Shown here: one piece after another, positions 1-64,000 of the stretch
Layout: every line of letters starts with the position of its first letter
Position numbering within the stretch: the stretch's first letter is position 1
Source of the DNA: an uncultured Nitrospiraceae bacterium
Lineage (GTDB): Bacteria; Nitrospirota; Thermodesulfovibrionia; Thermodesulfovibrionales; SM23-35
Length of the DNA: 64,000 bases
Direction of reading: 5' to 3'
NCBI GenBank assembly: GCA_963727775.1
Contig: CAVSHB010000001.1
Coordinates: forward strand, 160,001-224,000
The notes under the pieces: generated by a model
Seen by the model: only the letters and a program-made list of their open reading frames with translations
Database searches by the model: none
Told to the model about the DNA's origin: nothing
Made by a program: the position numbers and the translations under genes

Positions 1-226
1 CTTTTTTCTTGTTGATATAGGCGACGGCGTCTTTTACTTTCATGATCTTCTCAGCATCTTCATCAGGAATCTCAATTCCGAAAGCCTCTTCAAATGCCAT
101 GACGAGTTCAACTGTGTCCAGCGAATCCGCCCCGAGGTCTTCGACAAAAGACGCCTCAGGGACAACCTCCGATGAATTCACTCCCAATTGCTTTGAAATG
201 ATCTCTTTTACCTTTTCTTCTATCAT
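1..226 (-). CDS. acpP: Acyl carrier protein (3' end runs off window)
   Basis: Manual translation [16 protein letters not shown]...[32 protein letters not shown] with the DSL phosphopantetheine motif. GGAGG RBS upstream; follows fabG. Not in the ORF track. Confidence 0.96.
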
Positions 227-311
227 TCATACACCTCCAAATTAAATTTTCAAATTTTAAAGTCCAAATTGCAAATTTTGAGATTTGAGTTTTATATACG
301 ACATTAAACCG

Positions 312-1046
312 TCACATATACATGCCGCCATTTACATGTATCACCTGCCCCGTAATATAATCGGAATCGGGGGAGACAAGATAAATGACCGCACTTGCAA
401 CATCTTCAACTGTGCCGAACCTTCCTAAAGGGATGAGTTTCTTCATATCTTCTTTTATATTTTCCGGCAGGACATCGGTCATCGCTGTCTCTATAAAGCC
501 GGGGGCGACAGCATTTACCGTTATCCCCCTGCCTGCATATTCTCTTGCTATCGTCTTTGTAAATCCGACAATACCGGCCTTTGACGCGCTGTAATTTGCC
601 TGTCCGGGGTTCCCCATAAAAGCGGCTACAGATGTAATGTTTACAATCCGCCCGTATCTCTGTTTGGCCATATCCTTTATCGCTTCTCTGGAACACAGGA
701 ATACTCCCTTCAGGTTAACAGCCATCACGGAGTCCCATGCGTCTTCCTTCATTCTCATTAAAAGCCCGTCTTTTGTTATTCCGGCGTTGTTTATCAATAT
801 ATCAAGCCTGCCGAACTCCTTGCGTATCTCCTCAAATACCTTTTCGACCTCTTCTGACTTCGATACATCGAGCTTCATCCCCAGAACTCTGGCCCCGGTT
901 GCCGACAGGGAAACCGCAACCTCATTTGCCGCAATAAGGTTTCTACCCGCAACAACCAGATTTACTCCTTTTTTCGCCAGTCCTTCGGCAATCGCCTTGC
1001 CTATGCCGCGCGTTCCGCCCGTAACCAATCCGACCCGGCCCTTCAT
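312..1046 (-). CDS. fabG: 3-oxoacyl-ACP reductase
   Basis: SDR motifs TGGTRGIG, NNAGIT and YSASK; adjacent to acpP. Confidence 0.96.
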   Translation of the reverse strand: MKGRVGLVTGGTRGIGKAIAEGLAKKGVNLVVAGRNLIAANEVAVSLSATGARVLGMKLDVSKSEEVEKVFEEIRKEFGRLDILINNAGITKDGLLMRMKEDAWDSVMAVNLKGVFLCSREAIKDMAKQRYGRIVNITSVAAFMGNPGQANYSASKAGIVGFTKTIAREYAGRGITVNAVAPGFIETAMTDVLPENIKEDMKKLIPLGRFGTVEDVASAVIYLVSPDSDYITGQVIHVNGGMYM

Positions 1047-1289
1047 AACAATACCACTTCCTCCTTAAAAAACTGGTTTTAATTTTAACAAAGTACTCTT
1101 CTCTTTTCCAGTCTTTATTTGTAGTAGCCTGTTTAAGGATACCCGTAAATCATTGTAATATTCATTAATTTATGTTAATAATATTAGTTAATTGCGCCAA
1201 GAGCTGCCCTGAAAATGTGGCCATTTTTCGGGTTCCTGTTCAGGTAAAACTGCATAAATCAAAATCTTTAAATTATAAGGGAAAATTGT

Positions 1290-2525
1290 ATGAAAGGTAA
1301 AGTATATCTAATTGATGTAACAAACAGGGACGGGGTGCAGACATCCCGGATATTGCTCCCGAAACTCTCCAAGACCATGTTGAACATCTATCTTGACGAG
1401 ATGGGTATCTACCAGAGCGAAATCGGTTTCCCAACTCTAAAACACGAGATCAATTATATAAATGCGAATCTGGAGCTGGTAAAACTCGGGGCGATAAAGA
1501 ATATCCATCTTGAGGGCTGGTGCAGGGCGATACCCGAAGATGTGACACTCAGTTTCAAAAACTGCCCCGAACTTAAACATTTAAACATCTCTATGTCGAC
1601 ATCAGAGATAATGATAAAAGGAAAATTCCAGGGGAAAAAAACTTTTAAAGACATTATTAAGTCCCTTGTCGAGGCAGTCAGGACCGCGAGGGAACTCGGC
1701 GCAGAAACAGTAGGGGTAAACGCTGAAGATGCGTCAAGGACCGAACTCGACAGACTGATAGAATTTGTCATTGCCGGTAAGGAGGCCGGGGCAGACCGTT
1801 TCAGATATTGCGACACTCTCGGGACGGACGACCCGATAACCATATATGAGAGGACAAAAGCGCTGGCGCTTGCTACGAAGTTTCCCCTGGAAATGCATTG
1901 CCATAATGACCTCGGGATGGGGGAAGCCGTTTCCATAGCGGGCGCGCAGGGAGTGGTAGAAGCGGGGATTGATACATATATCAACACAACCGTCAACGGC
2001 TACGGTGAGCGCTGCGGCAACTGTGACCTCGTATCAACAATACTGGCGCTCAAATTCTCTCACGCCCTTAAAGACAAACTCCCTCTCGATGAGCGTGTCG
2101 ACCTTAAGAAGGCTTGGAAGATCGGTAAATATGCATCATACGCATTTAATATACCGATACCGATAAACCAGCCGGGTATCGGCTCAAACGCATTTGCGCA
2201 TGAATCTGGTATACACGCGGACGGAGCCCTGAAAGACAGACGCAACTATGAACTTTATGACCCCGAGGATGTCGGAAGGGGCGAGCCGGAACTCTCGGAT
2301 ACAGGGAGGGTAATTACAACGGGAGAGTACGGAGGCATCAAAGGGTTCAGGCATGTGTATGACAAGCTCGGCATCCATTTCCATGACGACAATGATGCAA
2401 GAAAGGTGCTTGAACTCGTCCAATATGCAAACCTCCACACTCAAAAATCGTTGACGGACGATGAATTAAGGCTCATCGCAAAATACCCCGAAGTGGTCCG
2501 TAAGATATTGACGGTGAATATATAA
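1290..2525 (+). CDS. DRE-TIM metallolyase (homocitrate synthase family), probably Re-citrate synthase
   Basis: [22 protein letters not shown] and AHESGIH motifs; stop overlaps the icd start. Confidence 0.8.
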
Positions 2526-3601
2526 TGTATAGCATTACATTAATTCCCGGAGACGGCACAGGCCCTGAGATATCCGAGGCCACAAAAAGGGTCATTGAAG
2601 CAACAGGGGTCCCCATTACGTGGGACATCCAGGAAGCAGGACTTGAGGTCTTTGAAAAAGAAGGGACGCCCTTACCGCAAAGGGTCATTGATTCTATAAA
2701 GAAGAATAAGGTGGCTATTAAGGGGCCTATCACCACGCCTGTGGGGACAGGGTTCAGGAGCGTTAATGTGACTCTCAGACAGACCCTTGACCTTTATTGC
2801 TGCCTCAGGCCGTCCAGGACATATAGAGGGGTCAGGACGAGATTCCAGGACGTCGACCTTGTCATAATCAGAGAAAATACTGAAGATTTATACGCCGGCA
2901 TTGAATTTCAGAAGGACTCCGAAGGTGTGAAAAGAATTATCGGCTTAATTCATGAATTAACGGGGAAAAGCATCAGGACCGATTCAGGTATCAGTATTAA
3001 GCCTATTTCCGTTTTCGGCACAGAGAGGATTGTCAGGTATGCCTTCGAATACGCAAAAAGAAATAAAAGGAAAAAGGTCACCGCAGTCCATAAGGCAAAT
3101 ATAATGAAATATTCCGACGGGCTTTTTCTTGAGACTGCGCGGGATGTCGCAAAAAGTTATCCGGACATCGAATTCGAAGACAGGATCGTGGACAATATGT
3201 GCATGCAGCTTGTGCAGAAACCCGAGCTCTATGATGTTTTGGTCCTTCCGAATCTATACGGCGACATTATTTCAGATCTGGCGGCAGGTCTTATCGGTGG
3301 GCTCGGGGTTGCGCCGGGCGCGAACCTCGGGAAGGAATACGCCGTCTTTGAGCCTGTGCACGGCAGTGCTCCGAAATATAAAGGGTTGAACAAAGTGAAT
3401 CCATTGGCTATGATACTTTCAGGTGTCATGATGCTGAAACATCTGGGAGAGTTTAAAGCCGCTGAAAGACTGGAAACCGCCGTTTCTTCCGTCATAGAAG
3501 AAGGGGAAAACGTGACCTATGATATGAAGCCTTTGCCTGAGGACCCGACAGCCGCAACAACATCACAGATGGCGGATGCGATAATCAAAAAATTAATCTG
3601 A
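2525..3601 (+). CDS. icd: Isocitrate dehydrogenase (isocitrate/isopropylmalate dehydrogenase family)
   Basis: [38 protein letters not shown] and EPVHGSAP motifs. Confidence 0.85.
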
Positions 3602-3715
3602 CCCCTCATATGGTAAGCGACAGTCCACAAAAAATAGAACCTCCGAATAAATATAAAAGAGAATATTATTTTTTACAAAGTAATTTCGCACTCCGAAATT
3701 CACGAATAAATCCAT

Positions 3716-5026
3716 ATGTGGTCTGATATCCTTTTTATCATTGTTTTTATTCTCCTGAACGGTATCTTTGCTGCAGCCGAGATCGCGGTGGTTGCATCAA
3801 GGAAAACCCGGATTAAGCAGCTTATTGAAGAGGGCAATGAAACTGCCGTTATCCTGAATAAATTCAAGGAAAAGCCGGATAGTTTTCTCGCTACAACTCA
3901 GTTTGCGGTCACTCTTGTGGGAGTTCTTGCATCGGCAATCGGCGGCGCGGCGGCGATAAAAATTATTAAACCCGTCATCAGCGAGATTCCGTTCAAGCCG
4001 GTTGCAGCATACAGCGAGGCGATTGCTATCGGGTTGGTAACGGTCTTGATAACATATTTTTTACTCGTGTTCGGAGAGCTTATCCCAAAGTCCGTAGCCC
4101 TGGCCAACCCTGAAGGGGTCGGGCTAAAGACCGCAAAATTTATTGACGGATTTTCAAAGATAGCTGTCTTCTTCGTGAAGATACTGACATTCAGCACGAG
4201 TATGTTACTGAAGCCGTTCGGAAGAAAGACATTCACCGGAAGGGCCTACATCTCAGAGGAAGAGATAAGGATGCTGATACGGGAGGGCGGGGAGCAGGGG
4301 GTATTCGAACCTGCCGAACAGGAACTCATCCACAGCGTTTTCGAGTTCACCGATATGTCTGCGAAAGAGGTCATGGCGCCTTCGACACAGATGATAACAG
4401 TGCGGTTGAATACTCCTGTTGAAGACGTAAGGAAGATTATCACTGAGGAACAGTTCTCCCGTTACCCTGTCATAGGAAAAGACCTCAACGATATCAGGGG
4501 AATTCTCTATGCGAAAGATTTCCTGAATGCGTTTGCAAAAGGGGTGGCTGATATAAGAAAACTTATAAAGCCTCCGTTCTTTATCCCTGAGACGATGAAG
4601 ATAAGCAATCTGCTGAAAGAAATGCAGAGGAAAAGGGTCCACATGGCTTTGGTCATAGACGAGTATGGCGGGGTCTCGGGCCTCGTAACGATGGAAGATC
4701 TCCTTGAAGAGATAGTCGGAGAGATAAGGGATGAATACGACATCGAAAGCCCCGTAATCCAGATCAGCGAAAATATATTTTTGGTTGACGCATCCATTAG
4801 TATAAGGGATTTAAAAGACGATTATGAAATTGAAATACCGGAATCTACTGAATACGAGACCCTAAGCGGCTTTTTATTTACCGCCCTTCAAAAAATTCCA
4901 AAAGTGGGAGATATCGTTGAGATAGATGGTAAAAAGATAACTATATCCGAGATGGTGGGGCAGAGGATCGCTAAGGTGAAACTCGAAAACCTGCCTGAAA
5001 AAGAAGAGCCTGAAGAAATTCTTTAG
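3716..5026 (+). CDS. CNNM/CBS/CorC-HlyC family membrane protein
   Basis: N-terminal TM region with FGELIPK, a CBS pair (FSRYPV; DEYGGVSGLVTMEDLLEEIVGEI) and a C-terminal CorC domain. Confidence 0.92.
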   Translation: MWSDILFIIVFILLNGIFAAAEIAVVASRKTRIKQLIEEGNETAVILNKFKEKPDSFLATTQFAVTLVGVLASAIGGAAAIKIIKPVISEIPFKPVAAYSEAIAIGLVTVLITYFLLVFGELIPKSVALANPEGVGLKTAKFIDGFSKIAVFFVKILTFSTSMLLKPFGRKTFTGRAYISEEEIRMLIREGGEQGVFEPAEQELIHSVFEFTDMSAKEVMAPSTQMITVRLNTPVEDVRKIITEEQFSRYPVIGKDLNDIRGILYAKDFLNAFAKGVADIRKLIKPPFFIPETMKISNLLKEMQRKRVHMALVIDEYGGVSGLVTMEDLLEEIVGEIRDEYDIESPVIQISENIFLVDASISIRDLKDDYEIEIPESTEYETLSGFLFTALQKIPKVGDIVEIDGKKITISEMVGQRIAKVKLENLPEKEEPEEIL

Positions 5027-5064
5027 ACATTCTTTCCCGTTTTCTATTATAATTTACGTCTGCA

Positions 5065-5991
5065 ATGAAGAAAAAAGTGTCCATTATAGGTGCCGGTAAT
5101 GTCGGCGCTACAACCGCACAGCTCGTGGGCCAGTCAGGCATTGCCGATGTCGTCCTTTTTGATATCGTGGAGGGAATGCCTCAGGGCAAATCCCTTGACC
5201 TTGCCGAGGCCTGTGCGCTGTGGAATTCATCGTCCTCTATTACAGGTACAAACAATTATTCAGATACTTCAGGGTCCGACGTTGTTGTTATCACCGCCGG
5301 TTTTGCAAGAAAACCCGGGATGTCAAGGAATGATCTCCTTCATGCCAACGCCGATGTGGTCAGAAAAGCAAGCGCAGGCATCGCAAAGACCTCCCCGGAC
5401 AGTATCATCATTGTTGTGACGAACCCGATGGATGTTATGGCCCAACTTGCATGGAAGACGACCGAGTTTTCCTGCAGGCGTGTTATGGGGATGGGCGGCA
5501 TACTTGATGCGTCGAGATTTACTGCATTCCTCTCATGGGAATTGCAGGCGTCCCCTGAAGATATAAAAGCGATAGTGTTTGGAGGGCACGGCGATGAGAT
5601 GATTCCGCTCCCCCGATTTACTACCGTCAGCGGGATACCGATCACAGAGCTTCTGCCAAAGAAAAAGATCGATCTCCTTATCGAGAGGACAAGGAACGGC
5701 GGCGCTGAGATAGTGTCCTTGCTTAAATCAGGAAGCGCATATTACGCGCCTGCGGCATCCACGTTTCAGATGATAAAGTCGGTCCTTCTTGATGAGAAGC
5801 GTATGCTCCCCTGCGCTGCTTTCCTGAACGGTGAATACGGCATGAAGGACGTTTATATGGGCGTCCCTGTTATTTTAGGGGAGGAAGGCGTCGAGAAGAT
5901 CGTAGAGGTAAAACTTGCCAAAGAAGAAAAAGCGCAACTCAGGAAATCGTATGCCTCGGTAAAAAAACTAATCCAGAAATTATCGCTATAG
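5065..5991 (+). CDS. mdh: Malate dehydrogenase (LDH-like)
   Basis: [26 protein letters not shown] and GSAYYAPA motifs. Confidence 0.93.
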
Positions 5992-6002
5992 ACGGAGGAG
6001 AG

Positions 6003-6416
6003 ATGGAGAGAACATTATCTATTGTGAAACCGGACGGAGTTAAGAAAAATGTGATCGGCGCAGTTATACAAAAGTTTGAACAGAAAGGACTCAGGATCGC
6101 GGCCTTAAAAATGCTGAAGCTTTCTAAAGACGATGCAAAGGGATTTTACATCGTGCATAAAGATAGGCCTTTTTACGAGAGTCTTACCGGCTTTATGTCG
6201 GAGGGTCCGATTGTGGTAATGGTAATTGAAGGGGACAACGCTATTCTTAGAGTAAGAGAGATTATGGGCGCGACAAACCCTAAAGACGCAGCCCCCGGCA
6301 CTATCAGAGCTGATTTTGCTTCAGACATAGAGCATAATATCGTCCATGGCTCCGATTCAAAAGAATCGGCTTCCTTCGAGATACCTTACTTTTTTTCTTC
6401 TCTTGAGATTCACTGA
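6003..6416 (+). CDS. ndk: Nucleoside diphosphate kinase
   Basis: [16 protein letters not shown] and NIVHGSDS motifs. Confidence 0.97.
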
Positions 6417-6483
6417 TTTATACTTTTTTTAGGAATATGACGCCTTGACAAGGATTCATATTTTTAGGTTAAATAGATTCGTT

Positions 6484-6558
6484 AGGCGCGTAGCTCAGTG
6501 GGAGAGCGCTTCCTTGACACGGAAGAGGTCAGGGGTTCAATACCCCTCGTGCCTACCA
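6484..6558 (+). tRNA. tRNA-Val(GAC)
   Basis: Cloverleaf: acceptor AGGCGCG/CGTGCCT, anticodon arm CTTCC-TTGACAC-GGAAG, T-loop TTCAATA, 3' CCA. Confidence 0.97.
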
Positions 6559-6619
6559 TAAAAAATCAATAACTTACCGGCCTTTACCATTTGCTCTACC
6601 CGTTAAATTGTGCTAATCG

Positions 6620-6717
6620 AAAGACATTGGTATCGATTACAATCCTATACACGCTTGCGAACTGCTCTTACTGCCGCCTGCACATCTGCCTCGATTTCCT
6701 TTGATGAAGTGCGCTCA
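6620..6717 (-). pseudogene. Remnant of an antitoxin C-terminus and PIN-toxin N-terminus
   Basis: Minus strand reads ERTSSKEIEADVQAAVRAVRKRV* and overlaps a GTG start giving VYRIVIDTNVF (PIN-domain start), which then loses similarity. Confidence 0.55.
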
Positions 6718-6719
6718 AT

Positions 6720-6754
6720 CCCCTCTTAAGCTAAGAGGGGGCAAGGGGGAGTTA
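6720..6754. repeat. Palindromic REP-like element, partial copy (CCCCTCTTAAGCTAAGAGGGG...GAGTTA)
   Basis: Same family as 7251-7300 and 9540-9589, in the opposite orientation; abuts the ATG of the DUF559 remnant. Confidence 0.8.
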
Positions 6755-6870
6755 TGGAGTTTTTAAGAAATGATTCACAATTAAAGCAACGCGCGACGAA
6801 TTAAGATGGAATCAGACTGATAAGGTTTTGGGATAATGAGGTGAGCTTGATATGCAGGGTGTTTTAAGTA
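6754..6870 (+). pseudogene. Internally deleted DUF559 (Vsr-like endonuclease) remnant
   Basis: Across frameshifts it reads MEFLRNDSQLKQR / ELRWNQTD, joined directly to IRFWDNEV / LDMQGVL. These are the N- and C-terminal DUF559 motifs with the middle missing. Confidence 0.6.
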
Positions 6871-6906
6871 ACCCCTCCTATCCTCCCCTTTGCCAAAGGG
6901 GAGGGA
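6869..6906. repeat. Palindromic REP-like element, partial copy (TAACCCCTCC...CTCCCCTTTGCCAAAGGGGAG)
   Basis: Starts TAACCCCTCC like the 7251 copy and has a central GC-rich hairpin. Confidence 0.7.
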
Positions 6907-6990
6907 TAAAAAGATGTAGTCCACATGAAAGCCGGAAGAACTCTTTTTCCGAAAGAATTTAAAACCGCTTAAAATACTATATCTGTCGAT

Positions 6991-9900
6991 TTAATGATCC
7001 AAGTTCATAAAACTTATAATCTCCTTTTCTAAATCGGCATAAATTTCATCAATGGCTTTCTGTATCTCTATGGTCTTCTGAATTGCAGTCACGATCCGGC
7101 AATAGGTTTGTATTTCATCAAGGGACAAAACCCTCTCTTTCCTGTCCTTCAGCCATTTATCACAGACCTGATAACCACCGATTTGATAGCTCCATGCTTC
7201 CCGTGATATGTTTTCAAAGTATTGCTCCTTATTGATATACACACGGCCTGTAACCCCTCCTTCGCCTCCCCTTAAATTAAGGGGAGGGTGGGTGGGGTTA
7301 TATTTCGGCTTATCAACTCTGTTATCTCCCTTTCCCTGAAACCGTGCAACAGGAGAATCAAGCTCCTGTGATTTTAGCAGGTGAAGGTTAACAAGTCTGT
7401 TTCCGTATTCAGACATCTTCTTGAATAGCTTATAGTCCTTAGTAAACGGCACTCTCGGAAAGTCTATCTTCAGGAACTCTGCATATTTTATCCTGTACGT
7501 CTCTGAATATAGAACAGCATATATGTAATAGAAGATTTCTTCAGGGGATATGTCTTTCTTATATGCTCTCGATAAGGATTTAAATATTTCAGACTTTATG
7601 TTCGGCTCTCTTGTCTCTCCATCTGCATGAAATAAGCCCTTCTTTTCTTTTAAGGAATAAAGATACAAAGGGAAAAAATAAGCATTATCCCGTGATGATA
7701 ATATAGTTTTATCTGTTATGAATTGTGATGCATAAATGTGCTTCCATTCAGGGTCTCTTAATCGTCTTGTCAAAGATAATCCTAAATTATTACTAAAGAA
7801 GTTCTGCATGATTTCAATTCTGTCTCTGTCAATAATGAACGGTAAATAGCAGATACTCCTACTATCAAAGGGGCGGTATGCATAGGTACGTATATGCTCT
7901 ATCCAATTGCTGTTCTTAACAGATTCTCTTGCACTCCCTATTTCAAAATCTGTTGTGGCTTTTAATTCAAGAGACTGAGCAACTAAGTCATCAGGTAAAT
8001 CACCTGTAAATATTCTCATCCTTTGTTTGATTCCTTCATCATCAAAACCGATTACAAAATGGTCTCTATGCGTTGTAACTCCAAACGAATCTTTCTCGAA
8101 TATTTCAGATATTGGGACAAATTGCTCGTATTGGGCTTGAAATGAAAAGTCTTTCTCGACAAAAAAGAAATAAGGCTCTATAGGTACCAGGATTTTCCAC
8201 TCTGTTGTATGAAAGTCAGATTTTCCTAAATAGCTGTATTTACTTTCTCTCAAACCGTGAACATCCTGATAGAAAACCCTGCAACCTTTTCCCTTCTTCT
8301 CTTTCTTAACGAATAGGGCAATGGATACACCCTGCTGAATATCAAAAACATTTTCATCCTTACTTCCATCAGGGGCTTTCTCTCCGATACGACTGTTACC
8401 GTGAAGATTCAGAATATAAATTTCATCGAAGCTATCAAGAAGCGTTTTCCTCATACCTCTGTGAATCAGTCCTGATAGATAGGAATTATTAGTTATCATT
8501 CCTATTATCCCTTTCCCGTCACGGTTAATCTTCCAATGTGCAAAACGGATGAATTTTATATAGTCATCAGACAAGGGCTGAATATTCCTTTCCGTTCTGA
8601 CATCCTGTTTGTAGACATTCATTTCATGTTCAATGAAAGCGGATTTATTAACTGAACTTACCGAATAGGGCGGGTTTCCCAATATTACTAATATAGGCTG
8701 TTCTTTCTTAACCTTTCCCGCAAGGTGCGATTCTTCAGACAGTGAAGCCATTCCCGGTAATTCTGTCTGTGCAAGTTCTTCCATCTCAAGGGTATTTGTG
8801 AGATACAGCTTTACCCTGTCATCCTTCTGCAACCTGTATCCTAATTCCTCAAGCAGGAAGGACATTTTCAAATGACCGATAGCATAGGGAGCCATCATTA
8901 ATTCAAAGGCATAGAAGTTTTTCAAGATATGTTCTTTGATGAAATTCTCCTTGGCTCCCTCTCCGTACTTCGAGACAAACTCATCAACTGCCAGTTTAGC
9001 GGTCTCTGCCAAGAAAGTTAACGTACCTGCGGCTGGGTCTAACACTGTCACGGTTTTGTCTGCGAATCCATCAGCTTTCTTAAACTGTTCCTTCAGGATG
9101 CTATGAACTGAACGGACTATGTAAGAAACGACAGGTTCCGGGGTGTAATAAACTCCCCTCATCTCTCTTGCCTTTGGGTCATACTGAGCAAGGAATGTTT
9201 CATAGAAATGCACAATAGGGTCTTTGCCCTTGCCCTCGTGAAAAAATTGATGTAACAGCTTGTGAATGTCCGTTACGGCAAGGATTTCTGATATATCATC
9301 GATAATCCATTCCATCTGCTGCGGTAGGTCTACAGACGATATAAACCTGAATATGTCTCTCAATATCCCTATGGTTTTTGGGATGCTTTCATACGCAAGC
9401 TTTCTGTTAAATCCGCTCTCTGAACGTGTTCGTGCCGCAAATAGTCCATAAGTAACGGTCTGCGCATAAAGGTCTGAAAATTCATCTTCTGTAAGACTGC
9501 TAATAAGATAATCTTTGAATGCCTTGTAGAATCCATGAATAACTCCCCCTTCGCCCCCTCTTAATTTAAGAGGGGGATGGGGGGCGTTATCCCCCGCCAG
9601 TGCCAAAGCGACTGTATCCTTTAGGAACCGTGTCCGTTTTGCAAGCTCTATTGCAAGGGTTTTTGCATCATAGACTTTCGGTATCGAGAAGGAAAAAAAC
9701 TTCTCAAATATCTGCAATAATTCAGCTTCTTTTTCTACAGGGGGCGCGGTCTTGATCTTACTTATCCAATAGGGTCTACCAATAAGGGCTTTATTAATCA
9801 ATACCCCATTACGGTAAAGCCTGAACTCAAGGAAATTGGTCAATATCAGATTAGGGAAAGTATGCAGGTATCTCTTTAGCTGTTCTGTATCCTCTATGCG

Positions 9901-10149
9901 GTCAAGATTCTCAATGGATGGATCTTTAGCCTCTATGTATCCGGTGATATGCTGCTTTCCATCCCACACCCTGAAATCAGGGTTTCCGCCCTCTGTCTTT
10001 TTAGGAAGAATGGTTATATGGATTATTTTCTTTCCGGTAGAAGTGCTGTATTCACTAAGAAGGTCTTTAAGGACGGGATAGTAGCTTTCTTCCCGTGCAT
10101 CTCCGTGAATGCTTACGTCTGCAATCTGCTTCAAATAGGTTTTCAGCAT
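6991..10149 (-). CDS. Single-chain restriction-modification enzyme (Type IIG/ISP-like: nuclease, N6-adenine MTase, specificity domain)
   Basis: N-terminal PDF...YIEAK (PD-(D/E)xK), GVYYTP, motif I LDPAAGT, motif IV GNPPY, and a C-terminal IGGYQV..KWLK typical of the type ISP specificity domain. No helicase motifs seen. Confidence 0.85.
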   Translation of the reverse strand: MLKTYLKQIADVSIHGDAREESYYPVLKDLLSEYSTSTGKKIIHITILPKKTEGGNPDFRVWDGKQHITGYIEAKDPSIENLDRIEDTEQLKRYLHTFPNLILTNFLEFRLYRNGVLINKALIGRPYWISKIKTAPPVEKEAELLQIFEKFFSFSIPKVYDAKTLAIELAKRTRFLKDTVALALAGDNAPHPPLKLRGGEGGVIHGFYKAFKDYLISSLTEDEFSDLYAQTVTYGLFAARTRSESGFNRKLAYESIPKTIGILRDIFRFISSVDLPQQMEWIIDDISEILAVTDIHKLLHQFFHEGKGKDPIVHFYETFLAQYDPKAREMRGVYYTPEPVVSYIVRSVHSILKEQFKKADGFADKTVTVLDPAAGTLTFLAETAKLAVDEFVSKYGEGAKENFIKEHILKNFYAFELMMAPYAIGHLKMSFLLEELGYRLQKDDRVKLYLTNTLEMEELAQTELPGMASLSEESHLAGKVKKEQPILVILGNPPYSVSSVNKSAFIEHEMNVYKQDVRTERNIQPLSDDYIKFIRFAHWKINRDGKGIIGMITNNSYLSGLIHRGMRKTLLDSFDEIYILNLHGNSRIGEKAPDGSKDENVFDIQQGVSIALFVKKEKKGKGCRVFYQDVHGLRESKYSYLGKSDFHTTEWKILVPIEPYFFFVEKDFSFQAQYEQFVPISEIFEKDSFGVTTHRDHFVIGFDDEGIKQRMRIFTGDLPDDLVAQSLELKATTDFEIGSARESVKNSNWIEHIRTYAYRPFDSRSICYLPFIIDRDRIEIMQNFFSNNLGLSLTRRLRDPEWKHIYASQFITDKTILSSRDNAYFFPLYLYSLKEKKGLFHADGETREPNIKSEIFKSLSRAYKKDISPEEIFYYIYAVLYSETYRIKYAEFLKIDFPRVPFTKDYKLFKKMSEYGNRLVNLHLLKSQELDSPVARFQGKGDNRVDKPKYNPTHPPLNLRGGEGGVTGRVYINKEQYFENISREAWSYQIGGYQVCDKWLKDRKERVLSLDEIQTYCRIVTAIQKTIEIQKAIDEIYADLEKEIISFMNLDH
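7251..7300. repeat. 50-bp palindromic element inserted in frame in the RM gene
   Basis: TAACCCC...GGGGTTA termini; central CTCCCCTTAA-A-TTAAGGGGAG; encodes NPTHPPLNLRGGEGGV. Confidence 0.9.
9540..9589. repeat. 50-bp palindromic element inserted in frame in the RM gene (second copy)
   Basis: TAAC...GTTA termini; central CCCCCTCTTA-ATT-TAAGAGGGGG; encodes NAPHPPLKLRGGEGGV. Confidence 0.9.
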
Positions 10150-10234
10150 TTTGCCTTATAGAATATACAATTCAGATGCATAAATAAAGTAAAGTGAAGA
10201 AAATGTGGTGGGCTAAACCATTCAGTTACAGGTA

Positions 10235-10288
10235 GTAGCCGCAACCTTTTGGGTTGCGTCATGAATGCAGGCTAACGCCTGCGGCTAC
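10235..10288. repeat. GTAG-type REP doublet (REPIN-like)
   Basis: GTAGCCGCAACCTTTTGGGTTGCG ... TGCAGGCTAACGCCTGCGGCTAC: two inverted palindromic units with GTAG/CTAC ends. Confidence 0.7.
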
Positions 10289-10336
10289 CAAAATTTCACC
10301 CCATATTAATCAAGGCTTTTTTCTGCTATTCGTGTT

Positions 10337-11062
10337 TTATTCTTCAACCCTGAATATTTTTTCCTTAGGTAGTCCGTTAAGCAGGTTTTTTAACGCTATG
10401 TCCAGGATTCTGATATCTAATGACTCCAATGTTACCATTACGGAATAATCGCTATTATCAAGAACAGGGTAAGAGCCTATTTTAACGTTTGCATACCGTT
10501 TTACTATCTCGTTAAGAACAGGCGCTATCCTGGACTCGGATTCATTGATATAAACCTTTTTTATATATATCCGGGGCTCATTGAACAATTTTTCCATTAC
10601 AATAAATTTTTTCCTGAGCAATTGCGGTATCCCGGGAAAGACAAAGACATTCCTGATTTTTATTAGTGGAAGACCGAGTGTGCCGTCGCTGACCAGCTCG
10701 GCGCCGTAAGGGACTTCCGCCATCTTCAATTGTTCGGGAGAAAGAGTTCCCTGTTTCATTTCGATTATTTCTTTTAAAGCAGGATCAATGACCGGGTCAA
10801 CGTCGAAAGCTTTGGATATGCCTTCAATTGTGACGTCGTCATGTGTCGGGCCGATCCCCCCGGAAGTAAAGACGTAATCAAACCTGCCGGAAAAATCTCT
10901 GACCTCCGAAGCTATTTCATTAACAGAGTCCGGAATAACCGATATACGGCATAACTGTACCCCATGGTCCCACAGTTCTCGCGCCATAAAAAAAGAATTA
11001 TCATCCTGGACTTTACCGGAAAGGATCTCATCGCCTATGATGATTATCCCTGCTGTCTTCAT
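10337..11062 (-). CDS. CinA-like / molybdopterin-binding domain protein
   Basis: IGDEILSGKVQD, SGGIGPTHDDVT and FPGIP motifs. Confidence 0.88.
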   Translation of the reverse strand: MKTAGIIIIGDEILSGKVQDDNSFFMARELWDHGVQLCRISVIPDSVNEIASEVRDFSGRFDYVFTSGGIGPTHDDVTIEGISKAFDVDPVIDPALKEIIEMKQGTLSPEQLKMAEVPYGAELVSDGTLGLPLIKIRNVFVFPGIPQLLRKKFIVMEKLFNEPRIYIKKVYINESESRIAPVLNEIVKRYANVKIGSYPVLDNSDYSVMVTLESLDIRILDIALKNLLNGLPKEKIFRVEE

Positions 11063-11670
11063 TTCTTAGTCAGCTTTTCCCTGAACCATCTCATTATGTC
11101 ATCGTATGACGGGGGAGTGATCAGAAATACCTCTATATCTTTAGGGAACTGCAGTTTTGTCCTGTCTTCATCTTTCATAATAAGGAGTCCCGCCTCTGCC
11201 TCAGCAAGATTGCTGTCAATAGTGTTCAGGATATGCTGAAGCCTTCTCTCTGAGAATTCGGTGTAAAATTCAAGAATCTTTGTAAACACTTCTTTGGTAT
11301 AAACAACCCTGAGACAACTGCCCCAGTCCGTATAAGGCCCCAGGATATTGTCATCCTCGATGGGTACCAACGTGCTGCCTTCCTCCAGTTTCTTTTTAAT
11401 GATCTGAGGGATTCGCTCGTTAATCTTCGCCCATATGTTTAAAGCCTCATCGCCCTGCCGGGAAATAATCTCACAAAATATTTTTTTTATCTTCCCTGCA
11501 ACCTCAATCTTTTCTATCTGGAGAAAGACTTCATCCCAATACTTGTTTAGAAGTTCTTTATAATCATCGGGAGCGTCTTCAAGCGGATAGATATTTGCAA
11601 CGCAATACAGTTTTCTTTTGCCGATAAAATCTTCGGCGCTCGGCCTGTTAATCTGTCCCAATTCGACCAC
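11059..11670 (-). CDS. Hypothetical protein
   Basis: 203-aa ORF with GGAG RBS; its stop overlaps the next start. Confidence 0.75.
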   Translation of the reverse strand: MVELGQINRPSAEDFIGKRKLYCVANIYPLEDAPDDYKELLNKYWDEVFLQIEKIEVAGKIKKIFCEIISRQGDEALNIWAKINERIPQIIKKKLEEGSTLVPIEDDNILGPYTDWGSCLRVVYTKEVFTKILEFYTEFSERRLQHILNTIDSNLAEAEAGLLIMKDEDRTKLQFPKDIEVFLITPPSYDDIMRWFREKLTKK

Positions 11671-11692
11671 GTTCCATCACTCCTTTCTTTCT

Positions 11693-14047
11693 TCAGAATC
11701 CCTTGTCTTTCATCAGCAACTCAAGTCTCTTTTTTGCTTCCCCGCTTTTCGGATCAATGACCAATGCATACTTATATTCTTCGATGGCTTTGTCAGGTAA
11801 TTTCAGTTTCTCAAATAAATCCCCGGTAGACACCCTGATACCCGCGTCACTGGGAAGGAACTCCGCAGCTTTGCGCATGACCTTTACAGCTGCCCAATAA
11901 TAATTCTTCCTCAGGTAATAATTGTATACTTCATAAAAATACGACGGGTTTATTGTCTCTTCATTATTTATATACCGGAGGGCATTGAGATATTCTTCTT
12001 CAGCCATCTTATCTTTTCCTGTCCTGTAAAGATAACTTGCGAAAAGAAGATGCGGTTCCACCCTTTCCGGCAGTGAATTGAGGATATCCTCATCGCTTAG
12101 ACCGTTGAGCACCATAAGGGTTATATACTCTCTGGTTTTTTGGGGTTCCATAGATATTGCGGTCTTCACGATCTTTATCCCGGCATCCTTTTCTCCTCTG
12201 GAAAACAGCCACAAAGCATATCTCTTGTGCCTTGCAGGTTTGCCGGCGTCATATTTAATTCCCGACTGGAGCAGTCTGTCGGCAACCGCATATTGCTTCA
12301 ATTCCGACATAATAAGCCCGAGCCTCTGAAGATATTCTCCGTTAACGGGATCCAGCTCGACCGCCTTTTTATAATGACCGACGGCTGCGGTTTTATCTGC
12401 TCGGAATATTTCTATGTTTGCAACAGCGTACTGGTATTTTGCTTCCAGCGGATCAAAGAAAGACGCCATGTAGGCGCTATCCCTTGCAGAATGAATATCT
12501 GCGTTTGATATCTTTTCGTTCAGTTTTAGGTCCTTTATAGATGAAAAATACAATTTCCCTATGTTGATGCCGAGGGAAAATAGAATATCGAGTAATAGTA
12601 AAACAACCACGGAAATTGTCAGAATTCTTAACGGCACTTTCATTTTCTTCAGGTAGGTATCATTAAGCCCCTCATGCACCCTTGTGTTGGCCGCAGAAAC
12701 AGCCAGCCCTGCCATAAAGAAGAAATAGAGTCCGTTTGCGCCGATATTGAGATTAAAATCGGTGATGCCATGAATGAGGATCGAGATCATGCCTGTAACG
12801 GCGGCAATAAAGATATAAACGGAATACATCTCATGTCTTTTCAGATACGTTTTATATGATTTATATAAAAGTGAAAACAAGAACCATGCAAATATCAAGA
12901 AAGCGATAAGGCCGCCATTTGAAAGAAGCTCAATAAAATCATTATGGGCGTGCTCTACAATATTGTCTCCTTTTATCGTCCGATATTTAGGATAGATATC
13001 GATGAAGCTTCCAAATCCGGTGCCCGTCAAAGGGAAGTCTTGTATAATATGCGAACTGTCTTTCCAGATTTGCAGTCTCATGTCGGATATGTCCCCCTGC
13101 TTATTTCTGACACTCTCAAATTTCTCAATGATAGGACCCCAACCGAACCATCCGACAGAAAGGACTATCAGAATACAGATAACAATAATCAGCACGCCCC
13201 TCCTTTTGTCCGATCCTTTGGCAAGAAACATCATACCGAAAACGATCATCGACAGGCACAGGCTCACGATGCCGCTCCTTGAGAGGGTTAGGAAAATCGA
13301 TGTGCCGATGAGTATGGAGGAAAAGCCGACGAGTATATAGATATTAGTGCGTTGGATATTAAAAATTCCCGTTATTTTGTCACGGAATGACTTGTATTTT
13401 AAAAAGCGCGGTTTATAAAACAGGAAAAGGCTTAATATCAAAGGGAAAAGCATCCCCATAAGTCCCGCATAATGATTGCGGTTCGTATAAGGCCCGAACG
13501 GGGAGCCGCCCTGCATCAATTCCCTGAACCAGAAAATCTTATTATTAGATAGGAAATGCTGGATTATTCCGAACAGAGAGAGCAAAGAGGCATAAATGAT
13601 AATTATGCCGATAGTCTTTTGCAAATTGTATTTTCTTGAAAGAAGCTGAACGGTCAGAACGTAAAAGACGGTATATGAGGCCATTCTTAAAAACTCGACC
13701 AACGTAGCTTTTTTATTAATTGAGATCGAGAGCCAGGCGGCGGGTTTATCTATAAAGATTGTTTCTCTGTAAAGGTTATATGTCTCCGGTGAAATAATTT
13801 TAATTATACCCGCCGGTAATGGAATGAGTTGCATGAGTATGTAAGATAATAAAAATATTAAAGGAACGATACCCGGGACCTCATAAATAAATAATTCTTT
13901 TCGAACGAGTTTTTTAAGTAAAAGCAAACAAAAGGCGGATATTGAAAAAACCTCCATAATGGCTATTGACCATGACTCAACACTTCCAAAAGCCAAAGGA
14001 GAAAATATTAGGATGAATATGAAGAGTATAAAAATGGTCCTGTTCAT
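11693..14047 (-). CDS. O-antigen ligase/Wzy_C family membrane protein with C-terminal TPRs
   Basis: Many TM helices; GPYTNRNHYAG, LSRSG, GTGFGSF and HAHND motifs; TPR-like tail; lies in a polysaccharide locus. Confidence 0.85.
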   Translation of the reverse strand: MNRTIFILFIFILIFSPLAFGSVESWSIAIMEVFSISAFCLLLLKKLVRKELFIYEVPGIVPLIFLLSYILMQLIPLPAGIIKIISPETYNLYRETIFIDKPAAWLSISINKKATLVEFLRMASYTVFYVLTVQLLSRKYNLQKTIGIIIIYASLLSLFGIIQHFLSNNKIFWFRELMQGGSPFGPYTNRNHYAGLMGMLFPLILSLFLFYKPRFLKYKSFRDKITGIFNIQRTNIYILVGFSSILIGTSIFLTLSRSGIVSLCLSMIVFGMMFLAKGSDKRRGVLIIVICILIVLSVGWFGWGPIIEKFESVRNKQGDISDMRLQIWKDSSHIIQDFPLTGTGFGSFIDIYPKYRTIKGDNIVEHAHNDFIELLSNGGLIAFLIFAWFLFSLLYKSYKTYLKRHEMYSVYIFIAAVTGMISILIHGITDFNLNIGANGLYFFFMAGLAVSAANTRVHEGLNDTYLKKMKVPLRILTISVVVLLLLDILFSLGINIGKLYFSSIKDLKLNEKISNADIHSARDSAYMASFFDPLEAKYQYAVANIEIFRADKTAAVGHYKKAVELDPVNGEYLQRLGLIMSELKQYAVADRLLQSGIKYDAGKPARHKRYALWLFSRGEKDAGIKIVKTAISMEPQKTREYITLMVLNGLSDEDILNSLPERVEPHLLFASYLYRTGKDKMAEEEYLNALRYINNEETINPSYFYEVYNYYLRKNYYWAAVKVMRKAAEFLPSDAGIRVSTGDLFEKLKLPDKAIEEYKYALVIDPKSGEAKKRLELLMKDKGF

Positions 14048-14119
14048 TCTTTCCTGTCTCTATGAAGAATTATATAAAATAGGGGAAAGAATTCACAGAC
14101 TTTTATCACATTTATAAAG

Positions 14120-16228
14120 CTATTTTAGCGATTTTTCTTTATCAGATGGATAGTAACTGTAATACTGATAATAGTATTGATCGCTCTTTTTAACATCAAA
14201 ACAGTTAAGCACAACGCCGAGAATATGCGATTCCATATCAGGCTCACCCCTGCCTCTTAAGTGTTTGAGCCCTCTTTTTACAATTTCATACGTCGTTTTC
14301 CCTGATTTTACTACCACTATTGTTCCGTCAACCATTTTAGTCAAAATAAGGGCGTCGGTGACGGTCATTAAGGGCGGGGAGTCCCAAATGATAACGTCAA
14401 ATTTTTCTTTCAGTATCCGTAATAATTCGTTCATCCTGTTGGATCCGAGGAGTTCGGAAGGGTTCGGCGGCACAGGGCCTGAAGGCAGTATGCTGAGATT
14501 TGTTATAGGCCTTTTAAAAATAGTTTCTATGTCAGGAGAAGCGCCCGCAAGATAGGTGCTTAACCCGCTTAAATTGTTGAGCCGGAATGCCGCATGGATG
14601 CGGGGCTTTCTTAAGTCGCTGTCGATAAGCAAAACAGAGTATCCGGACCGTGCGACGGTTATTGCAAGGTTAATCGATGTTGCGCTTTTCCCTTCTTCCG
14701 GTCCCATGCTTGTTATGAGTATATTTTGCGGAGGTTTCGCCGCGGAGGAAAGCAGAATAGCAGTCCTTATCGACTTGTAACTTTCCGCATATATGGATTG
14801 AGGTTCTCTTAGAATGATTTCTTCGATAGTTTCTTCCTTTGCATCCAATAAAGGCACTAACCCGAGAACCGGCAGTCCGAATCTTGTTTCAATATCTTCG
14901 GGAGATTTAATGGTATTATCAAGATATTCGAAAAAGAACGCCAGGCCAATGCCGCCGAACAGGCCGACAATTAAACCGATGAGAATATTAAGAGTTTTTT
15001 TCGGCTTTATGGGAGCCCCGGGTTTTTCAGCCTTTTCGATTACCCATACATTGACGCTCTTTATTTCTTCCGTAACGCTCTGCTCTTTAATCCGTTTGAC
15101 CAATGCATCGTAAAGCTGCCTTGTTGTCTCAACTTCCCTTGTCAAGACACCATATTGAATGAATTTTTCATTGAGATTAAGCGTCTCTGCCTTAATGCCG
15201 GACATCATTCTCTGCAGGTCCGCCTCATTTGACTTCGCCAACTCATATTCGTTTCTTATGGAACTGATGACCCTTCTTATTTCCTGTTCTCTCTTCTGTT
15301 GTAAAACCTTCAACTCTTCCTCGGCTTTTATCATTGCAGGGTGCTTCTTCCCGTACTTTTTTGAAAGCTCTTCAATATTCTGTTCCGTCTTCAAGACCTG
15401 GCTCCTTAAAGATTGTATAGACGGGTCTGATGTAATCGCAGGCAATGTCTCAGCGTCCTTTAAATTAGTGGAGACGCTCCTGACCTGGCTGTACAATGCT
15501 TCCATCTCTTTTCTTTTTGTTTCAGCCCTGATTAATTGGACATTGATCGCAGAGAGTTTCTCAGGAGTTATGGCTACTTTATCCTGAAGCGTAACAATAT
15601 TATTTGCTCTCATGTAGTCCTGTAAGGCCGTTTCCGCTTTCTGAAGTTTATCTTTTTCCTCTTCAGCCTTTCTTGTCATCCATTCCATTGAGTACCGGGA
15701 AGTGCTCATCTTCATTTCAAGGATTTCATCTATATACGCCTGGGCAACCGAATTTGAAACAAGCACGGCAAATTCGGGGTTTGTCGATACGAAACCCATA
15801 TTAACAATCTTGGTGTTTTTAACAGGGCTTACGACGATCCCGGCGTTTATGATGTCCGCAAGAATATCGGCTTTTGATTTTTGCATGCTTGCAGAAATTT
15901 TACGCCCTTTAAAATAAGATTCATATGTGTTTTCAAGCGAAAGCATTGTTACTACCTTCCGGGCCACAGAAGTGCTTTTTATAATCTGAAATTGGGTCTC
16001 ATAAAATTCAGGTTCATAAGGAGCGTAATAAGGGTACAGCATTGCAAGGTTCGCCGGTTCCACTTTTTCTATTAGGACTTTTGCTGACGCCTGATAAATC
16101 GGTGTGGATGACAAAGTTCCTATGACAACAATAACGGATACTATTATGAAGAAAGTAAGGGCCGTATACCTTCTTTTAAGTATAATCCTCAGGTAATCTC
16201 TTAAGTGAATCTCTTTTTCTTCGATCAT
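14120..16228 (-). CDS. wzc: Polysaccharide co-polymerase / tyrosine autokinase (Wzc/GumC)
   Basis: Two TM segments around a coiled coil; Walker A PEEGKS, DSDLRKP, DSPP; C-terminal Tyr cluster QYYYQYYSYY. Confidence 0.92.
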   Translation of the reverse strand: MIEEKEIHLRDYLRIILKRRYTALTFFIIVSVIVVIGTLSSTPIYQASAKVLIEKVEPANLAMLYPYYAPYEPEFYETQFQIIKSTSVARKVVTMLSLENTYESYFKGRKISASMQKSKADILADIINAGIVVSPVKNTKIVNMGFVSTNPEFAVLVSNSVAQAYIDEILEMKMSTSRYSMEWMTRKAEEEKDKLQKAETALQDYMRANNIVTLQDKVAITPEKLSAINVQLIRAETKRKEMEALYSQVRSVSTNLKDAETLPAITSDPSIQSLRSQVLKTEQNIEELSKKYGKKHPAMIKAEEELKVLQQKREQEIRRVISSIRNEYELAKSNEADLQRMMSGIKAETLNLNEKFIQYGVLTREVETTRQLYDALVKRIKEQSVTEEIKSVNVWVIEKAEKPGAPIKPKKTLNILIGLIVGLFGGIGLAFFFEYLDNTIKSPEDIETRFGLPVLGLVPLLDAKEETIEEIILREPQSIYAESYKSIRTAILLSSAAKPPQNILITSMGPEEGKSATSINLAITVARSGYSVLLIDSDLRKPRIHAAFRLNNLSGLSTYLAGASPDIETIFKRPITNLSILPSGPVPPNPSELLGSNRMNELLRILKEKFDVIIWDSPPLMTVTDALILTKMVDGTIVVVKSGKTTYEIVKRGLKHLRGRGEPDMESHILGVVLNCFDVKKSDQYYYQYYSYYPSDKEKSLK

Positions 16229-16231
16229 GCG

Positions 16232-17026
16232 CTAAAAGAAACTTTCAGGGATTACGATCACATCATCAGGTAAGACAGGCTCGTCATTTTTTACCTTTTC
16301 GATGACCTCTTCAACCCCTTTGACCTTTCTGATAATTTTCACCCTGCCTTTTGACGCCTTATCGGTAAACCCTCCTGCCGCAGAGATTGCCTTCAGGACG
16401 GTTGTCTCCTCTTCATATTTATAAACGTCGGGCTTCTTTACTTCCCCGGTTATGTAAAAAACCCTTGCTTTTGGTATATATACATTGTCCCCGTCCATTA
16501 TTAGGGTGTCTTGAGTCGTGTCGCCTTTTTCAATCAACTTCTTCAGATTAACCGTAATAATATTTTCGCTGGTGTCGGAAGGATTGGATTTCCTCTTGAT
16601 TATCGCCCTGTCCCCTGCGTCTTTGGTAAGGCCTCCCGCTTCTGAAAGCAGCGCAAGAAATGTAGTTTGCCCCGGGAGCACGCAGAGGCCGGGTTTGTTC
16701 ACCTCTCCCATGATAAAAGCTTTCTTGCTTCTGAATTCCTGGATGAATATATTCACCTGCGGATTAACAACGTAACCGTCTGAAAGGCGAGCGGCTATTT
16801 TCTGTGCAATCTTTGACAGTGTAAGTCCTTTAACTTCAACCTGGCCTATCAGCGGCATGACAATAACACCGTCGCCGCTTACCCTGGCCGTGGTTGTTAA
16901 ATCATCGTTGTCGTATACGGATATTTTTAGTACATCCCCTTCGCCTATGATGTAGTCCTGGGCAAAGGAAGCGCTAACTATACAGAAAGTCATAATAAAT
17001 ACATAAAAGAAGAAAAACTTCTTCAT
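16232..17026 (-). CDS. Short OPX/Wza-family polysaccharide export protein
   Basis: Signal peptide, Poly_export domain (YIIGEGDVLKISV), two SLBB repeats (GEVNKPG, GEVKKP), ends PESFF. ATG at 17026 preferred over the upstream TTG at 17080. Confidence 0.88.
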   Translation of the reverse strand: MKKFFFFYVFIMTFCIVSASFAQDYIIGEGDVLKISVYDNDDLTTTARVSGDGVIVMPLIGQVEVKGLTLSKIAQKIAARLSDGYVVNPQVNIFIQEFRSKKAFIMGEVNKPGLCVLPGQTTFLALLSEAGGLTKDAGDRAIIKRKSNPSDTSENIITVNLKKLIEKGDTTQDTLIMDGDNVYIPKARVFYITGEVKKPDVYKYEEETTVLKAISAAGGFTDKASKGRVKIIRKVKGVEEVIEKVKNDEPVLPDDVIVIPESFF

Positions 17027-17089
17027 ATAATAATTATAAAATAAGAATAGAATTAAAGAAAGAGACTCAGGTGTTGTCAAAAAAATGAG

Positions 17090-19057
17090 TTAAAGCGAGC
17101 CGATAATCCTGAAAAATATGTTGTTCGTTACGTAATCAAAATCAGAGAAGCTGGAATTCCGTTTTTCATATTTATACCCCAAATCTAATTGTATCCATTC
17201 CCTGAATTTATAGGAAAGCGCGAGAGTACCCGAATAATAATCGTCTTCCAGCGGTTTTGTTATGCCGTTGAAAGTGAGCGCGCCCGTATATTGATCATTT
17301 GTATAAGAGAGGTTTATATTACCTGTCAACTTCCCGGTAATTCTCTGCACATAGTTAGCTCCAAAGGTAGTGGCAACTATGAAATTCGTGCCGGCCACAT
17401 CAGTTTCATCGGTTTTCCTTGATGCTTTGAGGATTAAGGAAGTTTTCGGGGTAAATTTATGGTCGATCTGCGCTTCAAGAATAAAATTATTACCGCCCTT
17501 TATGGCAGGGTCAACGAATTCTTTGACGCCGTAACCTGCCTTTATGCTTCCCTTGGATTTAGCGGTTATGTCCCATTGAATACCGCCGAAGAAATTATTC
17601 TCCCGACTATTGGATAAAGTATCTGTGGCATAATTGATATCGGCAAATTCATATTCCACAAAGACAGATGTTTTCGGTCTGACTTTATAAAAGATGTAGC
17701 TTGAAAATGTATTGTCGACGCGATCTCTGAATTTGTTCCTTGAGGCGTCATAGTTCAGAATAAAGTTGGTATAATCGATCCTAAACTTGAATTTATCGCC
17801 GGAGTCATATGTCACTATAAAATCAGCCAGGTTATTCCAGAATTTGTCGAGTTCCGTTGTCACGCCTGATATGCCGGTGCTGCGAGCATCATGTGAGAAT
17901 AAAAGATGGTCAGCGAATTCAAAGGAAAGGCCGCCTCTCAGGTTATACTGGAAAAGGCCCCCTGCTGTGTGGCTGATGTCGTTTCCTGAAGAGTTATTAG
18001 AAAACAGCTCAATATCAGCATTGTAAAATAAATACGTCTGATACCGCTTAAAGGTCTGGGGGCTATACCTGCTGAGGCTGAACCCGCCCGGTGATAAGTT
18101 TGATGTATCGATATTGAGCAGCCTTTCATTAACGTGCGGAAATGTCAGCCATATCCCTGGAGTTATTACCGTTGCGAAATCACTCTTTTTGTTGTCTTTG
18201 GTGTAAAAAACATTGTCGGTATAATATCCGGTAATCGCCAGGAATGGATGCAGAAAACCTTTCCTTGTACCGAAGACATACTCTGTGGACTTTCCTTTTG
18301 GGGTACCGGAGGGTATATTTTCAGTCGGCTGTAACGGAGCAGGCTCGCTCCTGGTTTCTCCGGCAGTTGAGATAGTGCTTGACGGCGCTTCAGGAAGCAC
18401 AGCCGGTCTTTCTTCCATAACAGATTTTTCTGCAGGAGAGTTTATCGGCGGGGGTGGCTCCTTTGTAATTTCCCGTGAAGGCGGGGTATCGTTTGCCTGA
18501 GCTTTTAGTCCTCCATACGGGGTCCCTTCTCCATGGTCTTCTTCAGTTACTGATGGTCCCTGTAATTCAGCTTCCTCTCCGATTTCGACGGGCGACAGGG
18601 CATCTTGAGACCGGTCCGTCTGTTTTTTGGCAAAAACAGAATAAATTATAGTATTGTCCTCAGAAACATCGCTTTTCAGTACTGTCTCATATCCTTTGTT
18701 GTTTAATCCTTCTGCAAAACGGATAGCATCCTCAATGTCTCCGAAAGTCTTAAGAACAGCAATCTGTGTTTCATCGGAAGGCAAAGCGTTTTTTGATAAG
18801 TCTTTGACTTTTGCGGCAAAAACTCTATATAACGTTTTTTTGTCTTTTGAAGGGCCCTTTCGAATTTCTACTTCGTATCCTTCATCCCTTAATTCCCTTG
18901 CAAATTCTTCTGCGTTCTTTTTAACCTTGAAGGTTGCAACCTGTTTCAATTGTGAATTGTGGGAGGCGATGGTCCTGGAAGATTCAGCAGGGCATACTCC
19001 CATTAGGGGGGAGAAAAGTGTAACGATTATGAATAGTGCTATCCATTTTATGTTCAT
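17090..19057 (-). CDS. SPOR-like domains, Pro-rich linker and outer-membrane beta-barrel (EPS export)
   Basis: Two QVATF/QIAVL...YRV/YSV SPOR-like repeats, a low-complexity linker, and alternating beta-strands from HPFLAITGYYTDNV to the C-terminus. Confidence 0.7.
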   Translation of the reverse strand: MNIKWIALFIIVTLFSPLMGVCPAESSRTIASHNSQLKQVATFKVKKNAEEFARELRDEGYEVEIRKGPSKDKKTLYRVFAAKVKDLSKNALPSDETQIAVLKTFGDIEDAIRFAEGLNNKGYETVLKSDVSEDNTIIYSVFAKKQTDRSQDALSPVEIGEEAELQGPSVTEEDHGEGTPYGGLKAQANDTPPSREITKEPPPPINSPAEKSVMEERPAVLPEAPSSTISTAGETRSEPAPLQPTENIPSGTPKGKSTEYVFGTRKGFLHPFLAITGYYTDNVFYTKDNKKSDFATVITPGIWLTFPHVNERLLNIDTSNLSPGGFSLSRYSPQTFKRYQTYLFYNADIELFSNNSSGNDISHTAGGLFQYNLRGGLSFEFADHLLFSHDARSTGISGVTTELDKFWNNLADFIVTYDSGDKFKFRIDYTNFILNYDASRNKFRDRVDNTFSSYIFYKVRPKTSVFVEYEFADINYATDTLSNSRENNFFGGIQWDITAKSKGSIKAGYGVKEFVDPAIKGGNNFILEAQIDHKFTPKTSLILKASRKTDETDVAGTNFIVATTFGANYVQRITGKLTGNINLSYTNDQYTGALTFNGITKPLEDDYYSGTLALSYKFREWIQLDLGYKYEKRNSSFSDFDYVTNNIFFRIIGSL

Positions 19058-19234
19058 ATTTAGTTCATTATTATAAAGGTATAATTAATATATATATAAC
19101 TATATTATTAAAGATTATTAAAATGGCGCTTCCAAAGTCAAGAAAAATGTGTTACAAACAAATACTTTTGTCATCTGATCGCTTCAGTGATTTTTTTTTG
19201 ACTCCCTGTTATACTCATCAAAGGAGGTGTAATT

Positions 19235-19975
19235 ATGCGCTATATATACTATATCTTAATCATATTTTTTGCCATATCGGCAGTAATAGGCTTCGAATTA
19301 AAGGGCAAACACGGTCCTGTAAAAGATGCGGCTTTGATCATAAATGACAGGGTGATAACCGCTGAAGAATTCAACAAACGTTACTCTGCCCGGCCCCTTC
19401 ACGAAGACAAAAGCGATTTCATTAACTCCCTGATAACAAAAGAGCTCCTTATTCAGGAATCTCAAAAGCAGGGTATAGATAAAGATGAATCTTTCAGGAG
19501 ATCGATACAGAATTTCTATGAACAATCCCTCATAAAACTGCTGATAGACAGAAAATTCGCTTCTCTCAATATTTCTGTAAGCCCTAAGGAGCTGGACAGA
19601 TATATAGCACTTTTAAATAAGAAGATACACATAACAATCTTTGGCTTCAACAGTATTGAACAGGCCGGGAAGGGTGTCTACAAAAACGGCGAGAATAAAA
19701 CCGTAAATTTTGATGATCTCTCTGATGAGATACGATACGGCATAACCCTTACCGGTGAAGGAAAATTCTCCGAACCGCTAAGAATAGGAGAGAAGTATAT
19801 TGTCGTAAGACTTGACAAGATCGAATCCGCCTCAACCCGTGCGCCTTCCGATACAGATAAGGACAAGATTAAGATGATGATTGCTGAGGTCAAAAAAGAA
19901 AAGATCATTAATGACTGGATGGCCGGATTACGGAAGAATGCAAAGATAAAAATAATGGTAAAAGAAGAAAATTAG
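19235..19975 (+). CDS. SurA N-terminal / PPIase-like exported protein
   Basis: IINDRVITAEEF, LITKELLIQES..GID and WMAGLRKNAKI patterns. Confidence 0.65.
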   Translation: MRYIYYILIIFFAISAVIGFELKGKHGPVKDAALIINDRVITAEEFNKRYSARPLHEDKSDFINSLITKELLIQESQKQGIDKDESFRRSIQNFYEQSLIKLLIDRKFASLNISVSPKELDRYIALLNKKIHITIFGFNSIEQAGKGVYKNGENKTVNFDDLSDEIRYGITLTGEGKFSEPLRIGEKYIVVRLDKIESASTRAPSDTDKDKIKMMIAEVKKEKIINDWMAGLRKNAKIKIMVKEEN

Positions 19976-19984
19976 GGGGTATTT

Positions 19985-20587
19985 ATGAAGAGAACTTGGA
20001 GGAGAAGAAATTACTTTATCAAAAAAGAACTACAAGGCAAGTATATCTTCAGCTTCTTTATCTTTATGATCGGTGGAAGTATTATTTTTACTTTGATCTT
20101 CAGCCTTCTCTCTGCCAATACACTTACAATTATTTACGACAATTATAATCTCAGGATAGGAAAAACACCGCTTATTCTGCTTAAGGAGATTCTCAGCGCG
20201 CATTGGATATTTATTGTGACCGCAGGTATTTTTATCGTTGTTGTATCGATGTTCCTTACTCATAGGTTTGCTGGGCCGTTGTTCAGGTTCGAAAAATCCG
20301 TCGAGGAGATGGTGAAAGGGAACTTCAACTTCCAGATAAGACTGAGGGAAAAAGATGAGGGGAAAGAACTTGCTGAACTGATGAACCGGTTGATTACTAT
20401 GGTTTCATCAAATGTTAAGGAAATGAGGCGCTTGGCCGACGAGATTGAGAGCAGGTTGAAAATTGTTTCCGGTAAGATCAGGCAGATTCAGCCGGAAGAA
20501 GCCGCAATTGAACTGGATGAGGCAAGCGTTCTTGCGAAGAAGCTCCGCGATATGGTCGATTTCTTTAAGATAAAGAATGACGTATAA
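19985..20587 (+). CDS. Two-TM HAMP-domain protein
   Basis: Two TM helices, then THRFAGPLFRF...GNF...LREKDE (HAMP). Confidence 0.75.
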   Translation: MKRTWRRRNYFIKKELQGKYIFSFFIFMIGGSIIFTLIFSLLSANTLTIIYDNYNLRIGKTPLILLKEILSAHWIFIVTAGIFIVVVSMFLTHRFAGPLFRFEKSVEEMVKGNFNFQIRLREKDEGKELAELMNRLITMVSSNVKEMRRLADEIESRLKIVSGKIRQIQPEEAAIELDEASVLAKKLRDMVDFFKIKNDV

Positions 20588-20589
20588 AC

Positions 20590-21123
20590 ATGTCTATGAA
20601 GATTCTGAAAGCTATTCTTGTAATCTTATTTATTTTCCTGCCTGTTACCGTATCTTCAGAAAATGAGGTAAAAAGCAGGTATATCACAATAAAATATGTC
20701 GGCGAGGACCATCTAAAGAGATTCAATAAGTCAATTTCTCTCGGAAGCCTGTCGTATCTCATGGCAAACAGAAAAAGCATTACCGTTATCGACGAGATTA
20801 AAAACAAAGTGGATGTTGTTCTTGAACGGGTTGAAACGATACTTGAAATGTTTCCGAAAGACGTGCATATCTCAATTGTGCTCCTTCCCTCGGAAGAAGA
20901 AGTCCGGAAAATTTTCAGAAGTAAATACGGGAAAGACGTCGATTTTATCTCCTTTTATTCACCCAGAGATAAAACGATATATGTATCAGTCGGAGACATA
21001 CGCATAGGAGTTCTCGCACATGAGATGGCGCATGCGATAATAGACCTTTACTATGCTATGCCGACTCCTGTAAATGTACAAGAGGTTCTTGCCCAATATG
21101 TAGAGACCCATTTGGGAGATTAG
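20590..21123 (+). CDS. Exported protein with HExxH motif (possible zincin)
   Basis: Signal peptide; LAHEMAHA followed by a downstream Glu (QEVLA). Confidence 0.6.
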   Translation: MSMKILKAILVILFIFLPVTVSSENEVKSRYITIKYVGEDHLKRFNKSISLGSLSYLMANRKSITVIDEIKNKVDVVLERVETILEMFPKDVHISIVLLPSEEEVRKIFRSKYGKDVDFISFYSPRDKTIYVSVGDIRIGVLAHEMAHAIIDLYYAMPTPVNVQEVLAQYVETHLGD

Positions 21124-21259
21124 GCCGAAAAATGCAGCTATTGTTCAGAAAATTATATCTCGATGAATTGAGAATATCATTATGAAGGCACGCTAAGGTA
21201 TCGAAAAATAATTTTTTTCACAACACCCGCATTTTTCTATTTGCAGTTGAGAAAATAAA

Positions 21260-21742
21260 TTATCTGCCTGAAGGCGATGAAGGACTGACGACTCCTCCGC
21301 CCGGGTCTCCTCCGGGTTGTGCAACTTCTATCGGGGACAAACCCGCAGCCGAGGCCACAGAATAACCAAGACCTATTTCGAGAACTTTAGCTACTGCAGT
21401 AGGGTCTGCGCCTACATCAATCGCGCATCTTGAGCAGACATCAGAGGTTGTACCCGCCTCAATTGCGCCGGTAATAATCTGTTCAAGATCTCCTTTTGCT
21501 TCAATTCCGCATTTAATTACGAGACAAGGATCATGGCCCAATATAATACTGGACTTAGTAATATCTTTTGAATTATTACCTTCCTTAATAAGTCCTTTGA
21601 CAATAGGACAAATATCTTTTGCCTGCTGATATTTCTGGGCTATTATATCCTTCATCGTCTCTTCAGCAAAGACTGTATTATTTATTGCCGGTGCAATCAG
21701 GAATCCTGTTAGAATGATAGCTGATATTATTAGTTTTTTCAT
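21260..21742 (-). CDS. Secreted hypothetical protein
   Basis: Signal peptide, five Cys, Gly/Pro/Ser-rich tail; GAGG RBS. Confidence 0.7.
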   Translation of the reverse strand: MKKLIISAIILTGFLIAPAINNTVFAEETMKDIIAQKYQQAKDICPIVKGLIKEGNNSKDITKSSIILGHDPCLVIKCGIEAKGDLEQIITGAIEAGTTSDVCSRCAIDVGADPTAVAKVLEIGLGYSVASAAGLSPIEVAQPGGDPGGGVVSPSSPSGR

Positions 21743-21959
21743 AATATTCCTCTTACTTTATCTATATCATAATAGAAATACTTTGTCAATAGAGGCTTTT
21801 GTAAACAGTCAACGAAATTCCATAAAATATGTCGAAGCAATATCCGAAGGGCTTCTAAACTATCTAAAAACTCTTTACCTATCTCTGTGACTTTTATGTA
21901 AAATAACAGGAGCTAAGATATTAAGATATAATGAAATAGGCAGTTTATAATGATTTCCC

Positions 21960-22736
21960 ATGAAAGCAATTGATATAAATAACCTTACCGTTAAACTGAA
22001 CAACAGAGAAGTCCTTACCAATATAACAATGTCTTTGGATGAAGGAAGGTTCCTCGGCATTGTGGGTCCTAACGGCGGGGGGAAGACAACATTCCTCAGA
22101 GTTGTGCTCGGACTTGTAAAACCGGCTTCAGGCGAAATCCGTATCTTCGGAAAACTGCCGGAAGAGATTTTGAAGACCGGCAGCATCTTTGGTTATCTTC
22201 CGCAAACATTCAAGGTATCTCCGGATTTCCCTGTCAGGGTAATAGATGTGGTCATGATGGGAAGATACGGCAGGGCCGGCATGCTACGGTGGTTAAAGGA
22301 AAAAGACAAGAGAAAGGCGATGGAATACCTTTCCGTAATGGGGATTGAGAAACTGAAAGATGTGCAGTTCGGTGAACTCTCGGGGGGCCAGCAACAAAGG
22401 GCGTCCATTGCAAGGGCTTTGGCAGGCGAGCCCAGGATCTTACTGCTTGATGAACCGAGCACGGGAATTGATGTTATAGGCCAGGGAGATTTCTATCATC
22501 TCATGAAAGGGCTTCAAAAAAGGTTCAACCTGACCATTTTGATGGTATCTCACGATATCGGAACCATCCCGGCCTACATCGATGAAATAGCATGCCTTAA
22601 CTATACTCTTCATTATCATGGGAATCCTGTCGGCGCTCTTAATGAGACCGTTCTGACAACTCTTTACGGTAAAAATATAGATGTCCTTCAGCATACGGAC
22701 ATCTGCGAAAAATGTGAACGGTTAAGGAGCGCATAA
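21960..22736 (+). CDS. znuC: Zn/Mn ABC transporter ATPase (ZnuC-like)
   Basis: GPNGGGKTT, LSGGQQQR, LLLDEP and VSHD motifs. Confidence 0.85.
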   Translation: MKAIDINNLTVKLNNREVLTNITMSLDEGRFLGIVGPNGGGKTTFLRVVLGLVKPASGEIRIFGKLPEEILKTGSIFGYLPQTFKVSPDFPVRVIDVVMMGRYGRAGMLRWLKEKDKRKAMEYLSVMGIEKLKDVQFGELSGGQQQRASIARALAGEPRILLLDEPSTGIDVIGQGDFYHLMKGLQKRFNLTILMVSHDIGTIPAYIDEIACLNYTLHYHGNPVGALNETVLTTLYGKNIDVLQHTDICEKCERLRSA

Positions 22737-22744
22737 ACAATACC

Positions 22745-23545
22745 ATGCTCGAAATGTTAAGTTCTGCTTTCATGCAAAAGGCCTTGATTGTGGGGATTAT
22801 TGTCAGCCTGATATCAGGCCTCGTCTCGGTTTTTGTGGTCCTCCGTAAAATGTCCTTCATCGGGGCGGGCATCTCACATGCCGCTTTCGGCGGAGTTGCA
22901 ATCGGTTTTTTTACGGGGATAAACCCGATAATCACGGCCATCATCTATTCTATCGCAGTCGCACTGGGAATAGATGCGGTAAGCAGAAAAGGGAAGGTCT
23001 CGGAGGATGCCACTATAGGGATATTTTTTGCAAGTTCTATGGCTCTCGGTATTGTGCTTATAAGCCTTTCAAAGGAATTCAATGTCGACCTTTTCGGCTA
23101 TCTTTTCGGCAATATATTAGCTATTACCGAAGGAGAGGTCCTGCTCTCGCTGTGCATAGCGGTGTTTGCAATCGGTGCTATAGTGCTTTTTCTGAAAGAG
23201 ATATTCATTACTACATTCAATGAAGAGATAGCCCGCGTAAGCGGGATATCAGTAAGGGCCATCAATCTCCTTTTCCTGATTGTTCTTGCCGTGTCGATTG
23301 TAATATCCATGAAGATCGTGGGTATTATTCTCATATCGGCATTGCTTGTAATCCCCGGAGCCACAGCGCAGTTGTTCGCAAAGAACCTTTACTTTATGAT
23401 CGCCGCGTCATGCGGTGTCGCAGTAATTTCAACGGTTTTAGGGCTTGTCCTCGCCTATGAGTTCGATATCGCGCCCGGCGGGAGCATTGTCCTAACGGCT
23501 ACGGCAATATTTTTAGTGGTATTGTTTTTTAAAAGGAGACGATAA
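22745..23545 (+). CDS. znuB: Zn/Mn ABC transporter permease (ZnuB-like)
   Basis: ISHAAFGG and YLFGNIL motifs; ABC-3 hydrophobic pattern. Confidence 0.85.
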   Translation: MLEMLSSAFMQKALIVGIIVSLISGLVSVFVVLRKMSFIGAGISHAAFGGVAIGFFTGINPIITAIIYSIAVALGIDAVSRKGKVSEDATIGIFFASSMALGIVLISLSKEFNVDLFGYLFGNILAITEGEVLLSLCIAVFAIGAIVLFLKEIFITTFNEEIARVSGISVRAINLLFLIVLAVSIVISMKIVGIILISALLVIPGATAQLFAKNLYFMIAASCGVAVISTVLGLVLAYEFDIAPGGSIVLTATAIFLVVLFFKRRR

Positions 23546-23670
23546 ATAATTAACTTCAGGGGGTGTAATTTGGCAGCCTGGATTCCCACCAGTGTCAAAG
23601 ACTACGAAAGAAAAGCACCCCGATTGACAGAACATGTTATATTTGCTAAAAAATACTTAGGGAGCTAAAC

Positions 23671-24888
23671 ATGAATGTTGTTATTATAGGATCGAGTGCC
23701 GCGGGACTGGCATGCCTCGATACACTTGTAAGATTCTCTCCGGAATTAAACGCTACCATCATATCCGAGGAAGCGTACGCACCGTACTGCAGGTGTCTGC
23801 TCACTTATTATCTCGGTGGAATCCTCAGAGAAAAGCAGATGGTCATCAGGGATACAACCTCATATCCTGCAAATACTAATTTTCTTTTCGGTAAAAGGGC
23901 TGACCGGATAGATACGCAGAATAAGTCTGTCATTCTCACCAGTGGGCAAGAAATCTCCTATGACAAGCTTCTTATTGCTACAGGGTCGAATGCTGTGAAA
24001 CCACAATACTATGATGAAGAGAAGAAAATCTTTACACTCCGATACATGGACGATGCCAAAAAAATTGAACCGCATATTAGGAAGAAGGCAATTATTCTGG
24101 GTGGAGGTTTTGTCGGGATAAAGGCGGCATTCGGGTTGATGGAGCGAAATATCGGTGTCACGGTAGTCATCTCCTCCGGATATCCCCTCTCCATGATTGT
24201 TGATGAAAAAACGGGATGGTTCATCGATAAGGACCTGAGAAGCATGGGCATCGATATACGTACCGGAGAGGATATTGCCGGAATAAAGACTAAAAACGAA
24301 GCACTCCGGGTTTCCCTCTCATCAGGTTTTGAACTGGATAGCGACGCTATTATCGTCGGCAAGGGCGTGAAGCCGAGGGTTGAACTTGCAAAACAAGCTG
24401 GGATTAAGACGGACTTGGGCATCACGGTGGATGAGTTTCTGGAGACCTCTGCCGAAGACATTTATGCCGCAGGCGATTGCTGCGAAACCATGGATATTGT
24501 ACGCAAAAGATTATGGGTAAATGCCATCTGGCCTGTGGCTGTTGAACAGGGCTATTACGCGGCCCTGAATATGCTGGGCATGAAGGCCCCTTACTACGGC
24601 AGTGTCGGCATGAACAGCATGAAGACCCGCGCATTCCACCTTATCACCGCAGGGGTCCTGAAGGGCGGGGAAGGGATTTCCCTGTTTGAGAAATATATAC
24701 CATCAAAGAATCAGTTCAGAAAATTAGCGGTGAGGGACAACGTGCCGGTTGGCATGGCTTTCTATAATAACCCCGAAGAAGCGGGAGTCATCATAAATCT
24801 TATAAAGAAAGGGACGCCGCTCACTGTCGATCCTGTAAAGATCGTGAATAACGAGGTGAGCGTGATGGATATCCTCAAGCCCCTGTAA
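23671..24888 (+). CDS. FAD-dependent NAD(P)H oxidoreductase (CODH-associated FNOR)
   Basis: IGSSAAG, LLIATGS, GGGFVG and IYAAGD motifs; first gene of the coo operon. Confidence 0.88.
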   Translation: MNVVIIGSSAAGLACLDTLVRFSPELNATIISEEAYAPYCRCLLTYYLGGILREKQMVIRDTTSYPANTNFLFGKRADRIDTQNKSVILTSGQEISYDKLLIATGSNAVKPQYYDEEKKIFTLRYMDDAKKIEPHIRKKAIILGGGFVGIKAAFGLMERNIGVTVVISSGYPLSMIVDEKTGWFIDKDLRSMGIDIRTGEDIAGIKTKNEALRVSLSSGFELDSDAIIVGKGVKPRVELAKQAGIKTDLGITVDEFLETSAEDIYAAGDCCETMDIVRKRLWVNAIWPVAVEQGYYAALNMLGMKAPYYGSVGMNSMKTRAFHLITAGVLKGGEGISLFEKYIPSKNQFRKLAVRDNVPVGMAFYNNPEEAGVIINLIKKGTPLTVDPVKIVNNEVSVMDILKPL

Positions 24889-24898
24889 GGAGGTGTTT

Positions 24899-25492
24899 AT
24901 GAAGGTAGTAGTCGTCAGACCGGAGAGGTGCGTGGGATGCCTTCAATGCCGTTTTGCCTGTTCAGTTGTCCATTCAGAGAGCAAGTCTCCGTTTACTGCA
25001 CCCTATGAAAGCATTCTTTCGAAGCCGAGAATTCATATCGGAGTGACAACGGGAAAGGAACCGTTCCCGAACAAGTGCAGGCACTGTAATCCTGCTCCCT
25101 GTGAAATGGCCTGCATCACAAAAGCAATATTCAGAGATGAATCAACCGGTATCGTTCTGATCAACCCTGACCGGTGCATAAACTGCGGCATGTGTGCAAT
25201 GGCATGCCCTTTCGGTGTTGTACGGTATCATGTCTATGTCGACAGGAGAACATCCGCCCACAAGTGCGACCAATGCTTTGCAAGGCAGCAAGAGGGTAAG
25301 ATACCCGCCTGTGTTGAAGTCTGCAAAGTGGGCGCCCTTGTTTTCGAGGACTATAACAAAATGATGGATAAGGCCACTGATCAACTGGCCTCTTTGGTCT
25401 ATTTAGGCATCCGGGAAAAAGAGCACGAGAAAGGTTCTTATCCGACTTTGATCGCATATAAAAATATTTTACAGGAAATAAAGAGGAGGTAG
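24899..25492 (+). CDS. cooF: 4Fe-4S ferredoxin subunit CooF
   Basis: Four Cys clusters (CVGCLQCRFAC, CRHCNPAPC, CINCGMCAMAC, KCDQC). ATG at 24899 after AGGAGG; the ORF track starts at 24893. Confidence 0.88.
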   Translation: MKVVVVRPERCVGCLQCRFACSVVHSESKSPFTAPYESILSKPRIHIGVTTGKEPFPNKCRHCNPAPCEMACITKAIFRDESTGIVLINPDRCINCGMCAMACPFGVVRYHVYVDRRTSAHKCDQCFARQQEGKIPACVEVCKVGALVFEDYNKMMDKATDQLASLVYLGIREKEHEKGSYPTLIAYKNILQEIKRR

Positions 25493-25494
25493 TC

Positions 25495-27369
25495 ATGAGT
25501 GAATATAAGGAATATTCCATATGCACTGATGCTCAGCTAACCCTGAAAAAGGCCCGTGAAGACGGTGTGGAAACCGCCTGGGACAGATTGAAAAAACAGG
25601 AACCCCAGTGTGGTTATTGTGAATTAGGTGTCTCATGCCGCATCTGCGTTATGGGCCCGTGCAGGATTGATCCCTTTGGTGAAGGCCCGCAGCGAGGGGT
25701 ATGCGGCGCAGACGCCGAAATCATTGTTGCGAGAAATCTGGCCCGTATGATTGCAGCCGGCGCAGCTTCCCATTCAGACCATGGCCGTGACCTCCTGGAA
25801 GTGCTCCATAAAATCGGAATGGGCAAGGCACCCGGATATGGAATAAAAGACCCGGAAAAATTAAAACGCATAGCCGCAGAGCACGGTGTCAATACGGCAA
25901 ATCTGAGCAACGAAGAGATCGCAAAAGGACTTGCAGAAGCCATGATGGAAGATTACGGAATGAAAAAGCAAAGGATCACCTTTATCAACAGGGCCCCTAA
26001 ACAGAGGATCGAGCTCTGGGAAAAATTAAGGGTAATCCCCCGGGGGATAGACAGGGAGACTTCGGAACTCATGCACCGCACGCACATGGGAGTGGACAAC
26101 GATTATATATCCTTGCTGCTTAATACTGTGAAGAACAGTCTTTCAGACGGTTACGGCGGATCGATGATCGGGACCGAAGTGTCGGACATTATTTTCGGGA
26201 CGCCAAAGCCGGGCTTTTCCGAGGTCAATCTCGGGGTATTAAAAGAGGACCAGGTGAATATCCTTGTGCACGGCCACAGTCCTGTTGTTTCGGAAATGAT
26301 AGGCCTTGCGGTTGATGATAAGGAAATGATCAAGCTTGCAAAATCCAAAGGTGCAAACGGGATCAATCTCGCGGGGCTCTGTTGCACCGGCAACGAATTA
26401 ATGATGAGAAAGAAGATACCGATGGCCGGGAACCACCTAATGACTGAACTGACCATGGTGACAGGCGCGGTCGAATCTATTATCGTGGATTATCAGTGCA
26501 TCATGCCTTCTCTGGGGCAGGTGGCGCAGTGCTACCATACCAAACTGTATTCTACTTCGGATAAGGCCAAATTCCCCTTTATGCAACATGTTGAATTTAC
26601 CCCTGAGAACGCAAAAGGACAGGCGTACAAGATCGTGAAGGAATCGATAGAAAACTTCCCGCGCAGGAACAAAGATAAAATTTTCATCCCGGTTGCTCCG
26701 GTCAAGACTATGACCGGCTTTTCCGTGGAAGCCATTCTGGAAGCGCTTGGCGGAAGTCTCACCCCGCTGATTGATGCGATTAAAGCTGGAAAAATCAAAG
26801 GGGCCGTTGGAGTGGTTGGTTGCAACAACCCGAAGATCAAGCAGGATTACGGTCACGTAGGGCTCATCAAAAGGCTTATCACAAATGATATTCTGGTCCT
26901 CACTACAGGGTGTGTGAATGTGGCTGCCGGTAAGGCAGGATTACAGGTGCCTGAGGCAAAAGAGCTTGCGGGCCCGGGGTTAAAAGAGATATGCGGCCTC
27001 CTGAACATTCCCCCTTCTCTTCATGTCGGCTCGTGTGTGGATAATTCGAGGATCATTGCAATCGCCTGCGCATTGGCCAATGCCATTGGGGTTGATATCG
27101 ACAAACTTCCCCTTGCCGCGGCTGCTCCCGAATGGTATTCGGAGAAGGCGGCAACAATCGCTTTTTATGCCATGGCCAGCGGGGTTTTTACCGTGCTCGG
27201 TGTGATGCCGCCTATTTTGGGAAGCAAGAAGATTACCGAGCTTGCCACCTCGGGATTGAATGACGTTTTCGGAGCGTGCTTTGCTGTAGAGCCCGATCCT
27301 GAAAAGGCTGCAGACCTCATAACCGCGCATATCATTGCGAAAAGAAAAGGCTTAGGTTTAAGCGTATAG
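25495..27369 (+). CDS. cooS: Ni,Fe carbon monoxide dehydrogenase catalytic subunit
   Basis: CRICVMGPC, HSDHGR, VHGH, CCTGNE, GCNN, TGC, GSCVDN and SEKA motifs. Confidence 0.96.
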   Translation: MSEYKEYSICTDAQLTLKKAREDGVETAWDRLKKQEPQCGYCELGVSCRICVMGPCRIDPFGEGPQRGVCGADAEIIVARNLARMIAAGAASHSDHGRDLLEVLHKIGMGKAPGYGIKDPEKLKRIAAEHGVNTANLSNEEIAKGLAEAMMEDYGMKKQRITFINRAPKQRIELWEKLRVIPRGIDRETSELMHRTHMGVDNDYISLLLNTVKNSLSDGYGGSMIGTEVSDIIFGTPKPGFSEVNLGVLKEDQVNILVHGHSPVVSEMIGLAVDDKEMIKLAKSKGANGINLAGLCCTGNELMMRKKIPMAGNHLMTELTMVTGAVESIIVDYQCIMPSLGQVAQCYHTKLYSTSDKAKFPFMQHVEFTPENAKGQAYKIVKESIENFPRRNKDKIFIPVAPVKTMTGFSVEAILEALGGSLTPLIDAIKAGKIKGAVGVVGCNNPKIKQDYGHVGLIKRLITNDILVLTTGCVNVAAGKAGLQVPEAKELAGPGLKEICGLLNIPPSLHVGSCVDNSRIIAIACALANAIGVDIDKLPLAAAAPEWYSEKAATIAFYAMASGVFTVLGVMPPILGSKKITELATSGLNDVFGACFAVEPDPEKAADLITAHIIAKRKGLGLSV

Positions 27370-27407
27370 AAAAGAAAATGTAAAGATATCTGAACGCATA
27401 ATTCCAA

Positions 27408-27908
27408 GATCTCCTGATATATTCACAAGTCGATACGAAGGAGAGAGTCTTTAAACCCACAAATTGCTCGGTCGCACTGGAGTCCGCAATTCGGAGTCTT
27501 CGATCGGCCATCGAGGGAAACGAGGCTGAGGTGACATATGATTCTTTGCCTACAGTGATGGCGGATGCTTCACAAAAGAGTAGATTATTTCAAAACCTTA
27601 TCGGTAACGCGATCAAATTTCATGGTGGGAAACGCGTGAGAGTTCGTGTTTCGGCTGAAAGAAAAGGAGATGAGTGGATATTTTCCGTCCGTGATAACGG
27701 TATAGGAATTGATCCGGTGCAGGCAGACAGAATATTTGTTATTTTCCAGCGTCTTCATTCCAGAGAAGAGTACCCCGGGACGGGAATAGGATTGGCAATT
27801 TGCAAGAGAATCGTCGAACGTCACGGTGGGCGTCTTTGGGTAGATTCTGAGTTAGGGAAGGGATCGACCTTTTACTTCACACTTGCCGCTGCAAAAGAAC
27901 TTTCCTAA
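27408..27908 (+). pseudogene. 5'-truncated sensor histidine kinase (HATPase only)
   Basis: The frame runs upstream of the 27531 GTG (DLLIYSQV...) with no H-box. N, G1, F and G2 boxes are present ([26 protein letters not shown]). Confidence 0.7.
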
Positions 27909-28822
27909 TTCGTTCTGCCTTCCTGTTTTAATTTATTTATAATCTCCTGGATCTTCGGTAAGGCTTCAATCGCCGCCTTTTCTCCTTCGAGGACCGCCTC
28001 GTGCCTCCTGGAAAAATCCGCGCTCCCTATGTAACCGACCCGGGGCTTTATAACCACGTCGGCTTTTGCGAGCTGAATAGCTGAAATCTTTGAATACATG
28101 ATGCTTATCGCCTGAAGGATTGTCTCAATCGTACTTTGCGGGGTTGATGAATCGATATCACTTGATATGTCGACAGCAATGACAATGTCGGCGCCGAGCC
28201 TTCTTGCAGCCTCGACGGCAACAGGGCTCACAACACCTCCGTCGACATACATCCTGCCTGAAATGACCGGTGGGACGAAGATACCGGGGATCGAACAGCT
28301 TGCCCTCACGGCAGTGCCTGTATTACCGCTCCCGAAGACAACCTCCTTCCCGCTCCGGATATCTGTTGCGACAGCATAAAAAGGTATCTTCAACTTTTCG
28401 ATCGGTGTGTTTCTAAGGATGTAATTTACATAGCCTTCCAGTTTCTCTCCCTTTATGAAGCCGTTGTCGGGGATCGTAAGATCGATGATATTATCTTTCT
28501 CAAGTGCGAAGGACAGCTTCTGGAGTTCGAATGCGTTGAATCCATATGCGTACAGCGACCCGACAAAGCTCCCCGCGCTTGTGCCGACTACCATATGAAC
28601 CGGGATTTTATTCTCCTCAAGGACTTTTAACACTCCGATATGCGCAAACCCTTTTGAAGCGCCGGCGCCGAGGACCACTGCGACCCTGGCCTGTTTAGAA
28701 AGCGGCCTTATCTCTTTTGGAGTACAGGAGAACAAGGAGAGAATGATCAGCAACGTTATTGAAACTTTTATTGTCATGTTTTTATTCAGCGGCATATCTA
28801 TAAAAATAATTCTTCTGGACAC
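27905..28822 (-). CDS. Patatin-like phospholipase, probable lipoprotein
   Basis: GAGASKG, GTSAG and DGG motifs; LFSC lipobox. The true start may be downstream. Confidence 0.88.
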
Positions 28823-28973
28823 TGTTTGTCAAAAGAATGTTCATGGAAAATTGAGCAGACAGTCAACTTAAAACTTGCAGGGTGTCTGTTTACCTCCAAT
28901 ACTATCCGGCTTATGGTGAAATGTTTGCTATAATAAATAAATTACGGATTTTGCATTCTTCATCATATGAGAC

Positions 28974-30035
28974 ATGGAAGATAAAGATAAAACTGAAAGT
29001 CCATCTGAAGGCGAATCGTCAAGATCAAAAGCCGTTTCTAAATATCCCGTTCAGGACACGAAGCTGGTCACCCCTCTGGCAATTACTCTGGTGGTCATGC
29101 TTATCGGGATGTCGGCGTATCAAGTACTGAAATATCTGCTTTTCCCGGTCCTCTCACTTATTAAGTCAAACATTATTACCGTTCTTTTCAGCTCTTCGGT
29201 TGCAACCATTGCCGCCTATTTTATATTGCACAAGCGTCAACTCCTCCTTCAGCAGACACTAAAAGAAATTGAAGAGCGCGAGAGAGCGGAGGGGGAAGTC
29301 AAGACCCTCAATGAGGATTTGGAATACCATATTTCTCAACTGGAGGCCGCAAACAACGAACTCGAATCATTCAGTTACTCCGTATCACATGACCTCCGCG
29401 CGCCGCTTCGCCATATAATCGGGTACGTTGAACTGCTGCAAAAAAATACTTCAGAGCTTGACTCGAAGAGCCTGAGATATTTAACAACAATCTCCGATTC
29501 CGCAAAACGCATGGGTCTTCTGATCGATGATCTGCTGACCTTTTCACGGATTGGTCGCGTCGAAATGCGGAAGACGATGTTCAGCCTCGGACAACTCATC
29601 GAAGACGTCCTGAATGATTTGCAGTACGATATGAACGGACGTAAGATAACATGGGAGATAGGGCCTTTGCCAGAAGTCTATGCCGACCGTTCGCTGATGA
29701 ATCTGGTCTTTCTGAACCTGCTTGCCAATGCGATAAAGTTTACTTCTCCGCGACCCGTGGCCGAGATAGAAATCGGCACTGTCCCCAGAGCAAAGGACGA
29801 AACCGTGGTTTTTGTCCGGGATAACGGCGTCGGGTTTGATATGAAATACACAGACAAACTTTTCGGTGTGTTCCAGCGTCTTCACAGTGCCAACCGGTTT
29901 GAAGGCACAGGAATCGGGCTTGCAAATGTCCATCGCATCATTCATCGACACGGGGGAGAGACATGGGCGGAGGGAGTTGTAGACAAAGGAGCGACCTTCT
30001 TTTTTTCAATTCCGAAATCAATCAAGGGGGAATAA
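28974..30035 (+). CDS. Membrane sensor histidine kinase
   Basis: Two TM segments; H-box SYSVSHDLRAPL; N, G1, F and G2 boxes. Confidence 0.92.
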   Translation: MEDKDKTESPSEGESSRSKAVSKYPVQDTKLVTPLAITLVVMLIGMSAYQVLKYLLFPVLSLIKSNIITVLFSSSVATIAAYFILHKRQLLLQQTLKEIEERERAEGEVKTLNEDLEYHISQLEAANNELESFSYSVSHDLRAPLRHIIGYVELLQKNTSELDSKSLRYLTTISDSAKRMGLLIDDLLTFSRIGRVEMRKTMFSLGQLIEDVLNDLQYDMNGRKITWEIGPLPEVYADRSLMNLVFLNLLANAIKFTSPRPVAEIEIGTVPRAKDETVVFVRDNGVGFDMKYTDKLFGVFQRLHSANRFEGTGIGLANVHRIIHRHGGETWAEGVVDKGATFFFSIPKSIKGE

Positions 30036-30503
30036 ATGATCTCTGAACTTAAACGTATTTTGTTAGCTGAGGATGACCCAAGGGATGTAGAGCTTATATT
30101 GGAAGCTTTGGGAGATTACAATCTGGCGAACGAGGTGATCGTGGCCAGCGACGGCGAGGAAGCACTGGATTACCTGTACTGCCGTGGAAAATTCAATACC
30201 CGTCCGAGCGGTAACCCGGCTGTAGTGCTTCTGGACCTGAAGATGCCGAAGGTAAGCGGTACGGAGGTGTTGAAACAAATCAGGTCCGATGATAATCTGA
30301 AGATGATCCCGATAGTAGTGCTGACTTCCTCGCGGGAGGAAAAGGACTGGATAGAAAGTTATCAGCTTGGGATAAATGCCTATGTTGTAAAGCCTGTTGA
30401 TTTCCACGAATTTGTCGAGGCAGTCAAAGACCTTGGAGTATTCTGGGCGGTAATAAACGAACCCCCGCCGGGCAGCGTCAGGAGTGTAAGAAAAAAAAGA
30501 TAA
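30036..30503 (+). CDS. Single-domain response regulator (Rcp1-like)
   Basis: LAEDD, LLDLKMP, VLTSS and VKP motifs. Confidence 0.92.
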   Translation: MISELKRILLAEDDPRDVELILEALGDYNLANEVIVASDGEEALDYLYCRGKFNTRPSGNPAVVLLDLKMPKVSGTEVLKQIRSDDNLKMIPIVVLTSSREEKDWIESYQLGINAYVVKPVDFHEFVEAVKDLGVFWAVINEPPPGSVRSVRKKR

Positions 30504-30564
30504 ATAAAATATCTCCTCTTTATCCTTGCCTTTTCCCGCCGCGGGGTAGAGGTTTCTGAGTAAT

Positions 30565-30602
30565 CCTCTGCCGTCTCCGCCTGAGCTTGGAGACGGCAGA
30601 GG
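30565..30602. terminator. Hairpin between convergent genes
   Basis: Perfect 14-bp stem CCTCTGCCGTCTCC/GGAGACGGCAGAGG. Confidence 0.6.
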
Positions 30603-30644
30603 TATGGGGAGGGTCTTAATATATTGATTATAAAAAGACTCTGA

Positions 30645-31112
30645 TTATGCGCTCTGGGTGGAGAGGAATATCTGCAATGTCATTTGGCTGATCTGGTCTG
30701 TGAGCGCCTCAATTCCGTCGATGTGCTGGTCTTCCTGTTTCAGAATGCCTTCGAGCAGGTCACGCGTTGCAAAGTCACCCACTTCCCCGCAGAGGACAAT
30801 AGCGGCGTTATAAGCCTTTATTGCCGTCAATTCCAACGCATGGTCGTTATTGAGCTGATCCGGAACAACAGCGCCTATGTGCATTGTCTTCAAGTTGCTC
30901 ACAATAGGAATCCCTTCGAGGAAGAGTATTCTGCCGATCAGTTTCTCTGCGTGTTTCATCTCATCTATGGCGCGTTTTTCAAAATGCTGGTGGAGTTTCT
31001 CATATCCCCAGTTATCGCTCATCTCCGCGTGCACCATATACTGGTTGACGGCGGTCAACTCGTCCGCAAGCAGAGAGTTCAGCGTCCCGATAAGTTTCTC
31101 ATTACCTTTCAT
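30645..31112 (-). CDS. bfr: Bacterioferritin
   Basis: MKGN...LADELTAVNQY, DEMKHA (heme Met) and EDQH ferroxidase motifs. Confidence 0.95.
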   Translation of the reverse strand: MKGNEKLIGTLNSLLADELTAVNQYMVHAEMSDNWGYEKLHQHFEKRAIDEMKHAEKLIGRILFLEGIPIVSNLKTMHIGAVVPDQLNNDHALELTAIKAYNAAIVLCGEVGDFATRDLLEGILKQEDQHIDGIEALTDQISQMTLQIFLSTQSA

Positions 31113-31468
31113 TACGGCCTCCTTTTGGTTGTTCTGGTTATTAAACGGTTTTGCCCAAGCGTTGCCTTTCTATCGCTTGATTCCATCCATTTGAAAAGAT
31201 TATATCCGCCGAATAACCGGTTGTCAAACAATTAGTTATGGACTGGATATAGATTCGGGGATGGCGCTTAATCCCGAGGTTTTTACTGGAGACTCGTCAG
31301 GATCAGTCGCTGGAGCCTCACCTGGTTATTATGCTCTTCGGTCTTGAACGTGAGGTAGTCTTTCTTGTCCATTATGTTTTGTCTAAATTGCTGAAGCAGG
31401 GATAAAAGCATCGGGATGCTGAAAGTATTTTTGGAGCCTTCAAGCCGGGAAGTTAATCGGATAGTTCC

Positions 31469-31918
31469 CTACATCTTGATGATCGCCTTCGAATATTTGT
31501 CAGACAATGGATCATATCCGGGTGCGGGACTAAAGTTTTCATTCAGGACTTTTAATCCTGCAATTTTTGATATATCAAATGGCCTCCAATAGGGCAAGCT
31601 TTTGTAATGGCTTGAATAGCCTGAAACCTGGAAAGAATCTACTCGTATTTTTCCGTTGGAGCTGACATAGATCGCGTGGGGGCATACTATTCTTGTCCCG
31701 GCTCCCTTGTAGTTTAATTCGACCTTACACTTAAGCTTGATTGCCTCGGCAATCTGATTTTGAATATACGTCCCGTGTTCACTGCCTTGCAATGAGCTCT
31801 GTTCTGATTCTGAAATATCGTCTGCCAATTCAGGGCGGGATTTGAGGATAGCGAAGGATTTTAAATATTGTATCCACTTTGAGAATAGGGATTTGGTTAT
31901 AAAGATTTCAGACAGCAT
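31469..31918 (-). CDS. Standalone WYL-like domain protein
   Basis: Y...RIVCPH...WRPFDISKI pattern; ATG at 31918 follows GGAGG. Confidence 0.55.
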   Translation of the reverse strand: MLSEIFITKSLFSKWIQYLKSFAILKSRPELADDISESEQSSLQGSEHGTYIQNQIAEAIKLKCKVELNYKGAGTRIVCPHAIYVSSNGKIRVDSFQVSGYSSHYKSLPYWRPFDISKIAGLKVLNENFSPAPGYDPLSDKYSKAIIKM

Positions 31919-32051
31919 TATGCCTCCCTTGAATCTAACAGCCAATAGTGATTTAAACTAATGCTGATTATATCACAATAATGCTTGATGTCAAGGTTTG
32001 TGGCAGATCAACTGGGGTCGACGTTACAGGATATTTATAAACTTTCCTGTT

Positions 32052-32129
32052 TTAAAAGGGCAAGGTTGCAACTTCGTCGATCGCATCATAAATATCTTGC
32101 AGGTAGTCTCTGTATTCCCGTTTCTTCAC
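32052..32129 (-). pseudogene. Truncated HEPN (DUF86) toxin
   Basis: GTG overlaps the MNT stop; reads VKKREYRDYLQDIYDAIDEVATLPF* and stops after 25 codons. Confidence 0.65.
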
Positions 32130-32419
32130 AGGTAAACAACTTCCTCAAGGATATGCTTTCCTATGTATGGTTTTAGTGCTTGCTTGGTGACAAGGTCAAC
32201 CTTAATTCCGAGTATCTGCTCAAGGTATTCCTCTAAGTCGAGAAACTCAAAAAAATCTACGGCCCTTTTGAATTCGACAAGAATATCAATATTACTTTTC
32301 TTCTTTGGTTTCCCTCTGACATAGGAACCGAAAACTCCAATGGTTTTGACTTTATATTTTGACGCAAAAATTTCCCTGTGTGCCGATAGAGTTCTTTTAA
32401 TTTCTTCGATGTCTTTCAT
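32126..32419 (-). CDS. Minimal nucleotidyltransferase (MNT antitoxin)
   Basis: FGSYVRG...SNIDILV...KVDLV; the first Asp of the DxD motif is replaced by Asn. Confidence 0.85.
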   Translation of the reverse strand: MKDIEEIKRTLSAHREIFASKYKVKTIGVFGSYVRGKPKKKSNIDILVEFKRAVDFFEFLDLEEYLEQILGIKVDLVTKQALKPYIGKHILEEVVYL

Positions 32420-32792
32420 GTTTTTGCGTATGGTTTGTAAACCTTTAAGAATTATATATTATGATTGAAGTGAATATAAAGCGCCTAATGACACCCACCT
32501 GCTACGTTACCGGGATTAACAGTAAACTGTTGATTCCCAATTATTATAAGAGTCAGTATTTTAGCGATTATAAAGGGGCGTGCTACAGGAAGCAGTGTTG
32601 CACAAATAGGGGCCTATTGTGATGATGATATTCTGCCCCGAACTAAACAGGGTATTTTCGCGATGTGCACCTACAACTAAATCGTTTCGATGATTTTAAA
32701 GAAGTGAAGATTCACAAGAGAACTATGTGACCCCCAATTGTGCTATTAAGTGAGAACAAAGTCTACAGAGTTACTCGTTTGGTAGAGAAGAA

Positions 32793-33335
32793 TCAAAAGG
32801 TAAAAAATTTATATTCATTGTGACCAACTGTTGTGTCTTGAAAGCCCGTACTCTTTCTCATCTCCCAAACACACTCAGAATATGATCTTTTCAAATCTTC
32901 TTGAGAAACTTTCCCACCACTACTGAAGTAATCCTTTTGTAACTCAATGAAGTTGTTGAACGCTTTTACAACATTGTCAGGAGCCCATAACCATGATGTT
33001 GCATAAGCATTTAGAAACCTTTCCTGGTCTACTGTTTCTGCTTTATTACCAGATATAAAAATACGCAAAGATTTAGCAATTTCTTCATATACTTGCCGTC
33101 TCTTCTCCAGTAACTGAGCTTCGACTGTTAGAAACGATTTTAATCTTTCGATGTCAGCCAGATATTGAGTTCTAATACCTTCAACCTTATGGGTTATTGC
33201 ATCGATGTCCTCTTTTTTTGCGAGGTTCTTTCCTTTCTCGCTCATATATGAAGGCAGATAATATTTAACCATCAGCCCGACTGCCAAAAGTAATACTAAA
33301 TCCAAGATAGATAGAAAAAGTGCAATAATATCCAT
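32793..33335 (-). CDS. Hypothetical protein with N-terminal TM helix
   Basis: 180-aa ORF; GAGGAG RBS; EKGKNLAKKEDI after the TM helix. Confidence 0.75.
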   Translation of the reverse strand: MDIIALFLSILDLVLLLAVGLMVKYYLPSYMSEKGKNLAKKEDIDAITHKVEGIRTQYLADIERLKSFLTVEAQLLEKRRQVYEEIAKSLRIFISGNKAETVDQERFLNAYATSWLWAPDNVVKAFNNFIELQKDYFSSGGKVSQEDLKRSYSECVWEMRKSTGFQDTTVGHNEYKFFTF

Positions 33336-33377
33336 ATTTATTGTTCTCCTCTGTTTTCACCTAACCTTTATTAACTC

Positions 33378-34355
33378 TTATTTATTACTCTTACCGATGT
33401 TACACTTAGAACAAAGCGTTCTCAAATTCTCCGATACTGTTTTGCCTCCTTTTGAGAATGGAATAATATGGTCGACGTGCAGTTGGCACCCAAGGTCTGA
33501 GGCTGGACTTACCCCACAAACAACACATCGAAATCTATCTCTGCTTAGAACATCATATCGTAACCCTATACTAATAGAGCGCTTTTCTTCAACTCGATGC
33601 TGTGTTGATCTCCTAAATCCACCAGGGGGCTTCTGATGCTTCTTCGATTTATCTGACTCAACTTGTGCTCCCGTGATGTCTGTTTTCTCAGTGTCTGAAT
33701 TCACTCTATCAATGAAAGCAATCAGTGCTTTTTTCCAAGTGCGCCATTTGGCTTCGTACGCTTTGGCGGAAATCTTAGACGGTGCACGATCCATTTCCCC
33801 ATAAGTTGGCTGACGACCATAATGAGTCCAGACAGTCAAAAGATTTTCGAAGTAATCATCATCTGAATAACGCTTGCCTCGATTCGATATAACCAAACCT
33901 GCTTGATTCATTGCAGACCACCAAGAACCAAATCGTCTTCTAATCGTCTCCGGATGAATAGATGAGTATTTATTGAATTGTTCCATAGTGTAAGTGGATA
34001 CGCCAAGTTTTTGAGCAATACTGCGCAGTTCTAAAATCATTTGATCATCAGTATAGGAGCGGAATTCCTTAAGCTTTTTCTTGGAAACAGGTGAACCACT
34101 GTAACGATGACCAAGTCCGGATTGATTCAATGCTTCCTTCCAATTACCGAATCGCTTAAGAACTGTCGAATAAGAAACCTTAGAATACTTGTTAAAGGCT
34201 TCATACGAGATAATGTGCGTGTCGATTAATTCAGCAACACGCTGTATCTCAGCAATAATGCTATCCTTGTCTGTGCTGACTAATCTTCTTAATTCAAAAT
34301 TGACCAAGCTAATTCGTTTTCCTTGTAAAATTAATGATCGAATTCCTGAGCGCAA
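33378..34355 (-). CDS. HNH endonuclease with three N-terminal homing-endonuclease-associated-like repeats
   Basis: Repeats RFGNWKEAL / RFGSWWSAM / KWRTWKKAL; C-terminal CVVCG...LHVDHIIP...GG...NLRTLCSKCN. Confidence 0.85.
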   Translation of the reverse strand: MRSGIRSLILQGKRISLVNFELRRLVSTDKDSIIAEIQRVAELIDTHIISYEAFNKYSKVSYSTVLKRFGNWKEALNQSGLGHRYSGSPVSKKKLKEFRSYTDDQMILELRSIAQKLGVSTYTMEQFNKYSSIHPETIRRRFGSWWSAMNQAGLVISNRGKRYSDDDYFENLLTVWTHYGRQPTYGEMDRAPSKISAKAYEAKWRTWKKALIAFIDRVNSDTEKTDITGAQVESDKSKKHQKPPGGFRRSTQHRVEEKRSISIGLRYDVLSRDRFRCVVCGVSPASDLGCQLHVDHIIPFSKGGKTVSENLRTLCSKCNIGKSNK

Positions 34356-35243
34356 ATCTCATATGACGTTCAAGACAAAGACACGCACATAAGCAGCTCA
34401 GTGCTGTTCTTATCTCTTTTTCTATACCACCGTTAAGGCATTTTATCTATTATCAGCGCCCCCAACCCGGCTGAACCGGGACTGCGGCATAAAGAAACAT
34501 GCGGCGTGCTGCGCTTTTGTGGCAAGCTATAATACCGCGCCGGCAAGACCGAGTTCACCAATGGTGCTCACTTGCCCGTTTATCAGCGTGGTCCTGGGTC
34601 ACGTCTGCGACATTGGTGAGTGCGACTATGGCCGCACATCCCGTTTGAGAGAATGATCAGAGATGACGTACCACAATGGTTCATAAAAATATTCTACCAA
34701 TCCACGTGCAAAATATCCTGACTTTGTTTATACCGGTAACCAAGGCAGCTGGCGAGACGTTCTGGGTATCAGTTATCAAGTGAAGCAAGAATTTGAAATG
34801 ATATTCAACAATATTGCAAATACCATTAATGGAATGTAGAGTGTCCACAAAACAGATGATTAACGGACACCTAAATGTTATGCCGCGAATCCACATTCAT
34901 CAAGCAATCCGGCCCTGAAAATCAAGAGGGTTTTATGGACAAGGACTTTTAAAACTGAGAGCACTGGCGATCTGAAGGTTACTGAATCAATTCCACAATT
35001 CGCCATCACTGCGTAAGATGCAGCGTTCACCTACGAACAAACGTTTTCAGCTGTGCCGAAGTTTTAATGAATTCTTCATCAAATTTGTACTTCTGACATT
35101 TTTCATCAAGTGTGGAGTATTCTTGAAAATGCGCGAACTCAAGCGTGGTTGGATTTCGAACTGTGTCTATAGTTGCACTATTGGATACATCTTGCACATG
35201 ATAGATGCTAAATTACAAGATCATCTCGATTGACTTCCGGCAT

Positions 35244-35577
35244 TCACTTCCCCAGAACTTCTCTTATTTTTCTCAAAAGCTTAGTCGGTGAAGCAGGTTT
35301 TTCAATATAGGCTAACTCCTTTTCAAGAATCTCATGTGTTTGAATAATATCCGCCGGATATCCACTCATAAACAGCACCTTGATATCAGGGCTTATTTGC
35401 TTGATCTCATCATACGCCTCTTTGCCGTTCTTGTTCGGCATTATTACATCAAGGAGTACAAACTGAATTTCATTCTTATTTACCTTAAATTTATTTATTG
35501 CATCCTGACCATCTATTGCCTCTATTACCTGATAACCATTTTCTTCAAGTAAATGCTTTGTGAATTCCCTCACCTCT
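35244..35577 (-). pseudogene. Receiver domain (3' part) of IS21-interrupted hybrid kinase
   Basis: LLDVIMP, FMSGY and EKP motifs; joins in frame to 38417 when the IS is removed (EDETEV|REFTK). Confidence 0.9.
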
Positions 35578-35733
35578 TGTGGGCGCCGCTCGAAAGGAAC
35601 CGAATATGGCGGCGGCGGATGCCTGCTGTAGCTGGTCAGGGCGCAATCCAGCGTGGAACGCCCTGCGCCGAGGCGAGTTATCTCTAATCAGTTGTAACCC
35701 TGATTCGGAACTTTCGTTATTATTCTACCCAGC

Positions 35734-36411
35734 TTACTGCCTATTTCTATAGGACCTTCCTTCGAAGGTGATGAACTTTCCGTTCATGCTGAGCCGATCA
35801 AGAATCGCCGATGCAGTCACGGTATCAAACACCTTCCCCCAGTTTGACGGTACAAGGTTGGTGGTGACGATGGTCGTGCCCACTTCCGCCCTTTTTGAGA
35901 TTATCTGGAAGATGCAGTCTGCCTGTTCTTTGCTCGGGATCACATAGCCGATCTCATCCAGACACCAAACGGCTGCCCGCGCGTGGTATTCGATGAAGCT
36001 GTAGATGCTCTTGGCCTTCGCCATTTTGGCGGTGAGGTCAAACAAGGTAAGAAAGACCGTCTGACAGCCTTTGGTAAGGGCATCATGGCACAGTGCGGTT
36101 GCGACATGGGTTTTACCGACACCGGCCGGGCCTATGAGCACAAGGTTGCTGGGTTTCTTAAGCCACTGGGTGTTCATGTATTCTATGATCTTGTCCCTTG
36201 GTATCTTTGGATTATATTTCCAGTCGAAGTCATCGAGGATCTTTGTTCTCTTGATGCCGGACATGTTCATGAGGTACTGGATCCTTTTTAACTCCTTTCG
36301 ATGATACTCCTCGGTGAGGAACTTCAACATAAACTCCTTTTGTTCTTTTGAAAGAGCTTCAAGATCCGCAAGGAGCCTGAAGTGCCTCCACAGCTCAGAT
36401 AAGTTCATCAT
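35734..36411 (-). CDS. istB: IS21 helper ATPase
   Basis: GPAGVGKT, LDEIGY, TTN and SAILDRL...EGRSYR motifs. Confidence 0.93.
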   Translation of the reverse strand: MMNLSELWRHFRLLADLEALSKEQKEFMLKFLTEEYHRKELKRIQYLMNMSGIKRTKILDDFDWKYNPKIPRDKIIEYMNTQWLKKPSNLVLIGPAGVGKTHVATALCHDALTKGCQTVFLTLFDLTAKMAKAKSIYSFIEYHARAAVWCLDEIGYVIPSKEQADCIFQIISKRAEVGTTIVTTNLVPSNWGKVFDTVTASAILDRLSMNGKFITFEGRSYRNRQ

Positions 36412-37807
36412 AATCGCTCAGTTGCCTCCCTTCATATGAGATATGTAACAGCCCCGGGTTCTGGGGATGCACGGGATTGTCCTGATTGCCCGCCGGACCC
36501 AGAAGCCCCTGGATATAGGTCACTCTATAGGTATCGATGCTTATGGCGGCCTTGACCGCCGATATCAGTGTCTCCCTGGCTATGCCTTTAAGAAGTTTGA
36601 ACAGTTCGTAAGCAACCTCAAGAGGATCCTGTCCCTCTTGTTCAGCGCGGTTGAGGAAGTGTTCGATGTTTTTGTCCATGGACTTCAGAAGCTGGTGCAT
36701 CCTTTTGTATTTATAGTGGGGAGTGATATTGAGAAGTTTCTCGCGGTGAGAAGGATGTTCTATCTTTTGTTTTCTGTCGAATACCCGTTTGTGCGTCGCT
36801 ATCTTTCTGCCATGCACCGCTATTTCTATGTGCTGAGGATACCCAAAGATGTCGCAGGGCATATCTCCGTACTGGGATGGCACTGAGTAGCGGTTGGTGT
36901 CGAACTCCACAAAGCACGTCTTGTTGATGGATGCCGGCTCCTGTCTGTAAGGCAGGTAATGGATTTGGGGGAGAGCTATGAGTCTCTCCTGCTTTAACGC
37001 CTCAACAGGAGGCATTCCCGTGGATCGGTGAATCCTGGCATTTCTCTGTATGCGCCAGAGGCCGAATCTTTTATTAAGATCGTCGATATCGGCGAAGGTA
37101 TTGATGACGAGGAAGCTTTCAATGTCTCTGATGACCCGCTCAACCCTGCCTTTCTCATTAGGCTTGCCAGGATTGCAGGCACGGATAGAGAAATTATAGT
37201 GCCGTGCAAAGTCCAAAAAACGAGCATTGTAAGTTATCTCCGGTTTTCTCTTTATGACTACGGACTTGAGATTGTCATAAGCATGTCTGTTGGCGACACC
37301 TCCTATTTCTTTGAAGGCCTCAATATGGCCGTCCAGGAAAAACTCCATAGAGCTCCTCAGATAGAAGTGAGCGTAAAGGTACCGCGAATAGGACAGGATG
37401 TAGCCGAACCCGTAGACTACCCCGAAAGGCATGCTCCTCTGCATCCAATCAACCTGCGATTCTTCCCCTGGAAGAAACTCCAGCGCATGGAAGGAGTTGC
37501 CCTTCCGCTTCTTTCTTAATGGGAGCGTGTAATCCTTCACCGCCGTATACCCTCCCTCATACCCGTAGCCCTTCAGCCGCTCCATTACCTGTATGGCCTG
37601 CAGAAACGGATATTCCGTGTACCACTGCTGAATTAACCGCGCATAGGGCGCCAGGATGTTACCGGAGGATCTTCTCCTGGTGTCGTCTTGCCGAATGAGG
37701 CGGGTAACCTTTTTTCTCGATATGCCCAGCTTCGTCGCTACCTGATTCAGGCTCAACCCTTCAACCTGATATAGGTGCCGCGCCCGGTTTTGAAGCGATT
37801 CTTGCAT
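36395..37807 (-). CDS. istA: IS21 transposase
   Basis: N-terminal HTH, PGEESQVDW, YDNLKS, EKGRVER and NRYSVP motifs. Confidence 0.94.
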   Translation of the reverse strand: MQESLQNRARHLYQVEGLSLNQVATKLGISRKKVTRLIRQDDTRRRSSGNILAPYARLIQQWYTEYPFLQAIQVMERLKGYGYEGGYTAVKDYTLPLRKKRKGNSFHALEFLPGEESQVDWMQRSMPFGVVYGFGYILSYSRYLYAHFYLRSSMEFFLDGHIEAFKEIGGVANRHAYDNLKSVVIKRKPEITYNARFLDFARHYNFSIRACNPGKPNEKGRVERVIRDIESFLVINTFADIDDLNKRFGLWRIQRNARIHRSTGMPPVEALKQERLIALPQIHYLPYRQEPASINKTCFVEFDTNRYSVPSQYGDMPCDIFGYPQHIEIAVHGRKIATHKRVFDRKQKIEHPSHREKLLNITPHYKYKRMHQLLKSMDKNIEHFLNRAEQEGQDPLEVAYELFKLLKGIARETLISAVKAAISIDTYRVTYIQGLLGPAGNQDNPVHPQNPGLLHISYEGRQLSDYDELI

Positions 37808-37868
37808 TGATGGATCATCTCCTTCCCTGATGTGATGATCCAGTTTACCTCAGCGCCGATTACGAGTC

Positions 37869-38023
37869 CATTTCGTCTTTTATCATGGCCCATAGGCCGC
37901 AAACGTATGACTATCAAGCCTTCGCAGTCGTATCTCGTCTTTTATCATCCCTTTAATGCCACCCGGTATCAGCAAAACCAGTTCCTGTAAAGGCTTTGAA
38001 GGGGGTATCTCGTCTTTTATCAT
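37869..38023. repeat. Three direct repeats, core TCGTCTTTTATCAT
   Basis: GTATCTCGTCTTTTATCAT at 37930-37948 and 38005-38023; related CATTTCGTCTTTTATCAT at 37869-37886. Confidence 0.85.
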
Positions 38024-38251
38024 TTGTCGCGGCAAGGGAGACACATGTAGCTCTTTGCGTCGCTGCCGCCAGGGTTTGACATAGTCGAGATACAGGTTAT
38101 TGAAATACTCAGGATTATTTTGGCGCCACCGCTGCTGGGACTGGTTCTTTCTTGCCCGCTTGCATTGCTTTCGCTGACAGACTTTCTGCCTCGCTCCGAT
38201 CCGTTTATCAGGCGTGAAATACCGCCCACAGTGCATGCATCTCTTTACCAA
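37883..38251 (-). CDS. IS21 passenger: small basic Cys4 (putative zinc-finger) protein
   Basis: CMHC...CQRKQC; GGAGG RBS; lies inside the IS ends. Confidence 0.7.
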   Translation of the reverse strand: MVKRCMHCGRYFTPDKRIGARQKVCQRKQCKRARKNQSQQRWRQNNPEYFNNLYLDYVKPWRQRRKELHVSPLPRQMIKDEIPPSKPLQELVLLIPGGIKGMIKDEIRLRRLDSHTFAAYGP

Positions 38252-38416
38252 TGATTACCTCCAACTACTTTGTTGTAGGTATCATTGTATGTAAAGGTGG
38301 GTCTCTAAGGTGGGTTCTTCAGTCTACTCATTAATTCTAACTGCAATCTTCAGGCTGGCTCCATCAGCGACGCTTTCGGTTCCTCCGTTACCAGTTCTTT
38401 TACTCCGCCGCCCACA

Positions 38417-41400
38417 CCTCTGTTTCGTCCTCTGCCAACAGCACTGTCTCTGTGCCTTTTTCAACAGGTTGTCTAACTTCAGGTTTTATCTCTTCTGCTT
38501 TTCCCTGTATCAACGGCAAATATATCTTGAATGTGGTACCTTTTCCCGGTTCACTGTAAACATTGATATATCCTTCGTTCTGTTTGATGATACCGTATAC
38601 CATGGCAAGCCCCAGTCCTGTCCCTTTTCCGACTTCTTTTGTCGTGAAGAAGGGCTCAAAAATCTTCTCCCTTGTCTCTCTGTCTATACCGATGCCTGTA
38701 TCTGTAAACGATATAAGAGCATATTTCCCTTCCTTTCCAAAGCCGTGCTCTCTTATGAATTCATGATCAATATCTAAGGTTTCTGTCTTGATAGTCAAAA
38801 GACCCCCTCCGGGCATTGCGTCCTTTGCATTGGTTGCAAGGTTCATCAATACCTGCTCTATCTGCCCGGGGTCTACCATAACAATCACGGCGTTCTCTGA
38901 GAGTGTAGTTTGTAATCGGATATCTTCCCCGATAATCCTTGATAGCAAATGATCTATTCTTCTGATAATCTCATTTAGATCTACCGGTCTTGGATTCATT
39001 ATCTGTTTCCTGCTGAAGGCAACAAGGCTTTTTGTCAAATTAGCTGCTTTGTCTGATAGGGAAAGGATGTGATCGGCATAACTCCTTAAAGGGTCTTCTT
39101 CCTTTAGTTTTATTTTCAGCAGGTGACCATATCCTATCATCGCTGTGAGGATGTTATTGAAGTCGTGGGCAATGCCGCCTGCAAGCTGACCTACTGCCTC
39201 CATTTTCTGGGCCTGTAGAAGCTGGGCATGCAGTTTCTCTTTTTCCTCTTCTATCTTTTTGCGCACAATGATCCCAGCCAGGGTATCGGCAACAGCAAGA
39301 AGGAATTCTTCCTCTCTTTTGTTTCTGATGTGTCCTTTTTTCAAATAGATATTCAGCACCCCCAGCGTCTTTCCGCCAAACAGGATAGGTACGGAGTAAT
39401 GACCGTGAGGGATCATCCCTTCGTAGCATATTTCATGACGTTCATCGATGTCGTTGGCAAACTCAATTTTTTGAGTCAACGCCGCCTTTCCGCAAAGGCA
39501 TTGACCGAAAAAAACTCGCGGACATAGTTTTTTCAGCGGTTCGGGAAGATTGTTTTGGGCTTTCATCATCAGGACATCAGCGTCATCCTCGACAAGTGAT
39601 ATGCTTCCAATTGCGTCAAAGGCAATCCAGGGGACTGCAAGTATCATATTCAATGCCTTCTGTAAGATTTCTTCAAATGGTATATTTTCCAGTGATTCGC
39701 TCAGAATCATGTTGATCGTAGCCTCGGTAAAGTAGGCATCTTGAAGCTCTACGTCCGATAACCGCAGCGCCTCTTCTGCTTTTTTGCGCTCGATTTCCCT
39801 TTCAGCAAACTCCAGAGCATAGGAAATATCCATTGCCATTTCGTCAAGCAGTTTAATCTCTTCCTCGTCGAAGAAATGCGGTTCGCCGGCATACAAATTT
39901 ACCGTCCCACGTATACCGCCCAACGTACTCAGAGGGAAAGACACAGAGGAACGGAATCCGAGATCGAGCGCAATCTTCTGACAAGGAGCCAAGTCCTTAT
40001 CCTGCCCGATAACATTGCAGACAACGTGCTCTCCTTTGCGCAGAGCCATGTCAATAGGACAATAGCTCCGGGGTTCGTCCTTCAGGGAGATATTGATCCT
40101 TTCCAAATAGCCTTCTGATTTGCCGGCAGACGCTACGGGCTGAATCCTTTGGGTCGAATCGTCGAGAAGTCCGATCCACGCCAAAGAAAAATTGCCTTTT
40201 TCGACAGCAATGCGACAGGCTTGCTTAAAAAGTTCCTGCGGCTCACGGATGCGCACGATGGCTTGGTTGATGTCACTCAGTAGGGCGAGGGTACGGTTCA
40301 ATTTATGAATGCGTTCTTCTGCTTGTTTGCGCTCGGTGATATCCCTGACTATGCTCTGATAATATTTATTCCCATCAATCTGAATAATCCTTGAACTGAC
40401 TTCTATTGGAAATGTTGTCCCATCCTTTCTCTGATGCATAGTCTCAAACACAAGACCGTTATGCTCTTCCACTTCTTTCATCTGTCCATTAAGGAGCACT
40501 CTGGTTTCGGATGATCGCAAATCTTTAAGGTTCATTTGCATCAATTCATCATAGCTGTATCCATAAGCGGCGACTGCCCGTTCATTAAAATCCGTTATCC
40601 GCCCATCTCTGTCTGCAAGCAGAATAATGTCATTAGCATGTTCTGTAAGGTGTTCATAACGTTGTGCGTACATCTGCCGTTCGTATTCGATTTCGTATTG
40701 CTTTTTGTATGATTCGGCAGTCTGATGTTTCCAGATAAAACCGATACCTGTACCTGAACCTGCAATTAATACAAATACAAAAATTGTGATGAGCCAGAGA
40801 CTTTTCCGAATAGGTGCATAGATTTCCTCTTTATTAATCTTTGCTACCAGATACCAAGGTGAATCCGGAACAGATTTTACAGTGGCAAGTATTGGGACCC
40901 CTATATAGTCTGTACCGTCAACTACTCCCCGGATTCCCCTCATAGCCATAGCTGGAGGAAGGGTTGGTTCATTTATTGAAAAACGCAGGTTCAGGGCAGT
41001 GTCTTTCTTGTTCCGGAGTTCATTAAGAAAAACAACCTCATTACCATCGCGACGGAATAACACTGTTTCCGCCGTCTTGCTCGGAGTAGGCCATGACTGA
41101 ATCAGAGGATAAAGGAAAAGGTACGGATCGATCCTCAGGAGAATAACCCCTACCGGAACGGAATTGCGGTTACGTGTAACATAGAGCGGGACACTAAGCG
41201 TAAAGCGGATTTCATTTTTAACCTTGCTCCGGTAAAGATCCGAGAAAATGACTTTTCTGGCGCTTAATGCTTCAGCTGTTAATCTTTTTGCATCAGGGCC
41301 GATAAGTTCTTTTCCGATTGGGTGCGCCAATTGTATTTTTCCGTTCGGATCAAGGAGGATGATGCTCTTATAATGATATTGTTCCTGTAACGACTTCATC

Positions 41401-41726
41401 CAGATGAGAATCTTCTCTTTTATCTCAGGCGATCCATTGTTCAGCCATTGTTGAATATGAGGGATAATTAAGGGATTATTATAGATATTCTCCGCATCTG
41501 CAAATCTCTCTTCACGCCAGTTTGCGATCTGTTTGACCTTCAGGTCAGCTATGGACGATAGATTATTCCCTGTTTCTTTTCTTAAGTGTTCTTTCTGCTG
41601 CGCATAATACAGATATCCTGAAATCCCAATCCCTGTTGCTAAAAGAAGGAATATTATGAGTAGGTGGAATGGAAATTTTTGTCGTATGGTTTCAATGGGC
41701 ATAGTTTGTTCCTCTCTTCTTAACAT
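38417..41726 (-). pseudogene. Hybrid sensor kinase (TM, periplasmic sensor, PAS, two GAF, HisKA, HATPase), split from its receiver by IS21
   Basis: PAS (RKDGTTFPIEV), two GAF-like regions, AGGIAHDFNN and [15 protein letters not shown] motifs. Reconstructed length 1212 aa. Confidence 0.88.
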
Positions 41727-41931
41727 CTACAGTTTTCGATAAATGAGGTCATTAAAGGAACTTTACTATAAGGCGAGTGAAGTGAGTGAATATAAATTTC
41801 CTGCAAGGTCAATATTGCCTCCATTGATACCTATAGAAACATGAACATTTATTTTAATTATACTATCTATAAAAAATACTGCAACATAATTCTATTTCCA
41901 AGATGGTGGGCAGTACTTAAACAGGGGATAA

Positions 41932-41997
41932 GTGCTAAAACTCACGGTATCCGACATCTCCCTAAGGAAGGTGATGATTTACGAACCGAGGTCTGGC
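41932..41997 (+). pseudogene. Tyrosine integrase fragment (just after the catalytic Arg box)
   Basis: VLKLTVSDISLRKVMIYEPRSG resembles the E-V-L-x-L...D...K region of tyrosine recombinases. Confidence 0.4.
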
Positions 41998-42089
41998 TGT
42001 GCGTTTAAGCGACTACATCGTCAGCAGAAACATGGCACGAAAACGCCCTCAAACATTTGAAGAGGATTATCGCCAACGTTCCCTATATA

Positions 42090-42575
42090 TTATTCAATCA
42101 TTACTTTTTTCTCTTTCTTCTTAGCTTCCTCGGTCTTTGGTATTCTTATCTCCAGTACCCCATCTTTAAATTTTGCAGATGCCTTTTCAGTCTGGACCTC
42201 TGAGGGAAGACTGAATGAACGTTTGAAAGAGCCATAGGAGCGCTCAAGACTGTAATAATCCTTTTTTTCAATCTTTTCCTCTTTCTTCTTCTCTCCAGAA
42301 ATGGTTATGGTATCTTTAGTCAGACTTACATCAATATCTTCTTTTTTCATTCCCGGCAGTTCTGCCTTTACCAGTATATCATCGCCTTCTTTCAATATAT
42401 CCACAGATGGAACAAGTTCTTCTACTTCAGGCATCCTCACCCGTGACAGCCAAGATGGCATCGATGAAAATGGTCTTCTGAAAAAATCTTCAAACCTTTT
42501 TTCCATCTCCTTAAAAGGTGATAGAGCTTTTGTTGATTCAACCTTCGCCAATTCTTTTTTTTCTTCCTTTGCCAT
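42090..42575 (-). CDS. Hsp20 small heat-shock protein
   Basis: PSVDI, AELPGMKKEDI, ERSYGSFKRSF and DGVLEI motifs. Confidence 0.95.
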   Translation of the reverse strand: MAKEEKKELAKVESTKALSPFKEMEKRFEDFFRRPFSSMPSWLSRVRMPEVEELVPSVDILKEGDDILVKAELPGMKKEDIDVSLTKDTITISGEKKKEEKIEKKDYYSLERSYGSFKRSFSLPSEVQTEKASAKFKDGVLEIRIPKTEEAKKKEKKVMIE

Positions 42576-42650
42576 AATACACCTCCTGTTGTTTCTAAGA
42601 TTGCTTTTTTGCAGAGAACTTTACTGAATGTCTATTGTCAGAACTATTCT

Positions 42651-42887
42651 TCAGTTCTTCTTCCTTTTTGTTTCAGCTTTATCGATATTTCTTTTTGTTG
42701 TCGATTCCTTTTTCTTTCTTGGAGGAGAAGAAGGAAATGATTCTGCTTCGAGTTTTTCTTCTCCTTTGGATCGTGCGATTACAATACCCTCAGCTTCAAG
42801 CCAGTCGTCGAGATCATAGCCTTCTGCTTTCCCTCTTTTCTCATAAAGTTCATATGCTACTTTCTTTATTTCGTTATGCAAATTCAT
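42651..42887 (-). CDS. DUF2934-like small protein with Lys-rich tail
   Basis: IKKVAYELYEKRG...DDWLEAE pattern. Confidence 0.8.
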   Translation of the reverse strand: MNLHNEIKKVAYELYEKRGKAEGYDLDDWLEAEGIVIARSKGEEKLEAESFPSSPPRKKKESTTKRNIDKAETKRKKN

Positions 42888-43157
42888 TTTGTACCTCCAA
42901 TAAGGATATTAATACAAAAGAGCCACTTACAAAAGTCATAAAATGAGAATAATCGATTGAGGTTCAAAAGGACTTTGATTCTGTTAAAATTGTCAACAAA
43001 CAAAAAGAATAGAGTTAATGAACCTCAAATAAACGCGATCACAGTTGAAGACTAAACACAAGTTCAGTCCAGTGTGTATATAAGTTGCGATCTTTTTCGA
43101 CAAGTTACACGTTTCACAAGGCATGCCATAGAAATTAATACAAGATAATTTTTTACC

Positions 43158-43262
43158 AAGGTCATTCTGAGGCATCGGGGTCTGAAGACGACCCAAATTT
43201 ACTTGGGCAAGATCAGCGACACTGAGGCCATCAGGTGGATGGACATTCCGCACGGAAGATAG
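43158..43262 (+). pseudogene. Tyrosine integrase C-terminal fragment
   Basis: KVILRHRGLKTTQIYLGKISDTEAIRWMD*: box II H...TT..Y including the catalytic Tyr; no start codon. Confidence 0.7.
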
Positions 43263-43502
43263 GACTTCGGGATAGCCATTACCCGCCTGGGTCTGCAATG
43301 CTTAAACAAAGATCTGCGACTTGCCTTTTGTACTGTTGTCAAGCGGCTTCCTATCGCCATCCGCATATTTGAGTCGGAATAAAGAGTATTTAGAGAATCC
43401 TCATTTGCGTTGTTTACATAGAAATCTATACATCGAAAAATTCTGTCTCCTGCTGATTATCGCATATAATTGACAAGTCTTCTGAAATTTCCACCATGAT
43501 CT

Positions 43503-43727
43503 TTAGTGAAGCCAGTAAGGTTTGTAGTAGAAATAAGGCTGCTCGGTTTCATATTGATAGTACCACCGAGGATAATACAAGTAGTAAGGGATATAAGGAA
43601 CGCCATATGCCCACGAAGAGAATTTGACTCCATGTCTATCTCCCCAATATTGGAAAGCGAACGATGGGGGGGAATAATGATAGCACCCTCCGAATAATAA
43701 TAGCAAACACACTAATAGTATTTTCAC
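43503..43727 (-). CDS. Small Tyr/Pro-rich putative lipoprotein
   Basis: Signal peptide with FGGC lipobox. Confidence 0.5.
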   Translation of the reverse strand: MKILLVCLLLLFGGCYHYSPPSFAFQYWGDRHGVKFSSWAYGVPYIPYYLYYPRWYYQYETEQPYFYYKPYWLH

Positions 43728-43897
43728 TGTTTTCTCTTATATCTTCAATATATCAAACGCCTTATATAAATACAATGTCAGAAGTGATCATGAGAAAAAG
43801 GCCACATAGGGGAGTATGGGCAGAGGAAAAAGTTAAATGAGGGGGCAATACTTTATTTTTTATTTCCGAATAAAAAAGGGATGCGATGAATCCTTTC

Positions 43898-44785
43898 TTA
43901 TTTACATGTTTTCCCGATTAAAATGGAACTTTTCGAATGTGTAAGGATATTTCTTGAAACACTTCCCATCATCCCTTTAATTCCCCTCAAGCCTCTGCAT
44001 CCAACCGCTATTATGTCTGTTTTCAATTCTTCCGATGTTTCCAATATTTCTGTTGAAGGGTCCCCTTCTTTTGACAGAACATCTATAATATTGAACCTTC
44101 TCCTCAGATCTTCTCGAGCCTGTTCAATAATCTTTTCAGAGTTCGTAATCTCCATAGCTTTAGCTTGATCCACTATCTCTAACATCTTTTCATTTATTTC
44201 CGGAGAAAGAGCAGGTATATCCCAAAAGACAGGCCTCGTTACATTTAAAATTGTTATTCCAGTATTCTCTGGGAAAGGTATTTCAGATAATAATTTACCA
44301 GTTGCAATAGAATGGTCAGAGCCATCAGTCGCAAAGAGTATTTTAAGATGTTCCTTATGACACCCAGGAGGTTTAGTAATAAAAACAGGTTTGGATGCGC
44401 TGATAGCCACTGAATTTGTTACACTCCCAATAAAGAATGATTTAATGCCTTTTAACCCTCTTGCACCCATAACAATCAGATCCATATCAGACTCGGCAGT
44501 AACATTGACAATGCATTGTTCAGGAGAACCATCTATAATGGCAGTGCTGATTTTTGCCTTCACGTCTTTTAGAATGTCCAGTACGGAATCAATAACTTTT
44601 GGTGCAATATCCTCTTTTATGGATTCCAGCGAACTGAAATAAGATTCCTTGTCGTATAAAAAAGGGATCCAATAAACAACATGTAGAACCGTGATTTCAT
44701 CGTCTAAAGATAAATTCAGACATCGTAGAAATTTCGCTGCCAATTCTGAAAATTGAGATCCATCGGTTGCAAGTAATATTTTCAT
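43898..44785 (-). CDS. Tandem universal stress protein
   Basis: Two KIL(L/F)ATDGS domains; MGARG...GSV and VGCRG...GSV. Confidence 0.93.
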   Translation of the reverse strand: MKILLATDGSQFSELAAKFLRCLNLSLDDEITVLHVVYWIPFLYDKESYFSSLESIKEDIAPKVIDSVLDILKDVKAKISTAIIDGSPEQCIVNVTAESDMDLIVMGARGLKGIKSFFIGSVTNSVAISASKPVFITKPPGCHKEHLKILFATDGSDHSIATGKLLSEIPFPENTGITILNVTRPVFWDIPALSPEINEKMLEIVDQAKAMEITNSEKIIEQAREDLRRRFNIIDVLSKEGDPSTEILETSEELKTDIIAVGCRGLRGIKGMMGSVSRNILTHSKSSILIGKTCK

Positions 44786-44997
44786 TTCAAAACATTTTAT
44801 CTATCATGTCAATATATTTCAAGAACTTTGCCTGAACAGAACTTTGAAAATTATATATAAGTTAGACAAGGATTTCGCCCTAATGGTGTGTATTTACAAT
44901 TATAACGAACACTTAATTATCATAATCTAAGATGTTTGTTAGATGAAGGAGGTATCGGCGTCTTAGAGGCTGCCCGGCATGAGTGTTTCTAAGTGAC

Positions 44998-45624
44998 TTA
45001 AATACTGCTAACCATGCTCACTTGCTCCTTTAGTACCTTACCAACAAAACTTTTTGATAGTCTCGTTTTCTTTGCGATACCCCGGATTGATAGTAAAGGG
45101 TCCTGCGTATGTAATTGTATCGCTTTTTCAATATCTATCGTAGCAATAGGCTTTCTGCCGAGCCTTTTACCTTTCCGGCGAGCATTCTCAATGCCAGCCT
45201 TTACCCTTTCCCGGATAAGTTCCCGTTCAAATTCAGCCTTGGACCCGATAATGTGAAACATAAGCCTTCCCTGGGGCGTTGTTAAGTCTAAACTGTCTTG
45301 ATACGATATAAATCCTATCCCAAGGCTCGAAAGCTCCTCAAGGGCCATTACAAGCTGTTTCAGGCTCCTTCCGAATCGGTCCAGCTTCCATACTATTAGA
45401 AGATCAACCTGCCTTTTCCTTGCGGCCTCAAGGAGTCGATCAAGCTGAGGCCTCCGTTCCTTAGTGCCAGAGATACCGTTATCAACGTATTCTCCAGCTA
45501 TGGTGAAACCTCTCCTTTGGCAATACTCCCGAAGAGGAACAACCTGAAGCTCAGGATCTTGACCTTTATCGTGGGTGGAACAACGGGCATATATTGCAGC
45601 TCTGACTTCCTTCTTCATTTTCAT
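44998..45624 (-). CDS. Small serine recombinase (resolvase/invertase family)
   Basis: IYARCST (catalytic Ser), KLDRFGRS, EFERELIRERV and a C-terminal HTH. Confidence 0.93.
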   Translation of the reverse strand: MKMKKEVRAAIYARCSTHDKGQDPELQVVPLREYCQRRGFTIAGEYVDNGISGTKERRPQLDRLLEAARKRQVDLLIVWKLDRFGRSLKQLVMALEELSSLGIGFISYQDSLDLTTPQGRLMFHIIGSKAEFERELIRERVKAGIENARRKGKRLGRKPIATIDIEKAIQLHTQDPLLSIRGIAKKTRLSKSFVGKVLKEQVSMVSSI

Positions 45625-45719
45625 TCTCCTTTCCCTTTTTCATTCTTTTGTGATATACTAACAGTATATACAATTAAGATACACTATAAGGATTTACTTG
45701 TCAAGGGGGTTCCTGTATA

Positions 45720-45911
45720 ATGAGAACTGTGAAAGCGGATCAGCTTAGAAAACTATTAAAGAAGAAAGAGAAGATGATTACTCTTCGCATGAACCCTGAA
45801 TTGCTCAGACTCCTCGATGAAGCTTTGGAGAAGGATAAAGAGCACGAGAGCCGGAATGAACTGATTGAAACGCTGATCCTTAAATACCTGGAAACGAAGG
45901 GGAAGCTCTGA
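45720..45911 (+). CDS. Ribbon-helix-helix (CopG/Arc-like) protein
   Basis: ITLRMNPELLRLLD...SRNELI; divergent from the recombinase. Confidence 0.7.
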   Translation: MRTVKADQLRKLLKKKEKMITLRMNPELLRLLDEALEKDKEHESRNELIETLILKYLETKGKL

Positions 45912-46093
45912 TCCCTCGTTTATTCCGGAGTACACCTACTCAACACCCAAGACATCTCGCAGATTGTGAGGATTACCGGTACAAACATCGATTCGCCCCA
46001 TATCCCTGTCCCCTCTCTTATTTCATCAAATCAGCACGACATCAGAATACAATGGGTCGCCAGAACCCTGATACTATATGCGCATGGTTACGA

Positions 46094-47719
46094 CTATGCG
46101 CTGTCTTTCCCACTGAGCCCAACAGTAATAATTGGTTTCTTCGGGTCATTAGAGTAAATACCCATCAGTGCACTCTTACTGCCCTCTGATATTGGACTCA
46201 ATGTGACAGTAATCGCACACGAACTGCCTTTTGCTACGGTCGAACCGGTGTTGGACTGAGAAAACTCCGTCGCATTCGTGCCTGTAATTGTTATCGCATT
46301 TATAATGAGGTCTGATATGCCTGTATCCCTAATAGTTATTACTTTAGGAGCGGATGTGTGTCCAAGTGCCACAGAACCAACGTTAACTGATGTAGTAGAA
46401 ACGGTAATCGTCGGAGGCGGGTCCTGCCCTAAGAGTTGCACGTTAATAGCTGGTTTCTTAGGGTCAGTGGATAAAATACTCATGATCGCAGTTTTATTAC
46501 CAAAAAGAGACGTTGGATTAAAAGTCACCGAGATAGTACATGAGCCACCTGGAGAGATTACGGGGCAGGAGTTTGTTTCACTGAAGTCATTTGGATCTGC
46601 ACCTGCGATACTTATCGAATCTATTACAAGACTGCCTTTGCCCGTATTCTTGACAGTTACTGTTTTCGGAGCAGACGTGCTTCCCGCTTTCAGTGAACCG
46701 AAGTTAAGCGATGTCGGGTTTATAGAGATTTCGGGGATACCTACCTGAACTGCTGTAAAAGTTGCGTTGACGGTCAAATCCCCATCCAATATTATCATGC
46801 CGTACCCTCCCACAGCCGCAAAGACACCCTGGTTTGTGTCATACGCTACAGCCTCAAGGTCATAGCTGTTGTCAAAGCTATAAAGAGGTGGATCCCAGTT
46901 CATTCCGTCAGGTGAGGTGAGAATGGTTCCGGCATCTCCTACAGCGACAAAATAACCGTTGGCATACACGATACCCCTCAGCCAGTCGGTTATCCCTGAG
47001 ATTTGCGGAGACCAGTTCACCCCATCGATTGAGCTCAGGATCGTTCCCGATTCCCCCACTGCTATAAAAGTGCCGTTCCCGTATGCTACTGACATAAGGT
47101 GAAGAGAAGTTCCTGAAGTTTCTGGATACCAACTGATTGCATCAGATGAGGTGAGGACTGTGCCATATGCCCCGACGCTAACAAAGGTGCTGTTACCAAA
47201 GGTAGCGCCAAAAAGCCAATTCGCGGTAGGAGACCAATAAGGCCAGAACGGGTCGACCCAGGTCACTCCGTTATCCGATGAGGTAATGATTCCGCCATCA
47301 GCTCCCACAACAACAAATTTGCCGTTGCCATAGGCAACGCCATAGTATTCATTAAAAAGATAGCCCTTTGGGGATTTTCTTAAGGTCCAGGTTACTCCAT
47401 TGTCCCAAGAGGTGAGAATTGTGCCGACGGTTCCTACAGCAACAAAGGTATTATTGCCAAAGCCAGCTCCATAAAGATGGTTCGTATGTCCGGGTGTTTG
47501 CGAAGTCCAGACAACGCCGTCTGGCGATGTTACGATAGTGCCGAAGGCTCCCACGGTGACAAAGGTTCCATTGCCATAGGTCATTCCATAAAACCAGTTA
47601 TCGCTTGGCAAAGTAACTGCTACCCAATTGTCGAGCGGGTTTGCACGCGAAGAATGAGGAAAGAAAATCAAAAAAAAGATAACCGAAAAGATACAGATAT
47701 ATAATCTGCCAACTTTCAT
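46094..47719 (-). CDS. Secreted beta-propeller repeat protein with two Ig-like (choice-of-anchor D-like) domains
   Basis: Signal peptide; about seven YGNGxFVxVG..GTILTS.DG..W repeats; two C-terminal T(V/I)x(N/D)TG...ITI.G...F..SN Ig-like repeats. Confidence 0.8.
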   Translation of the reverse strand: MKVGRLYICIFSVIFFLIFFPHSSRANPLDNWVAVTLPSDNWFYGMTYGNGTFVTVGAFGTIVTSPDGVVWTSQTPGHTNHLYGAGFGNNTFVAVGTVGTILTSWDNGVTWTLRKSPKGYLFNEYYGVAYGNGKFVVVGADGGIITSSDNGVTWVDPFWPYWSPTANWLFGATFGNSTFVSVGAYGTVLTSSDAISWYPETSGTSLHLMSVAYGNGTFIAVGESGTILSSIDGVNWSPQISGITDWLRGIVYANGYFVAVGDAGTILTSPDGMNWDPPLYSFDNSYDLEAVAYDTNQGVFAAVGGYGMIILDGDLTVNATFTAVQVGIPEISINPTSLNFGSLKAGSTSAPKTVTVKNTGKGSLVIDSISIAGADPNDFSETNSCPVISPGGSCTISVTFNPTSLFGNKTAIMSILSTDPKKPAINVQLLGQDPPPTITVSTTSVNVGSVALGHTSAPKVITIRDTGISDLIINAITITGTNATEFSQSNTGSTVAKGSSCAITVTLSPISEGSKSALMGIYSNDPKKPIITVGLSGKDSA

Positions 47720-47897
47720 GTGTCCCCTTGAGACTACAAATTCGTGAAAAGGCAATTTTTATTCCGGGGTTCTCATCGTTTTTTGATTTGAACCAGTCTC
47801 CACCTATTGTTAAACCCCGTGTGCAGACTCGGGCAGGGAGACCGTGTTATATGGAAGTGACCTCGTCATCTGCTTGCTATTAGTATGGTGGGAAAAT

Positions 47898-47936
47898 ATG
47901 AAGAAGTGGTGAAGACAATATGAAAAGAGTATGAAG
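47898..47936. promoter_or_regulatory. Four hexamers with 11-bp period (possible OmpR/PhoB-family operator)
   Basis: ATGAAG, GTGAAG, ATGAAA and ATGAAG at 47898, 47909, 47920 and 47931. Confidence 0.4.
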
Positions 47937-48213
47937 CGATTAAATGTTGAACATACCTAATAAATGTGAATAACTTTCCTTTGTTGATGCTCCGCGATGA
48001 GTGGTTTATTTTCATATATACTTATCACCAGCATAGAGGAGTAGAACAGTTTTCTTCAGGAAAAACTTAACGGGAGATAAAGCTTCTCAGAACAATTTTT
48101 TCTATGTGAACTATAGCTCTCTAATTAGAATCCATGAGGTGTTGATAACAGGAAGAATTGAGTTAAGTCCATCAGTACAGATCTTATTGGTTTGGAGGCA
48201 AAGAAAGTGTGTT

Positions 48214-48924
48214 CTAAACTTTACGTATACGGCGTAACATTGCCTTGACTGTTTCAATTAATTTTGCCGGTGAGGTTTCTGTTTTTAGAAGAAACTCATC
48301 TGCACCACCACTAATAAGTTTATCTATTGTATCCTGTGTGACACTCGAAGAAAACACTAATACCGGTATATTAATCCATTTGGGTGACGCCTTTAACATT
48401 GAGAGCACTTTAAATCCATCCATGTTACCCATGTATAAATCAAGGATTATCAAATTCGGTCTATGTTCACTAACCATTTTAATCCCTTCCATCCCATCCT
48501 TCGCTTCAATAACAAAAAACCCTTCTTCAAGCAGATTGATCCTGTTCATTTTCCGAGACATATCATGATCGTCGATTAACAGAATTTTATTTTCTCTATC
48601 TGCCTTATAATCAAGCGTTATGCTCTCTATTATTTCTTTAATGATTGTCCTTTGACTATCACTCACATCAATAAACTCCATCCCTAATCCAATTCCCGGC
48701 TGAAAATGTCTGATTTGTGCCTTAAGCGTTACCTTCTTATTTCTAAAAGGAATCGTAATTTCAAAAAAACTATTTTCTGTAAATATGTTCCCTGCAGAGA
48801 GATAGAGACCACCCTCACTAATATCAATACATTGAAAATCCTTCTTGACGTCCACTAAAAGTTTCCCCCTGATGGGAATTCTCTGTTGATTTCTTCGTTC
48901 TTGTTTCTCTTCGGCATCCATCAT
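48214..48924 (-). CDS. PilZ + receiver domain protein
   Basis: RRNQQR (RxxxR) and DISEGG (DxSxxG); receiver domain with LIDD and ILDLYM. Confidence 0.88.
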   Translation of the reverse strand: MMDAEEKQERRNQQRIPIRGKLLVDVKKDFQCIDISEGGLYLSAGNIFTENSFFEITIPFRNKKVTLKAQIRHFQPGIGLGMEFIDVSDSQRTIIKEIIESITLDYKADRENKILLIDDHDMSRKMNRINLLEEGFFVIEAKDGMEGIKMVSEHRPNLIILDLYMGNMDGFKVLSMLKASPKWINIPVLVFSSSVTQDTIDKLISGGADEFLLKTETSPAKLIETVKAMLRRIRKV

Positions 48925-49065
48925 GACCCTTATTCCTTGACAGAAGTTTCTATCTGAAAATTTCTTGACCCATCAATAGAAAATTATGCCTGTCTATTTC
49001 CAATTGTACCATACATACTCGTAACAATATCTGTGACCGGTTATTCCAAGTTATCGTTAAAAACT

Positions 49066-49446
49066 CTATTCAGACTGATCTTTAATGAGACTATCGGTGT
49101 ATTTTTTAAGTTGCTTTATTACCTCGTCATAAGACATAGCCTCTATCTCGACCAAGGCTTCTCCAAAATACATATAAGAATCACTCTGTTCTTTTAAGAG
49201 TTCGTCCACTTTTTCCTTCGTTAAGTACTTCTCTCTAATTGCAATCTCTCCAAATTTTTCATGGGTTTCTTCCTGTACGACCAATATCCTGAGGATATTA
49301 TCATCTGTTAGCCACCCTTTATTCTTAGCGCGTTCTCCAATCATTCGGTTATTTTTTCTCTGAAGGAATCGCGCACTAATAACTACATCGGTTGTTATTA
49401 GACCTCTTTCCACAAGATATCTGCCGAAACGTGAACGTTTATTCAT
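49066..49446 (-). CDS. Standalone MshEN-like repeat protein
   Basis: RFGRYLVERGLIT...Q followed by three degenerate xGE repeats. Confidence 0.6.
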   Translation of the reverse strand: MNKRSRFGRYLVERGLITTDVVISARFLQRKNNRMIGERAKNKGWLTDDNILRILVVQEETHEKFGEIAIREKYLTKEKVDELLKEQSDSYMYFGEALVEIEAMSYDEVIKQLKKYTDSLIKDQSE

Positions 49447-49569
49447 AATTCATAATATCCGGTGAATATCGATTGAAATCTACACCATTATAGCAAGGTT
49501 TAATCATGTCTGCTACAGGAAGTTATTGAGAAGGGAACGGTAAAAGAGAGAGCCTGTCCTAAATAAATA

Positions 49570-49602
49570 GACGCGCCTCTACTTATTGGCAGAGGCACGT
49601 CA
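49570..49602 (-). terminator. Hairpin downstream of the HU gene
   Basis: GACGCGCCTCT...AGAGGCACGTC stem. Confidence 0.45.
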
Positions 49603-49617
49603 TTGAATTCTAATAAA

Positions 49618-49887
49618 TTATTTTACCGCGTCCTTTAAAGCCTTACCAGCTGTGAATTTAGGCGCCTTCCGGGCAGCAATCTTAATTATTGCTCCTGTTT
49701 GAGGATTACGCCCCTTCCGTGCCTTCCTCTTTGAAATCGAGAAAGTTCCGAAGCCCACAAGAGCTACTTTGTTACCTTTCTTCAGTGTCTTAACTGCATC
49801 AATAAATGATTTAAGAGCCTTTTCTGCTACTGCCTTTGACGCCCCTGAGTCGTTAGCCATCTTTTCTACAAGTTCTACTTTTGTCAT
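49618..49887 (-). CDS. hup: HU-family DNA-binding protein
   Basis: MTKVELV...GFGTF...RKGRNPQTG...[12 protein letters not shown] at 49887 after GGAGGG. Confidence 0.93.
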
Positions 49888-50102
49888 AGAGCCCTCCATT
49901 AATATTGTTGTTAGAAAGTATATCATGCCTCCATCGAAAAATAGCTATCATACCATCTCAAAACTTATAAATTCCCCGTTCACTACTTCATCAAGGCCGC
50001 ACTCTTGGTAGTTTTCATGGGTTTTGGACTGTGCTTACAAACAATAGCGTTGAGGGTTTATAAATATTGCATAGCTACTTAAAGCGGAGAGGTTAAATGA
50101 AC

Positions 50103-50993
50103 TCAGGATAATAGCATAAGTTGAGATCCCTGTTTATTTCTCTTACGCTCATACATTGATTTGTCCCCCTGCGCCAATAGTTCATCAAGAGAACAAGGGT
50201 TAGCTGGATCAAAGAAAGCTAACCCAGCACTTATCGAAAGCTGGTAGTTACGATTACTTTGTAAGTTATGAATTTTAATAGCGTCATGTAATCGTTCAAT
50301 GATTTTCTCTATATCGTCATTGGCATTTCCACCAGGTATAACCACAAATTCATCCCCGCCAATACGAGCAATGACATCTGATTGTCGATAATTATTTTTT
50401 AGAATATTGGCAATAGCAAACAATGCTATATCTCCTGCTTGGTGCCCCCAAGTGTCATTAATGCCTTTGAGATTATCCAGATCTGCATAAAGCATGTATA
50501 TTCCGCTTGGTTGACGTTTGGCTATTTTTAACTGATATTCACCCAAAGTAAAAAATCCCCGTCGGTTATATAACCCAGTAAGTTCATCGGTCAGTAACAA
50601 TGAATGCATCTTCTCATGGCTTTTAGCATACTCTATTCTTGCGGTAAGTTCTTTTAAGGTAAAGGGTTTTTTTATAAAGTCCGATGCCCCGGATTTTATG
50701 GCATCGCCATAGGAAAAATCATTAATAAGATCAGTCATAATAATAACTGCCATATTAGGTTTTAGTCCTTTCACCTTTTCTGTAAGTTTGAAGCCACCCA
50801 TATCAGGCAAAACAATGTCAGTTATCATGACATCAAATGACGTTTTATAGATCAATTCCATAGCTAAGGCAGCATTTGTTGCAGTTTCGCAATGATACCC
50901 TTTTAAAGAAAGCTCACTCTTTAATGTACAAATCAGGGTTAGATCGTCATCAACGATTAGTATCGGTATCTTTGCATCAATTGAATTATTCAT
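50103..50993 (-). CDS. REC-GGDEF diguanylate cyclase
   Basis: Receiver domain; DELTGLYNRR; intact GGDEF with RQSD I-site. Confidence 0.93.
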   Translation of the reverse strand: MNNSIDAKIPILIVDDDLTLICTLKSELSLKGYHCETATNAALAMELIYKTSFDVMITDIVLPDMGGFKLTEKVKGLKPNMAVIIMTDLINDFSYGDAIKSGASDFIKKPFTLKELTARIEYAKSHEKMHSLLLTDELTGLYNRRGFFTLGEYQLKIAKRQPSGIYMLYADLDNLKGINDTWGHQAGDIALFAIANILKNNYRQSDVIARIGGDEFVVIPGGNANDDIEKIIERLHDAIKIHNLQSNRNYQLSISAGLAFFDPANPCSLDELLAQGDKSMYERKRNKQGSQLMLLS

Positions 50994-51358
50994 TTCCGCA
51001 CCATTAAAGACTTTTTACTGCGGATAGATTTACTCAATCATATCAAATCTATTTTTGGGAAGTAAAGATAATATGGTTATAAAAAATTCTTTTTTACAGG
51101 TGAAATGATCGCTTATTTGATATAGCCTTTTTCATATTTGCAGAATTATGGCGAATGTGAGGTGTGCGGAGTTCAGGAAGCTTGCGCATAGGTTCATCTC
51201 TTTTCGTATTGCGTCGTTCGCCCCGCAGTATTCACCGCATTTTCGTTTGGCCCACCTGCTACCAATACACAATATGCTCACCGGCTCGCCTTGTCATGTA
51301 CGGCGGAAAGATTTGTTAGCCGTGTCAAGGCTGACGATGGTCACATCAAATTACAAAG

Positions 51359-51745
51359 CTATCGGGAAAGCAGCCATTCCTCGCCTTCCGAGATACTCTT
51401 GAAAACCCCAACCTTTTGCTTCAAATGATTCTGAGCCAAATCTGAATAGATCTGATACATACGCATCATACCAAAGGCAAAATCCCCGCTAACGATGTGC
51501 GCGAGTCGTGCAGTCTTTCTTTCGGGATATTGTTTTCGGATTTGGATAATACGTTGCAAATAGCTGGCATCGATTTTCTCAAAATCCATAGCACGTAAAT
51601 CCCACAAAGCATCTATGTCAGGAGCATATTGTGTTGATCGCGTAATCTCCTCCATCGCGGTTTGAAACTCTTCTACTGTGAAAGTGTCTCCCACCGTCAC
51701 AATGAGAATTTTCTTCTTCCGGTCAAAACGGATATCAAACGACAT
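51359..51745 (-). CDS. Hypothetical protein (STAS/SpoIIAA-like)
   Basis: LWDLR...FGMMRMY...F.....EWL pattern. Confidence 0.65.
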   Translation of the reverse strand: MSFDIRFDRKKKILIVTVGDTFTVEEFQTAMEEITRSTQYAPDIDALWDLRAMDFEKIDASYLQRIIQIRKQYPERKTARLAHIVSGDFAFGMMRMYQIYSDLAQNHLKQKVGVFKSISEGEEWLLSR

Positions 51746-51957
51746 TATTTCTTCCTTTACTGTGTGCCCAACATTTATTTTTAAATCGATTCCCCATTAG
51801 CTTAAAACATTATTACTTCTCAGGTAGGTAGATTGTCAATGAATTTTACTGATTTGTCAGTTACGAATTAAAAGTGAACCGTTATAATCGAATTTACGAA
51901 TTAAAAGTGAACACCTGAGAAAGTGTAATATGAGCATCAAAAAAGGAGGCTCGTATT

Positions 51958-53214
51958 TTGACACAGTTACACAGGAAGTTCACCGATGAACAAGTCAAGG
52001 AACTGATCGAGAAATATCTAAGGGAAGAGGTAGGGAGAAAATATCTCCAAGAGATTCTTGGGATTAACAAAACAAGGTTCTTTGCTTTAGTAAAAGCATA
52101 TCGTTATAATCCTTCCGCATTCACGATACAGTATGTACGGAAAGGCAAAACCCGAGCGATACCCGAAGCGGTAGAATTCAATATTTTAAAAGAATTAGTA
52201 ATTGAGAAGAAGTTGATAGAGGACAAAGATGTACCCGTCCGCTCTTACAACTACAGCTATATCAAAGATCGTCTGGAAAGGCAATATAAGCAGACGGTGG
52301 CTCTATCTACGATCATTGACAGAGCCAAGAAGAACGACTTTTATCTGAGGAAGCCAAAAAGAACCGTTCATGACCGGGAAGTATTGACCAACTATGCCGG
52401 GGAATTGATCCAGCATGATTCCTCCTATCACCTTTGGGCACCGAACGCGCAAGAGAAATGGTATTTGATCACTTCTCTGGATGATTACAGCCGTTATATC
52501 CTCTACGCAAAATTGCTGAAGAAGGAAACCTCGTGGGCACATATCCTCGCTCTGGAAAGCCTGATCCTTACACACGGCTTACCCTTCTCCTATTATGTTG
52601 ATTCACACTCTATCTTCCGGTTTGTGCAGGGCAGAGACTCTTTCTGGCGCAAGCATCATAAGATAACTGATGAAGCAGACCCTCAATGGAAGCAGGTTCT
52701 ATATGACTGCAACGTAAAAATCATCTATGCATTATCTCTCCAAGCAAAAGGGAAGATTGAACGGCCTTATCAATGGCTCCAAGATAGACTTGTCAGAACA
52801 TGTGTCAGAGAAGATGTGGCTGATATAAGTCGAGCGCAAACTATACTCAATCAGGAAATCCACAGATATAATTACCGTCAGGTACATTCCACAATTCAGG
52901 AAGTCCCATATTTCAGATTCCAAAAAGCATTAAAAGAAGGTACGTCCCTTTTTAGACGGTTCAAAGTTATCCCTCCCTATCAATCCCCCAAAGATATATT
53001 TTGTCTAAGGCTTAACAGAACTGTTGATTCTCACCGTAGAATATCCATCAATAACCTGGTCCTGAAAATTAATCATGTTACCCCAGGTGAAAAGGTGAAT
53101 ATCCGCATTTATCCCATGAACAAGATTCTCTCTGAAGTCAGATTCTGGTGCAACGGCCACCTCGTTGACGTCCAACGAGCTAAAAATAAGGATTTGAATT
53201 TGCCGATATGGTAA
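51958..53214 (+). CDS. DDE transposase (IS1202/ISNCY type)
   Basis: GELIQHDSSYHLW, LDDYS, YVDSHSIF and QAKGKIER...QDRL motifs. Confidence 0.9.
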   Translation: MTQLHRKFTDEQVKELIEKYLREEVGRKYLQEILGINKTRFFALVKAYRYNPSAFTIQYVRKGKTRAIPEAVEFNILKELVIEKKLIEDKDVPVRSYNYSYIKDRLERQYKQTVALSTIIDRAKKNDFYLRKPKRTVHDREVLTNYAGELIQHDSSYHLWAPNAQEKWYLITSLDDYSRYILYAKLLKKETSWAHILALESLILTHGLPFSYYVDSHSIFRFVQGRDSFWRKHHKITDEADPQWKQVLYDCNVKIIYALSLQAKGKIERPYQWLQDRLVRTCVREDVADISRAQTILNQEIHRYNYRQVHSTIQEVPYFRFQKALKEGTSLFRRFKVIPPYQSPKDIFCLRLNRTVDSHRRISINNLVLKINHVTPGEKVNIRIYPMNKILSEVRFWCNGHLVDVQRAKNKDLNLPIW

Positions 53215-53219
53215 AGCAA

Positions 53220-53262
53220 AAATGAACGAAGTGAAAAACGCACTCTTTCACTTCGTTCATTT
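53220..53262 (+). terminator. Hairpin after the transposase
   Basis: AAATGAACGAAGTGAAA...TTTCACTTCGTTCATTT, a 17-bp inverted repeat. Confidence 0.55.
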
Positions 53263-53501
53263 CCTTCCTATTCCGTCCTTTAACAAGGGTTCACTTTTAA
53301 TTCTTAAAGAGTTCACTTTTAAAAAATTGCTAACATGAATTTTACTGATTTATATTCAACGAAGACACAAAACCGTGAAGCAGTGTCCTGTCGAGAGCAA
53401 GAGGGACCTGTGTTTCTTCGATTCCGAAGGCATTCAAATAGCCTTGAATACGTCAAGCAAAATGCCTATAGGGCAGCTCTCAATAAGGTAATGCCTATCG
53501 G

Positions 53502-53717
53502 CTATCCTAATAAACCTGTCTGCATATGTTGCAACTGACAATCAGAATCTGGAGCCCCTTGCACGCCGGTTAATGCAGAGTCACGGCATTCCCGGCAAAC
53601 GGCATACATTTGTTCATTATCATTGATAAGGAGAAATTCAAGAGGTTTTGTTTCATGACATAAGTCGCAGGCATACTTAATCATACAACGCAATTTGGAC
53701 TGAAATTTGAACTTCAC
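53502..53717 (-). CDS. Small hypothetical protein with two CxxC motifs
   Basis: CDLC...CREC; start uncertain. Confidence 0.35.
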   Translation of the reverse strand: MKFKFQSKLRCMIKYACDLCHETKPLEFLLINDNEQMYAVCRECRDSALTGVQGAPDSDCQLQHMQTGLLG

Positions 53718-54031
53718 GGTTTGTTCCCCCGACAGAAATGCTACACTTTATCACAAAGCGTACAGAGTACGTCAAGAAAAATTTTATCGAAAGAAAATAA
53801 CAAGAAAATACAATAAGTTGCCTTACCAAGCAACTTCACCCTTCTATACTGTTACACGGATTTTAAAGCAACGAATTCCAATTATACTCCACACCATTAC
53901 ATCACGGTCGGCGGGTGTCGGCTTCAGGAAGGATGTTTGCCTCTCACGACTCTCTTTAATACTGCATTTCTTTCGTCCTTTTAAGCGTATACCTTGTTAT
54001 GCGCATGGGCCTTGTTTCCACAAGAAAGGGA

Positions 54032-54190
54032 TTATTTTCTATTCAGTGAATATTCTATTGCAGCCTCCACGTGCATCGTCGTCATGTCGAAAACTGTCAT
54101 GCTCACATCTTCCTGTTTGATCAACAATGGTATCTCGGTGCATCCCAGTATGATTCCTTCTGCATCCTCCTCTATAAACATTGCGTAAGT
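54032..54190 (-). pseudogene. Aspartate/glutamate racemase C-terminal fragment
   Basis: Manual translation AEGIILGCTEIPLLIKQEDV...FDMTTMHVEAAIEYSL*; the N-terminal part is missing. Confidence 0.8.
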
Positions 54191-54347
54191 TTGAAGCCGC
54201 TAATTTAGAGGGATCAAACAGGGGTAAGAAATGCTAAAGATTACTTTCTGCAATTTAATAAACTCTTCATCTCTCTGTCATCAAGCGGTAAGAGTAATCA
54301 CAATATGATATCCATCAGATACTGACCTTTTCATACGGGGGCTGTAT

Positions 54348-54779
54348 ATGAAACAGGTACGACGCGAGACGGTAAGAAGAATGCTTCTTGAAAGAAAAAT
54401 GGATGCGCTCAGAATCTTGAAGAGCGGAATGAAACGGCTCCTATCAGGAGAAACAAAGGAGACCTTCGGTGCGGGACTGGAAAAGGGCGACCTTTCGGTA
54501 GCCTGCCAGAACGAGAGCATGCAGAGCACGCGGCTTAAGTCCCAATGGGAGCTAATAAGAAAAATCGACCGTGCACTAAAACACATCGAGGACGGCACCT
54601 ACGGCATTTGCGAAGAGTGAAATGAAGAGATCAGCGAAGACCGTCTGAGCATCGTCCCCTTTGCTCTTTATTGCCGGGATTGCCAGGAAACAATAGAGCT
54701 GGAGAGGAAAAAGATAGAAGTGGGGTCACGTCTTGCCGGGCTGTGGAAAAACTCTCTGAGAGATTACAGGTTAATGTGA
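54348..54779 (+). pseudogene. TraR/DksA C4 zinc-finger protein with in-frame TGA (nonsense or selenocysteine)
   Basis: IDRALKHIEDGTYGICEE-TGA-NEEISEDRLSIVPFALYCRDCQE. The TGA (54618-54620) sits at the second Cys of C-x2-C-x17-C-x2-C. Confidence 0.8.
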
Positions 54780-54873
54780 TGATTTCCATCAACTCCACAT
54801 CATTAGATCATGTCCCGAAGACGTTGAAAAGGAAAACTCTCGTAGGTTATGTTAGAAGGTAACAAAGGGAGCC

Positions 54874-55473
54874 ATGCCAGAATTTAAAAACAGAGAAGAA
54901 TATGAGAAATGGAAGGCGCAGAAAATTAAGGACAATGAAAAAAGAACTGACTCTGTGTCAATACACTCTCAACAAGAAGAACAAAACACAAAGGAAACTT
55001 CAGGATACAGACACCAATATTTCTCAGGACCAGCAGAGAATGTAGTGTATGCGGGATTCTGGCGAAGGGTAATGGCTTCTTTGGTAGATTTCATTGTGTG
55101 GCTCTTTATATCGGTGATATTTGTTGTTGCCTTATATGCCTTAACAGGAAGCGGTCTTCGGGCAGCAAACTCACTTCCTGCAAACTTATTCACTTTTATC
55201 GCATCTTGGCTATACTCTGCAATTATGGAAAGTTCAGATAAACAAGCAACGCTGGGGAAGATGGCGATAGGCATTGTTGTTACCGACCTTGAAGGCAATA
55301 AAATCTCATTCGGTAAGGCAACTGGGCGATATTTTGCAAAAATATTATCCACATTAATATTGCTTATCGGTTACATGATGGCTGGGTTTACACAGAAGAA
55401 ACAAGCTCTTCACGACATGATGGCTGGCACTTTGGTAGTAGTTAACCCAAAAAGTGCAGTTGACCTAAAATAA
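54874..55473 (+). CDS. RDD family membrane protein (last codons replaced by IS1380 end)
   Basis: YAGFWRR..A..VD, QATLGK and QALHD..AGT motifs. Before the insertion the end would read VVVKQ*. Confidence 0.9.
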   Translation: MPEFKNREEYEKWKAQKIKDNEKRTDSVSIHSQQEEQNTKETSGYRHQYFSGPAENVVYAGFWRRVMASLVDFIVWLFISVIFVVALYALTGSGLRAANSLPANLFTFIASWLYSAIMESSDKQATLGKMAIGIVVTDLEGNKISFGKATGRYFAKILSTLILLIGYMMAGFTQKKQALHDMMAGTLVVVNPKSAVDLK

Positions 55474-57066
55474 TATCCCCGAAGAAATTCTCCTTTCGTA
55501 TTAGAATCAATAGGTTTAAGCGACCATCAACTCTAAACGAAAGGAGAATAGAAATATGCAGTCAAAATGTAGCACAAACATCGAAATAAATAAAGTAAGG
55601 ATTAGATTTACGGAGAAGAAGATGACGGCATATGGGGGATTCAGTTTATTGGCTGCATTTTTTGAAAAGATCAAATTGAGAGGAATTTTGCAAGAGTTGA
55701 TTCCGATCCATGAGAGTTCTCCCAATGGAATGGGGATATACAGCAAGGTATTGGCGTACATCCTTCTGATCTATGCGGGAGGCAGCAGGTTTTCTCATCT
55801 ACTTTATCTTGGCTGGCAGGAGATTTTCACCGATCTTTTTGCAGTAAAGAGGCTTCCTTTAGCCTCAACGACATTGGGCAGGCTTTTCAGGAAAATCAGG
55901 AAACTGAAGGAAGTGGAAGCGATGTCGGAGGGTTTATGGGAATATTTGAAGAGATTGATTCCCTGGAAGGAGATCAAAGAGGACTGGCTCACATTTGATT
56001 CCACAGTCCTTGAGCGATACGGCAAACAGGAGGGTGCAAAGAGGGGATATAACCCGAAGAAGAAGGGCCGTGGTAGCCACAGCCCGCTTCTGGCATTTCT
56101 GAACAAGAGCAAATATGTGGTGCATCTGTGGAACCGTCCCGGCAATGTGATGTCATGGAATAACATCATTGGATTTTTCGAGTCCACATGGCACAGGATT
56201 AGCGGGCATATCGATATTAAGGGCGTTATTGCGGACAGCGGATTTTATCTCAGAGAATTTATCGAACTTTTGGAGCGGAGAAAATTAATCTATATCATAG
56301 CCGCTCGCCTATACCGTCCTTTGCAGAGGATGGTTTATGCACAACAAAACTGGAAGCGGATAGAAGAGGGGATATGGATCACGGAGTTCTTTTTCCAGCA
56401 TGTCGATTGGATAACCGACAGGAGATTCATTGCAGTCCGGCAGGATATAAAGAAGAGGCCGCATGCGATGGGGAAGGAGTTATCTCTTTTTAGAGATGAG
56501 TTTGATACAGGGAATTATCGTTACAGCGTATGGATAACCAATTCACATGATCCCGCATATGAGGTATGGAAGCAGTGCAGGCCGAGGGCGAACGATGAGA
56601 ATACCATCAAGGAACTGAAAGAGGATTTTGCGCTTGGAGGGTTCTCGATGAAGTATTTCTATTCAACAGAGGCGGCAATGCTTATTCGGGTATTCATCTA
56701 CAATCTGTTTGTCCTGTTTCGACATCAGATACTGGGGCAGAAAGAAAAGATAGAACGCCTGAAGACCTTGCGGTATAAGTATTTTGTCCTCCCCGCCCAA
56801 TTGGGAGGAGATGGCAGAAGGCTGGTATTGCGGATCTCCGTCTTTACACAGAAAGTACGATCAAAACTGTTATACCTCTTTAACCGCATAAGACAATACT
56901 TTCCGCCAGGTCTTGATAATTGCACTGCAGTTGGATGATGACAATAAACTTCAAAAGGAGGTATGTCAAAAAACAGTGTAAAGATTAGCTTTGCTAACGC
57001 TAATTCCGAGAATGCCTTGATAGGCTTGGATCTATAGGCATGTCTTTTCCAATTGCACTTTTCGGG
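55446..57066 (+). mobile_element. IS1380-family element
   Basis: IRs CCCAAAAAGTGCAGTTG / CAATTGCACTTTTCGGG (15/17 match); TSD TTAA (55442-55445 and 57067-57070). Confidence 0.9.
55556..56938 (+). CDS. IS1380-family transposase
   Basis: TAYGG, FDSTV...YG.QEGA..GYNP, ADSGF and RANDENTIKELK motifs. Confidence 0.92.
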   Translation: MQSKCSTNIEINKVRIRFTEKKMTAYGGFSLLAAFFEKIKLRGILQELIPIHESSPNGMGIYSKVLAYILLIYAGGSRFSHLLYLGWQEIFTDLFAVKRLPLASTTLGRLFRKIRKLKEVEAMSEGLWEYLKRLIPWKEIKEDWLTFDSTVLERYGKQEGAKRGYNPKKKGRGSHSPLLAFLNKSKYVVHLWNRPGNVMSWNNIIGFFESTWHRISGHIDIKGVIADSGFYLREFIELLERRKLIYIIAARLYRPLQRMVYAQQNWKRIEEGIWITEFFFQHVDWITDRRFIAVRQDIKKRPHAMGKELSLFRDEFDTGNYRYSVWITNSHDPAYEVWKQCRPRANDENTIKELKEDFALGGFSMKYFYSTEAAMLIRVFIYNLFVLFRHQILGQKEKIERLKTLRYKYFVLPAQLGGDGRRLVLRISVFTQKVRSKLLYLFNRIRQYFPPGLDNCTAVG

Positions 57067-57271
57067 TTAAACAATAAGATAATTAGCTAACCCATTCTTT
57101 CCGTCTCTGCGCAATCCAAAACCACCCAGAACCATTTTTAACGTAATATGATGTGATACCTTGCTTTCCAATGTTGTCGACATTGATTTCTGGTTATACT
57201 CAGCATTGATGTAGGATGGAAAAAGTGGACACCAAAGTCAGATAAAATAAATGAAAGACGGAGGTGTCAGA

Positions 57272-57586
57272 ATGAAAGGGATTCCGCAGGGACGTTACAC
57301 GAAGGAGTTTCGTGGGGAGGCAGTGAAGATGGTGTTAGCCGGGGGTATATCGTTGCTGGAGGCAGCTCACCGGCTGTCATTGCCGCCCTCGACGTTAGGG
57401 AACTGGGTCAAGGCGCATAAAGCTGGCAAGCTGGAAGATATAGGCAAGACACAGAAGCCACTGACGGAGCTAGAGATGGAACTGGCAAGGGTAAAGAAAG
57501 AGCTGGTAGAGACGAGAATGGAGCGTGATCTGCTAAAAAAAGCTGCCGCGTACTTTGCGAAGGAGTCGCTGCCCGGTACGCGCTAA
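57272..57586 (+). CDS. IS3 OrfA
   Basis: YTKEF..EAV, HTH, LLKKAAAYFAKE; A7G slippery site near 57535; TAATG overlap with orfB. Confidence 0.9.
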   Translation: MKGIPQGRYTKEFRGEAVKMVLAGGISLLEAAHRLSLPPSTLGNWVKAHKAGKLEDIGKTQKPLTELEMELARVKKELVETRMERDLLKKAAAYFAKESLPGTR

Positions 57587-58446
57587 TGAAAGAAATGCGA
57601 CTTCAATATTCAGTGCCGCTGATGTGCCGGATATATAACGTATCGGCAAGCGGATACTATGCACACGTGACAAGGCCGCTTTCTAAGCGGGGGCAGGAAG
57701 ACGCCCGCTTGGAGGTTGAGATTAAGGCTGCACATAAGAGGACACGGCGGGTATGCGGCGCTGAGAGATTACAGAAGGATTTGGCAGACAACGGTATTGC
57801 AGTGGGTGTTTGCCGGATCAAGCGACTCAGGAAGAAGCTCGGTATACGCTGTAAGCAGACGAAGAAATTCAAAACTACAACTGACTCAAAACATACGCTT
57901 CCGGTGGCTGAGAACCTACTGGACCAGCAGTTTGAAGTATCCAGGCCGAACATGGCATGGTTGAGCGATATAACATATGTTTGGACCGATGAAGGATGGC
58001 TGTACCTTGCCGCGCACAAGGATCTTTTTAACGGTGAGATAGTCGGATACGCAATGGGAGAACGGATAACGAAGAGCCTTGTAAGTCAGTCTTTATTCCG
58101 TGCCGTTGCAGCGAAGCGTCCAGGGAAGGGGCTGATTCATCACTCGGATCGCGGGAGCCAATATTGTGCTCATGATTATCGGAAGCTTCTTAATCAGTTC
58201 GGCATGACGGCATCAATGAGTAGAAAAGGGAATTGCTACGACAATGCCCCGATGGAGAGTTTCTGGGGCACGCTGAAGCAGGAGCTTGTCCATCACAGAC
58301 GCTACAGGAACAGACAAGAGGCAGTGCAGGATATCACGGAATATATCGAGATCTTCTACAACAGGCAGCGCCGACAGGCAAGACTTGGATATCTATCCCC
58401 AGTTGCTTATGAGTATCAATTCTATGCACGAGAGCTGGCAGCATGA
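57586..58446 (+). CDS. IS3 OrfB (DDE core)
   Basis: WLSDITY, HHSDRGSQY and DNAPMESF motifs. Confidence 0.93.
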   Translation: MKEMRLQYSVPLMCRIYNVSASGYYAHVTRPLSKRGQEDARLEVEIKAAHKRTRRVCGAERLQKDLADNGIAVGVCRIKRLRKKLGIRCKQTKKFKTTTDSKHTLPVAENLLDQQFEVSRPNMAWLSDITYVWTDEGWLYLAAHKDLFNGEIVGYAMGERITKSLVSQSLFRAVAAKRPGKGLIHHSDRGSQYCAHDYRKLLNQFGMTASMSRKGNCYDNAPMESFWGTLKQELVHHRRYRNRQEAVQDITEYIEIFYNRQRRQARLGYLSPVAYEYQFYARELAA

Positions 58447-58685
58447 AAGGTTTGGTGTCCACTATTGACATCCGAGGTCAGCATTTTTGAAGAGTATACC
58501 ACAGACGCGGATTTCAGGAAGGACATAACTCTCCGTATTTCTATTAGAAGGTCTCACACTGCAGCCTGGAAGGTAGGATTAGAACACCGTAAACTTTACA
58601 TGCACAGCCTTTACAATCCCAGATCTATGTTCCACATCTATCCCCATCTGCCGGTCCGCCGATTAAAAGGATTCAATCTCCTTGA

Positions 58686-59288
58686 TCATTTCAACTCCCC
58701 TAACTCCGGGTGTTCTCTTCGAAACTTTGCATGTGCTTCCCGAGGGCTCATATCATCCAAGCCCAATCTTTTTCTACGCATCTCATAAGTCTCCACAAGA
58801 AGATTTCCATCGATCTTAACATTGGTTTGCAAATGTCCCCTCAGCTTAAGGCCAGTCTCGACATATTTATGCCGAGCCATGAAATCAGGCACATCGATGA
58901 AATCTTTTGTCATGCCGCTCGCATCTTTCATCTCTTCGCCGCTCGGAGCAATGACCATAGCGGAAATCACCTTTGTTGATTCAAGACCTTGGCTGAGAAC
59001 CTCCACTAAACGAGCGTCCGTAATGCCTTGACGATCCATGATCTCGGTAATTGCTTCCTTACCCCTACTTTTCCCTATAACAAGCCCAGGGTTCTTATCG
59101 GCGGTAGAGGCCGCATATCCAGCAGCGATCATAGCGTCTTTCATCGTCTTATAGCCGGGATCCTGAAGGTTCTTTATAAGGCGGCGTTCGCGAAGGGAAA
59201 GCTTGCGTTCTTTTTTCTTTTTGGTAGGGGCAGGGACAGGTATTTCAGTGACCGGATTTGCAGGCTCGTTTTTCGCACCTATGCTCAC
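58686..59288 (-). CDS. Terminase-small-subunit-like protein
   Basis: HTH with AMIAAGYA (TerS-like AGY); VPDFMARHKYVETGLKLRG; C-terminal tail shared with the neighbouring terS; AGGAG RBS. Confidence 0.55.
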   Translation of the reverse strand: MSIGAKNEPANPVTEIPVPAPTKKKKERKLSLRERRLIKNLQDPGYKTMKDAMIAAGYAASTADKNPGLVIGKSRGKEAITEIMDRQGITDARLVEVLSQGLESTKVISAMVIAPSGEEMKDASGMTKDFIDVPDFMARHKYVETGLKLRGHLQTNVKIDGNLLVETYEMRRKRLGLDDMSPREAHAKFRREHPELGELK

Positions 59289-59498
59289 TGTTGAAGTCTC
59301 CTTTTGTCCTCAGATTTAAAGCAATTTAGGTGCACAGCTCTGTACCTTTTGTAAATATATCAGATTTTATTAGATTTTGGCGGAATTCACTCGATATTGG
59401 CAGTAATCCTAAAATGCAATTCGCAGTTATTTGACAAAGTGGTAACCTTTGTGCGAATCGCTGCCTGCGTAGCATTAAGAGGACTCCAATTTCCTTGC

Positions 59499-59716
59499 TC
59501 ATACTGGATCGCCTTCCCTCCCAAACTCCGGATGTTCTCTTATAAACTTTGCATGCGCTTCTTTGGGTGGCATATCATCAAGGCCAAGCCTTTTACGCCT
59601 CGCCTCATACGTTTCGGCGGGTACATTTACCGTTACTTGCCCCTTGAGCATGCCGAGGCGTTGCATTTTTATTCCAATGGCTTGCAGTTTATCAAAGAAC
59701 TTCAGCGTCCTGTGGG
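59499..59716 (-). pseudogene. terS: Terminase small subunit, 3' part (downstream of IS256)
   Basis: HRTLKFFDKLQAI...; in frame with the 5' part once the IS and one TSD copy are removed. Confidence 0.82.
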
Positions 59717-61099
59717 GATAGCGTAAGATCAATTCTGCAAATATGAATCAGGGTATAATTCTCAATGGAAAAAGCAATCTCTCAAAGAGAGAAAGGAGAA
59801 TTATACCCATGAGAAGAATTTTATCAAAGAAGGCGAAAAAAGTCATTGAGGATGGAGTGCAGGAGTTTATGGCGATGCCCCCGTTAGCGGAGTTGACGAG
59901 GATCGGAGCGAGGATGATGTTAGAGTCGGCGATGGAAGAAGAAGTGACGGCATATCTTCAGAGAGACTATTATGAGAGGAATGCCTGCGCTAAAGGAAGC
60001 CGGAGTGGATCGAAGCCCAGAACCGTGAAGATCGGTAGCGGTGATATAGGGCTAAAGATGCCGCAGGTAAGGAATGCCGGTGGCCCATTTCATTCCCGGA
60101 TATTGCCGCCACGGATGACCCAGATGGATGAAATACAGGAAATCATCCCTCTTTTGTATATGAACGGCCTGTCCAGCAGGAAGGTAAAGAAAGCTGTGGG
60201 TAAACTCATAGGCAAGAAAGGCCTGAGCCATCAGAATGTCATAAGGATCAGCGGCAGGATCGTCGATGAGTTCAATGCATGGAAGAAGCGGGACTTATCG
60301 ATGCTGCAGGTGGTGTATCTTGTTCTGGACGGCGTACGGATGGGAGTAAGGGCCGGGACCAAGGAGAAAGAGGCGGTGCTGGTGGCCTGGGCGTTTCTGG
60401 AGGACGGCAGCCGGGAGCTCGTGGGCGTGTCCCTTGGCAACAGTGAATCGTACAATGCGTGGAAAGGTTTTCTGGAGGATCTCACGAAACGGGGCATAAG
60501 TGAACCAATGCTCACGGTTATCGATGGCTGTCCCGGCCTTATCAAGGCGGTGGATGAAGTCTTCCCTGAATCAGACAAACAGCGCTGCACGAAGCACAGG
60601 ACTGAAAACGTGCTGGATAAAGTACTGGAACAGGACAAGGCATCAGTAAAAGAGTCAGTAAGGAAGGTGTTTTACGCCTCGACCTATGAGCACGCAAAGG
60701 AGGCCGTGGAAATGTTCAAGAAGAAGTGGCGCATGAAATATCCTTCGGCAGTGGAATGCCTGACTGAAAATATAGAAGACTGTCTGACCTATTACAAATA
60801 TCCTTACCAGCACTGGCTTAGAATTCGGACGACCAATATAGTGGAGAGGAGCTTCAAGGAGGTGAAGCGAAGGGTAAAGGTAGCAGGCCGGTTTCAGAAG
60901 GAGGAGCGTGCGCTCACCATGGTTTACTGGCAGCTCCACGAACTTAGATGGAACGGTGTAAGCATGACCAAGGAGGCAAAGGCAATCCTTACGAGGATCC
61001 GGGCATCAAGGATGCAAAGGGTTGCGGCATAATCGTATCAATGAAAACCCTTGAGAATAAAGCCCTGAAGAGAATTTACAGAAAAGACTTGACACTGTC
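59717..61099 (+). mobile_element. IS256-family element
   Basis: Imperfect ~26-bp IRs (GATAGCGTAAGATCAATTCTGCAAAT / ATTTACAGAAAAGACTTGACACTGTC); 8-bp TSD CCTGTGGG (59709-59716 and 61100-61107). Confidence 0.92.
59809..61032 (+). CDS. IS256 (Mutator-like) transposase
   Basis: LYMNGLS.R, LDG, IDGCPGL, QRC..H and RTTNIVER motifs. ATG at 59809 after AAGGAG; the ORF track starts at 59743. Confidence 0.93.
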   Translation: MRRILSKKAKKVIEDGVQEFMAMPPLAELTRIGARMMLESAMEEEVTAYLQRDYYERNACAKGSRSGSKPRTVKIGSGDIGLKMPQVRNAGGPFHSRILPPRMTQMDEIQEIIPLLYMNGLSSRKVKKAVGKLIGKKGLSHQNVIRISGRIVDEFNAWKKRDLSMLQVVYLVLDGVRMGVRAGTKEKEAVLVAWAFLEDGSRELVGVSLGNSESYNAWKGFLEDLTKRGISEPMLTVIDGCPGLIKAVDEVFPESDKQRCTKHRTENVLDKVLEQDKASVKESVRKVFYASTYEHAKEAVEMFKKKWRMKYPSAVECLTENIEDCLTYYKYPYQHWLRIRTTNIVERSFKEVKRRVKVAGRFQKEERALTMVYWQLHELRWNGVSMTKEAKAILTRIRASRMQRVAA

Positions 61100-61480
61100 C
61101 CTGTGGGTCCCGATCTGGGTTTTGAGGATTCCCAGCTCCTTCACACAGGCGACCTGCTCGACTGTAAGCTCGTGGATATTCTTCAATTCCCCATTATCAT
61201 GCACGAAATCCTTGAGATTAAACCGTATTATCGTGTCAAGGTGAGCCTCCACTTCATGAGCCTCCATAAGTGCTTTATGAGTCAAATTGTTGAGGGAATT
61301 ACGAGAATTAGTAATTGCAGTTTGAATCTGAGGTCTTAGGTTTTCTGCGCCAATAGCACAAGCAGTCTTTTTTGAATAACCCGCGCGAATTGCTGCTTGG
61401 GTAGCATTGAAATCTTTCAGATACTCAACGACAAAGAGCTGTTCTTTCGGTGTAAGTTGCCCGTTCTTTCTTATTGGCAT
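61100..61480 (-). pseudogene. terS: Terminase small subunit, 5' part (interrupted by IS256)
   Basis: LTPKEQLFVVEYLKDFNATQAAIRAGYSKKTA (Terminase_2 signature); AGGAGG RBS; reconstructed length 196 aa. Confidence 0.88.
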
Positions 61481-61665
61481 AATTCCTCCTGACGATCATC
61501 CAGATGATGCGACGTTTACTGTCGGCATTCCATTCAGGAAGTTCTTGAGAGTGTAATTACTCAGGAAGTTATCTTTGCTGGACTCAGGGATTATTTTGTG
61601 TAGCTCTTGTGTAGCTTTTTTAGGTATGACGGGGTGGTTAACTGTTGAATTTAAATGGTTTTTAC

Positions 61666-61743
<78 letters not shown>

Positions 61744-61752
61744 AATCTTTGA

Positions 61753-62466
61753 TCAATACTTGAGTATGTCCAGATAATCGGCGATATCTTTCTCTTCAGT
61801 TCCTCTGGCCTTTATCTTTTTTTCTTTCAGCTCTTCTATCGCCTTTTCTCTGTACCCGTTATAGGCAGGGTCAAACTCTATCGCATGAGACATTGCGACG
61901 GCGGCGTCACCATACTGGCCTTTGGCGTTATAACAGAGTGCAAGACCATAATACGGCATATGAAAATTTGAGACTCTTTTTAACGCCTCTTTATAGGTGT
62001 CTATTGCGTCGTCGTATCTCGAAAGCCTGTAGTATACCATCCCGATATTGTTCAATGCCAGTGCAGTATTTTTATATTGAGGGTTCGCGAGAGCTAATTT
62101 ATATGATGCGATTGCTTCGGTGAAATTCCCCATGTTCGCATAGGTATTGCCGAGATTTGTTGCCGCCTCTGAAAAGTTTTTATCTATTCTTAACGCTTCC
62201 CTGAAATGTTTTATCGCGTTAGGATAGTCTTGAAACTTCACAAGATATATGATGCCGATTGCATTGTGGCTGTCTTTATCATCCGGGTTCAGTTCCAGTG
62301 ATTTTTGAAATTCAACAAATGCGGGCTGAATGTTATTGTCATTAAGATATGACACGCCTAACTGGTAATGTGCTACGGCTTTCTGGACTTTATTTTCTTT
62401 TGCCACGGTTGCACAGGAAACGAGAAACAGCATAAAAAGAAAAAAGGCAAGGCGGGATATCTTCAT
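61753..62466 (-). CDS. TPR lipoprotein (PilF/PilW-like)
   Basis: LVSC lipobox and multiple TPRs. Confidence 0.8.
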   Translation of the reverse strand: MKISRLAFFLFMLFLVSCATVAKENKVQKAVAHYQLGVSYLNDNNIQPAFVEFQKSLELNPDDKDSHNAIGIIYLVKFQDYPNAIKHFREALRIDKNFSEAATNLGNTYANMGNFTEAIASYKLALANPQYKNTALALNNIGMVYYRLSRYDDAIDTYKEALKRVSNFHMPYYGLALCYNAKGQYGDAAVAMSHAIEFDPAYNGYREKAIEELKEKKIKARGTEEKDIADYLDILKY

Positions 62467-62490
62467 TAGTTATTCTCCTGAATATATATA

Positions 62491-64000
62491 TTAAACCTTC
62501 TTAAAGGTATCAGAAACACTCAGACAAGTAAAGAGACAGGAAATCTTATCGTAAACCTTATCCCATGACATACCTTTTATATCGATCTCAAAACCTTCAG
62601 GGAGGAACCTTAAGTTCCCGTCTATCTTATCTCTCAGCCCGAAGATATCCTGCGGTTCCACTTTCGTATCAGGCGAAAATATTACGCTGATCTTACCGTT
62701 TGCTTCCTGGACTTTTGTAATGAGGAGGCCCCGTGCCGTCAATTTCAGACTCATGATGTCTGTAAGGTTCTTGACCTCATCCGGCAGCCGGCCGAACCTG
62801 TCGTCCATTTCGGATTCGATCGCCTTCAATGTCTCCGGTGTCTTCGATGAAGCAATCCTCCTGTAAAGGCTCAACCTCAGGGAAATGTCATCGATATATT
62901 CTTCAGGGATAAAAGCATTGACCTTCAGAGTTATTGAAGGTTCAAACTCCTCCTCGATTTTTATGCCTTTCAGTTCCGCAACCGCCTTTTCCAGCATCTC
63001 GATATAGAGGTCGAACCCGACCGCGTGAATATGTCCGGACTGTTCGGCGCCGAGAAGGTTCCCGGCCCCCCTGATCTCAAGGTCTCTTAAAGCGAGCCTG
63101 AAACCTGCCCCCAAATAGCTCATGTCCTGTATGGCCTGCAACCTTTGTTTGGCCTCATGGGTAATGATGTCCTCACCCGGGACGAGAAAATACGCGTAGG
63201 CCTTTGCATTGCCTCTTCCGACGCGCCCCCTGAGCTGGTAAAGATCGGCCAAACCCATAGCGTCCGCCCTATTGATAATAATGGTATTGGCGGTCGGTAT
63301 GTCGAGGCCGGAGCCTATGATGGCTGTCGACACCAGCATATCCGTTTCATGCTCGTAAAATTTAAGCATCACCCTTTCCAGTTCTTTTCCGTCCATCTGT
63401 CCGTGCGCGACGGCCATCCTCAACGACGGCACGAGCTTCATGATAAAATCTGCAATCTTGTAAATGTCTTTTATCCTGTTATGGACAAAGAACACCTGAC
63501 CGTTCCTGTCAAGTTCCTTTTTAATCGCATCCTTTATAAGCGTTTCATCGAACAGGGACACAATACTTTTTACAGCGAGTCTTTCCTCCGGCGGCGTTTC
63601 GATCACGCTCATTTCTCTTATGTCCGATAACGCCATATGGAGGGTCCTCGGAATAGGCGTCGCAGTGAGGGTGATCACATCAATGCCCTTTTTCAGCTCT
63701 TTTATCTTTTCTTTCTGACCGACTCCGAACCTGTGTTCTTCGTCTATGATAAGGAGTCCGAGGTTGTGGAAATGTAAGTCTTTGCCGAGGAGGCTGTGGG
63801 TCCCGATGATAATATCGATATCTCCGTCAGATAATGCCTTGATCGTCTTTTTCCGGTCTTTCGCGGGTTTGAATCTGCTGATGTAATCTATGTGGACAGG
63901 AAAGGCGGAAAACCTCGATTTGAAAGTGCGGAAATGCTGTTCGCAGAGGATTGTCGTAGGCACAAGCACAACCACCTGCATGCCGTCATAAACAGCCTTA
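62491..64000 (-). CDS. mfd: Transcription-repair coupling factor (5' part outside the window)
   Basis: DEEHRFG, TATPIPRT, QLRGRVGR, DLEIRGAGNLLG and the TRCF C-terminal domain. Confidence 0.97.
   Translation of the reverse strand, partial: KAVYDGMQVVVLVPTTILCEQHFRTFKSRFSAFPVHIDYISRFKPAKDRKKTIKALSDGDIDIIIGTHSLLGKDLHFHNLGLLIIDEEHRFGVGQKEKIKELKKGIDVITLTATPIPRTLHMALSDIREMSVIETPPEERLAVKSIVSLFDETLIKDAIKKELDRNGQVFFVHNRIKDIYKIADFIMKLVPSLRMAVAHGQMDGKELERVMLKFYEHETDMLVSTAIIGSGLDIPTANTIIINRADAMGLADLYQLRGRVGRGNAKAYAYFLVPGEDIITHEAKQRLQAIQDMSYLGAGFRLALRDLEIRGAGNLLGAEQSGHIHAVGFDLYIEMLEKAVAELKGIKIEEEFEPSITLKVNAFIPEEYIDDISLRLSLYRRIASSKTPETLKAIESEMDDRFGRLPDEVKNLTDIMSLKLTARGLLITKVQEANGKISVIFSPDTKVEPQDIFGLRDKIDGNLRFLPEGFEIDIKGMSWDKVYDKISCLFTCLSVSDTFKKV

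Follow-up and report, generated by a model that had tools for sequence, protein, structure and literature searches.

Two small-terminase (TerS) genes beside a tRNA-Pro gene, in a 64,000-nucleotide stretch of Nitrospiraceae DNA (hereafter the window), are probably a module through which a family of PICI-like satellites in Nitrospirota hijacks packaging, present here as a reduced, non-autonomous remnant. Our literature search, limited to open-access work, found no paper on phage satellites in Nitrospirota; the satellite catalogues of PMC10085698 may already list some of these elements.

The locus reads along the minus strand from the tRNA-Pro(TGG) gene that forms the insertion site (61666..61743), 186 nt from the start of terS-A. 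Adjoining it is DNA that resembles an att arm by its sequence (61596..61665, minus strand), with tandem AGCTACACAA repeats and an IHF-like site. A degenerate promoter copy lies at 61490..61525 (minus strand); by-eye comparison finds a fuller version, TTGACA-17-TATAAT plus a GTGAAC/GTTCAC palindrome, at a tmRNA-linked copy of the locus. terS-A is split into a 5′ part of 127 codons (61100..61480, minus strand) and a 3′ part of 69 codons (59499..59708, minus strand; C-terminal tail at 59520-59615) by an IS256-family element on the plus strand (59717..61099; Transposase_mut, E = 1e-79). An 8-bp target duplication, CCTGTGGG, brackets the element at 59709-59716 and 61100-61107, and its 100% identity to other copies in the genome indicates a recent insertion. 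Within the element, an outward sigma-70 match (11/12, at 59827-59800) points at terS-B. When rejoined, the 381-nt and 210-nt flanks form one frame of 196 codons plus a stop, the length given in the first-pass annotation. The 5′ part matches phrog_51 and Terminase_2 (PF03592; E = 6e-25, 89 bits against a cut-off of 26.1), and intact paralogues of terS-A score 111-114 bits against the Terminase_2 profile.

Between the two genes lies a conserved non-coding spacer (59289..59498, minus strand; 83-94% identity across five copies) that ends in the ribosome site of terS-B and is a candidate pac or regulatory region. It holds an extra copy, outside the gene, of the NATQAAIR-coding DNA of terS-A (59453..59476, minus strand), identical to 61385-61408 at 21 of 24 positions with all three mismatches at third codon positions; by this pattern it is a stub from an older terS-A. 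terS-B itself is intact (58686..59288, minus strand; 200 codons, tail at 58698-58793) and precedes a conserved 3′ element (58510..58685, minus strand; 75-88% identity across five copies, with no open frame common to the five). The A and B tails are identical at 27 of 32 amino acids and 71 of 96 nucleotides (pS 0.66, pN 0.16), and different codons encode 10 of the 27 identical residues; our recount reproduced the amino acid and codon figures first reported for this locus. No two-copy direct repeat in 41500-62000 is larger than this tail duplication (109 nt, 72%), which extends beyond both stop codons. Since terS-A is interrupted, the window contains one intact TerS and not a working pair.

terS-B is a real TerS and a member of a phage TerS family. 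A Pfam scan of the protein itself returned nothing at E 0.1; 21 of 49 members of its family match Terminase_2 (PF03592). Among terS-B homologue loci in IMG/VR, 79 of 80 gave a TerS frame (L102 and L033, which gave none, are not counted), and the next large gene belongs to a named TerL family in 64 of 79, to an unnamed family in 14 and to no matched family in one; the unnamed families co-occur with TerL matches. An AlphaFold model of terS-B (pLDDT 78) retrieves TerS structures at ranks 1, 2 and 4, and the best solved structure for its head is the SF6 G1P DNA-binding domain (2cmp; rmsd 2.3 over 56 residues), with a Z of 6.6 that is middling and under the level called safe by the comparison tool. 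Matches in BFVD are weak (one at E < 0.001, unnamed), and 50,697 GenBank phage records gave no match. This second gene has the TerS fold on which the first-pass annotation had staked its reading. Overall, A matches PF03592, the head of B resembles SF6 G1P and viral relatives of B precede terL, as in phage TerS proteins of this type; unlike in those phages, no terL follows here, and the long tail is not found in IMG/VR.

We searched the whole genome for the missing motor, and PF04466, PF03237 and our own TerL profile each gave 0 matches, so that the absence of terL first noted for the window extends to the genome. A phrog_2 search gave two weak matches, which by their motifs read as a RecD-type helicase and a PhoH-type ATPase. 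Portal and capsid genes, likewise reported missing from the window, had no match in the genome, and the locus lacks the terL, portal and capsid genes beside terS that would mark a prophage. PICIs are described as carrying an integrase, a regulator, a primase-replicase and terS (PMC10085698). The window island has terS without terL or virion genes, as PICIs do; the window has no match to integrase profiles PF00589 or PF07508, and tblastn with primases and initiators of satellites as queries gave no match in the island. For a regulator of the AlpA/Stl/MerR kind, we saw only a small phrog_4738 repressor gene (45720..45911, plus strand), divergent from a serine resolvase gene (44998..45624, minus strand). 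Relatives have this pair in TerS-bearing elements too, at 72-81% DNA identity. An HU-family gene (49618..49926, minus strand) has related DNA in the islands at tRNA-Asp and tRNA-Leu. No partner att copy or matching arm for the tRNA-Pro island was found elsewhere in the genome.

The same order of att arm, terS, conserved spacer, terS and conserved 3′ element recurs in five copies of this cassette in the 97%-complete genome, all linked to a tRNA or tmRNA: at tRNA-Pro, at tRNA-Asp, on the 5′ side of tRNA-Leu, at the tmRNA and at a tmRNA 3′ fragment (C3:103 kb). Both tails occur together in one of the five, and each of the other four has at most one intact tail-bearing TerS. Two copies place a tail-less B beside a tailed A; the tmRNA copy has lost A, and an IS200-type element interrupts its B. 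The first-pass annotation had proposed a tandem pair of adaptors: the second gene is indeed a TerS, but a functioning pair is not supported, with A broken here and no second intact tailed gene in the other copies. One tail-bearing TerS per island is apparently enough, leaving the second free to decay, as A has done in the window. Judged by their substitutions, the copies are under purifying selection, with dN/dS of 0.10-0.24 when A copies are compared (dS 0.17-0.55) and, for those B pairs whose dS is finite, of 0.09-0.45. Integrase and replication genes were not found in four of the five copies; for the tRNA-Asp island, the genome search also found no partner att. For the tRNA-Leu island the opposite end survives on C4: a 40-bp att copy and a matching arm are present there, together with an integrase and a 73% homologue of a satellite gene.

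We rejected RNA structure in the spacer and the 3′ element, where compensatory change occurs in 0 of 6 and 1 of 44 pairs, and an Rfam scan found tRNA and tmRNA but no other RNA. The promoter palindrome resembles a LexA box, GAAC-N4-GTTC. We dropped SOS control as a candidate: none of the 12 matches listed, out of 44 genomic LexA-box matches, lies before recA, and a LexA profile search of the genome gave nothing over cut-off.

The tail also occurs in related Nitrospirota genomes, on TerS proteins of satellite-like elements with integrase, replication genes or resolvase and without terL. L031 comprises a repressor/resolvase, primase, long-tail TerS-B, integrase and tRNA 3′ fragment, and L148 comprises tRNAs, resolvase, initiator, DnaB, primase finger and long-tail TerS-A. 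L032, a 9-kb element, encodes an integrase, HTH protein, rep O, TerS-like gene, short-tail TerS-B and RusA, and L208 encodes rep O, a primase-helicase, a TerS-like gene, short-tail TerS-A and an integrase; L209 is a further element without terL. The PICI set of integrase, replication gene and terS without terL is present in L031, L032 and L208, with both att copies seen for L032 and one end for L031 and L208. No capsid-morphogenesis gene was recognized among the scanned proteins of these relatives; SaPIs are described as lacking one (PMC10085698). The homologous satellites L032 and L208 have the HTH and tail-less TerS-like genes in common but carry a B head and an A head, respectively, at the equivalent position. 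The first-pass idea of different heads on one tail thus holds and is broader than proposed: three head families carry it, the third (phrog_2538) in P0077. A profile comparison of A with B was set aside because the A alignment contains one B-family row (P0065).

At 6 of 20 TerL loci from the order, the gene preceding an intact terL terminates in a short form of the tail, ETYE-x-R; in one of the six, portal and major capsid genes follow. This short tail was not seen at the other 14. A profile built from the island tails alone gives 10.1 bits for two of these short-tail cognate genes, whereas 79 viral TerS-B ends reach no more than 6.2, and is weak in two other cognate genes (5.4 and 0.8 bits); in IMG/VR, the 56 genes that precede TerLs of this family score no higher than 1.9 bits for the short tail. 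The full 32-residue tail was found beside no terL and in 0 viral contigs of IMG/VR. Among loci with readable context, long-tail homologues never adjoin terL, which goes against a confinement to complete prophages. In a tree built with tails removed, the B heads that come from islands or carry a long tail, 16 in all, group together on a single branch (SH-aLRT 95) with 0 of 58 viral rows inside; 9 of the 16 are labelled by their tail alone. This is a quick tree, made after thinning out near-duplicate viral rows and leaving aside 1 of 76 rows for being too short.

The cassette looks like what remains of a bigger satellite family's packaging module, and not like a self-standing invention. We propose that the N-terminal helix-turn-helix head would bind a pac site on the island, with the conserved spacer or the NATQAAIR-coding DNA as candidates, and that the C-terminal tail would dock on TerL supplied by a podovirus-like helper during infection. 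Headful packaging would then proceed from the cassette through the cargo, away from the tRNA. Exchange of heads between elements would alter DNA specificity while the tail stays matched to the helper motor. The tail is likely a TerL dock, and the C-terminus of TerS is reported to bind TerL in lambda and P22 (PMC9611059). TerS C-termini are also reported to bind DNA in HK97 and P22 (PMC11331095, PMC9611059), so the tail could be conserved for a reason other than docking on TerL. Predictions of tail A in complex with TerL residues 1-345 scored 0.13, 0.54 and 0.27, a median below the 0.32 mark, with controls not folded; we count them neither for nor against docking. No virome or induced-particle data are among the 20 sequencing runs listed; in the four runs mapped, coverage falls mostly on IS elements and the tRNA, and none of the 20 contained half of the query words.

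We consider it unlikely that the cassette (~1.9 kb: att arm, promoter, TerS, spacer, TerS, 3′ element) is a self-standing transduction plug-in that moves between unrelated islands without its own integrase or replicase. Any phage of one TerL family would then package tens of kilobases of chromosomal cargo, and the three interchangeable heads on one tail, perhaps in rings that mix tailed with tail-less TerS, would set which island is packaged.

Prophage decay, in which the cassettes are stumps of a phage with terS near its att end, terL and the rest are deleted and the tail marks helper-family ancestry, appears quite unlikely. Such ends do arise by decay, as two relatives show: L034 has a tmRNA-fragment att arm as at C3:103 kb, followed by fragments of terS-B and TerL (a single-query search with the TerL fragment hit no viral locus), and L157, where a similar promoter is also seen, has a broken terS-B and a cut terL after its att end. 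Many cassette copies are also damaged. However, all five have the spacer and 3′ element in common and none has a terL remnant; the copies diverged under purifying selection; long-tail TerS precedes integrase or cargo in intact-looking elements; and long-tail B heads branch apart from viral heads.

Very unlikely, in our view, is an anti-phage decoy, a domesticated TerS that poisons phage terminase through mixed TerS rings or TerL occupation and has no packaging of its own. Selection persists although four of five copies lack integrase and replication genes, and two copies combine tail-less B with tailed A. Excess TerS is reported to inhibit packaging in T4, SPP1 and E217 (PMC9611059), and satellite terminase inhibitors are described, namely Gpi (10.1101/2024.04.22.590561) and Rpp (PMC6739421). 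Yet a decoy would need neither the conserved 200-bp spacer and 3′ element, nor a fixed att-end position facing cargo, nor exchangeable DNA-binding heads, and the intact family members resemble mobile satellites. Least likely of all is a device acting only in cis, with selection now on DNA that the helper reads as pac through its own TerS, and with the cassette's terS genes as passengers on their way out: the spacer keeps its identity though neighboring synonymous sites of B are near saturation, and is kept where A is deleted or B broken, pac mimicry is described as a backup in PLE (10.1101/2024.04.22.590561), and a chromosomal P22 pac site is reported to suffice to raise downstream transfer (PMC11260489), but the protein frames, tail included, have dN/dS well below 1, and spacer identity may instead reflect recent inter-island exchange or promoter function.

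Read as a reduced satellite module, the locus shares with pac-type PICIs and SaPIs their tRNA-type att integration and own terS without terL or structural genes, and its intact relatives carry the integrase, HTH regulators, primase or replicase and terS described for PICIs (PMC10085698). PICIs are also reported to package downstream DNA in situ (PMC12829572). Unlike these elements, the window island lacks integrase and replication genes, terS points inwards from the very att end or else immediately precedes the integrase, and there are tandem TerS-like genes, a resolvase/repressor pair, whole-head exchange on one tail and large cargo. Prochlorococcus tycheposons, themselves PICI-like, are described with tRNA integration, terS and small serine recombinases as hallmark genes, and with tandem insertion and decayed remnants in islands (10.1101/2020.12.28.424599). 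They belong to another phylum and are described with one terS per element, and that study reports never having seen terS-bearing ones with cargo, whereas cargo follows the cassette here; this likeness is one of description. Also by description, E. coli PICI Rpp and V. cholerae PLE Gpi/GpsA/GpsB show satellites using more than one protein to redirect or block a helper terminase (PMC6739421, 10.1101/2024.04.22.590561), unlike the full TerS with head, oligomer core and tail found here.

Three heads on one tail amount to a natural swap experiment for telling the DNA-selecting part of TerS from the part that engages TerL, and a candidate helper TerL family is present in the same order. Should cassettes without an integrase still promote packaging, a module of 2 kb would suffice to render chromosomal cargo transducible; otherwise they would be a well-preserved remnant of a new satellite lineage.

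Both genes beside tRNA-Pro encode small terminase (TerS) proteins. Gene A (terS-A) is interrupted by an IS256 element (59717-61099) with an 8-bp target duplication; its two halves share one frame and sum to 196 codons, and it matches Terminase_2 in a Pfam profile search. Other copies of this IS256 in the genome match it at 100% identity, indicating that the break is recent. Gene B (terS-B; 58686-59288) is uninterrupted, and its ribosome site is strong. The 32-residue C-terminal tails of A and B are identical at 27 of 32 positions, and every sequence claim of the first-pass annotation (IS256 within terS, 196 codons on its removal, the tail identity) was confirmed. At pS 0.66 versus pN 0.16, the tail peptide is conserved more than its DNA accounts for, in agreement with the selection proposed earlier. 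The working pair of adaptors envisaged at that stage does not hold: with gene A broken, the window contains no two-adaptor device as it stands.

Gene B itself matched no Pfam profile; Terminase_2 was matched by 21 of 49 aligned relatives. Of 80 IMG/VR loci, many of them near-copies of one another, 79 contained a B-type frame; the large gene that comes next belonged to a named TerL family in 64 of these and to an unnamed family found alongside TerL hits in 14, leaving one unassigned. An AlphaFold model of gene B, compared with 48,161 solved chains, had its best match in the SF6 G1P DNA-binding domain, at a modest Z score of 6.6; BFVD structural matches were weak and mostly TerS. The structural match and the viral relatives preceding TerL establish gene B as the second TerS.

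Within IS256, an outward 11/12 sigma-70 match (59827-59800, minus strand) faces the remaining terS-A and terS-B. In the terS-A piece behind the element, an internal ATG gives a 55-residue, nearly tail-only peptide (P0074; 59499-59666, minus strand), which may be an accidental decoy. A single 27-nt inverted match to the left end of IS256 at 51121-51147 is perhaps a remnant of a second copy.

The genome (3.43 Mb in 4 contigs, 96.8% complete) contains five copies of a cassette comprising an att arm, terS, a conserved spacer, terS and a conserved 3' element. At tRNA-Pro, A is broken and B intact, with tails on both; at tRNA-Asp and 5' of tRNA-Leu, an intact A with its tail stands next to a B whose tail is gone; at 103 kb on contig C3, behind a tmRNA 3' fragment, only 33 codons of A accompany an intact, tailed B; and at tmRNA, A is almost gone and B is interrupted by an IS200-type element. 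Each copy thus retains at most one intact tail-bearing TerS. There are two tail variants, each seen on A heads and on B heads (N-terminal parts). All five copies share the 200-bp spacer (83-94% identity) and the 170-bp 3' element (75-88% identity), whereas the other B genes have diverged from the window's B nearly to saturation at synonymous sites (pS 0.62-0.83). At its start, the spacer contains a remnant of terS-A coding sequence, and this also accounts for the deletions of A. Both genes are under purifying selection, with dN/dS of 0.10-0.24 among A copies and 0.09-0.45 among B pairs with finite dS.

Every cassette has its att end behind it and faces into cargo. In the window, a resolvase/repressor pair follows 16 kb beyond the cassette; in the tRNA-Leu island, the resolvase follows at 19 kb. 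That island alone keeps an integrase end that can still be recognised, and this end now sits on a different contig. Profile and homology searches found no terL, portal or capsid gene genome-wide, as first noted for the window. Simple prophage decay, the refutation considered at the outset, demonstrably occurred at two loci (L034 and L157) but leaves the selection and common cassette architecture unaccounted for, and we consider it unlikely as a general explanation.

Upstream of one cassette (L012; C3:199070-199100), a GTGAAC/GTTCAC palindrome sits between the boxes of a perfect TTGACA-17-TATAAT promoter; the arrangement is present also in L030 and, in degenerate form, in L157, and a reading as SOS control was not supported. 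Several tRNA att copies (tRNA-Leu, tRNA-Glu, tmRNA, tRNA-Sec, tRNA-Arg) are found on a different contig from their tRNA or in the opposite orientation to it, reflecting either heavy IS-driven rearrangement or assembly joins, and several elements duplicate tRNA 5' halves. A second island end, turned towards the TerS island, lies at 6484-10149 of the window, where a type ISP-like restriction-modification gene comes after tRNA-Val. An RDD gene with its flanks is 99% identical between the tRNA-Pro island (54348-55473) and the tRNA-Leu island (L008:8601-9179), indicating recent exchange of cargo. Two more tRNA islands (L014-L017; C3:427-468 kb, C2:222-290 kb) have an integrase and a related resolvase and no terS; they also carry what we take, from motifs, to be an HD/OB-type gene and a toxin-antitoxin-like pair.

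The closest named homologues come from Nitrospirota, the phylum to which the host is accordingly assigned. A tail profile matched 7 of 317 genomes of the order Thermodesulfovibrionales (strongly in four, this genome counted) and 3 of 401 sampled across the phylum. A DNA pattern search returned six metagenome loci and no viral loci, and among 1.84 billion representatives searched with a profile there were 14 matches, including P0077, in which a third head family bears the full tail. Counting loci fetched by several routes once, six long-tail loci have readable context (L030, L031, L122, L126, L145, L148), and terL is the next gene in none of them. L031 runs from repressor/resolvase through cargo, primase, TerS-B and integrase to a tRNA 3' fragment. 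L148 has tRNAs, the same resolvase pair, an initiator, a helicase and TerS-A, its contig stopping 3.7 kb further on, and L030 is a bare cassette at tRNA-Val (A stub, spacer, B, 3' element). In two genomes, a common cargo set (S24 peptidase, DinB-type polymerase, UvrD) lies behind TerS cassettes (L007:2307-7086, L149:3595-8605), with an additional SRAP gene in L007.

Forms with a shorter tail occur in L032, L208 and L209. All three have an integrase, a gene of replication type (unassigned in the case of L209) and no terL. L032 spans 9 kb and is bounded by both att copies. Common to L032 and L208 are an HTH gene and a TerS-like gene without a tail; the tailed TerS that comes after them is B-type in L032 and A-type in L208, and this head difference at a common position is direct evidence for exchange of heads. 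In a quick tree of B heads with tails removed, 16 island or long-tail sequences, nine of them of unknown context, form one branch (SH-aLRT 95) apart from 58 viral sequences, and the B of L032 groups with a virus. Satellite-like elements also encode large proteins that look like virion-borne or ejection proteins (L208:2795-8973 and L148:15844-19410; 1703 aa, with hits to DarB-like and minor head proteins; phrog_10969).

A likely helper is suggested by L034, which has the att arm of the C3 copy followed by the short-tailed end of a terS-B and part of a TerL gene. This TerL family is found in 17 of 317 genomes of the order, and in 6 of the 20 loci that were examined intact terL is preceded by a gene ending E[TS]YE[EQ]RL or TTYEERL; downstream of terL in L204 are podovirus-type genes for a portal-like protein, the major capsid protein and head closure. 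A profile built from island tails only scored two terL-adjacent ends at 10.1 bits, against a best of 6.2 among 79 viral TerS-B ends; two other terL-adjacent ends reached just 5.4 and 0.8. The TerL family as a whole does not share the motif (best of 56 upstream genes in IMG/VR, 1.9 bits). In lambda and P22, the TerS C-terminus binds TerL (PMC9611059). This precedent and the short motif before terL suggest that the tail may engage TerL of this family; the uneven scores and limited spread of the motif keep the link suggestive. Family f4 of the order has a conserved terL in 13 of 22 genomes (L158-L170, L173-L175); most loci have portal-like genes downstream of it, L204 has a full head cluster, and the whole may be a domesticated prophage or a gene transfer agent. 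L202 has terS-terL without a portal.

Our best reading is that the cassette acts as a SaPI-like TerS hijack. Once expressed, the head of an island TerS would bind island DNA at a putative pac site, its tail would recruit the TerL of a helper, and headful packaging would then start and run into cargo, allowing transfer of the island. In-situ packaging is known for PICIs (PMC12829572), and in P22 a pac site by itself raises transfer of downstream DNA (PMC11260489). A decoy role for TerS, for which Gpi and Rpp are precedents, seems unlikely, as does a pac mimic acting only in cis. TerS identity, recurrence, selection, satellite contexts and head exchange are established and favour the hijack module first proposed. 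The window's island, lacking integrase and replicase, is not itself a PICI but would work like one; its intact relatives have the gene content that defines PICIs (PMC10085698). In the literature searched, neither this TerS satellite family nor a single tail shared by several TerS heads was found described. Overall, the feature is real and non-trivial: a new variant of TerS-carrying satellites, present in the window in reduced form.
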